Origin: Macrostomum lignano
Taxonomy: Eukaryota
Assembly: GCA_002269645.1 (NCBI GenBank)
Contig: NIVC01002684.1
Span: forward strand, 1 to 64,000
Direction of reading: 5' to 3'
Length of the DNA stretch: 64,000 nucleotides
Made by a program: the position numbers and the translations under genes. How positions within the stretch are numbered: the first letter of the stretch is position 1; each line of letters opens with the position of its first letter. The notes below the pieces were generated by a model. That model had not been told where the DNA came from and made no database searches. It saw only the letters and a program-made list of their open reading frames with translations. Positions 1 to 64,000 of the stretch are shown here, piece by piece.

Positions 1-78
1 GAATTTATTGCTGTATTGAAAATATTGTGCCTAATTTGCGTCAAATCTATTAATTTATATAACTTATCCCACCAACCG

Positions 79-3000
79 GGAGTCATGGCTGCAGCGGTCA
101 CAGAGCAGTTTGACTCGCTGGTGTCTGCTCTGCAGTCAAAGAAGCAGGTGATGCTGAGCCAGCTGGCATCTGAGCAGGAGCACAAGCTCAGGCTCACAGA
201 GACCAGGCGCGCCCAGTGCGCCTCCTCGCTGGCCAAGGCAACTGGATTGCTGCAGCTGTGCGTTGAGCTGCTCAGGGAGACTGAACCGGCCGCCTTCATC
301 GCGGTGAGAAAGCTGAGGCTTGTTGAGGCCAAACTTCAATCTACAGTCTTTATCCACTCCAATCTGCATAAACTACAGTCTTTATCCATTCCAATCTGCA
401 TAAACTACAGTCTTTATCCATTCCAATCTGCATAAACTACAGTCTTTATCCATTCCAATCTGCATAAACTACAGTCTTTATCCACTCCAATCTGCATAAA
501 CTACAGTCTTTATCCACTCCAATCTGCATAAACTACAGTCTTTATCCACTCCTATCTACAGTCTTTATCCACTCCAATCTGCATAAACTACAGTTTTTAT
601 TCACTCCAATCTGCATAAACTACAGTCTTTATCCACTCTTATCTACAGTCTTTATCCACTCCAAACTAGTCTTTATCCATTCCAAACTAGCTCGTAGTCT
701 TTATCCACTCCAGACTAATCTTTATCAATCCAATCACTAATAAACTACAGTCTTTATCTACTCCAATCTGCAGTCTTTATCCACTCCAAACTACAGTCTG
801 CTCCACACTCGAGCTTAGAACGGAACCTCCCACCCCCATCCTCACGCAGGTGTCGGCCGCGATGCAGGACCGGGCGGCCGGCATGCAGCGGAGTCTGCAG
901 CGCCAGACGGAATCGGGCCGAGGGTCAGCGAGCAGTTCGAGATCCGCCTGGACCCGGAACCGGTCCTGGTGGCCATCAACAGTCTGGCGTTCTCCGAGCA
1001 CAAAAGTGAGTTATTGAGCTGTTTCTTAGACTGATGTTGGGATTAGTCTTTGATTTGCAGGTGAGCTAGTCAGTTGATGATTGACAGGTGAGCTAGTCAG
1101 TTGATGATTGATAGGTGTAGTCAGCTGATAATTGACAGGTGAGGTAGTCAGTTGATGATTGACAGGTGAGCTAGTCAGTTGATGATTGACAGGTGAGCTA
1201 GTCAGCTGATGATTGATAGGTGAGGTAGTCAGTTGATGATTGGACAGTTGAGCTAGTCAGTTGATTATTGACAGGTGAGCTAGTCAGCTGATGGTTGACA
1301 GATGAGCTAATCAGCTGATAATTGACAGGTGAGCAAGGTGCTTGAAAATCCTTTTGATAAAGAAAAATGCAGCTGAAACCCTGACTGAACCCGCACACAC
1401 AGACGGGCCAGACCTACCGACTGTCTATCACCAGGCCTCAGCCTGCAGCCAGAAAGGTGTTTATCTCAAAGCACTTTGTCATAATAGAGGGTTTTGTTCT
1501 GCCCCCATTTAGTTAGCATATAAATAATGCGAACCCGTCTGCGGTGCTGTGATCCCAGATAATATTTATTAAGTGGCTTAATGCCTGTTCTACCTGAGCT
1601 GGCTTATCTGTCTCAACTGCTGTGAGCTGCTTTCATTTTCGTTTTTGCGGTTGTGTGAATTTACGTTATTAAATATTATTTTCATTTCATTTTCACCAGC
1701 GGCAAATAATTATTTTCATTTGCCGCTGCATCTGTGCATTGTTGGCCTTTTTTCAGTGTATATCGATACTGTCGTTATGTTGTGATCCTCATTGTTAGTA
1801 ACGTAAATTTTAACACATTCTTTTGCTTTTGCTATTCTTTTCTTATCCAATATGCATCTCAGAAAATTAGTTAGTAATTCTGATCAGTTTGGAAAGTGGA
1901 GTTCTCACTCTGACCTTCGAATATTTTCGATTCAGCAATAATCAGCAACGTCCGAACCATCAACAAGCAACGAAACTCACTCCCTGCCCCTCCAAACCGC
2001 ACTCCGACAGCCACCTCACTCCCTGCCCCTCCAAACCGCTCTCGAAAGCCACCTCACTCCCTGCCCCTCCAAACCGCTCTCCGACAGCCACCTCACTCCC
2101 TGCCCCTCCAAACCGCACTCCGACAGCCACCTCACTCCCTGCCCTCCAAACCGCTCTCCGACAGCCACCTCACTCCCTGCCCCTCCAAACCGCTCTCCGA
2201 CAGCCACCTCACTCCCTGCCCCTCCAAACCGCTCTCCGACAGCCACCTCACTCCCTGCCCCTCCAAACCGCACTCGGACAACCACCTCACTCCCTGCCCC
2301 TCCAAACCGCACTCGGACAACCACCTCACTCCCTGTCCCTCCAAACCGCACTCGGACAACCATCTCACTCCCTGCCCCTCCAAACCACACTCTGACAGTC
2401 ACTTCACTCCCTGCCCCTACTGCACACTCCGACAGCCACCCCCTGCCACTCTAAATTTAATGCTCTAGATGGAAAAGGTATATCCACTATATACTAAATT
2501 TTTTCCATCGTCTCATCTCTTCGATAGATACAACAGTAATAAATTGAATTTCTTACAACCTGCCCATTTCGCCAGCTCCCTCCCAGCCGGTCATTCTGAA
2601 AGGCGAGTGCAAGTCGGAGAACAACACTCTTACAATCGCTTGTCGGCTGGTCGCTCTGGCCCGACGCCCGAAGCTTTTAGTCTGGAAATTGACGACGGAA
2701 GAGGTAGTGGATTCAAGGTGAGATACGCTTTGGAAGTTTAGAAGACGGAGAGGGGCTGATTCCAGGGGATTCCTATGGTTGGGGTTCGCTTATAGTCAGG
2801 AAAATCTTCAAAATCCACCACAGCGCTGCTACCGCGGCCCAGATTCGGCCTGCTGCGTGCAGTCGCTTCGATTTGACGCCGTCTACCAGGCCCGGGTTCG
2901 AGCTCACGGCCCTACAGGTGACTCAGCCTACAGCGACTTTGTCCGGCTGCGCACTGCCGCCCGGGCTAGCTTCCAGTTCTGCCCGGATGCCTCTCACCGC

Positions 3001-3994
3001 GACCTGGTGTTCACCAACCGCGGCTGCACCGCCACCGCCTCAGTCCTGGACGATCGGGTCGCGCTCTGCTCGGCGGGGCTGTCCGCGGCCAGCACTACTG
3101 GAGTTTTCGTGGACCGCTACGACGACAAAGGCGATCCGGCGTTCGGCGTTGCTAGGATCGACTGTCGCAAGGACGAGAAGCTCGGTGGGTCTTGGACAGC
3201 ATCCTCTTCTCTCCCAGCCCGACGGAGTCATGTACATTGCAGGAAACACCAGTTATGCTTTTAACTACTCTTATGCCCTTCACACTGCTACTACTGCACT
3301 GCACACTCCGACAGCCACCTCACTCCCTGCCCCCCCAGGTTCCATACCGCACACTCCGACAGCCACCTCACTCCCTGCCCCCCCAGGTTCCAAACCGCAC
3401 ACTCCGACAGCCACCTCACTCCCTCCCCCCCCCCAGGTTCCAAACAGCACACTCCGACAGCCACCTCACTCCCTGCTGCCCCCAGGTTCCAAACCGCACA
3501 CTCCGACAGCCACCTCACTCCCTGCCCCCAGGTTCCAAACCGCACACTCCGACAGCCACCTCACTCCCTGCCCCCTAAACTAAAAACTCCGACTTTTGCC
3601 TTCCTTTGTAATCTAAGGCATACATGTACATCATACTCCCAATCAGTGTTAAAACTAACTACGCTGGTACGCTGCCCCCCCTGGACAGGCCGCGACCACA
3701 AAGCCTGGTGCATGTACATAGACTTCAAGCGCAGCTGGTTCCTACACAGCGGCGAACACTTCGAGCGCACTGACGGCGGAATCGCACGCGGTGCGACCGT
3801 CGGCGTCCGTCTGGACTGCGACAGGGGCACGCTGAGCTACTATCTGAACGGGGCGCGCGCACGGCCCAGTGGCTTTCACCAACCTGACTGGCACTCTCTA
3901 CCCGGCCGTCAGCCTCAGTCGCAGCACGCAGGTGACGCTCAACGCTGGCCTTGAGGTGCCGCACGACCTGTCTGAGGATGAAAGTGACGAGTGA
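79..3994 (+). CDS. TRIM9: TRIM9/TRIM67-like E3 ubiquitin ligase, 3' half (coiled coil, COS, FN3, SPRY); multiple 1-bp frameshifts
   Basis: Exons ~79-303, 850-1005, 2576-2717, 2824-3184 and 3689-3994, with GT-AG boundaries except the unresolved 5' edge of the first. Peptides: [45 protein letters not shown] (coiled coil), [12 protein letters not shown] (COS), [31 protein letters not shown] (FN3), [49 protein letters not shown] (SPRY). The order and motifs match TRIM9. About 6 single-base indels must be corrected. RING and B-box exons would lie upstream of the window. Confidence 0.85.
338..796. repeat. 32-bp intronic minisatellite (CTACAGTCTTTATCCACTCCAATCTGCATAAA)
   Basis: Tandem copies, degenerating at the 3' end, fill TRIM intron 304-849. 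Confidence 0.9.
1058..1335. repeat. 27-bp intronic minisatellite (GACAGGTGAGCTAGTCAGTTGATGATT)
   Basis: About 10 tandem copies in TRIM intron 1006-2575. Confidence 0.9.
1976..2450. repeat. 39-bp C-rich intronic minisatellite
   Basis: Unit CTCACTCCCTGCCCCTCCAAACCGCACTCCGACAGCCAC. It explains the spurious ORFs at 1889-2402. Confidence 0.9.
3301..3575. repeat. ~47-bp variant of the same C-rich minisatellite in a later TRIM intron
   Basis: Shares CACTCCGACAGCCACCTCACTCCCTGCCCC with the 1976-2450 array, with an added CCAGGTT segment. Confidence 0.9.
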
Positions 3995-5526
3995 TAGGAT
4001 TTCCCGATATCAAATTGTAAGGCTTTTGCACAGTCTGCATGTGCAGCGCGGGGGTTCACCAATCAGAGATGAAAAAATTGAACGGCTGACGGGATTGTTG
4101 TTGACGTCACTAAAACGGAAAAGTCATAAGATTTACTCGCTCCAAGTCTAGTTTAAATTAGGCTCAGTGCTTGTACGTTTTGAGTAACCCAGAAGACAGA
4201 CTGCTCATATCTGCCCATTATTTTCTATGGATTCTGTACAATTCAGTACCGTCACGTCTTCTGTTGCCTGTCATGTTACTGATTGCTGTTATAAATATTT
4301 TCATTGAGCTCTCGCCAAAATCTCCATAGACGACCGGAGCGATCAAAAAGGGGATTTCGCTCCCAGTTGACAGACAGCAGTTGCGCTGCTGAATGTAAAT
4401 ACATTCAATGCACAATATATAATCACTTGCAATGAAATCCCTTCCAGAAATGGGAATAAAATGCCTTTGTTTGTGTTTTATTCCTGCCACCGACCACCTA
4501 CCTGTGCGCAGGCTGAGGGGAACGGGCAAGCTATATCGACGCGGTTACCTGGGAGGAAAATGAAATCGGGATAATCGGGGCCAGCATGGCAAAGGGGTTA
4601 TTGGGAGTATTTTATTACCTGGGCTATTCGCAATATCATCGCATTTTAGCCTTGGGTTGCCTTGGCGACGAGGCCCATGCAGCAGCGCTGCGCCATCAAT
4701 GCTTCATTGCTTGGGCACAGGAGAAAGCTGCATTGGAAAGTGCAGAGACGCTGCATCAAGGCTGGCCCAATTTAAGGTAGAAGCTGATCGACAGAAAAAG
4801 CTACCGGCTCTGTATGAATGCACAGAGATTAGACAGTCAGGGCCGGTGTACACTCTTGGTGCGCTTGTATTGTGCTTGTGTCAGCGGAATTGGCACAATT
4901 GCCTCAGCGCAGGTTTTTTGGGATGATATCGCCGAAGTTCTAAAGTTCCCATATGCATGCAAGTTTAGTTGCATAAATAATTCCAAGTGTTGTTATGCAT
5001 CAGATCAAAATTTAGGTCAAGCTAACCACAGAACGTGAAGCTCACACGAGCGATAGTCACTGAATGGAGAATTGGGAGCTCGGCGGCGGCTTTTTCCGAT
5101 GCAAATTTCATTTGGATGACTCAGTGTCCGGGACTCACAGCACGCTGCGCACATGACTTGCGCAATCCGGGCGGATCATCCCGTCAGACATTCGGCTTGC
5201 GTGAATGGAGATTTGAACTCGAGTTATCCTCAACAGCCTGTATCCTCAACAGACTATCGTTTTACCAACGATTAGCTATGGTTTGCCCCCGAGAATTATC
5301 CCCCATGTGTACAATGACGTGAGCAGCTATACAGCAAGCTTTGCGACTCAAAGTAATGTTTTGTAGATAATTTTTAGATTGCAAAATTAATTGTGGTAGA
5401 GCTTTGGGAAGATAACTATTTTATTATCTTACAAGCTACTTGCAGTAGCAAGTAGTGTCTTTTGATTCTGTTATAATAGCTCAGATGAAACCTATTGCTA
5501 GCGAGATGCAGTTCGAATTTACTGCG

Positions 5527-6310
5527 GATGGGAAGGGAGCCGATGGGATGGGAAGGGAGCCGATGGATGGGAAGGGAGCCGATGGGATGGAAGGGAGCCG
5601 ATGGGATGGGAAGGGAGCCGATGGGATGGGAAGGGAGCCGATGGGATGGGAAGGGAGCCGATGGGATAGAAAGGGAGCGGATGGGATGGGAAGGGAGCCG
5701 ATGGGATGGGAAGGGAGCGGATGGGATGGAAGAGAGCGCGGATGGGATAGAAAGGGAGCGGATGGATGGGAAGGGAGCCGATGGGATAGAAAGGGAGCGG
5801 ATGGGATGAAAAGGGAGCGGATGGGATGGGAAGGGAGCGGATGGGATGGGAAGGGAGCCGATGGGATAGAAAGGGAGCGGATGGGATGAAAAGGGAGCGG
5901 ATGGGATGGGATGGAGCCGATGGGATGGAATGGAGCCGATGGGATGGGAAGGGAGCGGATGGATAGAAAGGGAGTGGATGGGGTGGAATGGAACCGATGG
6001 GATGGGAAGGGAGCGGATAGGATGGGAAGGGAGTGGATGGGATGGAATGGAGATGTGAAGGGAGCGGATGGGATGGGAAGGGAGCCAATGGGATTGGATG
6101 GAGCCGATGGATGGGAAGGGAGCGGATGGGATGGAAAGGGAGCGGATGGGATGGTGGGGGCGGTGGGAGCGGATGGGATGGTGGGAGCGGGTGGGATGGT
6201 GGGAGCGGGTGGGATGGTGGGAGCGGGTGGGGTGGTGGGAGCGGGTGGGATGGTGGGAGCGGATGGGATGGTGGGAGCGGGTGGGATGGTGGGAGCGGAT
6301 GGAATGGATT
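5527..6310. repeat. Purine/G-rich degenerate tandem array (~20-bp GATGGGATGGGAAGGGAGCC, then 18-bp GGGATGGTGGGAGCGGGT)
   Basis: Visible periodicity. All overlapping ORFs (5455-6400) are low-complexity translations. Confidence 0.85.
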
Positions 6311-7071
6311 GAAGGCCCAAGAGTTGCTCAACTCAAACAGCCCGAACTCCCTAAAATGTTGGTGAACCAGCTGAGAGGCAGGAGAAAAAGGCCACGCTAG
6401 TACAAAAAATACCGGTACATGTAACTAATTCTGTTCTATCAGTGTGTCCGGTGTTTAACTTTGGTCAAGGCAGTGGGATTTTAGTCCCAAACCAAACGAT
6501 TGATCTGCTGGACAGCGTTGCCTGGGCAACCAACTTCCCGAGTGCAGCTGCAGAGTAATTTTTGTGAACTCATAATCGGTGAGCCATGGGCACAAAGCGT
6601 AGAGTGTTTGACTTTATTAGCAAACATAGCTGGTAGTTGGGTAGCTGCAGCAGAGCCTCTCAGTGCTGGCAATTAGTCAGTCAGTGCGGCGGCCCAGTTC
6701 GCCACACGATACTGTACGATCCACTGATTCCACTCTGTTGCGGAGCACGCATACACTTTATGCAAGTATCGCGTTTTCTTTCTAAATAAAACAGAAATCG
6801 TTTTAAGCTGAAGCTATGCAAACAAAGAAACGCTGTCTGGTTTTTTTGTGTTTTTTTGGGGGGGGATTATTTTTCCTGGGGAAATTAATTTGCTAATTTA
6901 CGTTTTCTGTACGCCCTCGCCTCCGGTCTTCCAATTGGCGACTGGGAGAATCTCCTTCCCTGTCCTTCCTTCCTTCCTTTACTGACCAGAGAGCAGCCTT
7001 GCTATATGTAAGCATCCGGCCTACTGCAGGGGAGCCAACTCAGGCCATTTGGCGTTTTCGACAGCTCGACA

Positions 7072-9346
7072 ATGCAGCCGTCCAGCCCAGGCAAGTCGCG
7101 CCAGTCGCGCCTGGACCTGCTGTACCTGGCCGCTGAGGAGACAACAGCTCACGGACTCAGCCGCACAGTGGGCAACCGGCACCCTGTGGTTCGGGTGCTC
7201 TGGGGCCTGGCCTTCCTCTGCATGCTGGGCGTCTTTCTCAAGCAATTCGTGGACTCCTGCAACCGCCTCTACTCAAAGCCGGTGTCAACCTCAATCGAGC
7301 CGAACACTGTGGATTTCCAGTTCCCGGATGTGCACATCTGCTCCGTGCCCATTGTGTCGGCCAGTTACGCCTCGCTGATGAGCCCGGCAGATCTGAATTT
7401 CACTGTCGAGCTCATGAAGCAGATTGAAAACCGGCTGAAGGCCGCCAATCTCCCAGTGCTGTACCTCGGCGGTCAGCTGTTCACCGGCAGCCTGCCGTAC
7501 AACTTTCTGAGCAGAAACTTCGGCACTCGCAAGGAGCAGTCGGTCATCGGGGCGCTGGTGATGCCAGTGAACACGAATCTGCAGCTCGATGTTGACATTA
7601 TCGACCTGCGGCATCACAAGTACCTGAACTGCTTCACCATGCGGCTGAGGGATCCTTCACTGCACAGCCTGCTGAACAATGTACTGGGCTACCTGGATCT
7701 CAACCTGTACGCCGATGCCAGCTTCAACCAGAGCGAGATTCTGCGCTACTTCAACAACATCATGGACGTCCGCGGACTAAACTTTGACGTCTACGAGGCC
7801 CTGATAGGCTCCGGGTTTCGCATATTTTTCACTCCGCGGGGCTACTACCCAGACGATTACAGCCCGTCAGTGACTGTGAGCCCGGGATTCCAGCATCGGA
7901 TCAGTCTGAGCATGCTCTACACAGAGTTGACTCCGGACAAGGGCCAGTGCGTTCGCGACAGTCCAGATGTTGTGTACCTGGACCAGTTCACCGGACAGCC
8001 CGTCACTTACCACTACGATCTGTCTTGTACGTGTGCAGAGTCACATTGGTGTCTCAAGTCAAGCAAATCGTTAGGAGTTTTATTTGGAATTTGGAATTTT
8101 GGCTTTACAGTTTTGGTACGGATTGCTCACTGTGGGATTCAGAGTTTGGTACGGATTGGACACTAGGATTTAGAGTTTGGTACGGATTGGACACTAGGAT
8201 TTAGAGTTTGGTACGGATTGGACACTGGGATTCAGAGTTTGGTACGGATTGGACACTAGGATTTAGAGTTTGGTACGGATTGGACACTAGGATTCAGAGT
8301 TTGGTACGGATTGGTCACTGGTATTCAGAGTTTGGTACGGATTGGACACTAGGATTCAGAGTTTGGTACGGATTGGTCACTAGGATTCAGAGTTTGGTAC
8401 GGATTGGTCACTGGTATTCAGAGTTTGGTACGGATTGGACACTGGTATTCAGAGTTTGGTACGGATTGGACACTGGTATTCAGAGTTTGGTACGGATTGG
8501 ACACTAGGATTCAGAGTTTGGTACGGATTGGACACTGATATTCACTTTAACTTTCGCTTTCACGCAGCTTGCTACGCCCAGTTTATGAACGAGATGTTCA
8601 AGAATGAATTTGGCTGCTTCCTGCCCGGCTACTCGCCCATCCTGTACGAAAACCGGGAACTGCGCTTGTGCAGCAACCTGGCCTACATTGACTCCAACGC
8701 CACCGGTCAGTCAAGGAGTGGAAAGCTGAATTTCCTCTACGGCTTCACCAACGGCACCTTCACGGAGCAGCTGGTTGGCAGCATGCACAAGATGATGGAG
8801 CGCTGCCGGCAGAGGCAGTCCTGCCAGGAGGCCAAGTACGTGTCCAGCCTGAGCTCCATTCGATTCCCGCTCAGTCAGGCCGTCAACAATGAGCTGATCA
8901 ACACTTTCCGTACGCTGAACGGCCACCGAATCGCGAACAACTACTCCATCCCCGGCCGGATGTGGATGCAGCGCCTGTTTGAGTCTGGCGTCAATTCCAC
9001 AGCGTCCAGCGCCACTTCGCTTGAGTACGTGCAGGCGGTGGAGGAGAACATTGTCCGGGTGCAGATCCACGCGGGCGAGCTCACGTCCACCTTGTACAGT
9101 CAGCAGATATCCTACCTGCCCAGCGACCTGTTAGCCGGAGTTGGCGGTCTCATGGGTCTCTACATGGGCTGCAGTGTGCTCACCCTGATGGAGCTTCTCG
9201 AACTGCTAGCCGTGCTCATCTACGGGCGTCGTCTTGTCACCGAACCGTCAGCCGTGACCGATCAGAGTCAGCAGCAGTCGCAGCAGCAGCTCAGCGGGCA
9301 GTCGGGCAGTAAAAGCGACAGTAAGATTGAGCTGGTCACGTTTTAA
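7072..9346 (+). CDS. DEG/ENaC (ASIC/FaNaC-like) sodium channel subunit 1, 577 aa
   Basis: Exons 7072-8026 and 8568-9346 (phase-1 intron GTACGT..CACGCAG; 1734 nt, in frame). Motifs: pre-TM1 ETTAHGL (HG), TM1 VLWGLAFLCMLGVFL, FPDVHIC, GFRIFF..PGF, thumb cysteines, TM2 LLAGVGGLMGLYMGCSVLTLMELLE. A probable short 5'UTR intron lies at 7008-7064. Confidence 0.9.
8100..8537. repeat. 31-bp intronic minisatellite (TTCAGAGTTTGGTACGGATTGGACACTAGGA)
   Basis: About 14 copies fill the channel-1 intron. Confidence 0.9.
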
Positions 9347-9667
9347 CTACCAGAAGCGAGCAAGAATGCAAGCCCAAACGCTCATTTATTTTTATTTCAA
9401 AACAGAAAATTTAAGCATTGAGAAAGTAGAAATTCAGGCCTTACCAAAGGAATTGTTCAATAAAGTTTTGTCGCCACAAATCAGGCTTTGAAGCTACTTA
9501 GTAAGTAGATATTGAAGCACAGGACTTTTGACTGTTAAGTTATCAGTAATGCCATTAGCAGGGCGGAATTCAGTGGTAAACTTTTTGTTTTTTTGCATTC
9601 AATATTGACCGTTTCTATGTTTAACTTGTAGTCTAAATTTTTCGATTCTTTACTTAGCTGTGTTTCA

Positions 9668-11250
9668 CTCTACTCTGCTCTGTTTTACTCTGTTCCACTC
9701 TACTCTACTCTGTTCAACTCTACTCTGTTCCACTCTACTCTACTCTTTTCAACTGAAATAGTATGGGTTTTCTCGGGGTGGCCTGGTAGGTCTTTGAATC
9801 CCACCGCTGCCACCAGTGAAGTACAATGGGTTTTCTTCCCGGTTTAGGCGCTTAAGATTACCTTAAGACTCGAGCCTCTTCAGTGGGAAATTCTCTCAAC
9901 TCTCAGTAGCGTAGGTAGTGCTGCCACCAGTTCCTTCAGGTCTCGGCCTTCGGTGAGGTGAGCTTCCCGTCGGAACGAAATTAACGAAGTCAACGAACAC
10001 AGCACAGCGTGCAGCTTTGCAGCCCAACGTACTAGGCGTCTCGTCAGCAGTTCCAGCCGGGCTAGGATGGAAAAAGGGGGCTGAGTTAGCCTCTCGTTCG
10101 GGCTGGCTTGGTCGGGTCTCAGACAGACCAATAAGAACGGATTCAATAAACGCAGTCGGGCGCTCAGTTCAGACGCACACGGGTCTTAGAGCTCGGGAAT
10201 CAAGAACTCCTTGACGGAGACAAGGGGGAGAGAGCTCCTATTTATAGCCGGGAAACACCCGCGCACAAGAACTCGTGACTTGTTCTATTTTTAGAACTGA
10301 CGTCACTCGAGAGTCTTGGGCAGGGTACAAGCGTGCGGAAGACCTCGTGACTTGTTCTATTTTTAGAACTGACGTCACTTGAGGTCCCCGGCCAGTGTAC
10401 ACGCAGCTGTGACTCAGTTGCTATTTTTAGCAACATGAGTCACTCCTCTCCTTAGAGAAGGGAGGGGTCCGAAAGCACGTGACTCACCCGGTAAACAGGG
10501 GCAGCGAGTGCAGTAAACATGTTTACTGCACTTTAAGACTCAAAGAACGCAAGAACTGTCATGTGAATTGCTCACATGACAGAGGAAGACAGGACGGAAG
10601 CGAAACAGAGACAGCCCACAGTCGAGAGACTGAGGGCTGAGAACGGAAACGCAGCAGGGCGGAAAGGACACGGGGCAACAGGCAAGCGAAAGGAGGGCGG
10701 GAAGCTGACCAGCGGCAGACAGCAACCCAAAGGGAGGGCAAGGGAACGGCTGACAAGGGCGACGCCTAACCATAAACTAGCGGCTCACTACACAACTCTA
10801 CTCTACTCTGTTCCACTCTACTCTACTCTGTTCAACTCTACTCTGTTCCACTCTACTCTATTCTTTTCAACTCTACTCTACTCTGTTCTACTCTACTCTA
10901 CTCTGTTCCACTCTACTCTACTCTGTTTCACTCGGTTCCACTCTACTCTACTCTGTTTCACTCTGTTCCACTCTACTCTACTCTGTTCCACTCTACTCTA
11001 CTCTGTTTCACTCTGTTCCACTCTACTTTACTCTGTTCCACTCTACTCTACTCTGTTCTACTCTACTCTGTTCCACTCTACTCTACTCTGTTTCACTCTG
11101 TTCCACTCTACTCTACTCTGTTCAACTCTACTCTGTTCCACTCTACTCTACTTTGTTCCACTCTACTCTACTCTGTTCCACTCTACTTTACTCTACTCTA
11201 CTCTGTTCTACTCTGTTATACTATGCTATACTCTACTCTACTTTAATCTA
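9668..11250. repeat. (CTCTA/CTCTGTTC)n pentamer-type microsatellite interrupted by the LTR
   Basis: Arms at 9668-9753 and 10793-11250. Confidence 0.85.
9754..10792 (-). mobile_element. Solo LTR (1039 bp, TG...CA) with 4-bp TSD CAAC, probably Ty3/Gypsy
   Basis: Termini TGAAATAG...CACTACA are flanked by CAAC at 9750-9753 and 10793-10796. It splits a (CTCTA)n microsatellite. A TATA box (TATAAATA) lies on the minus strand near 10240, with duplicated enhancer-like blocks at 10272-10447. Orientation is inferred from the TATA/enhancer order. Confidence 0.8.
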
Positions 11251-11476
11251 CTCCACTTAGCACATGCTTAAACGAAGACGGGCAGGAAAAAATGTGTTTT
11301 TTCTAATAGTTCGTTTGTTATAGTTTCACTCGTGGCATAAAATGTTGACACAGTCCAATGTGAGTACTGTGGACTTTTCCTCGTAAAGCAAAACAAATAT
11401 CTTAAATTTGTAATTCTGGCAATGACTGCTCTTGCAAGCTTTTCTTGCTGATCGCTTAAGTACTGAATAAAATATT

Positions 11477-12395
11477 GACTAAATAAACGCAATTGACTAA
11501 ATGACTAAATAAACGCAATTGACTAAATGACTAAATAAACGCAATTGACTAAATGACTAAATAAACGCAATTGACTAAATGACTAAATAAACGCAATTGA
11601 CTAAATGACTAAATAAACGCAATTGACTAAATGACTAAATAAACGCAATTGACTAAATGACTAAATAAACGCAATTGACTAAATGACTAAATAAACGCAA
11701 TTGACTAAATGACTAAATAAACGCAATTGACTAAATGACTAAATAAACGCAATTGACTAAATGACTAAATAAACGCAATTGACTAAATGACTAAATAAAC
11801 GTAATTGACTAAATGACTAAATAAACGTAATTGACTAAATGACTAAATAAACGCAATTGACTAAATGACTAAATAAACGCAATTGACTAAATGACTAAAT
11901 AAACGCAATTGACTAAATGACTAAATAAACGCAATTGACTAAATGACTAAATAAACGTAATTGACTAAATGACTAAATAAACGCAATTGACTAAATGACT
12001 AAATAAACGCAATTGACTAAATGACTAAATAAACGTAATTGACTAAATGACTAAATAAACGTAATTGACTAAATGACTAAATAAACGCAATTGACTAAAT
12101 GACTAAATAAACGCAATTGACTAAATGACTAAATAAACGCAATTGACTAAATGACTAAATAAACGTAATTGACTAAATGACTAAATAAACGCAATTGACT
12201 AAATGACTAAATAAACGCAATTGACTAAATGACTAAATAAACGCAATTGACTAAATGACTAAATAAACGCAATTGACTAAATGACTAAATAAACGCAATT
12301 GACTAAATGACTAAATAAACGTAATTGACTAAATGACTAAATACACGCAATTGACTAAATGACTAAATAAACGTAATTGACTAAATGACTAAATA
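11477..12395. repeat. 26-bp AT-rich minisatellite (TTGACTAAATGACTAAATAAACGCAA)
   Basis: About 35 near-identical copies with a single C/T polymorphic site. Confidence 0.95.
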
Positions 12396-12499
12396 AATAT
12401 AAATGCCTTAAAACAGTATCAGATGTTACTGGATCTTACTGGATTGTATGACAGATAGTAAAACTGTGTAGAGAACAACGTAGAACTTAGTAGACACGC

Positions 12500-12715
12500 G
12501 TAGAACAGGGCAGAACAGAGTAGAACAGAGTAGAGTAGACTAGAGTAGACTAGAGTAGAATAGAGTAGAACAGAGTAGAGTAGACTAGAGTAGACTAGAG
12601 TAGAATAGAGTATAGAACAGAGTAGAGTAGACTAGAGTAGACTAGAGTAGAATTTTACGGAGTAGAAAAGCGTAGAACGGTGAAGAATAGAATAGAGTAG
12701 AACAGAATTCAGAGT
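12500..12715. repeat. (TAGAG/GAACAGAG)n array, reverse complement of the 9668-11250 array
   Basis: GAACAGAGTAGAGT is the exact reverse complement of ACTCTACTCTGTTC. Confidence 0.8.
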
Positions 12716-12900
12716 AATATAGCAGTAAAACACAGATTAGTTCCCGACTGGACTGATTAGTCACTGCCAGCGCAAATCCATGTGCAAACACTCCTGATAG
12801 GACTTCCTTGATGAGGTAATTGGATTACGCATAAGCGTTAAGCGATGAATTGGCGATCATATTGCTGGTCTGCTGATTGCCTGAGCGGAACGCTGCACAA

Positions 12901-13345
12901 ATCTATGCCTGCTCCGTGAATCTATGCCTGCTCCGTGAATCTATGCCTGCTCCGTGAATCTATGCCTGCTCCGTGAATCTATGCCTGCTCCGTGAATCTA
13001 TGCCTGCTCCGTGAATCTATGCCTGCTCCGTGAATCTATGCCTGCTCCGTGAATCTATGCCTGCTCCGTGAATCTATGCCTGCTCCGTGAATCTATGCCT
13101 GCTCCGTGAATCTATGCCTGCTCCGTGAATCTATGCCTGCTCCGTGAATCTATGCCTGCTCCGTGAATCTATGCCTGCTCCGTGAATCTATGCCTGCTCC
13201 GTGAATCTATGCCTGCTCCGTGAATCTATGCCTGCTCCGTGAATCTATGCCTGCTCCGTGAATCTATGCCTGCTCCGTGAATCTATGCCTGCTCCGTGAA
13301 TCTATGCCTGCTCCGTGAATCTATGCCTGCTCCGTGAATCTATGC
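12901..13345. repeat. 19-bp minisatellite (AATCTATGCCTGCTCCGTG)
   Basis: About 23 perfect copies. Confidence 0.95.
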
Positions 13346-13840
13346 CTACTCCACACTTCGCACTAAGTGAATCTACATTCTACACGTATGCCATTCCAGC
13401 TCAAAATTCTACTCGAATTGTTATTATCGTTGACAGAAATCTGTGGAACAGCCGAGTACTGAACACAGTCCGCACTTCCCTCCCCTCTCCCCCTCGCTCT
13501 CCACTGCTGAAGTTACCCAACAGTCAGAGCACAGCCGAGTCCTTAGCACTAATCCCCAGCAGTTCGCCAGCTGTCGCACCAGGGTCCGCAGCGGCACACA
13601 GCTCACAGTTTTGCCAAACTTGGAAGGCAAAAATTGTTCTGTCCTTGAAGAGGCAGCCAGCACAGAGGGGAAAAATAGGCTAGTGGACGATACGCAGATC
13701 CCCAAGCCAACAAGTCAGAACCCAACTCTCTGCGAAAGCGTTTTTAGTCCTGGCGACAATTGGACTCCTATTGATCGTTAAACCCACGCTCTCTCTGTTA
13801 CACTTCCAATTCGACTCGCTAACTAAATTATCGAACAAGA

Positions 13841-16800
13841 ATGAATCTAACAGCCTTGACAACTGTCTGCATACTTTTTCTGATAGCTGTGCATCACACA
13901 GGTATGTAGCTGAATCAGCATCAATACTTGTACATTAGTTGCAAGAATATTTATATCATATATTATGCCATAGACACAACCAATTCTGCACACCCGGAGA
14001 GATCTATGCCATAGACACAACCAATCCTGCACACCCGGAGAGATCTATGCCATAGACACAACCAATCCTGCACACCCGGAGAGATCTATACCATAGACAC
14101 AACCAATCCTGCACACCCGAAGAGATCTATACCATAGACACAACCAATCCTGCACACCCGGAGAGATCTGTGCCATAGACACAACCAATCCTGCACACCC
14201 GGAGAGATCTATGCCATAGACACAACCAATCCTGCACACCCGGAGAGATCTGTGCCATAGACACAACCAATCCTGCACACCCGGAGAGATCTGTGCCATA
14301 GACACAACCAATCCTGCACACCCGGAGAGATCTATGCCATAGACACAACCAATCCTGCACACCCGGAGAGATCTGTGCCATAGACACAACCAATCCTGCA
14401 CACCCGGAGAGATCTGTGCCATAGACACAACCAATCCTGCACACCCGGAGAGATCTATACCATAGACACAACCAATCCTGCACACCCGGAGAGATCTATA
14501 CCATAGACACAACCAATCCTGCACACCCGGAGAGATCTATGCCATAGACACAACCAATCCTGCACACCCAGAGAGATCTATGCCATAGACACAACCAATC
14601 CTGCACACCCGGAGAGATCTATACCATAGACACAACCAATCCTGCACACCCGGAGAGATCTGTGCCATAGACACAACCAATCCTGCACACCCGGAGAGAT
14701 CTATGCCATAGACACAACCAATCCTGCACACCCGGAGAGATCTATGCCATAGACACAACCAATCCTGCACACCCGGAGAGATCTGTGCCATAGACACAAC
14801 CAATCCTGCACACCCGGAGAGATCTATGCCATAGACACAACCAATCCTGCACACCCGGAGAGATCTGTGCCATAGACACAACCAATCCTGCACACCCGGA
14901 GAGATCTATACCATAGACACAACCAATCCTGCACACCCGGAGAGATCTATACCATAGACACAACCAATCCTGCACACCCGGAGAGATCTATGCCATAGAC
15001 ACAACCAATCCTGCACACCCGGAGAGATCTATGCCATAGACACAACCAATCCTGCACACCCGGAGAGATCTGTGCCATAGACACAACCAATCCTGCACAC
15101 CCGGAGAGATCTATACCATAGACACAACCAATCCTGCACACCCGGAGAGATCTATGCCATAGACACAACCAATCCTGCACACCCGGAGAGATCTATGCCA
15201 TAGACACAACCAATCCTGCACACCCGGAGAGATCTATACCATAGACACAACCAATCCTGCACACCCGGAGATCTATGCCATAGACACAACCAATCCTGCA
15301 CACCCGGAGAGATCTATGCCATAGACACAACCAATCCTGCACACCCGGAGAGATCTGTGCCATAGACACAACCAATCCTGCACACCCGGAGAGATCTATG
15401 CCATAGACACAACCAATCCTGCACACCCGGAGAGATCTGTGCCATAGACACAACCAATCCTGCACACCCGAAGAGATCTATGCCATAGACACAACCAATC
15501 CTGCACACCCGGAGAGATCTGTGCCATAGACACAACCAATCCTGCACACCCGGAGAGATCTATGCCATAGACACAACCAATCCTGCACACCCGGAGAGAT
15601 CTGTGCCATAGACACAACCAATCCTGCACACCCGGAGAGATCTATGCCATAGACACAACCAATCCTGCACACCCGGAGAGATCTATGCCATAGACATAAC
15701 CTAATGCTTAACACAGAATAAACTTACATCTTCGGAAGCAAAATCTAATTCAGCAGTTTAAATTTCTGCCTCAACAGAACAGCTCACAGCTAATGGGACC
15801 ACGACTGCTCCGCCGCCGACGACTGCCCATACGACTACGACCGCCCCACCGCCAACGACATCGACAAATTCGACGACAGCGGCCAGCACGGCCAGCACGG
15901 CCACAACTCGCACCTCAGCAGCCACAACCGCCCAGTCTACCAGTGCATCCACCACCAGTGCATCCACCACCAGTGCATCCACCACCAGCGCATCCACCAC
16001 TGCCAAGCCCAGCCCGACAACAACTACTTCTACTACTAGTACTACAACTACTACGTCTACGACTACAACTACAACTACGGCGGCCACAACTACAGCTAAG
16101 AAGAAGCCAAAGCGACTGTGCAAGTTTCCGTTCTGGCATCGGAACGAGTGGCAGCACGAGTGCATGCCATACGGCTCCAAGGGCGCGCACTGGTGCTCGC
16201 TGACTCGGAACTTCACTAGGGATGAGGAGTGGCGAGACTGCGCTAGTGAGCTGGGATTGAGAACTGGGATTATTAGGATTGGGAACTGGGATTATTAGTA
16301 TTGGGAACTGGGATTATTAGGATTGGGAACTGGGATTATTAGGATTGGGAACTGGGATTACTGAGATTGGGAACTGGGATTTCCGGGATTGGGAACTGGA
16401 TGACTGGGATTGGGAAGTGGGATTACTGGGATTGGGAAGGGGGATTACTGGGATTACTGGGATTTGGAAGTGGGATTACTGGGATTGGGAAGTGGGATTA
16501 CTGGGATTTGGAAGTGGGATTACTGGGATTGGGAAGTGGGATTACTGAGATTGGGAAATGGGATTACTGGGATTGGGAACTGGGATTACTAGGATTGGGA
16601 ACTGGGATTTCCGGGATTGGGAACTGGATGACTGGGATTGGGAAGTGGGATTACTGGGATTGGGAAGTGGGATTACTGAGATTGGGAAGTGGGATTACTT
16701 GGATTGGGAACTGGGATTACTGGGATTGGGAAGTGGGATTATTATGATTAGGAATGTGACTGAGATGTTTTATTTCTGAAGTCCGGAGCTATTAAAGCGC

Positions 16801-18064
16801 CATCAGAAATATTTTAACCCTGCAGGATACGACCTGATGCGGTACAAGTGCTCTGTGCCATTCCACCACGCGGGCAAGACGCACACCGAGTGCCAGCCGC
16901 TGCAGCTGGAGCCACTGGCCCGGCGAATCTTCTGGTGCTCCCTGGTGCCCAGCATCTCCAGCGTCACCTGGGCGAACCTCGGCACCGACTGGACCTTCTG
17001 CGAGGCGGCCAACGCCACCGGCCCCGACTACCTGAAATCCGTGGCCGGCTATCGTAGCCAGGCCGACGCCCAGATTCACGGTAACCATGGCAACAAGAAT
17101 GACACAACTATGGCGAAACTTATTGAGCACGCTGTGCAGCAGGCGGGCGACTCAAAATCGGCGAGTTCCGATGGCGACTCCACCGGAAGTGGCGGAGCCG
17201 CAGCCGCCACGCCGAGCTCCGTGCTGGGCGTCGCTCTGGGCATCGTTGGTCTGATCTTGGCCGCTGTGGCCGTGGCGGCCGCCTTTGCCGTGCACAGGAG
17301 GTAATTCAGGGGGTGCGAAACTACCTCTGATGTGATAAGCGCCTTGAGATTTTCTAACTCTTCACTTCAGTGATTAGAGGTCCGCATTTCATGCTTCACC
17401 ATTCACAATTCACGATTCACGTTTCACGCTTTACCATTCACAATTCACGAATCACGATTCACGAATCAAGATTCACGAATCAAGATTCCCGATTCACGAT
17501 TCATAATTCACGGTTCACGATTCATGATTCACGATTCACGCTTTACCATTCGCGATTCACGATTCACGCTTCATGATTTATTATTCACAATTCACGCTTT
17601 ATTATTCGTGATTCACGATTCACGCTTCATGATTTGTGACTCACAATTCCCGCTTTACTATTCGCGATTCACGATTCACGCTTTATAATTCACGACTCAC
17701 GATTCACGGTTCACGATTCATGATTCACGATTCACGCTTTACCATTCGCGATTCGTGATTCGTGCTTTAAGATTCACGATTCATAATTCACAACTCAAGA
17801 TTCTCGATTCACGCTTCGTATTCTTAAATTATTGCACGATCTCGGTTCGCCACTTCACACGCTTTTTAAACTACTGTCGAGCTTCATAGTAGTCTGAAAG
17901 GGTTTTTAATTGAAGAATCAAGCTGGGTAAGAATAATTGCTATTAAACGAACAATCCGCCGGGCCCATTCCAGAAATCAGTACAAGCGGATCGATCCGCT
18001 GCTCTCGTCTGAGCAGGGAGCCGACAAAAGCAGCTACGGTGGAATGCAGGCCTATCACGACTGA
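13841..18064 (+). CDS. Type I membrane protein: signal peptide, Thr-rich mucin region, two fibronectin type II (FN2)-like domains, TM, short tail; 364 aa
   Basis: Exons 13841-13901 (MNLTALTTVCILFLIAVHHT), 15778-16245, 16826-17300 and 17974-18064, intron phases 1/1/2, total 1095 nt in frame. FN2-1: CKFPFWHRNEWQHEC..GAHWCSLTRNFTRDEEWRDC. FN2-2 (divergent): CSVPFHHAGKTHTEC..FWCSL..DWTFC. TM: VLGVALGIVGLILAAVAVAAAFAV. Tail: RRNQYKRIDPLLSSEQGADKSSYGGMQAYHD. The last exon is inferred; the alternative is a stop at 17304. Confidence 0.8.
13966..15690. repeat. 41-bp intronic minisatellite (ATCTATGCCATAGACACAACCAATCCTGCACACCCGGAGAG)
   Basis: About 42 copies fill intron 1 of the FN2 gene. It is the source of the repeated MQDWLCL ORFs. 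Confidence 0.95.
16251..16745. repeat. G-rich intronic array (CTGGGATTGGGAAGTGGGATTA-like)
   Basis: Starts about 5 nt after the donor of FN2-gene intron 2 and contains dense GGG runs. Confidence 0.9.
17395..17820. repeat. Degenerate 7-mer array (TTCACGA)n
   Basis: Lies in FN2-gene intron 3. Confidence 0.85.
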
Positions 18065-18376
18065 CCGCGGCTCTGTCGCTTCCTCATCTTGCTTGCGATT
18101 TGTTCCTTATTAAACGTTTACTAATCATTGAAACTTCATGCTTATAATTATGATCAAACAATACAATTTAAACAGGTCATGCTGCCGTGTACGGCATTAA
18201 CTTAAAATCTGATCGCTTGTGAGCTTGCCGATCACCATCCAGGGCGCGGGTTTTATTGTTGGATTTTTGAAGTGATTTCATTCCAAGAAAGAATTATTCT
18301 GCGTCTGCCCATTCAGGGATCAAAAATTAGAGAACTCCTTGTGCTTTTCTGTGAATGGATCATCTCAGTGTATTCT

Positions 18377-18540
18377 CCCTAGATCTTAGTCCAGTCTCAC
18401 TAGATCTCAGTCCAGTCTCACTAGATCTCATTCCAGTCTCACTAGATCTCAGTCCAGTCTCACACTTAGATCTTAGTCCTGTCTCACTAGATCTCAGTCC
18501 AGTCTCACACTTAGATCTTAGTCCAGTCTCGCTAGATCTC
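18377..18540. repeat. 21-bp minisatellite (TAGATCTCAGTCCAGTCTCAC)
   Basis: About 7-8 copies, intergenic. Confidence 0.85.
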
Positions 18541-19325
18541 TGGGCTCTGAGCGTCTGTGATGACGAATGTCACTCAATTGTGACCAGGCGATATTTCGGT
18601 TGCTTGCATAATTTCAATGTACTTCAGTCAAGTTATAAGAAACTTTTATGTATTACTCTACTAATAGTAGAAAGGAAATACGTTACCAATAAAATCATTA
18701 AAATGTTTATTACATCTGCTGCCCTGGAAAAATTAGCAGGTCTTAATCACTTCACTACATAAGGGTTGCAACTTTCTTAGTCATTTCTTATAGTTCATCT
18801 GCACTCGTCTCTGTTTACTGTTTTCTCTCCCTCTCTGTCCAGTTCAATCTTGTCATTCTTATCTCTCCCATTGCTGCCTTCTGATTGGCTGTTCAATCTC
18901 GCCTCTTTCCTTAGTCGCGCACTTCACTCCACCCCTCCTTTTCCTATTTGCACTCAACCCCCCAGTTAATGTCTTTTAAATGTACCTGTTTAAGTCCATC
19001 GCCCTACTTACTGTTTGGTTTCAACTCTAATCGAATAGTTTTCCTAAATAAAATTTTATTACACAGAGCTGTCAGTTGAAGCAAAAACTTTCGGGAAGCA
19101 GCTCGAAAACTCGATGAAAGTGTAGCGTTTACTAAAGGTTATTTTGTTTGTGGAGTTAAATTGCCGCGATATTTCTGAACCATAGGACTGCATCGTGACA
19201 GCCAACATCCGGTTACCGGAAAGACCAAACGAAAAATGATTCCAGCGATCAACCTCTCTATTCTGACAGTATAAAATCAACAGTATTCACAATTGCAGCC
19301 AGTTCCCGGACAAACATCTCCAATT

Positions 19326-20191
19326 ATGCTGCTAGTAGTTCAACTGTTTCTGTGTTGCTGCTGAATCTGCAGGTGGAAGCAGCAGACTCGTCCAACAACC
19401 AAGAGCGATGCGAACCAATCGCAGTTCCAATGTGTCAGGGGCTTGGCTACAATTTTACTACCAAGACGCATAGCCTGATGGGCAGTGACCAAGAAGAGAT
19501 TGGCCTTAATCTGCACTCATTCAGGCCGCTGGTCCAGGTTGGATGCTCAAAGGACCTGAAATTCTTTCTCTGCTCTGCCGCACTTCCGATGTGCGCACCG
19601 AGTTACGCGCGGCCAATTGGTCCGTGCCGTCATCTGTGTAAGAGAGCTCGGCGAGGCTGCCGACCCTTGCTGCGGCAGTACGGATTCGACTGGCCAAGTG
19701 TGCTCAGGTGCAGTCGCTTCCCGGATGCTGGAGGAAACAGACTGTGTTTGGGGGACCTGGATAGCGGTGGCGGTAGCTTCGGAAGGGGAAGCGCCGACCG
19801 AGATGGGAGCGGAAGCGGCGACCGAGATGGGAGCGGAAGCGCCGACCGAGATGGGAGCGGAAGCGCCGACCGAGATGGGAGCGGAAGCGCCGACCGAGAT
19901 GGGAGCGGAAGCGCCGACCGAGATGGGAGCGGAAGCGCCGACCGAGATGGGAGCGGAAGCGCCGACCGAGATGGGAGCGGAAGCGCCGACCGAGATGGGA
20001 GCGGAAGCGCCGACCGAGATGGGAGCGGAAGCGCCGACCGAGATGGGAGCGGAAGCGGCGACCGAGACGGAAGCGGAAGCGGCGACCGAGACAGAAGCGG
20101 AAGCGGCGACCGAGACGGAAGCGGAAGCGGCGACCGAGACGGAAGCGGAAGCGCCAACGACGGCGATAGAAGCGAAACCTGCGAATGTTAA
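19326..20191 (+). CDS. Secreted Frizzled-5/8-type cysteine-rich domain protein with 15x DRDGSGS[AG] repeat and no TM domain
   Basis: Complete 10-Cys Fz CRD (RCEPIAVPMCQGLGYNFT..GCSKDLKFFLCS..PCRHLCKRARRGCRPLLRQYGFDWPSVLRCSRFP..LC). The 24-bp coding repeat at 19796-20155 is exactly 15 units, and the ORF ends CEC-stop. ATG 19326 gives a signal peptide (MLLVVQLFL..LLLNLQVEA) if one base is missing near 19350. Confidence 0.8.
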
Positions 20192-20564
20192 ATAGGCAGC
20201 AGAGACGGCAGCGGCATTGACGATTGACTCAACTATTCTTCTTCCGGTTGACGAAACTTTATGATGAATTTTACTCATGTATGAAAAATTTAATAATACA
20301 GACAACTACACGTCCAAGGCTTTAGGCTTCTGCAGGTGATCTCATTCTATGTGTAGTTTGGGTTTGACTTTGTGTTGTGTCACTATGTTTCCTCAGTCAA
20401 GCGGCGCTTAGGGCTAGCGCTTTTTCATGCTTTTTTAACTCCTGCTGATAATCAAAAACACACACCGGCATTGTACGTCTACTTGCACCCTGGCACAATA
20501 GCAATTAGTGCATAAAACATAGATATAAAGATTTTCCTGGACATATTTGCGTTCTCCAGGATTT

Positions 20565-21716
20565 TATTCTGACTTGAGTGAGTGGGTGACTGACTGACTG
20601 ACTGACTTGAGTGAGTGGGTGACTGACTGACTGACTGACTGACACTATTTGACTGACTGACTGACTGACTGACTGACTGACTGACTGACTTGAGTGAGTG
20701 GGTGACTGACTGACTGACTGACTGACACTATTTGACTGACTGACTGACTGACTGACTGACTGACTGATTGACTGACTGACTGACTGACTGACTGACTGAC
20801 TGACTGACTGACTGACTGACACTATTTGACTGACTGACTGACTGACTGACTGACTGACTGACACTATTTGACTGACTGACTGACTGACTGACTGACTGAT
20901 TGACTGACTGACTGACTGACTGACTGACTGACTGACTGACTGACTGACTGATTGATTGACTGACTGACTGACTGACTGACTGACTGACTGACTGACTGAC
21001 TGACTGATTGATTGACTGACTGACTGACTGACTGACTGACTGACTGACTGACTGACTGACTGACTGACTGACTGACTGACTGACTGACTGACTGACTGAC
21101 TGACTGACACTATTTGACTGACTGACTGACTGACTGACTGACACTATTTGACTGACTGACTGACTGACTGACTGACTGACTGACTGACTGATACTATTTG
21201 ACTGACTGACTGACTGACTGACTGACTGACTGACTGACTGACTGACTGACTGACTGACACTATTTGACTGATTGACTGACTGACTGACTGACACTATTTG
21301 ACTGACTGACTGACTGACTGACTGACTGATTGACTGACTGACTGACTGACTGACTGACTGACTGATTGACTGACTGACTGACTGACTGACTGACTGACTG
21401 ACTGACTGACTGACTGACTGACTGACTGACTGACTGACTGATACTATTTGACTGACTGACTGACTGACTGACTGACTGACTGACTGACTGACTGACTGAC
21501 TGACTGACACTATTTGACTGATTGACTGACTGACTGACTGACACTATTTGACTGACTGACTGACTGACTGACTGACTGACTGACTGACTGACTGACTGAC
21601 TGACTGACTGACTGATTGACTGACTGACTGACTGACTGACTGACTGACTGACTGACTGACTGACTGACTGACTGACTGACTGACTGACTGACTGACTGAC
21701 TGACTGATTGATTGAT

Positions 21717-21752
<36 letters not shown>

Positions 21753-21915
21753 TGACTGACTGACTGACTGACTGACTGACTGACTGACTGACTGACTGAC
21801 TGACTGACTGACTGACTGACTGACTGACTGACTGACTGACTGACTGACTGACTGACTGACTGACTGACTGACTGACTGACTGACTGACTGACTGACTGAC
21901 TGACTGACTGACTAG
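20565..21915. repeat. (GACT)n microsatellite, ~1.35 kb
   Basis: Tetranucleotide array with recurrent GACACTATTT interruptions. The SQSV ORFs are artefacts. Confidence 0.95.
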
Positions 21916-22849
21916 TTTGACTAGTTTATCAACTAGTTTGACTCATCTGCTTGGCTCCCCCACCCACCCACGAACAGCCTCTATTATTCCGACAGAGTCT
22001 GTCGATCGGTGAGCTGCTAAAAAATTCAGAGACAGAGGCGAGGCAGCCCCTGCTTTAACCAAAAGACCGCAGTGGCCGTCTCAGCCCACCATACAAGGAA
22101 TATCTGTTGGAAGTGCTTAGTTGAGGCAGTGGGAGGCCACAGCACAGCAGGCTGCACAGCGCATAGCGACTCTCCCCAATAACAATTCTCCCACAGTGGC
22201 AGACTGCGCAGTGGCTTCTGCTCCGCATGCAACCAGCAGTTTTTTTTCTCTCTCGCAGCCCAGCTCTGCAGCTGAAAATTTCGCGTCCACGCGAATGGAA
22301 CTTCGATTATCGATTCGAGTTTTCTTTTGGAAGGAGGCGGGTGTAGAGAGGGTGGTGAGTGGGGGGTTACTTCGCAGAGAGAAGGAGCAAAAGCATTGAA
22401 GGCGAACTGAAGGCAGCAATGTCTTTGGGAGGAAAACCTTGAGCTTGCTGACTGACTGAGTCTCCGGTCTGGTGGGTGGGTGAGGTTGGTTCTTTTTCCT
22501 GCTGGTAGCAAAGCGAGATCGGGCTGTGGTGGCTCGGATGGCCCGGTAGCGCCCTCCCTCCTCGCCCGCCCGTCCCCCGGAGCCGCAGCGCTGCAACGCC
22601 AACCAGTGGCCGCGGCGTTCGCTGACTGTTCGGTTCTTCAGGCCAGCCCCGCTCTGGCCTTGGCGCATTGAAAGCAGCAAAATAAGCTGACACTGAGAAG
22701 GGAGCGAACACGCAGAGACAGAGAGAGAGAGGACAGGAGGATATCGCAAGCGGCTACTTCCCGATCTCTCCAGCCTCCCTGTTCCAGGTAAATTTTTCCC
22801 GAGCGACAACAGCAACCGGGGGAGACTGTCAGGAAGTCACGGCTCGCTA

Positions 22850-25800
22850 ATGGCCTGTCGATTCCGGATTTTTGCAGCCTCGCTGCTGCTAATCGGTGAG
22901 TTCAACCTGGTGCCGTGTGCAGTTCCGCTTCTGAGGCTCTGTTGACGTCCGTTGGGGATTTTTTATACCTTTTGACATTACATGCACTCCTAAAGACCAG
23001 TGCGGACCATTTGCGACTCTTGGAGGACAGGAGATTTTTTGAGACATTAGATGACCATTAAATAACTATCTGTGACCTCTGGGAATCATTGAGAATCATA
23101 GAAGATCATTGGGACCATTGGGGAAAATTTGGGACCATTGGGCACCATGGGAGACCATTGGAGACCATTGGGCACTGTGGGAGACCATTGGGGACCTTTG
23201 GGGACCATTGGGGCCCATTGGGGACCATTGGGAACCATTGGAGACCATTGGGGACCATTGGAGACCATTGGGCACCGCGGGAGACCATTGGGGACCTTTG
23301 GGGACCATTGGAGACCATTGGGGACCATTGGAGACCATTGGGCACCGCGGGAGACCTTTGGGGACCATTGGGAACCATTGGAGACCATTGGGGACCTTTG
23401 GGGGACCATTGGGGACCATTGGGGACCATTGGAGACCATTGGGGACCATTGGAGACCATTGGGCACCGCGGGAGACCATGAGAGACCATTAAAGTAGTCC
23501 GTTAAAGCGATCTACTTTACCACCAGAGAGACCAGTTTTGTAAAAAAAACTTTCGCCTAATCATTTTGTTCAGTCATTTTCGAGTCTCTAAGCTGCCATG
23601 CCAGCGATGAGCCGACTCTGCGCGAGTTGATGGAGCAGGACCTGAAGGCCAAGCAGCAGGCCGAGCTGGGACTGTCACCCACGCCTACAGCCGAGTCGTC
23701 TGGCAAGAAGGCGGCCACGACGGCTGCCAGCTCATCGGATGACAAGTGAGAGACTGCAGCATCCGCTTGCTGGGATTATTTGGGCAGCAACTGCTTGCAG
23801 TAATGCTCACGCAATGTTCCATAGCAGGGGCAGGCAAACTCCGGCTCGCGGGGCGAAGCTTCTTTATTGGGCCCTCGGATCCGTGAAACCTCACGGATTG
23901 AATAGCAATCCGGCCCGCTTAAAGTTTCTGTCTCTTATCAGCCCCCTATTCTTTTTTTCTCCTCTCTCCTCTCTCCTCTCATCTCCCCTCTCCTCTCTCC
24001 CTCCTCTCTCCTCTCTGCTTCCTCTCTCTTCTTTCCCTCCTCTCTCATCTCGTCTCTCCTCTCCTCTCCTCTCTCCCCTTTTCTCTCTCCCCTCCTTTCC
24101 CCTTCCTCTCCTCTTTCCTCTCTCCCCTAGTTGTTCCTTGTTCCTTGAGTTCCCCTAGTGCTTGTTCCTTCCATGATTAAAACAAAATACCGCGCTCCCT
24201 TACCATCCAACTCGCCTCGAGTCAGAGTGCTCACTCCAACTGGTCTCGAATCAGAGTGCTCACTCCAACTGGTCTCGAATCAGAGTGCTCACTCCAACTG
24301 GTCTCGAATCAGAGTGCTCACTCCAACTGGTCTCGAATCAGAGTGCTCACTCCAACTGGTCTCGAATCAGAGTGCTCACTCCAACTGGTCTCGAATCAGA
24401 GTGCTCACTCCAACTGGTCTCGAATCAGAGTGCTCACTTCAACTGGTCTCGAATCAGAGTGCTCACTCCAACTCACTCGTCTCAAATCAGAGTGCTCACT
24501 CCAACTCGTCTCGAATCAGAGTGCTCACTCCAACTCGTCTCGAATCAGAGTGTTCACTCCAACTCACTTGTCTCGAATCAGAGTGTTCACTCTAACTCAC
24601 TCGTCTCGAATCAGAGTGCTCACTCTAACTCACTCGTCTCGAATCAGAGTACTCACTCTAACTCACTCGTCTCGAATCAGAGTGCTCACTCCAACTCGTC
24701 TCGAATCAGAGTGTTCACTCCAACTCACTCGTCTCGAATCAGAGTGCTCACTCCAACTCGTCTCGAATCAGAGTGCTCACTCCAACTCGTCTCGAATCAT
24801 AGTGCTCACTCTAACTCACTCGTCTCGAATCATAGTGCTCACTCCAACTCGTCTCAAATCAGAGTGCTCACTCCAACTCACTCGTCTCGAATCAGAGTGC
24901 TCACTCCAACTCACTCGTCTCGAATCAGAGTGGTCACTCCAACTCACTCGTCTCGAATCAGAGTGCTCACTCCAACTCACTCGTCTCGAATCAGAGTGGT
25001 CACTCCAACTCACTCGTCTCGAATCAGAGTGCTCACTCCAACTGGCCTCGAATCAGAGTGCTCACTCCAACTCGTCTCGAATCATAGTGCTCACTCCAAC
25101 TCACTCGTCTCGAATCAGAGTGCTCACTCCAACTCACAGTAAAGCTGAGTAGCTGCTCCAACCCATCTCTAAGCAGGGTTACGGCTTACTGCTCAACTTC
25201 ACTTGGACTCAGAATGTCTGCTTTAACTCACCTCAATGCTGAGTCTTTGTTTCAACTCTCCGGTCGTGCCAGCTACACCAACTATCACTGTGGCTTCGCT
25301 TTTCAGGAAAGGCAAAAAAAGACAAGAGTAAAAAGGGCAAGAAAGATGCAAAGAAGGATAAGAAGGACAAGAAAGATGACAAGAAGGACAAGAAGGACAA
25401 GAAGGACAAGAAAGACAAGAAGGACAAGAAAGATGACAAGAAGGACAAGAAAGATGACAAGGACAAGAAAGATGACAAGAAGGACAAGAAGAAGAAAAAG
25501 AAGGCTGCCGCAGCTGTGGCCAGCCACCAAGAGATGTCGGCCCAGGCGCAGCACCAGGCGCCGGTTAAGCAGAGCGGCGGCTCGGCTCCCAGCGGTGCCA
25601 CCCTCGGCACCTCCGCCATGATCGGCATCGGCGTTGGCGTCGGCGTCGCCTGCCTGGTGGCCGTCGGCTCAGTTATCGGTGTGCTGGTGCACCTCAGGTG
25701 AGACTATTTGGTGCCAGTTGGCAGGGGAGCATTTGGCAAACCTTCTGGTGAAGCTTCGTGCACGAGGTAAAAATGAATGCGGACGCTCATGGAATCGAAC

Positions 25801-27232
25801 CCCGGGTAACTTTGATTCGAGAGTTGACCGCAGAGCTGCTCTGACGTCTTGTGCAGGGTTTCAGATGTAATTATCCGACTGAGGGACTTATAACAATTAG
25901 TAGAGAATTTTAACGCATCGGTGATACTCTACATATTTGGTGAGCCGTGTGGTTATTTTGGAGCGATTAGGGACACTTAGGCAAATCCTCAGACACAGTT
26001 TGATACTTCAGCATGCAGACAGGCAGTGCTAGTGGCGGGAATGCCCGAAATGCCCGACAACTGCAACCGACTCCCCAGTTCAGTGCAGCAATCGATCGAT
26101 TCTTCTCTCGCAAGAAGTTGCTGCTTGCAACCATGCAGGGACAGCAAAGTAGCCCAGTGCTGTCTCTCCAGCGCCAATGTTACTTCTTCTAGAAATGCCT
26201 TCTCAATTCTGCCTGTTGTTTAACTTGCTGCCGAAGCCAACTGGGGTGGGGAGTCGGTGCGGTAGTTTGCTAGCAGATAGCAGCTTGACTCGGCAAGACA
26301 GGGAATGCCTTTTTGACTGCTGCGTAAAGTCTTTTTGAAGACAACAATGCTTTACAAGATTGCTGCAAGATGACCAAAGCAGGAACGGTTCGGTTGAGTT
26401 GGAGACACTCCTATCTGTTGCAGGAACTGTTTGGCCAGAGTTGGTCACACTCGTATCTGTTGCAGGAACGGTTTAGCCAGAGTTGGTCACACTCGTATCT
26501 GTTGCAGGAACGGTTTGGTTAGAGTTGGTCACACTCGTATCTGCTGCAGGAACGGTTCGGTTGAGTTGGAGACACTCCTATCTGTTGCAGAAACGGTTTG
26601 GTTAGAGTTGGTCACACTCGTATCTGTTGCAGAAACGGTTTGGTTAGAGTTGGTCACACTCGTATCTGCTGCAGGAACGGTTTGGTTAGAGTTGGTCACA
26701 CTCGTATCTGCTGCAGGAACGGTTTGGTTAGAGTTGGTCACACTCGTATCTGTTGCAGAAACGGTTTAGCCAGAGTTGGTCACACTCGTATCTGTTGCAG
26801 GAACGGTTTAGCCAGAGTTGGTCACACTCGTATCTGTTGCAGAAACGGTTTGGTTAGAGTTGGTGACACTCGTATCTGTTGCAGGAACGGTTTGGTTAGA
26901 GTTGGTCACACTCGTATCTGTTGCAGGAATGGTTTGGTTGGAGTTGGTCACACTCGTATCTGTTGCAGGAACGGTTTGGTTAGAGTTGGTCACACTCGTA
27001 TCTGTTGCAGGAACGGTTTGGTTGGAGTTGGTGACACTCGTATCTGTTGCAGGAACGGTTTGGTTAGAGTTGGTGACACCCCAGACAGAAAAATACCAAT
27101 AGGTTCATATCGCTCATCCCGAACTAGTCTTCATTCAGTTCAAGCGCCCAAACCGAACCACCCCATCGCAGAAGGCGCAAGGGCAAAGCGTCCCAGCTGG
27201 AGAAGCAGAAGACCTACGGCGGCACCGAGTAA
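22850..27232 (+). CDS. Orphan type I membrane protein with Lys/Asp-rich low-complexity ectodomain; ~233 aa
   Basis: Exons 22850-22895 (MACRFRIFAASLLLI), 23574-23745, 25307-25697 and 27139-27232, phases 1/2/2. It needs removal of one A from the A7 run at 25314-25320 (or an unseen micro-exon). It contains a (DKK)n-type tract, TM IGIGVGVGVACLVAVGSVIGVLV, and tail SSSAQTEPPHRRRRKGKASQLEKQKTYGGTE. Confidence 0.7.
23103..23490. repeat. 10-bp intronic array (GGGGACCATT/GGAGACCATT)
   Basis: Lies in intron 1 of the K/D gene. Confidence 0.9.
24225..25140. repeat. 29/33-bp intronic minisatellite (TCTCGAATCAGAGTGCTCACTCCAACTGG)
   Basis: Lies in intron 2 of the K/D gene, preceded by a CT-rich tract at ~23955-24125. 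Confidence 0.9.
26380..27080. repeat. 42-bp intronic minisatellite (GCAGGAACGGTTTGGTTAGAGTTGGTCACACTCGTATCTGTT)
   Basis: About 16 copies in intron 3 of the K/D gene. Confidence 0.9.
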
Positions 27233-28966
27233 GAGCGTTGTTGTCGGCAGCCGATCGGCGGTTGAAGCTTCCAGCAGAACACTGAATCAATTAAGAATGC
27301 TTGGTGTAGTGGTCCTATAATTTTGCTCTCTGTTTTAATCCTCTTTTTTTTCAAATATTCTTACTTTTCGCTGTAGTTCTAGTGCACGGGGTACCAAAGT
27401 GTGCAGAAGTGTTTGATGTTGCCCTTTTTGCATGTGTACCAGTATGATATGTATGACTCTAATCTTCCTAAACCTGACAAGCTGTTCGATAGTTTCCGAT
27501 GGAGAATCGGTTTCTCAAACTTCTACATTTTTTTTTCAACATTGGACTGTCTTGTAAAATCGCTTTTTTGGAGGGGGGAGCATGCAGCGCACAGCTGTTG
27601 GAGAGGACTGGGAACTTCCCAGATCGGTCGAGTGCATGCTACATATCGGCAATAGCAATGAGCAGTGCGAGAACCGGCGCCAAGAGATCTAATTAACCCA
27701 ACTGATCAACTGACCTCTTTTTCTCTTGGTTTTCGTCACTACTGTTTCTTCAGTTTTCCTTTAGTCGCACCGACAAACTGATGATGTTTATCAATAGAGT
27801 ATCGCTAACGCCATCGCCTCATCCTACAGTACAGCGTCCCAAGCGAAACTACGTACGGTTCATCGAGTTCACTTTTGTTTTGAAAAAAAAACAGTTTCTT
27901 TTATTTATTTGTTTATCTAACCGATTTGAGCTGTCAAAGTTTAACGTGTATGTTCTGCGTTCCCCAGAGAGACTGCATAAGCTGAGTGCCTTAGGACCAA
28001 CTTTTTTAACTTTATTTTCAGTTATAATTTTTATTTCTGCTGCTATATATTAATCTGCTTTTAACCTGGTGGCTGGAAAGACTGACAGACTTTTGCTTCC
28101 CCCCCCCAAAAAAACACACTTTCCTTGCGTTAATTCAACCGTTAGTAAGTGCGCCTGCAATGAAGCAGTTGGCAGAGTCTGCGCTATTGCCGTGTTTAGC
28201 CTGGCAGAGACGTCGGATAGCCAACCTGCAATTGGTGTGCGCTGCAGTGTCCCCTCCCCTATGCGAGACTTAAAACACTTTAAATGGCCGCAAAGTATAC
28301 TTTGGTGTCGGGTTGACGGGGTGGTTAAGTAGTAACATTACCAATTATAAAATGACACTATTACGCGGGGCTTCCAAGAGCTGCTGCGAATGTTTGTCAA
28401 TCAAATTGAAACTGGCACTCTTTTGTCGGAGCAGTTTTTTAAACAATACATTTTTTGGGGGAAGGAAAATCCCAAATAGTCTACTGATGATAGCCGTATC
28501 AGTAGTTTAGCTTGCGTTTTGTTTTGATTTCACCGAGTTCTCATGGAGATTGTTCTGGCACTGTGGCTAATTAATGAAAGCTTTATAACGATGCAAGCGC
28601 CGATAGACAAACTACTCAATAGTTCTTTCAAGATTTCCAGCTCTACAAAACAGGGAAAGAGAGACGAACAGACGTTTCAACTGTTGCTATTTTTCATCAT
28701 TTTTGCTATCCGGGCTCCAATTTCGAGTTGGACACAAGCAAATAAACCGAGAAGTTATAGTCAGTTTTTAATGGGTTATATTTATTAGTGTGTAACAAAA
28801 AAGTCATCTTCAGAAATTTCATCAACACTTGGCCTTAGACACCAGACACTAGACACCAGACACTAGACACTAGACACTAGACACTAGACACTAGACACTA
28901 GATACTTTCCATAGACACTTACCCATAGATACTATACTATTTAAACATCATAGCCCCATCCAGTAG

Positions 28967-29746
<780 letters not shown>

Positions 29747-30196
29747 CTTTGGCTGCCTACAATAAAGAGTTCTCAGAACGAATCCTCAGACTCCTTGGTA
29801 TTATATCCCCAGTCCAGCAGCGTCTCACCGTCACCATAAGATTCTCTGTCGTAACAATAAATAATTTAACCGTTGCATTTCTTAGAAAAACCCTTGGTTT
29901 GCTTGAGTTTGAGTTTGAGACATGAATTATGCAATACTTGAGATCCATTCCTTTGTATGCGGAGACGCCCACTCTCTCTCTCTGGTACTGCGATGCTGCT
30001 GAGAAGATATTGGAGGCTGAGCTGGGTCAAAACTGCCTACGAGACTTGCCTCACCAAGCACTTGGTTTATAACTCAAAATCATCGCTTCTGTTTTCACCT
30101 TCTCTATGGGGGTTTAGGGCTTAAATACTGACACTAGCGCTCTGGACTCTGCTGCACCTCACATGCCAGGATAAAACAGATGTAGAACGCAGTTTG

Positions 30197-30805
30197 CCAT
30201 TCCCCATGAGCCTTGAGCATCTCTCAGCCATTCCCCATGAGCCTTGAACATCTCAAAGCAATTCCCCATGAGCCTTGAGCATCTCTCAGCCAATCCTCAT
30301 GAGCCTTGAACATCTCAAAGCAATTCCCCATGAGCCTTGAGCATCTCTCAGCCATTCCCCATGAGCTTTGAGCATCTCACAGCCATTCCCAATGAGCCTT
30401 GAGCATCTCTCAGCCATTCCCCATGAGCCTTGAGCATCTCTCAGCCATTCCCCATGAGCCTTGAGCATCCCACAGCAATTCCTTATGAGCCTTGAGCATC
30501 TCACAGCAATTCCCCATGAGCCTTAAGCATCTCTCAGCCATTCCCCATGAGTTTTGAGCATCTCTCAGCCATTCACGATGAGCCTTGAGCATCTCTCAGC
30601 AATTCCCCATGAGCCTTGAGCATCTCTCAGCCATTCCCCATGAGCCTTGAGCATCTCTCAGCAATTCCCCATGAGCTTTGAGCATCTCTTAGCCATTCCC
30701 CATGAGCCTTGAGCATCTCTCAGCCATTCCTCATGAGCCTTGAGCATCTCTCAGCCATTCCCCATGAGCCTTGAGTATCTCTCAGCCATTCCCCATGAGC
30801 CTTGC
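30197..30805. repeat. 31-bp minisatellite (CCATTCCCCATGAGCCTTGAGCATCTCTCAG)
   Basis: About 19-20 copies upstream of the EF-hand gene. Confidence 0.9.
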
Positions 30806-31651
30806 CATTTTAAGGCTTTCTACTGCTTCATTAGGAATTGAAAAGTTCATTTCTCGAATATCAAATAATATGAAGATGGAGCTCCCCATTCCAGCATGAG
30901 GGAGAAAAAAATCGATATTGGAAAGTTCCAATATAATAATCATATTTGCCAGCAAATACCCTATAAAAATTCTGGCATTTTGGTTATTTTTCTCCAATCC
31001 AAATCAACTCCGGTCGCATCAATCACGCAGCTGCGGCTGTCTGTTCTTGAGAACTTTTTCCCAGAATCTTTTGGGCAGGAGGGGCACGAAAATCAGGACG
31101 CTGGTGTCTGCGGCCTTCCCTGCTGCCCCCCAAGCTCCATACTTTTATCATGCTGCTCAGCCAGACTGACCCTGGATTTGTCTGGCGCAGGCCCAGCCTG
31201 AGCAATTTGTCACCTTCACTCTGAAGTATATGCAGTTATCCAGCTGTGCCCATTTGCCCCCAATGGGAGTTTCGCATCACTCCGTGAGACATTGATAACA
31301 TCGGAGAATTATGTTCGAGTCATTTCGAGCTTCACTTGCTGCGTTTCCATTCCCAGCACCTCATTCAGAGAATTCCTTGTCAAACTTTTTAAATACGCAT
31401 TGGCATTTCGTGCTTGAGTCCTCTGATTTTCGGTTTGAAGTCGGCTAATTTAAAAAAATGAACCAAACATCAATCAGAAATCCGTTGGTTAGATAACATG
31501 AAAATTTGTGTTTCCCCCCAAACTGGGACACTGCAGCTGGCTTTGAACTGCTGGACTGTGAAATTAGCAATTCACTTGCTAAATTTATTCGTTTCCAAGT
31601 TGCCAGTTAATCACAAGTTGCGAGCTGACCCAGTCTGCTTTAGTAAGCCTA

Positions 31652-33503
31652 TGTCACCAATCCTACTGTCACCAATCCTGCTGTCACTAATCCTGCTGTC
31701 ACTAATCCTACTGTCACTAATCCTACTGTCACCAATCCTGCTGTCACTAATCCTGCTGTCACTAATCCTACTGTCACTAATCCTAATGTCACCAATCCTA
31801 CTGTCACCAATCCTACTGTCACTAATCCTGCTGTCACTAATCCTGCTGTCACTAATCCTACTGTCACTAATCCTAATGTCACCAATCCTACTGTCACCAA
31901 TCCTACTGTCACCAATCCTACTGTCACCAATCCTACTGTCACCAATCCTACTGTCACCAACCCTACTGTCACGAATCCTACTGTCACCAATCCTACTGTC
32001 ACCAATCCTACTGTCACTAATCCTGCTGTCACTAATCCTACTGTCACCAATCCTACTGTCACCAATCTTACTATCACCAATCCTACTGTCACCAATCCTA
32101 CTGTCACCAACCCTACTGTCACCAATCCTACTGTCACCAATCCTACTGTCACTAATCTTGCTGGCACTAATCCCATTGTCACCAATCCTACTGTCACCAA
32201 TCCTACTGTAACTAATCCTACTGTCACTAATCCTACTGTCACCAATCCTACTGTCACTAATCCTACTGTCACTAATCCTGCTGTCACTAATCCTACTGTC
32301 ACCAATCCTACTGTCACCAATCTTACTATCACCAATCCTACTGTCACCAATCCTACTGTCACCAACCCTACTGTCACCAATCCTACTGTCACCAATCCTA
32401 CTGTCACCAATACTACTGTCACCAATCCTACTGTCACCAATCCTACTGTCACCAATCCTACTGTCACCAATCCTACTGTCACGAATCCTACTGTCACCAA
32501 TCCTACTGTCACCAATCCTACTGTCACTAATCCTGCTGTCACTAATCCTACTGTCACCAATCCTACTGTCACCAATCTTACTGTCACCAATCCTACTGTC
32601 ACCAATCCTACTGTCACCAACCCTACTGTCACCAATCCTACTGTCACCAATCCTACTGTCACTAATCTTGCTGGCACCAATCCTACTGTCACTAATCTTG
32701 CTGGCACTAATCCCATTGTCACCAATCCTACTGTCACCAATCCTACTGTAACTAATCCTACTGTCACCAATCCTACTGTCACCAATCCTACTGTCACTAA
32801 TCCTACTGTCACCAATCCTACTGTCACCAATCCTACTGTCACTAATCCTGCTGTCACTAATCCTGCTGTCACTAATCCTGCTGTCACTAATCCTACTGTC
32901 ACCAATCCTACTGTCACCAATCTTACTGTCACCAATCCTACTGTCACCAATCCTACTGTCACCAACCCTACTGTCACCAATCCTACTGTCACCAATCCTA
33001 CTGTCACTAATCTTGCTGGCACTAATCCCATTGTCACCAATCCTACTGTCACCAATCCTACTGTAACTAATCCTACTGTCACCAATCCTACTGTCACTAA
33101 TCCTACTGTCACCAATCCTACTGTCACCAATCCTACTGTCACCAATCCTACTGTAACTAATCCTACTGTCACCAATCCTACTGTCACCAATCCTACTGTC
33201 ACCAATCCTACTGTCACCAATCCTACTGTCACGAATCCTACTGTCACCAATCCTACTGTCACTAATCCTACTGTCACCAATCCTACTGTCACCAATCCTA
33301 CTGTCACCAATCCTACTGTCACCAATCCTACTGTCACCAATCCTACTGTCACCAATCCTACTGTCACCAATCCTACTGTCACTAATCCTACTGTCACCAA
33401 TCTTTCTGTCACTAATCCTACTGTTACTAATCCTAATGTCACTAATCCTGCTGGCACTAATCCCATTGTCACCAATCCTACTGTCACTAATCCTACTGTC
33501 ACC
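31652..33503. repeat. 15-bp minisatellite (CTGTCACCAATCCTA), ~123 copies
   Basis: Register is conserved over 1.85 kb. It is open in several frames (VTNPT on +, DSRIG and TVGLV on -). See findings. Confidence 0.95.
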
Positions 33504-34123
33504 ATTTTCGTTGTGATGAATCCTGTCATGAACCAATCTAATTGTCATTAGATATACGCACTATTAATCTGTAAAACCACCGACGTCTAAGCATTTAAAG
33601 AGCACCAATATAAATTTGACAGAAAAGCAACGGGTTAACATGTAGCTTCCAAGTATATTTTAAATTATGGAGAGTGTCAGAGCTTAACTCTCTTTGACAG
33701 GTATCGTGGCGCAAGATAGCCATCTTTTATATTCATAAGGTTACTAGCGACTGCGAAGTTTCCTTAGAAATGGGGAAAAGTCAGGTGAGCATGGACCTCC
33801 GTTATATAAAAGTTTAGTAGTACTTAATCTTAAGTAGTCTGTGCATTTCCTTAATATTTTAGTATGTTAAATTACAACTTTTAGGGTACACTGAAATTTT
33901 ACAAAAATATCAATTAAACTGATAAAAAGTATTTTATTATGTTACAATGAGATAGCTATATACGAGCGTGTGTGTCCCGCTTGAACTTCATTTATTCTGG
34001 AATCTTGATTGAGTATCTGGAATCTCGATTGGGTATGTGGAATCTCGGTTTGATATCTACAATATCAGTAGGTATGAGGAATCTCGATTAGATATCTGGA
34101 GTCTTGACTGGATCTTCGAGTTT

Positions 34124-36804
34124 TCAAGTGTCAGCCCTTTCTGCATTCTCAGCCTTCTTCTTCAGCCGCCTGACGGCCAGCAGACGGACGAACAGCTCGA
34201 CAAATTCGAACGTGCTGATGATGGACACGCCCAGCCAGAGGCCCAGAATGCCGCCAATGTCCGAGGCCAGGTTCCTGGCTAGGTAGGCCGGGGTCTCCAG
34301 CACGCGGTTGCCACGCGTGGAATGGCTGTATATATTTAGTCTGGCGAACGATTTGATGGCCTCCAGCGACTGGTTCTCCAGGCTGCGCCGAATCTCAGCC
34401 AGGGTGACGAGGTCGTCACCGCGCTGTCTGGCCAGCTCCGTTGTGGCGTCGACACGACGCAGCAGCGCCTCCTGGGTCTCCTCCGCGTCGCTGGGCCAGC
34501 GGTTCTGGGTCACGCGCATCTCGTACCTGGTGTTGCGGCACCGCAGGGGGCAGCTGTGCCCCGAGCCGGACGTGCGCTTATGAATCTCTTCAACAGCGTC
34601 GTCGTGACATCGGCGACGATTTTGGGCGGCTCTGTGCGCCTCAGCGTCGGTGCTGTCGTCTTCCGATGGCGCTACGTTGGCGCCACCTTTAGCGCTGTCG
34701 GCGCCGGCTTGCAGCAGGGTGTCCCGGTCGATGTTGTGGCAGTAGTGGACCACTTTGCCGCTGCCGGAGTCGATGCCAACGGTGCCAAAGGTCGCCGGCA
34801 GGGGCAACGTCTCGGACAAGCAGGTACAGTTTTTGTGCAGGAAATCCTGGTACGTTTTCACCAGACAGTCGCGAAGAGTGTATCTGAGAATTTGTTTGTT
34901 TAATGATGTGTATAAAAGATAGTCTTCTATTTAGCAATTAAGATCACCTGACGAAGAGAACGAACTCTGTAACCGGTTCTGGTTTATTGAAGTTTGAATC
35001 TCACGTTTGGACACACGTAGGTACAATTATGAAACCCCACAATGGTTCCCTGATTGGGAGTTCATTTTTTCGAATGTGAATTTCTGACACCTTGTGTCAC
35101 TGCTCTGTAGACCTGACAATGTGCTTTTTAACTTGTTGTTTCGTTGGTTTCGTTGTACGTAGAATTTCCGGAACTTTCAAGCATGACTTGCGAGGGGTTC
35201 AATGAACTTGTAGCTGTCAACGTTGGCAAACTTTTGAAGAGGAACACGCAATGACAGAGAGTGGTCGCAGTTATTTCCATCGAAGCCTGACGCTCCGAAA
35301 AGCGGAATAAAAATTCGCCTTGAGGGCTGCTCAAAATTGATTCGCCCCGACCAGACTAAGTAATGAATATTTTCTCCCCAGCACATTGCTCTCCTAAAAG
35401 CGGAATTGGAATTTCTGGATTTCAAATCCGATAGGAAATTTTATTTCCACCCTTCGTGCAGCCGGTCTGTTGCCATCGGATCATTAGGATATTGGGATTG
35501 GATGTGGATGAGACGCGTTGGAATTGATTCTGTTAGTTGTTTGATGGGACAGTCGACTCAAGAAGCTTACAAGTTAAGCTAGCTTTATCAGTCTGAGCTA
35601 TAAGAGAAAACAGATCGTACTCGTACTCAACATCTTCAACAAATTTTTTAGACTAGAATCTAGATAATTGTTTAGATAATTGTAGAAAATTATGGCTTAA
35701 GAAATCCGCGATTGCAGACTTCAGAAATTCTCCAATTGAAACTGCAATCTGATCAACTGGCGGAGTTTCACTTGGAGAATTAGTTGAAATTCACCTGTAC
35801 TCTCGTGTGTGGCCGTGTCGATCAAGGAATTGGATTGGCTGCAGCTGCAGCTCCTCCTCGGTCTTGCAGTTGCGCAGCACTGTCTCTTCCGTGTAGCCCA
35901 GCTGCACGTAGGTGCTGGTTGTTTCCTGGACGTAGAATCCCTCAAGCAGGTCGGGTCGCGTCCCCTGTTCGTGGATGACGACGCGGAATCCCCGGGTGTA
36001 GCTCAGCGACTCCTCTTCCGTGAGAAGGTTCATCGTGTCCCCGACGTACAGGATCACGCGCAATCCTCCGTCGCGCTCTCCGCCAACGAGGAGATGCCGC
36101 TCAGTGGGCGAGAAGGTAAAGCAGCTGAAGAAGTTCGGGTCAACGTATGCCGCAAAGCTTTCATAGCTGCAGTCATTCCCGGCAAAGTCGCAGTGAATGA
36201 ACATCTCCTGTCGCTGCTTGGTCACATTAATTTCCTGTAGGTATGTTTTAAGCGAGTTCAACAGATCCGCGTTGATATCTCCGTCATCGAGTTGGTTTGC
36301 CGGATCCCAGACTCGCCTGATGCTAGCCACCAGGTCGGACATGGTCATGTTGTCCAGACTGGGCACCTTTGGGTTTGTCATGAACCGCAATCGGCTGAAG
36401 TGACTAGTGGCGCAAATAGTCACATCTGGAAACACGAACGGTGTGCTGTAAACGCTTGTCTCCGTGTTTACTGGGCCCTCGATAAACCTGCTGAACAGGG
36501 AGACCAGGTGAGCGCTAAATCCAGAAAAGGCCGTGACGATAATGCAAATCCAGGCAAGCTTGTGCCACGTACTGCCGCTCTGAAACACCTTGTGAAATCC
36601 GTGCGCCGAGGTGCACGTGCAAAACTCCTTTATCAGCTTCTCCGAGGGACTATCGCCGAACTTTTCTCTGCGAAGCTGGCGAACCATCTTCATCAGACGG
36701 TTAGGACGAAAGTTGCCGGCGCGCTCATTTTCCAGTCCAACCCCCAGGCGGGTCAGGGGCACCGTCACCTCCTCTGGGACCTCGCCCTCTATTGCTGGCT
36801 CCAT
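34124..36804 (-). CDS. DEG/ENaC (ASIC/FaNaC-like) sodium channel subunit 2, 589 aa
   Basis: Exons 36804-35795 and 34883-34124 (phase 2, GTGAAT..TTCTCAG; 1770 nt). Motifs: EFCTCTSAHGFHK (HG), TM1 LAWICIIVTAFSGFSAHLVSL, FPDVTIC, CDFAGNDC, FSCFTF, GFRVVIHEQG, YTLRDC thumb, TM2 LASDIGGILGLWLGVSIISTFEFVE. Confidence 0.92.
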
Positions 36805-38879
36805 TCTGCAATAGAATTCCAACTATTTGGGGTTGTATCCAGAACAGATCGATAGCTAGATGACAGGCAGTAAATATACGACTGTCGAAATGTCGCGTTT
36901 TGACAAGATTTTTTTCACAGTGTCTTTATCCCCAGGCTCTTGGCCCTAACTGGCTAGATCTGCCCCCGGCGGTCTGACCCAATAGCAACTGGGCGAGCTC
37001 GCGTGCTGTCTGACTCCTTGAGCCACAGATGCGCGAGTTCGAGCTGAGGTCTGGTCACGTCGTGTGTACTTCAGTTGATAGATTTGAATAGCTATTCATA
37101 CTCGTACATTTATACATGCATGGCTTTGAATAATGTTATACATGTACATGTAGTTGACATTTTATTTATGACTGCACACAGTTTCTCTTGGGATAGGTTG
37201 AAGATAGTCAGGCATGCATATAGATTACGGTTAGCTGTCATACGCTCGTAAAATAAGTAAAAACTTTAAAATTAATGCTTTAAATGGCTTTAGCAATTTC
37301 TATAGTTGGTAAACTCCAACAGACTGTCTGAAGCATCGCGATAACCAGACTTGACTCGTAGTAGCCTCTACGAGCGTGAGGCTGTATGCGTCCCCGACAG
37401 AATCAGCCGCGTGTTAAGTGCATGCATTATTTCAGTGCTTGTGTATATTTAACGTCATTGATATTGTACGTCATTCTGCTCTTTTAGAATCATAAATTAA
37501 AAATTTACAAAGCGCTAATTTTGCATTTTACTTCAACTTTGACTTTGGTTTAACCTTGTAGCTATAGTCGATACAATTAAAAATCCCCTGAATGTGCCTG
37601 AAAATTAGCTACATATCCTATAACCTTTGTACTGTGCCGGCCCGGGTATGTTTCGTTGCATTTCTAAGAAGCAACGAAGGCTATTATGGCAAGTCAGAGA
37701 TAATCTGTTGTGATGGTTCGTCAATATTACGACGAATAATAATTAATTAATAATAATTAATATAATAATAATAATAATAATAATAATTAATAATAATAAT
37801 TAATAATTAATTCGCATTCGTTTCACAGCCTCTAACATTGTTCTTTTAATGATGTTAGTGGCGAGCTGGTGTTGGTGCTGTATGGTCTTGAATTTATTTT
37901 CTCAAGTAATTTCGACTATTTTTGCTACCATGATCAGCGCATTTGCTGCCTATCTGTTGAAATTCGTGCAGCTTCCGATGTGGCTACATAGTACACAAAT
38001 TTAAGACAAGTATATTATCAACCTTTTCTGATTGCTAACACATTAATCAGTTGTACTAGATGGTCGATGGATCACACAATTGACTTTTTAAAAGGCGTTT
38101 ACACTATAAAGGCTCTATAACATCCACAAATGCAGACTACATGTACCACACAATATTATTTTAAATTGTTTCAAGTCAAATCACAGTTTTATTTTAAATA
38201 CTTGCAAAGCGATCAACTATTTTTAATCTTCCAGTAACCAAGAGCAAAGCATATTGGACTGGGTTAGGGTTATAAGACTGACTTAATGGTCCGATGTAGT
38301 TTTGATTGTTAACATAATATATGATTCTATTTTAGAATTATTCCTTCTAATTACAGTTAGTCCTTCTTCCATAGTGGAGATCATGCTAAGTAAACACCTG
38401 ATTGAAAAGCAAAAAAACAAAATTTCATGGGAATGTACGCCAAACTTCTATACTTTGTTATACTTTTAACATTGCAACGGTAAACGTATTGAATTAAAAT
38501 ACGCCAAACGATACATTAAATATATATACCAAATTTATGACCGGATTTTCGGTTCACACTACAGCAAATGCAAGGAAAAGCTTTCTAAAATTAAACTAAA
38601 AGCATTTTTGCAATATAACATCTGAGTAGACTTTACACAAAAAATATATTTTCAATTGAACATCTGTGAGCTTCATGGCATACCCCGAATGCTGAAATGG
38701 AGAGATTTCTTCGTGCTTTTTTATCTGTTGTGGAGACGCATCGTTCGCCACAGCGGCAAAAAACACCTGGGCTTGTTTGGCAACGCTATGGCAACCTCGA
38801 CATCTTTTCTTCGTCTGTTGAAAGCACAGAGAAGTGAATTCAAGCGTTGTCGGCATAATGGAAGACCGAGATGCTGATT

Positions 38880-39000
38880 GTGTCTGCTGACGTCACAGCG
38901 GACCTAAAACACGCCACGGTGCAGACGCACGCTGCCAGCAGTGGTTCATCACACCAGGGTCTGGTGCTCCATGTGGAGGAGAACCTTTCATATGAGGGGG
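38880..39000 (+). mobile_element. Highly decayed fragment of the same LINE family as 39526-40470
   Basis: CAGCGGACCT..CAGACG..CACGCTGCCAGC..GGTTCA..GGTCTGGTGC..CA(T/C)GTGGAG aligns with 39836-39940. Confidence 0.55.
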
Positions 39001-39525
39001 CCAGGCCCGAACCCATTGATCAATCCTACGTGTTCTCTATACACTAATCTTTGCAATCTGAACCGTATGTCATCACAGCCTTAAAAGGATCCCCTGATAA
39101 AAATCCTTCAGTAATGATCCTGGAGTTCCCGATTTGTGCCCAAGCAGAGTCCCATTATTCGGCTGCATGCTGCTCCCTGCTAGCTCAAACCCTTGATACC
39201 CATCCCAGGCGGGGCTCTGGCACCAGGTCACACAGAGTGGTGACAGCCGTGGGTCATGCAATAACCCGATTACCAAATTTTCACCTTAAATTAGCTATCG
39301 ATGGGGCACATGTGGGTCCTTACCCCTCAGGTCTCTATAATAACACCACCAAAAAGCTATCAATAATGGGCGGGACAACCTGAAGGCGATCTGTCGGTCA
39401 TAGCCTGGTCAATAGACGGCTGGCAGCCATCCCTATAGTCATACTATCTGATCCTTTCTCCATGAGAAGACGGTTCACTGGGGCGATTACATACATGTAA
39501 ATTATCATATCAGTTCGACACTTCA

Positions 39526-40470
39526 TCAGGAGTTCTGCAGGGCGACACTTTAGCGCCGTTTCTCTTCGTGCTGCTGCTGGACTGGGTGCTTCGGATCGCA
39601 GTCCCCTCGGCTAACGACGGCTTCCTGCTGCGCAGACGCATCGGTCGCCGCCACGGCGAAAAGCGCCTTATATATACGTGCAGCGTGCTCGGCTACGCCG
39701 ACGACCTCGCCCTCCTGTCCTCGTCCGTTGAAGGCGCCCAGCGCGAGATCGACAGGTTGGTCGAGGTGGCATCGAGCGTCGGACTGGTTGTCAACACGCT
39801 GAAAACTGAGGTGCTGACTGTGCCGGCCGACATCCCAGCGGACCTGACATGTCCTTCGCAGACGGGCAGACGACCACGCTCGCACGCTGCCAGCGCGCGG
39901 TTCACCTACCTCGGCGGTCTGGTGCCTCACGTGGAGTAAGACCTCCGGAGGCGCCGAGGTCTTGCCTGGACAGCCTTCCGTTCAATCCGGGCCGACGTCC
40001 AGTCCGAAGCGCTGCCCGACCGCCAGAGGGCACGGCTGTGGCAGGCGGTGGTCGAAGCCGTTACTGCTCTACAACGCCGAGACGTGGACACTGACGGCTA
40101 CGCTAGAGCGGCAGCTGGACTCTCAGCGCACTCAGGGCTGCTCTGTGCGGCCTTTCGAGCTGACGAGAGCGTCGGGACCGAGGCCCTGTACGATCGGGCC
40201 AAGCTGCAGCGCCCGTCCACCATCCTGCGCCGGCGGCGACTTCAACTGATGGGTCACACGTACGTGATCCGGGCAGGCGGGGTCAGGCCCAAACCCGTCG
40301 ATACGTGAACTGCCTCCTACACGACGTGAGGGCGCCCGACACTGCATGCCAAATGCAACGGGGCGGACTTCGTCCGCTCTCAGGCGCTGCGGCGCGCCAT
40401 CTGACGCACCCTGCTCTGTGACTTTGCTTGCGGGGCTGCGTAATTTGTTGTTGTTGTTGTTGTTGTTATG
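39526..40470 (+). mobile_element. 5'-truncated non-LTR retrotransposon (RTE-like LINE) remnant: RT C-terminal part, frameshifts and stop
   Basis: GVLQGDTLAPFLFVLLLDWVL, GYADDLALL, GLVVNTLKTEVL, FTYLG, LLYNAETWTL and LRRRRLQLMGH are RT and post-RT motifs. It has an in-frame TAA at ~39937, several frameshifts and a 3' (TTG)n tail at ~40445-40468. Confidence 0.85.
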
Positions 40471-42959
40471 AGCTAACTTTAACACTGTATATATTTTTTA
40501 TTCATTTAAGTAAACCAATTAGTTAAAACAAGTTATACTTCATATAGTCCCCAGGTAAAATTGTTTTTGTAGATCTTAATAAGAGTAAAAATTAAAATAA
40601 ACTTCATCTACGCGTATTCAAATATTTAATACCATCATTATAGAGTGATAGTTTGGCTCAGAAAAAGACTGGCGACCTTAATGCTTATATTTTTATTCTT
40701 ACTGTATGAAGTTACATGTACATTTCAAAGAAAGCGATAAATTAAATCTTATATTTTATTTAATATAATATAAAATTAATATAATATAAATTTATATTAA
40801 AAAGAGGTGTGTAAGGAAACTTTCTTTGCCCTAGTGTCTTTTCAACAGGACTTCGAAAGCATGTGCTTTTGAATTTCATATTCGTGCATAATTCCATAAT
40901 TCCATATGCACGCTAAAGTGACTGATACAAAAAGTACAAAGAAATGTAAAATTATTTATCAAAAAGTATAATTCAATATAAGACAACACTTTTTATTTTA
41001 ATTTTTTTGGTGCAATTGTAGCACAAAAGTTTTTACTTTGTTTATACACATACTATTTACAGGAAATCCGGAATAAAATAATTTAAATTTCGGAACTGAA
41101 CGTACAAAAATAAAAAAGATTTGCTAGCTATTGAGAAGATCTATAAACTCATAGCAAATCTCCCTCCTTAACCGACATGAAAATTATAGAGAACACCATG
41201 TGTACCACGCTGTTGCTGACCGTCTTACACCAATTGAATCCCTGGTTACATTGATACTCTACTTGCTATTCCCTCTTGCTACTATGCATCTCTTGCTATT
41301 AAGTCCCTACCCCGAGTAAAATCGAGTAAACAATACCGGTGCAATCCATCCCGTATTACGCGTTTATTTATGTAAAAATTTTCTTTTTCTAATCGCGCCT
41401 TATTTTTATTTAAGCACTCTATTTTTGGTTATTTCTTTCTTACATATTTGCTTCAAAAATACCCTTCATATTTAATGCCTGATAATTGCCAGCAATCCTT
41501 TCATCTGATTTTTTTGTCTGATTAATACATATAAACTTATTTTTATCACCTACGAATTCAAGTGACACCATACTTGTCTTTTAATCCCTTACTTAAATAC
41601 TTTTTGCTTTGTTTGCCGTTAAAGATTTTTGAAGTTTCGTAGAAAAAAAAATGGCGCCCTTTCAAATACTATATTATTGTAAAACTCGCCGCACAGATCC
41701 CATTCTATCGAAATAATATTAATATTAAATACACTGACATATACTGGCCAAACAGGCTTCTTGCCTGAGCCAAATTACTACTACTACTACTACTGGATAT
41801 ACGAAGAGCAATGTCATGCAAATGGCAGTTTTCGGTAAACCTGGAATTCTAATCTCAGCTAACTTGATCTACTTGAACTTGACGTCCAACTCTGACTCTA
41901 TATCGCGACTCTAGAGAGTTAAGAATAAAAAATAGAAACGTTGTCCTATGAAATCTAGCACTGCTTTTAGTTCACAAAACATTTAAGACTTAGGAGGTTA
42001 GGCATACTGTACTTCTTTTACTTTATAGGGCCTAATACTTAATTTTAGTAGTATTTTATATACAACAACAAGTTTTTACTTATTAGGCCTATTGTTACAT
42101 TATTGTTACATTTTTAACTTGTGTTGTAAATTGCTTGGATGACCTCTATCTTTATATCTGGCTAAAACTTATGGATGGAAAAGCAAAGTCAAAGACTGTG
42201 CTTTATATAATATACATAATAGGCCTACAGTCTTAGAAAAAAATGCAAATTGATGTTATTTCTGTGTTAATGTTGTTAGATTAAAGCTTATTAATAATTA
42301 TCAATAAACTTTCATTCAACTTAATAAAATTAAGGGCTAATAAGTTAGATCCTAAAATTTTTGTTTCAGGCTTTTCTGAAAAGATACACTTTGGAGATAG
42401 GAAGTTCTCATTTTTTAGCACAAAAAAGGCAGTGCTTATCCCCATGGTACCGTAGGAATAATTTCTGTCTTATTCCAATGGTACCATGGGAATAATTTTC
42501 TGCTTATCTGCACGGCACACTGACAAGATAGCTGTCCCATCTACATATGCTGTGGGAATAATTTTCTGCTTATCCGCATAGCACACTGACAAGATAGCTG
42601 CCATATCTTCTACATATACAAGCTGTTGAAACCCGCGGATTTTGAACCCAAGGAATTCCAATCCCCAGAACTACTTTTGCATGTATTCTGAAATCTAAGA
42701 CCATACACAAACAAAAACTTGTTATTAGTTAGTAGGAAAGAGGTAGACATAAAATGGAGCAGATTTGTGTAAAATTAAGGTTTGAAGCAAACATTGATAT
42801 TGTTGGCTGGGGCCCTGGGGGTCTCTGCAGAATGTCAGGCAATGTCTGTCTGACTCTAAAACATGTATTGGCAAACTCTGGCCTCTCCCTGACTCTCCCT
42901 ATGTCCCTTGGATCCTTTAAAATTTCTATTGTCTCTTCTGTTTCCTTTCTTCTCTTTAG

Positions 42960-43114
42960 TCCCTTGTCTCTCCTCTCTCCTCTCTCTTCTCTCCTCTCTT
43001 CTCTTCTCTCTCTCTACTTTTCATTTTCTCTCTCCTCTCCCCTTCTTCTCTTGTCTCTTCCTTCTCTCTATTCTTTTCTCTCTTCTCTTAACTTTCTCCT
43101 CTACTCTCTCATCT

Positions 43115-43154
<40 letters not shown>

Positions 43155-43430
43155 CCTTTCTCCTTTATCTCTCATCTCTCATTTCTCATCTCTCCTTCCA
43201 CCTTTCTCATCTCTACAACCTTAGAGATATAGAGATGTATCTTTATCTCTTCTCTCTTCCCTTTACTCTCATCTCTTCTTTCACCTCTTTCCTCTCTGCT
43301 CTCCTCTCTGCTGTCTCCTCTCTCCTCTCTGCTGTCTACTCTCTCCTCTCATCTGCAGCTCTCTGCTGTCTCATCTCTCCTCTCTACTCTCTCCTCTCTC
43401 TTTTCCTCCCTCTTCTTTCCACTCTCATCT
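42960..43430. repeat. CT-rich degenerate microsatellite
   Basis: Pyrimidine tract. The L/S-rich ORFs are artefacts. Confidence 0.85.
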
Positions 43431-43604
43431 GCCCTTCTACCATGACTTGGATTCTTTATCTGACCTTTGAGTTAAAAGTCTGCCTATCCCTGCTTGGAAA
43501 GCCAGTTTGTGGGACGTAGTACTCTCATGGTTGTTCTCCTGCTTTGATCATGTCATCTTTCTTGCCAATTTGCAGCCCTGAAAGGAATTTGTGTATCTTC
43601 AGCT

Positions 43605-44076
43605 TAGAGCTCAAACGGGATCCCGATCCCGATCTCGAATTCTCGGGATCCCGAAGATTTTTCGGGAATTCGGGATCGGGATCCCAAAGGCTTAGAGAAC
43701 TCGGGATTCAGGAGCACAATAGATTGATAATGAAGATGATGCTTTCAACAATCAAGAGCAGTAATCAATACTAAGCTAATTTTTGTAACAGCAACTATAA
43801 ATATGTTGAAAGTCTGATCTTGAATTCACCAAATAAAGCAGCAGATTTTTACTTAGTAACAGATTTGTAAAGAGTTGTACTCGTAAATAATGAACTAACA
43901 AGTATGAGGCTTTTCACGAAGCGATTCCAGAACCAGAATTTTACAAGAAAAAAGCAGTGTAACTAATGCAATTCAATATTACATTTCCCAAATACTAATC
44001 CTGAATCCCAATCCCAAAATTATTTTCAATCCCGATCCCGCCCGATCCCGAAAATTCTGCTCCCGTTTGAGCTCTA
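43605..44076. mobile_element. hAT-type MITE, 472 bp
   Basis: 16-bp perfect TIR TAGAGCTCAAACGGGA / TCCCGTTTGAGCTCTA, perfect 8-bp TSD CTTCAGCT (43597-43604 and 44077-44084), and subterminal GATCCCG repeats. Confidence 0.9.
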
Positions 44077-44300
44077 CTTCAGCTCCACTACAGTCTGCAT
44101 TAGTCTAACAACCAAAGAAATATGCATTTCTTAGGAGGCCATTTAAAATTTACACAGTACCTTTAAGAGAAACCTCAAATTTCCATGGTATGCCTAATTT
44201 ATTAGGGTTGTATCGCATTGCATCACAGCGCCTTTTCATAAATCTTTCGCTTTTACAAACCATGCTGGATTCCCTTGATTTGGCAATTGCCAATTGCCAT

Positions 44301-44874
44301 CAGTGGTGTGATTCAGGCGCAAATTCGCGCCAGGCGCGAAAATGGCGCGAATGCGCGAATCATGGGGGTCTGGCGCGAAATTTTGTGGAACCATGGGCGC
44401 GAAAATTGCATTCTTATTTTCTGCTTTTTACACTTATTTTCTTGTCAGACAATATGAAATACAAGAATGTCATAGCTTAGGAGATTAATCTAAACTGCTG
44501 CTTCACGAGTTGACGGCGGCCACCAAGAGCAAGGACGCCGAGATTGAAGAACTGAGGCGTCAGCAGCAGAATGTGCAGAAGAAGAAGCAGAAGGAGGCAG
44601 AGAAGCTAGCTGAGCTCGTCTTGAAGCGCAAGGCTGCTGAGCTGCTGTCAACGTCGTCAATCACCAGCACGAGCAGTCGCCTGCCTGCAGACATCGCCAA
44701 CAAGAAGTTCAGGTGGGACACGGCTGGGACTTGAGAGACATGCTAATTGGTAGCCAGACGCATCTTCAAAAGTGTCATCAATTTACTTATTTGGTTGTCA
44801 GTAGAATATTATTGGCATGGCGCAAAAATTTTCAGTCGGCGCGAAATTTGGCAAACTTTCCAATCACACCACTG
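44301..44874. mobile_element. hAT-type non-autonomous element, 574 bp, carrying an exon-like coding fragment
   Basis: 13-bp TIR CAGTGGTGTGATT / AATCACACCACTG, perfect 8-bp TSD ATTGCCAT, subterminal GGCGCGAA repeats, and a GC-rich open segment at 44510-44712. Confidence 0.88.
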
Positions 44875-45416
44875 ATTGCCATCCACTTTTAAACTGCTGC
44901 AGTTTGCCAATACAGAGGGCAGTGGTTAGAATTTCTCACTAAACTGTTATGGCTAAATGTAGCCTCTCCACTCTTGGGGTGCAGAGAAGGCTATAAACAA
45001 AGCTATTCCAAAACACTGTACATTTGCTATATACATTGAGCCCTATTGCCTGACCCTTGTCTGGGCTGGCGCTGGGGAAGTAAGCAGCCCAAACAACAGA
45101 AAAAGCAGACAAGACAAACTTCACATGCTTACAGTTTCCGTCCTGATTGAGATACAGAGTTGAGACAGAGAATGAGTCAATGAAGAATTGTGTCAAGTTT
45201 GAAGTTAATTGCTTCACATGGAGCAAACTTATGGCAGCTGAAAGTTAGTCAATTTTGAAACCCTTTTACACATCTGGGCCCAGATCGGTATCAGGAAAGA
45301 GAGGCAGGCGGGCAGAGGTTGGGGTGGTTGCTATGCTGAAAAAAACAGCCTAACTTTAAAAGTGCACAGCACCACTCAGGATTAACTTTGAGACTCGAAA
45401 TTTTACTATGAACACC

Positions 45417-45830
45417 TAGCTGAGGGTGTCTGGCAGTTGAGGCTTGCCCACTGTCGAGGCTTGATTGGTGAAACTTGAGAAATTCGCATCAAGGTGTTCA
45501 TAGTCACCTGGTGTCATTTGTTGAAGGTGCCGACGTCATCGGGGTGATGACGGAATGCTCGAGAGACTAGCTGACAATGTCTGTCGGTTGAGGTTTGCCC
45601 ATTATTGAAGCTTGATAAGAAAGACCTGACATATTTGCAACAGGACGTCCATAGTCACCTGATGCCACCTGTTGAAGGTGCCGACGGTGTCGGGATGATG
45701 AAGGAATGCTCAGGAGACTAGCTGAGGGTGTCTGGCAGTTGAGGCTTGCCTACTGTCGAGGCTTGATTGGCAAAACTAGAGAAATTCGCATCAAGGTGTT
45801 CATAGTCACCTGGTGCCACCTGTTGAAGGT
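45417..45830. repeat. ~150-bp imperfect tandem repeat, A-B-A' arrangement
   Basis: The CTAGCTGA.. anchor recurs at ~45417, ~45568 and ~45718. Units 1 and 3 are much more alike than either is to unit 2. Confidence 0.8.
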
Positions 45831-47130
45831 CTAGAAGCTCCGTCTCGGTGAAGGCCAGTAACCAACGAAGTCAGAGCTGATGCAGACACATTTGGTCGAC
45901 GTGCTGATGAAATTTGGAGACTTGGCAAGGCTGCACTGAGGCGCAGTGCTATTTGGCGCACAGGGGTGTACTGAATACACTAGCGCTTATGGGAAAAATC
46001 CGACCTTCTGGCAGAATCGTCGAATATCTCGATGGTCCGGAGGGTTGGCGACTTGATTCTTGTTTGAGAAGGTGCGCAACAAAAAGTTAGCCCGTGTTCT
46101 TGAATTTCGTGTGCCTGCGTTGCTCCGTTCCGGCGCAGCAAAAAAAATTGTCAGGGGGGGGGGAAATTTTTCCCCCCCTCTTGGTAGTTCTACTGTTAAA
46201 ATGGTGTGGCTCAGCTCTTTGGTTTTATGAGTCTATTTTATCATTCTTAGCTAACTATGTAGCAAATATTTCTAATAGAGATGATAAAAAAGATTCATAA
46301 AACCAAACATTGGAGCTGTGCCATGCATTTTTACAATTGTTAGGTATAGGATATGTAAAATAAAAAATTAATATAGAATCCTAATTCTTTGAACAAAAAG
46401 CTTTATGAATATTGATAGAGCAATAAAAAAGACACAATACATCAAAAGATAAATATTGGATTCGCCTCCAATCAATAGGCCTAAGGCCAAGGCAATAGGC
46501 CCATAATTATTGTGCTAATAAAAATGAAAACATAGGCCTATTTCCATTGTGTAGGCCTATTTTTAGATAAAATTATGGGATGAGGAAAAATCTGGGATAT
46601 CTTATGGGAAATTATGGAAAAAATAAAATAAAAAAATTTTCAAAATTTACTGTAACTTAAAATTCAAAAAGAGCATGTGTCATTGAAAATTAATGTACCA
46701 GAGTGGCACCTAACCTTTAAATATAATTTTATGCCATTTGTGAAATTTGGCACAAAAAACCCTATATGCTTTCAAAAAATATCAGAAAATAATGTGAACA
46801 AAAAGTTTTATAATGACTTTTTCAAAATGCTAAAGTTGGTTATTTTTTACCTTTTACATTTTTACATTTTTTACCTAAGTAGCATAGTTTTTAGTATATT
46901 AGAGATTGAAAATGCCATTTGCTATTTGCAATTTTGGACAAAAAACTCATGGATTCTTTAATACTTGATTCATTTTAAAATGTTTGTTATTATATTTCAG
47001 TCATAATTTTTAGGGCTACAACATAGCATGGTTAAAAATGAAGATTTTAAAATATTTTTCTTTTTTGGCACCCTAATAATAAGATATAACTTAGTCTCTC
47101 ATATATTAGCTATTAAATAAATCTATTTGT

Positions 47131-48551
47131 CCCGCTGGAAAATAGGGACAGATATTTGGTTCAGATATAGCGTATCCGGATCCGGATAGGGGCACTTTTC
47201 CGAATGAATGGCCGGATACAGTGGCGCAACCAGGGGGGGGGGGCGGGGGGCGGTCGCCCTCCCCTTAGGCGGGGGATCGAAAAAAAATCAAAGGGGGGAC
47301 CAAGCGAATTTTCGCCAAAAACAGAGCCACCCCTCCGCCGCCCCCCCCTCCCGGGACTTTACCCTCAGAATCCGCCCCCCCCCTTGAAAAATTTCTGGTT
47401 GCACTACTGGCCAGATATGTCCAGATATGACATTTTATCCAAACTATATCCGGACAAGTCGTATCTGGATGAATATCCGGATTATCACCCGGATATATGA
47501 CTTATCTGGACAAAAATTTCCGGACTTTTCATCCGGATACCAAACCTCTTGGTTCGGATACTCTACTATATCCAGACAAGTCGTATCCGGACGAATATCC
47601 GGATTATCACCCGGATATATGACTTATCTGGACAAAAATTTCCGGACTTTTCATCCGGATACCAAACCTCTTGGTTCGGATACTTACCGCACTGTTTTTT
47701 CAATGCATATATGGCCTTCTTCAATTTTTCGCTCACATCAACCCTGGATTTTAGAAAGCTGTCCATGAGAGCTAATATGGTCACTGAATTTCCAGTTACA
47801 ACTGTACCTGACTAAATTTTATCTGCAATGCCTGAAATTAAGTGTCTGAAATTTTCCTGTGTGCAAATACAATTCGGCACCAATGTCAATGAAAGCTACT
47901 TGAACACTGGACTTAAGTTTTTTATTTTCAGTTATCAGCTTTGGCTTGAAAAATATATTAAAATGCTTCTGTTTCACTTGCTACTGAATTGAAAGTGTAG
48001 CTGTTTTCCACTAACAGCGTTTAACTACTTGTTTTTCACTAACAGCGTTTAACTACTTGTTTTTCACTAACAGCGTTTAACTACTTGTTTTTCACTAACA
48101 GCGTTTAACTACTTGTTTTTCACTAACAGCGTTTAACTATTTGTTAAATATAAATATAATATACTATTAAATATAATAACATTCTTTCCCTTTTTGTCAA
48201 CTAAAATGCACAAAAGAATTGCTACAATTTATTCATTTGAATTAACAGAATCTATCCATACAAGCGAAGCAGTAGATTATGCTGCATTATCCTTTGGAAA
48301 ACTAAATTAATGTGAAAATCGGCACAATATAGCCGGATACATTTCCAGACTTACGTCCGGATTCAATGTACATATCTGGATGTTTCGTCCGGATACAGAA
48401 CTACAATATCCGAACAAAGCATCTGGATATGTAAAGTTGGCGTCACTTATCCGAAGAAACGACTGGATATTCTCCCACTGAACAGATGCAGAGAATATCC
48501 GGCCGAAATTAAAAAAATCCGAACCGAAATCCTGCCCTATTTTCCAGCGGG
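47131..48551. mobile_element. Non-autonomous TIR DNA transposon (~1.42 kb), possibly CMC/EnSpm-like
   Basis: ~35-bp imperfect TIR CCCGCTGGAAAATAGGG(A)CAG..GTTC(A/G)GAT, 3-bp flanking repeat TGT, many internal ATCCGGAT motifs, an internal ~130-bp duplication (~47430-47685) and a 28-bp x5 array (48005-48140). Superfamily assignment is tentative. Confidence 0.7.
47219..47409. mobile_element. hAT-type MITE (191 bp) nested in the 47131-48551 element
   Basis: Imperfect TIR CAGTGGCGCAACCAG / CTGGTTGCACTACTG. The 8-bp TSD GCCGGATA / GCCAGATA has one mismatch. Confidence 0.75.
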
Positions 48552-48962
48552 TGTATTCTTGATAAATATTTTAGCAGCTTGTAGCACATTGCGAGTCTTA
48601 AATGAAAATAGTTGCCTTTTTATTTGATTGTGCCTATGGGCTAAATAGAGTAGCGCAGTATGTAAAAATAAAAGTGGTACCATAGACTAAAAGTCATTAG
48701 GCTAGTCACCACAATATTTTTAGTATTTACATAATTTTTAGCAATATAAGTAAATTGTTTTAAAATTGAGACATTATTTAAATAGATAATAATAATAATT
48801 TGATTATACCTGTCCTAATGAGCAGATATGCAACTGATATTTCAACTATAGCTTTTTGTGTGGCTTATTTGATGGTTGCATAGGGCTATTTAATCTAAGA
48901 ACTAGGGATTGCCATATATACACAGCCTCAATTACTTTAGCTAATGCTAATACTTATGTTAT

Positions 48963-49040
48963 AGCTGAGTGAACTGAAGCAATGCAGAGTTGTGTCTTGC
49001 TCAAGGATACAACTTGTTTTGAGTAGGTCAAGAATTCAAA
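48963..49040 (-). mobile_element. Fragment of the CORE-like SINE
   Basis: AGCTG(A/G)GTGAACTGAAGCAATGCAGAGTT..GTGTCTTGCTCAAGGA matches 59619-59670. Confidence 0.7.
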
Positions 49041-49381
49041 TAAAATCAACTTTTACTCCTCGATACTTATTATCAAGATTGACTTTAGAAACAGAATATA
49101 CTGAAACTGATTAATATTATAGCATAATAAAGCACCAAGTAATCCAATTAGTTAAGAAATTTATATAGATGTAATTTGTATGAATATCATATAATCGATT
49201 TATTTTTACTGGCAATAAAAAGGCTCAAGCTATCAAGTATAATAAGGAGCCTCATTTTGACAATTATATTTTGTGAAAAATGAATTTCACAAAGATACAA
49301 GTCGGTTAATAAAATCAATAACATGTTCACGATATTGCATGACAAATAATTGACAAGGATAGATAGAAGTCTTCCATTACA

Positions 49382-50571
49382 ATGTCACCAAAGTCGTGGA
49401 ATCCGTGGAAGGCGTTTGACATCAGCGAGAAGGAGCGCCAGCTGATTGACAAGAGGCGCCAGATGCGCGAGTTCTGGGCCCAGGAGTACGTGCGCAAGTC
49501 CACCTCGCCACACAGGCCAAACTACAGGCTGGTGTTCGACCCGGCTGTGCAGCGGGCCATCGCTGCCAACGCCACCATGGAGAACTTTTTCCGGCCAAAC
49601 CGAAAGTCAACATTAGCGTTCCTTGGCTCGATTCTCTTCCCTGTGTGCTACGCCCTAAGCTATGACTACTTTTATCGGGTGAGTTTTCTTGGCTTACTTC
49701 GATATCTTTTGAAATTTGAGTGTTTTATGGTATGAAGAAATGGCCAGTTCACGTGTGTGCTATGGCATGAGAAATGGCCAGTTCACATGTGTGCTATGGT
49801 ATGAGAAATTGGTAGTTCACGTGTGTGCTATGGTATGAGAAATGGCCAGTTCACGTGTGCTATGGTATGAGAAATGGGCAGTTCACATGTGTGCTATGGT
49901 ATGAGAAATGGCCAGTTCACATGTGTGCTATGGTATGAGAAATGGGCAGTTCACGTGTGTGCTATGGTATGAGAAATGGGCAGTTCACGTGTGTGCTATG
50001 GTATGAGAAATGGGCAGTTTACGTGTGTGCTGTGCTATGGTACGAGTATGAGAAATGGGCAGTTTACGTGTGTGCTGTGCTATGGTATGAGAAATGGGCA
50101 GTTCACGTGTGTGCTATGGTATGAGAAATGGGCAGTTTACGTGTGTGCTGTGCTATGGTACGAGTATGAGAAATGGGCATTTTACGTGTGTGCTGTGCTA
50201 TGGTATGAGAAATGGGCAGTTCACGTGTGTGCTGTGCTATGGTATGAGAAATGGGCAGTTCACGTGTGTGCTATGGTATGAGAAATGGGCAGTTCACGTG
50301 TGTGCTATGGTATGAGAAATGGGCAGTTCACGTGTGTGCTATGGTATGAGAAATGGCCAGTTTACATGTGTGCTACGGTATGAGAAATGGCCAGTCACGT
50401 TGGATACCTTGATAATAAGCATCAATGAGTAAAATTTAATTTCAGTATGAGAAATGGCGAACTCCTGTGCTTCACTAATCTGTTTGCCTCAAATTGCAGC
50501 AACCATTTCTGAAAGCCCTGGCGAACGGAGAGGTGCCCTACAGAAATCGCAAAGGCAAGGAGCTCTACTGA
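49382..50571 (+). CDS. NDUFB4: NADH dehydrogenase [ubiquinone] 1 beta subcomplex subunit 4 (B15), 122 aa
   Basis: Exons 49382-49678 and 50500-50571 (phase 0). FDISEKERQ..RR..R..EY..LVFDPAVQRAIAA..FRPNRKSTL + TM + GEVPYRNR matches the NDUFB4 pattern (DPAxxRWxxA..FRPTxK). Confidence 0.88.
49730..50400. repeat. ~33-38-bp intronic minisatellite (GTATGAGAAATGGGCAGTTCACGTGTGTGCTATG)
   Basis: Fills the NDUFB4 intron. Confidence 0.9.
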
Positions 50572-51444
50572 GAAGCGGAGGAGATTCGAGGCACATCTTC
50601 TGTTTCCTAAACTAAATGCTTGCAAAGTTACAGTAAATATGCTATAATTAGTACTCAAAATAGGCAGTGTAAGACCTGTTAGTAGAAGTCTAGTTTGCTA
50701 ATGTTAGATATTAGTGTTCACCCCATATAGCCCTAACACAAATCTAATATTTATGCACAAAGTTCTAAGCACTTAAAATCCTCTTCATGCTACTTGACAC
50801 CCGGGATTTAGTAGTGCTGACTGACGTTACTTAGTTTTTTATTTTGCTCGGCTTCTGTAGAAATAGAAAGTTAAAATAAAAAATATACACAACCTGATCT
50901 ATTAGTATCAGCAGAGCTCGAGCATTTCTGTAAGTGTGTTGGATTAACTTACAGATCCGAAGTGCGTCCTTCCAAATCAATCGCAGTCTGGTGTGTTTTG
51001 CATTCTTACTCTGGGCAAATTCGCAATCAATAAAAAGCTAAAAAGTTCTGCTTACGATCGTAGATGAAGGCCAGTGGCCACCGAAGTCTGCTGAAACGTG
51101 ATTCAGACACGTGGTGGTCAGAAATCCAGGTGAACTGTGCCTTTCTTTCATCGTCAGAATCACAGTGCCATTTTCAGAATGCCAAAAATTGTAAGCCAGA
51201 ATGCCATCTGGCAGGCATCATGCAGTCAAAAGGTTCAAAACCAAGGAAAACACTAACATCTACTCTACCTTTTTCTTTCTCAGCCTCTCTGGCGCACAAG
51301 TCTGCAGATTTCGTGTTTACAGATTCTCGAATTCGAGCTTGACAACTGATGGAAGTCTTGAAATCCCTGGGGATATGAAATCGTTGCTCGTCTAACAAGT
51401 AGTAAGAAAATAAACGCCAACAATAACATATACAATTTTTCTTT

Positions 51445-51488
51445 TTAACCAACGCGTTTCGTCAATCATAAGACTTCGTCAGGGCCAA
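51445..51488 (-). ncRNA. Minimal type I hammerhead ribozyme motif (Penelope-like/retrozyme type)
   Basis: Minus strand reads UUGGCC-CUGACGA-A-GUC-UUAUGAUU-GAC-GAAAC-GC-GU-U-GGUUAA. Both core boxes are intact. Stem I is UUGGCC/GGUUAA, stem II is GUC/GAC, stem III is the palindrome ACGCGU, and the cleavage triplet is GUU. Confidence 0.7.
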
Positions 51489-52345
51489 TTCAATTCAACT
51501 GAATGCAATACACCAGTGAACACACTGTACAGTCCAAAGGCGGGTCAAAACAGTCCGGTAGAGTTCAATAAGCCTAAGTACAGAATGGAGGGAGAGACAG
51601 AAGACACGACACTGCTCCCGGCAAGATGTTTCTCTGCAAGATTCGCATGAATTACCCGACTGTTAACTGGTCAGCGATCCTGTTTGAAACAAGGAGACGT
51701 ACGATTTCGTCACGCAAACAGGATTCATACAAGATAACATTTTGCCTAACCGGAATGGGGCATGTTATCTTGTTCAAGCGAAAGTTATCCTGTCATGTAA
51801 TCTGGTTTATTTACCAGAGCGAGTACTCTGAGCTCATGCTCCATGATCCACTCCATTGCCAGCTAACTGCACGGTCAGTTGGGTTTGTGCATTCTGATTT
51901 ACGAAGCTTCATTAACATAGAATCTTAATTTTCTAAACAAAACAAAGAACATCAATACTAGTAGGGCTGTAAGAATAGATAAGGGACATATCAAACAATG
52001 AACATTGGGTCTGCCTCCTATCAAAAACCGTTGTACGTCAAAGTCAATTTTAGTCAAAGCTTCTTTCGAACCAAGCCAGCCCATGGGGCATGGCTTCGAG
52101 CCATACAGTTCTAGAAACTGAATTAACAGTAGCTAGCCTGACCAACTTATTCGATCTGCCAGTCCTAGCGAGTACTTTTTCACATTTCTAGTCGGACTTC
52201 TCGTTCTCACAGATCCGATGACAGCTACATGTAGGGGTCGTCTGGATTATGCGCTGTCATGAGTTCCGTACTGTACTGGCATTTTTCATCCGAAGTTCTT
52301 CATAGCCTTTAGTGTTCTTATATGAGGACCCTCTGGTTCGATTGT

Positions 52346-52640
52346 CAGGGGCGTCGCCACCGGGGGACAAGGGGGACATCCCCCCCCCCCAACCCAACCT
52401 ATTGTGACCCGTTGTGGAAATAAAAAAATTGCTTGCTTCAGGGCGACAAAATGCTTCAGGGTGTGGCTGCGGCGCCAAAATCAGTGACTGCAGCGCTAAA
52501 ATGAGTGACTGCGGCGCCAAAATGAGTGACTGCGGCACTAAAATGAGTGCTGACAATACCGATTCTGAAAATAATGTACATGTACATGTAGAATTCTTGG
52601 CTTTATCCCCCCCAACGTAAAATCCATGGCGACGCCCCTG
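52346..52640. mobile_element. hAT-like MITE (295 bp)
   Basis: 14-bp perfect TIR CAGGGGCGTCGCCA / TGGCGACGCCCCTG and a short internal tandem repeat. No convincing TSD. Confidence 0.7.
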
Positions 52641-53866
52641 ATTCTAATGTTAGATTTAGTTTTAAGCCAGAATCGGCTGCTACATGCATAAAATTGCGAC
52701 TATGCAACCAATATTTCGAGTCCGGATTACAGATGCGAGTAACTATATACGTACTGTATATTTAATGCCGTCCGCTTGTAAAAACCAATAAACTTAACAA
52801 ATACGTTCGTACAAGCAACACACGCTCCATTAGGTTGTGCGTTCCATACATGTAAAATTACTGCAACGAACCTATATAGACCCATGAACTCGCTTTGCAG
52901 GCTTCTATAAAGGTACAGCAGTCCCCGTTAAGCCGCTCAGAACTTGCTCAGGCGAAAAATGTTCTTATTATAGCGCTCGTGATTGCGTCATGCTTGACTG
53001 CTTGCGAGTTTCTCCATTAGGACACGAAGCTGTAAAACTGATTGATATGCTCGCCCATATTCCTCCGATCAGCAGGGCGTCGTCTGAACGCTTTTTCTGA
53101 GGCCGTACAATGCCTTTCACATTTATTTAGCTATATATAGTCACGAACAACAAAACAGCCATGAAAAGGTCGGGCTTCACACGATGTTAAGAATTTTTTC
53201 TCAAAGATTTCCATTGCCTGCATGTACCAGCGTATATGCAAATATTAATTACGGATGAAACAATTAAAATATTGTTTGCAATTGGGAAAGATGATGTAAG
53301 GAGCTATTACAACAATAGGTTAGCAGACTGTCACAGCTGCTATTGACAATGTCGGCTAAAATGTATTCGACACACACACGCAGCGCAGGGACTGTTGAAA
53401 CAAATACACTACGGTATTGAATGCTTTAAAAAATAGAATGATGGCTGATTCACTCTCAGGCATCGGGTTGGATGACAGCTCACGCGCGCGAAAAAAGCTG
53501 ACTAACAAAAATTCGACTGCGCGGCGAGTATTTTGCTGAAAAGACACAGCTGCCACGTGGGTGGCACGTGACTGTACAACTGGTGACTTTGACTCGTATC
53601 CATAGCGACAGGGGTTAGCAGTGTGACACAGGACGCACAATACGAGAGTACGATCGACAACAAATACATGTGCGCTGGGTTACGAGCATCAGTTTTGCTC
53701 AATTTCGAGCATTGCAAGCTCCAGCTGGCTAATAGAGGCTCAACTGCAGGCTCTTGATGACAACCTCCGGATTGAAGCGTGAACAATTATAGAGCTCGAA
53801 AAACTGCAGTTCGGAGACAAGTCTCACGGTCTAGTGAGCTCAGATTCTTTGCTATTCGGCGTCATT

Positions 53867-62489
<8,623 letters not shown>

Positions 62490-63442
62490 GTCGAAGTCAC
62501 GGCGGCAGCTGCGGGCAGCCCTGTGGAAGCAGATCGGGGTTACAAGTCTCTTTAATCTCATTTCTTGTCAAGGATTCCACAGATTCATCGCCCTCTCACC
62601 TGTCCAGTGCAGCTAATCCAAGTGCTTCCTTCTCTTCGTTACCTTCTACTGTCTCGGCCTTCTTTTCCTATCCGCTCCAGGCGTGCTGAGCCGGCCTGAA
62701 TTGGTGGCAGCCCAAAGAAGAAGCAGAAAGCAGAAATTAAATGCAGCAGCGGCTCTGCCAGCGCCTGATTGGCTGCGAGCGAATTGAACCCAACCTCAAC
62801 CCGATGCACTTCGTTCAGTCATTGAATTATTCATTTCTCCACCTTTGCCTCTCTCTCTCTCCCTCTCTGCTAAGCCCAGCCGACTTTCCAGAATGCATCG
62901 TAGCGACCAGGCAGGTGGGCTTGCACTGGCCGTATCCTGATGATTTCTGAAGGTTCTGAGTAAACTTTTATAGCAAATTTGAGATTCCACTTTCAAATCC
63001 GTGATTTGAAATCAACCAGTTTTTGTCTGGATAAATACAGATAAATACAGCAGTTGAATTTCCACTCCAGTTGTGCCAATTAAAGGAATATCAATGGCAA
63101 TTTCTCAAGCACATATTCACGCCTCTCGCTGGCCAGGTGTTGAGAGTCTTCCAGCCTATTTCTGTCCGCAACCTGCACCTTCCACTCAATTCTGATTCTC
63201 TACTCTTCCTGCCTGATTTCTCCTACTGCAGCCCCCGATTCATCCTGGCTCAGAGCGCGGCATCAGGCTGTGCTTGTGAGCTGAGCCGTTAGAGTGCGAG
63301 AGGCAAAGTCGCGTGACTTTGCGGAAGTTTTTATGCGTTCTAAAACTTGCTTAGCACTCAATTCTAGTGAAATACGAGTAGTTTTCCATATATTGTCTAC
63401 TACTTACAGTTACCTGTATATAGGACACCCCTACTGTATCCG

Positions 63443-64000
63443 CTTGCAGGACACTCAAGACCGATTGCAGGACACTCAAGACCGATTGTAGGACACTCAA
63501 GACCGGTTGCAGGACACTCAAGACCGATTGCAGGACAATAAAGACCGATTGCAGGACACTCAAGACCGATTGCAGGACACTCAAGACCGATTGCAGGACA
63601 CTCAAGACCGATTGCAGGACACTCAAGACCGATTGCAGGACACTCAAGACCGATTGCAGGACACTCAATACCGATTGCAGGACACTCAAGACCGATTGCA
63701 GGACACTCAAGACCGATTGAAGGACACCCATGCTGTATCAGATTGCAGGACACTCAAGACCGATTGCAGGACACTCAAGACCGATTGCAGGACACTCAAG
63801 ACCGATTGCAGGACACTCAAGACCGATTGCAGGACACTCAAGACCGATTGCAGGACACTCAAGACCGATTGCAGGACACTCAAGACCGATTGCAGGACAC
63901 TCAAGACCGATTGCAGGACACTCAAGACCGATTGCAGGACAATAAAGACCGATTGCAGGACACTCAAGACCGATTGCAGGACACTCATGCTGTATCAGAT
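63443..64000. repeat. 21-bp minisatellite (GCAGGACACTCAAGACCGATT)
   Basis: About 25 copies running to the window end. Confidence 0.95.

What the first reader, a model, noticed from the sequence alone, without database searches (positions are those of the whole stretch)
51445..51488. Self-cleaving hammerhead ribozyme hidden in intergenic DNA
Seen (minus strand): both invariant boxes CUGAnGA and GAAA, a 6-bp stem I (UUGGCC/GGUUAA, two G-U pairs), a 3-bp stem II with one extra A after the core, and a palindromic stem III (AACGCGUU), with predicted cleavage after GUU between 51451 and 51450. Established: minimal type I hammerheads with a palindromic helix III are typical of Penelope-like retroelement LTRs and retrozymes and cleave as dimers. 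Only one intact copy and no RT/GIY-YIG ORF are visible here. Inference: a solo PLE/retrozyme remnant lying antisense, ~870 nt downstream of the NDUFB4 stop. It could mark a circRNA-producing retrozyme family or terminate antisense transcripts.
Basis: partly seen in the sequence, partly recalled or inferred. Interest (0 to 1): 0.7.

Follow-up and report, generated by a model that had tools for sequence, protein, structure and literature searches.

The report
Solo Penelope-type hammerhead ribozyme relic
The 44-base motif is a real copy of the minimal hammerhead ribozyme carried by Penelope-like retrotransposons, sitting alone between two genes of the flatworm Macrostomum lignano, and it is most likely an inert leftover, not a working ribozyme.

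Summary

The window is Macrostomum lignano contig NIVC01002684.1.

Rfam gives no hammerhead hit. That is uninformative, because Rfam also misses bona fide copies of this class.

A pattern fixing only the core, GUC/GAC and ACGCGU found 109 stretches in JGI metagenomes but only 3 in 596 Gb of prokaryote genomes. The metagenome matches have features the pattern did not ask for:
- an A bulge in 94%;
- a covarying helix I;
- a 5-bp helix II;
- several lie beside homologous RT ORFs, one with a GIY-YIG domain, or flank a ~3-kb element as direct repeats.

A covariance model built from them scores the candidate 41.7 bits. The next best hit in the window scores 11, chance-class matches 20-22, and natural structured copies 42-72.

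So this is a Penelope-like-element minimal hammerhead by descent. It is a solo copy:
- no partner, tandem repeat or PLE ORF lies within 64 kb;
- helix II is only 3 bp, followed by two U·U mismatches;
- one of the three paralogous loci has lost 59 bp that remove most of the motif.

It is probably inactive. It is a new member of a known kind.

The parts
51445..51488 (-). Whole minimal type-I hammerhead motif (44 nt)
   Evidence: Sequence read. It is the only descriptor hit in the window. CM R1, built from natural PLE min-HHRs, scores it 41.7 bits with E 8e-11.
51483..51488 (-). Helix I, 5' strand UUGGCC. It pairs with 51445-51450 (6 bp, two G·U).
   Evidence: Natural relatives have a helix I of 4-7 bp, with covariation.
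51476..51482 (-). Core box C3-A9, CUGACGA
   Evidence: N7 = C also occurs in natural copies such as L022 and L026.
51475..51475 (-). Unpaired A between A9 and G10.1, a hallmark of PLE min-HHRs
   Evidence: This position was left free in the search pattern and is A in 102 of 109 natural matches. The literature describes it as a hallmark (PMC4209133).
51461..51474 (-). Helix II, GUC/GAC (3 bp, G10.1-C11.1), closing UUAUGAUU. The 4th and 5th positions are U·U mismatches.
   Evidence: The CM alignment flags pairs 4-5 as non-canonical. Natural copies usually have 5 bp, though a 3-bp family exists (L021, L075, L090, L095, L104).
51458..51460 (-). Core G12 A13 A14
51452..51457 (-). ACGCGU: A15.1...U16.1 with a palindromic interior. 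It can form helix III only between two copies (a dimer).
   Evidence: The duplex energy of ACGCGU with itself is -7.5 kcal/mol. The dimer model is from PMC4209133.
51450..51451 (-). Predicted scissile bond, after U17 (51451) and before G1.1 (51450)
   Evidence: Inferred from hammerhead numbering applied to the sequence. Not tested.
51445..51450 (-). Helix I, 3' strand GGUUAA
51419..51477 (.). 59-bp segment absent from paralogous locus L001 (NIVC01001509.1). The deletion removes everything 3' of CUGAC.
   Evidence: The breakpoint lies inside the ribozyme core, so this is a deletion in L001, not an insertion in the other two loci (inference).

Best explanation
The motif is a solitary relic of a Penelope-like retroelement (PLE). 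Most likely it is what remains of the terminal-repeat (pLTR) region of a 5'-truncated insertion, or of a non-autonomous derivative.

In intact PLEs this minimal type-I hammerhead sits in each flanking repeat. It has no helix III hairpin of its own. Two copies pair through the palindromic ACGCGU to build a shared helix III, and each then cleaves after H17. This is thought to process the element's RNA.

Here only one copy survives, with a helix II reduced to 3 bp. The insertion predates the triplication of this region in Macrostomum lignano and has since drifted neutrally. I infer that it is catalytically weak or dead and has no host function.

Shown: the sequence anatomy, membership of the natural family by sequence and structure profile, the absence of a partner or ORF, and the deletion in one paralog.

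Inferred: PLE origin of this particular copy, its inactivity, and its neutrality.
For: (1) **All core positions and all three helices are as required.**

(2) **It shows three of the four non-core hallmarks** listed for PLE min-HHRs by Cervera & de la Pena 2014 (PMC4209133):
- the G10.1-C11.1 pair;
- a palindromic 15.2-16.2.

(3) **The pattern is specific to animal-type sequences.** CTGANGANGTC-N(2-30)-GACGAAACGCGTH finds 109 stretches in JGI metagenomes against 3 in 596 Gb of prokaryote genomes.

(4) **The metagenome matches show features that were not in the pattern:**
- the bulge is A in 102 of 109;
- helix I has at least 3 contiguous pairs in 91 of 109, where about 5% is expected by chance;
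- helix I and helix II pairs 4-5 covary. 83.5% of cells are paired, against 33-42% when the partners are slid, and 0 of 500 shuffles reach the observed score.

(5) **These matches are linked to PLEs.**
- L042 has two copies 3058 bp apart, in direct orientation, around ORFs with an RVT_1 match.
- L098 has a 745-aa ORF with a GIY-YIG domain (7e-8) about 150 nt upstream of the hammerhead.
- That ORF is homologous to the RT ORFs next to the hammerheads in L025, L040, L051, L083, L112 and L042 (E 1e-38 to 1e-87).

(6) **The covariance model separates the candidate from chance.** CM R1 was built from 55 natural copies without the candidate.
- Candidate: 41.7 bits, E 8e-11.
- Next best in the window: 11 bits.
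- Structured natural copies: 42-72 bits.
- The three prokaryote chance matches: 19.6-21.9 bits.

(7) **It is solo and decayed.**
- There is no second hit in 64 kb.
- There is no tandem repeat.
- There is no PLE ORF by tblastn.
- Helix II pairs 4-5 are U·U.
- The hammerhead fold is -5.6 kcal/mol against an MFE of -8.7, with z = -0.4.
- A 59-bp deletion removes it in paralog L001.
Against: - **Circularity.** The search pattern and the CM training set were ascertained with 21 positions taken from the candidate itself. The CM E-value is therefore inflated. Only the free features (the bulge, helix I, and the 20-bit gap over chance-class matches) are independent evidence.
- **No family test within the species.** No other copy from M. 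lignano could be examined, because the genome is not searchable with these tools. The field's own criterion, membership of a within-genome consensus family with covariation, is untested.
- **No comparative signal.** The two paralogs that keep the motif are identical across it, so they give no information on covariation or constraint.
- **Short helix II.** It is 3 bp, against 5 bp in most metagenome families and the 7-8 bp reported for Schistosoma mansoni.
- **No flank similarity.** The flanks resemble no fetched PLE repeat, and there is no TATA-like box upstream as in many natural families.
- **No Rfam support.** No hammerhead hit appears even at E<=10. The control shows that Rfam misses this class in general.
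Confidence: 0.8

Rival explanations
1. Chance resemblance. An intergenic sequence happens to satisfy a loose hammerhead descriptor and has no retroelement ancestry.
For: - No relatives were found in the window or its paralogs beyond the segmental copies.
- There is no Rfam hit.
- The fold is not unusually stable (z = -0.4).
- A loose descriptor is expected to hit a 0.76-Gb genome a handful of times. At roughly 3e-4 to 5e-3 per 64 kb, that is about 4-60 per genome.
Against: - A chance match has no reason to carry GUC/GAC, an A bulge and ACGCGU at its free positions, yet these are the choices of a large natural PLE-linked family.
- The specific pattern occurs 3 times in 596 Gb of prokaryote DNA.
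- Those chance matches score 20 bits lower than the candidate under the natural-family CM.
Confidence: 0.08
2. Monomer of a non-LTR retrozyme or SINE-like non-autonomous element, a circRNA-producing family, and not a truncated autonomous PLE.
For: - Animal type-I hammerheads are often carried by small non-autonomous repeats (PMC7229834).
- A 2026 preprint argues that retrozymes derive from PLE pLTRs, so the two are hard to separate from one small relic.
- No ORF remnant is detectable.
Against: - There is no tandem array and no second unit.
- The motif is of the 'min-HHR' kind, with a bulged nucleotide, no helix III hairpin and no recognisable loop 1/loop 2 contacts. It is not the canonical type-I hammerhead described for retrozymes.
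- Natural relatives of this exact architecture sit beside RT ORFs.
Confidence: 0.1
3. A domesticated, active ribozyme. It would cleave minus-strand read-through transcripts, such as those from the GPCR-like gene 2.4 kb upstream, by pairing in trans with transcripts of the paralogous copy or of other PLE hammerheads.
For: - The core is intact.
- Helix I is a full 6 bp.
- The motif is identical in two paralogs.
- It lies on the same strand as the upstream GPCR-like ORF.
Against: - One of the three paralogs has deleted it.
- Identity between the other two reflects their overall 96-99% identity, not constraint.
- Helix II is weak, and the hammerhead fold is disfavoured.
- Even intact min-HHRs cleave poorly in vitro, and only as dimers (PMC4209133).
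Confidence: 0.04

Closest known systems
Minimal hammerhead ribozymes (min-HHRs) of metazoan Penelope-like elements (Cervera & de la Pena 2014, PMC4209133)
   Same: - Type-I topology and intact CUGANGA/GAAA core.
- Unpaired nucleotide between A9 and G10.1.
- G10.1-C11.1 pair.
- No helix III hairpin, but a palindromic 15.x-16.x stretch that allows a dimer.
- Short, open helix I without defined loop contacts.
- Occurrence as a solo copy. The paper says most copies are single and probably come from truncated PLEs.
   Different: - Helix II is 3 bp here, against 7-8 bp in S. mansoni and 5 bp in most metagenome families found here.
- No pLTR or ORF context.
- No within-genome family could be shown.
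- The species (Macrostomum lignano) is not mentioned together with hammerheads in the searched literature.
Metagenome min-HHR family with a 3-bp helix II (L021, L075, L090, L095, L104: CUGAKGA-A-GUC-GAGCA/GAACA-GAC-GAA-ACGCGU-U-AGUGU)
   Same: - Same bulged A.
- Same 3-bp GUC/GAC helix II.
- Same ACGCGU.
- Same U17.
- Helix I of 5-6 bp.
- CM scores of 46-47 bits, against 41.7 for the candidate.
   Different: - The loop is 5 nt, against 8 nt here.
- Helix I has a different sequence.
- In L021 the motif lies directly upstream of a long ORF, related to the non-RT ORF of the two-ORF elements.
- The source organism is unknown.
Non-LTR retrozymes / canonical type-I hammerheads of animal satellite-like repeats (PMC7229834)
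   Same: Type-I hammerhead with a weak or palindromic helix III that works better as a dimer. Intergenic location.
   Different: - No tandem repeat unit.
- No loop 1-loop 2 tertiary contacts.
- A bulged nucleotide at position 9/10.1.
- Rfam Hammerhead_1 does not match.

Membership tests
Hammerhead ribozyme (catalytic core) | Conserved boxes C3-U4-G5-A6-N7-G8-A9 and G12-A13-A14, the A15.1-U16.1 pair, and H17 (not G) at the cleavage site | tested here: met
   CUGACGA ... GAA-A...U-U on the minus strand at 51482-51451.
Hammerhead ribozyme (catalytic core) | Three helices around the core | tested here: inconclusive
   Helix I is 6 bp with 2 G·U. Helix II is only 3 bp. Helix III is possible only between two molecules, via ACGCGU. 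In the monomer the hammerhead fold is 3.1 kcal/mol worse than the MFE.
Hammerhead ribozyme (catalytic core) | Match to the Rfam hammerhead covariance models at the gathering score | tested here: not met
   There is no hit even at E<=10. In a control on six loci carrying natural PLE min-HHRs, only two gave sub-threshold hits (19.6 and 18.7 bits) and four gave none. This failure is therefore a property of the class.
Hammerhead ribozyme (catalytic core) | Site-specific self-cleavage giving 2',3'-cyclic phosphate and 5'-OH ends | not testable with these tools
   This needs in vitro transcription of monomer and dimer constructs, or end-specific RNA-seq.
PLE minimal hammerhead (min-HHR) | Unpaired nucleotide between A9 and G10.1 | tested here: met
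   A at 51475. The same base is found in 102 of 109 natural matches, where the position was left free.
PLE minimal hammerhead (min-HHR) | Conserved G10.1-C11.1 pair at the base of helix II | tested here: met
   G51474-C51461.
PLE minimal hammerhead (min-HHR) | Palindromic 15.2-16.2 / loop 3 that allows a dimeric helix III | tested here: met
   ACGCGU at 51457-51452.
PLE minimal hammerhead (min-HHR) | Long, stable helix II (5-8 bp) | tested here: not met
   There are 3 bp followed by two U·U mismatches. A natural family with a 3-bp helix II does exist, so this does not exclude membership.
PLE minimal hammerhead (min-HHR) | Profile match to natural PLE-linked copies | tested here: met
   CM R1 gives 41.7 bits with E 8e-11. 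That is 20 bits above the chance-class matches and at the low end of the natural range of 42-72 bits. The test is partly circular, because the training set was fished out with a pattern taken from the candidate.
PLE minimal hammerhead (min-HHR) | Belongs to a within-genome consensus family showing covariation | not testable with these tools
   The M. lignano genome could be reached only through the three NDUFB4 loci. The two copies that keep the motif are identical.
PLE minimal hammerhead (min-HHR) | Located in a pLTR flanking an RT/GIY-YIG ORF | tested here: not met
   No PLE ORF was found in the window or its paralogs. The literature says that most genomic copies are solo, so this is expected for a relic.
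Non-LTR retrozyme | Tandem repeats of about 170-400 bp, each carrying a type-I hammerhead | tested here: not met
   There is no tandem array at 50600-53860 and no second hammerhead in 64 kb.

The most novel reading that the evidence does not exclude
Macrostomum lignano may carry an undescribed, still active PLE or retrozyme lineage whose hammerheads work with a 3-bp helix II. In that case this copy and its identical paralog would cleave in trans as a heterodimer, trimming read-through transcripts in the convergent NDUFB4/GPCR intergenic region or producing small RNAs or circles.
Probability: 0.05. Interest if true: 0.5.

Novelty: new member of a known kind. Interest (0 to 1): 0.25.

Why it matters
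It shows that reading raw sequence can pick out a real minimal hammerhead that the Rfam models miss. It also extends PLE-type hammerheads to a macrostomorph flatworm used as a regeneration model.

Taken by itself the locus is an ordinary transposon relic.

The more useful by-product is methodological. The string CUGANGA-A-GUC...GAC-GAA-ACGCGU-H is a highly specific tag for PLE repeats: 109 hits in metagenomes against 3 in 596 Gb of prokaryote genomes. A covariance model built from those hits recovers decayed copies that the exact pattern misses, in a class that Rfam does not detect.

Tried and rejected
**Rfam.** I ran it at the gathering score on the whole window, and at E<=10 on 1 kb and on 86 nt. 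No hammerhead appeared. I later showed this to be uninformative.

**Repeats in the window.** blastn of 50600-52400 against the window found no related copy.

**Routes into the M. lignano genome.**
- An exact look-up and a homology search with the GPCR-like ORF found nothing.
- The search with the LINE-like RT fragment returned UniRef-only M. lignano entries and short metagenome contigs, so the genome could not be sampled that way.
- Only the NDUFB4 protein gave loci.

**Thermodynamics.** There is no excess stability, and the hammerhead fold is not the MFE. I treated this as weak evidence, because min-HHRs are intrinsically unstable as monomers.

**Flank comparison with 109 metagenome loci.** Similarity is confined to the ribozyme itself.

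**Considered and rejected.**
- The 59-bp indel as an insertion in the window lineage. The breakpoint lies inside the core, so the pre-existing half-ribozyme would have to be a coincidence.
- The LINE-type RT at 39466-39936 as the parent element. It is the wrong class, and it is 11.5 kb away on the other strand.

Full report
**Observation.** The minus strand of 51488..51445 reads TTGGCC CTGACGA A GTC TTATGATT GAC GAA ACGCGT T GGTTAA.
- The predicted scissile bond lies between 51451 and 51450.
- One correction of detail: the 8-nt palindrome AACGCGTT is real, but only ACGCGU can serve as helix III. The outer A and U are A14 and the cleavage-site nucleotide.

**Where we are.** A two-exon NDUFB4 gene lies on the plus strand (49382-49678 and 50500-50571).
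- Its 122-aa product is 100% identical to a Macrostomum lignano protein.
- Its look-up returned three loci of assembly GCA_002269645.1. One of them, L003 = NIVC01002684.1:39382-60571, is the window itself at identical coordinates.
- The other genes in the window are animal genes: DEG/ENaC channels, an Fz domain, galaxin-like repeats and a GPCR-like ORF.
- The motif is 874 nt past the NDUFB4 stop on the opposite strand. It is also 2.4 kb downstream of, and on the same strand as, the GPCR-like ORF at 53867-55147. It therefore lies in a convergent intergenic region.
- AATAAA signals at about 50875 and 51029 suggest that the NDUFB4 mRNA ends well before it. This is read from the sequence and is an inference.

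**Is it more than chance?**
- A descriptor scan I wrote finds this as the only hit on either strand of the window.
- A relaxed version (helix I of at least 4 bp, both core variants) appeared once in 300.
- That is rare per window, but it still allows a handful of chance matches in a 0.76-Gb genome. The descriptor alone does not settle the matter.

**Rfam.**
- No hammerhead model matches, at the gathering score or at E<=10 in 1 kb or 86 nt.
- I tested whether this counts against the motif by running Rfam on six metagenome loci that carry bona fide relatives (see below).
- Only two gave sub-threshold hammerhead hits (19.6 and 18.7 bits), and four gave none.
- Rfam therefore does not detect this class, and its silence here is uninformative.

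**What the literature says the class looks like.** Cervera & de la Pena 2014 (PMC4209133) describe 'min-HHRs' in the flanking repeats of Penelope-like elements (PLEs).
- They are type-I hammerheads without a helix III hairpin, and they are thought to act as dimers.
- Most genomic copies are single and are attributed to truncated PLEs.
- In vitro activity is low and is seen only in dimeric or helix-III-extended constructs.
- The candidate shows the bulged nucleotide, G10.1-C11.1 and the palindrome.

**Relatives elsewhere.** I searched the JGI metagenome collection with CTGANGANGTC-N(2-30)-GACGAAACGCGTH. This fixes the core, GUC/GAC and ACGCGU, and leaves N7, the bulge, the interior of helix II, H17 and all of helix I free.
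- It returned 109 stretches.
- The same pattern has only 3 matches in 596 Gb of bacterial and archaeal genomes. That is about 5e-12 per base, or roughly 0.004 expected in the M. lignano genome.
- Among the metagenome matches, the free bulge position is A in 102 of 109.
- Helix I has at least 3 contiguous pairs in 91 of 109 and at least 4 in 78 of 109, where about 5% and 2% are expected by chance.
- Helix II usually extends to 5 bp.
- Different families carry different but complementary helix I sequences: CUCC/GGAG, UUCC/GGAA, CACU/AGUG, GCAGU/ACUGC, GUUAC/GUAAC and CGGAG/CUCCG.
- On an alignment of 55 distinct copies, 83.5% of cells are paired, against 33-42% when the partners are slid. Double changes occur at all six helix I pairs and at helix II pairs 4 and 5, and 0 of 500 shuffles reach the observed covariation score.
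- One family (L021, L075, L090, L095, L104) has the candidate's architecture: a 3-bp GUC/GAC helix II, a bulged A, ACGCGU, U17 and a helix I of 5-6 bp.

**These relatives belong to PLEs.**
- L042 carries two copies 3058 bp apart in direct orientation, around ORFs of 310 and 580 aa. The larger has a weak RVT_1 match.
- L098 has a 745-aa ORF with a GIY-YIG domain (E 7e-8), ending about 150 nt upstream of the hammerhead.
- That ORF is homologous over about 500 residues to the RT ORFs adjacent to the hammerheads in L025, L040, L051, L083, L112 and L042 (E 1e-38 to 1e-87).

**Profile test.** A covariance model (R1) was built from the 55 natural copies, without the candidate, using a 4-bp helix I and a 5-bp helix II.
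- It scores the candidate 41.7 bits with E 8e-11. The next best hit in the window scores 11 bits.
- Structured natural copies score 42-72 bits.
- The three prokaryote matches share all fixed positions but lack helix I and the A bulge. They score 19.6-21.9 bits.
- The training set was fished out with a pattern taken from the candidate, so the absolute E-value is inflated.
- The 20-bit gap over pattern-matching chance sequences comes only from features that were not in the pattern. That gap is the independent part of the evidence.

**Solo and probably inert.**
- R1 with filters off finds no second copy in 64 kb.
- There is no tandem repeat or long direct repeat at 50600-53860.
- No other copy of 50600-52400 exists in the window.
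- PLE ORFs from the metagenome loci find nothing by tblastn in the window or its paralogs.
- The only RT-like ORF is a LINE-type fragment (YADD) at 39466-39936.
- The CM alignment flags helix II pairs 4 and 5 as U·U.
- The monomer's hammerhead fold is -5.6 kcal/mol against an MFE of -8.7, and the z-score against shuffles is -0.4.
- Of the three paralogous loci, L002 carries an identical 44-mer, which gives no information.
- L001 lacks 59 bp (window 51419-51477), which removes everything 3' of CUGAC.
- Because the breakpoint lies inside the core, this is a deletion in L001. The insertion therefore predates the triplication of the region.
- The region has several other indels between the paralogs, consistent with neutral drift.

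**Conclusion.**
- It is unsupported in its retrozyme and functional extensions.
- I put about 0.8 on a PLE-derived relic, including a non-autonomous derivative that cannot be excluded. I put about 0.08 on pure chance and about 0.04 on a working, host-relevant ribozyme.
- The class has been known since 2014, including in flatworms (Schistosoma mansoni).
- The searched literature holds no paper that combines 'hammerhead ribozyme' with Macrostomum, so this is a new member of a known kind.
- The missing piece is a genome-wide family test in M. lignano, which these tools could not run.

Noticed in passing
window 52345-52641: A MITE-like element. It has perfect 15-bp terminal inverted repeats (TCAGGGGCGTCGCCA / TGGCGACGCCCCTGA) 267 nt apart, enclosing a 21-bp tandem repeat (52463-52549) and a C-run. 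The alignment to paralog L001 is interrupted just at its left end (window 52323-52378).
   Followed up: no
window 51677-51773: Two adjacent perfect hairpins. Their arms are ATCCTGTTTG/CAAACAGGAT (10 bp) and CAAGATAACAT/ATGTTATCTTG (11 bp). They lie 190-290 nt upstream of the hammerhead as read on the minus strand. The first one caused the spurious Lacto-rpoB hit (24.4 bits). Whether they belong to the same relic is unknown.
   Followed up: no
window 49720-50400 (NDUFB4 intron): A minisatellite with a unit of about 34 bp fills most of the single intron. Its length differs among the three paralogous loci, whose gene spans are 1190, 1220 and 1545 bp, while the 122-aa protein is identical in all three.
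   Followed up: partly
L001, L002 and L003 (= window 39382-60571): There are three paralogous copies of at least 20 kb in the M. lignano assembly, 93-99% identical and differing by many indels and tandem-repeat length changes (for example at 55150-55750, 56117-56408 and 57452-57652). This is what one would expect from recent large-scale duplication or uncollapsed haplotypes.
   Followed up: partly
window 39466-39936 (+): A LINE-type reverse transcriptase fragment (RVT_1 9e-11, motif YADD). Its closest relatives, at 57-73% identity, are on short ENA/JGI metagenome contigs. Flatworm-like DNA is therefore present in public metagenomes.
   Followed up: partly
metagenome loci L025, L040, L051, L054, L083, L112: The PLE-like elements next to the hammerhead have two long ORFs. 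The order is hammerhead, then an ORF of about 620-680 aa with no Pfam match, then an RT ORF of about 640 aa (the downstream RT ORF is cut at the contig end in L083 and L112). The first ORF is conserved between loci (E down to 1e-112). I did not check whether this two-ORF layout corresponds to a named PLE clade.
   Followed up: partly
metagenome loci, e.g. L040, L075, L012, L073, L083, L022 (about 25-40 nt upstream of the hammerhead): Many natural families have a TATA-like box (CATAAAAACC, ATATAAACC, ATATATAAG and similar) about 30 nt upstream of helix I. This suggests that transcription starts at or just before the ribozyme. Three families share a conserved AATAAA...TTACAACTACAAG stretch just downstream. 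The M. lignano copy has neither.
   Followed up: no
metagenome loci L082, L055, L100, L036, L052, L015, L078, L097, L103, L007, L038, L062, L024, L045, L071: The CM recovered 17 further hammerhead copies that fail the exact pattern. They carry core or helix mutations such as CTAAAGA, GACAAAAC or ACGTGT, so decayed copies lie next to intact ones. Several occur as inverted pairs a few hundred bp apart, as described for S. mansoni.
   Followed up: partly
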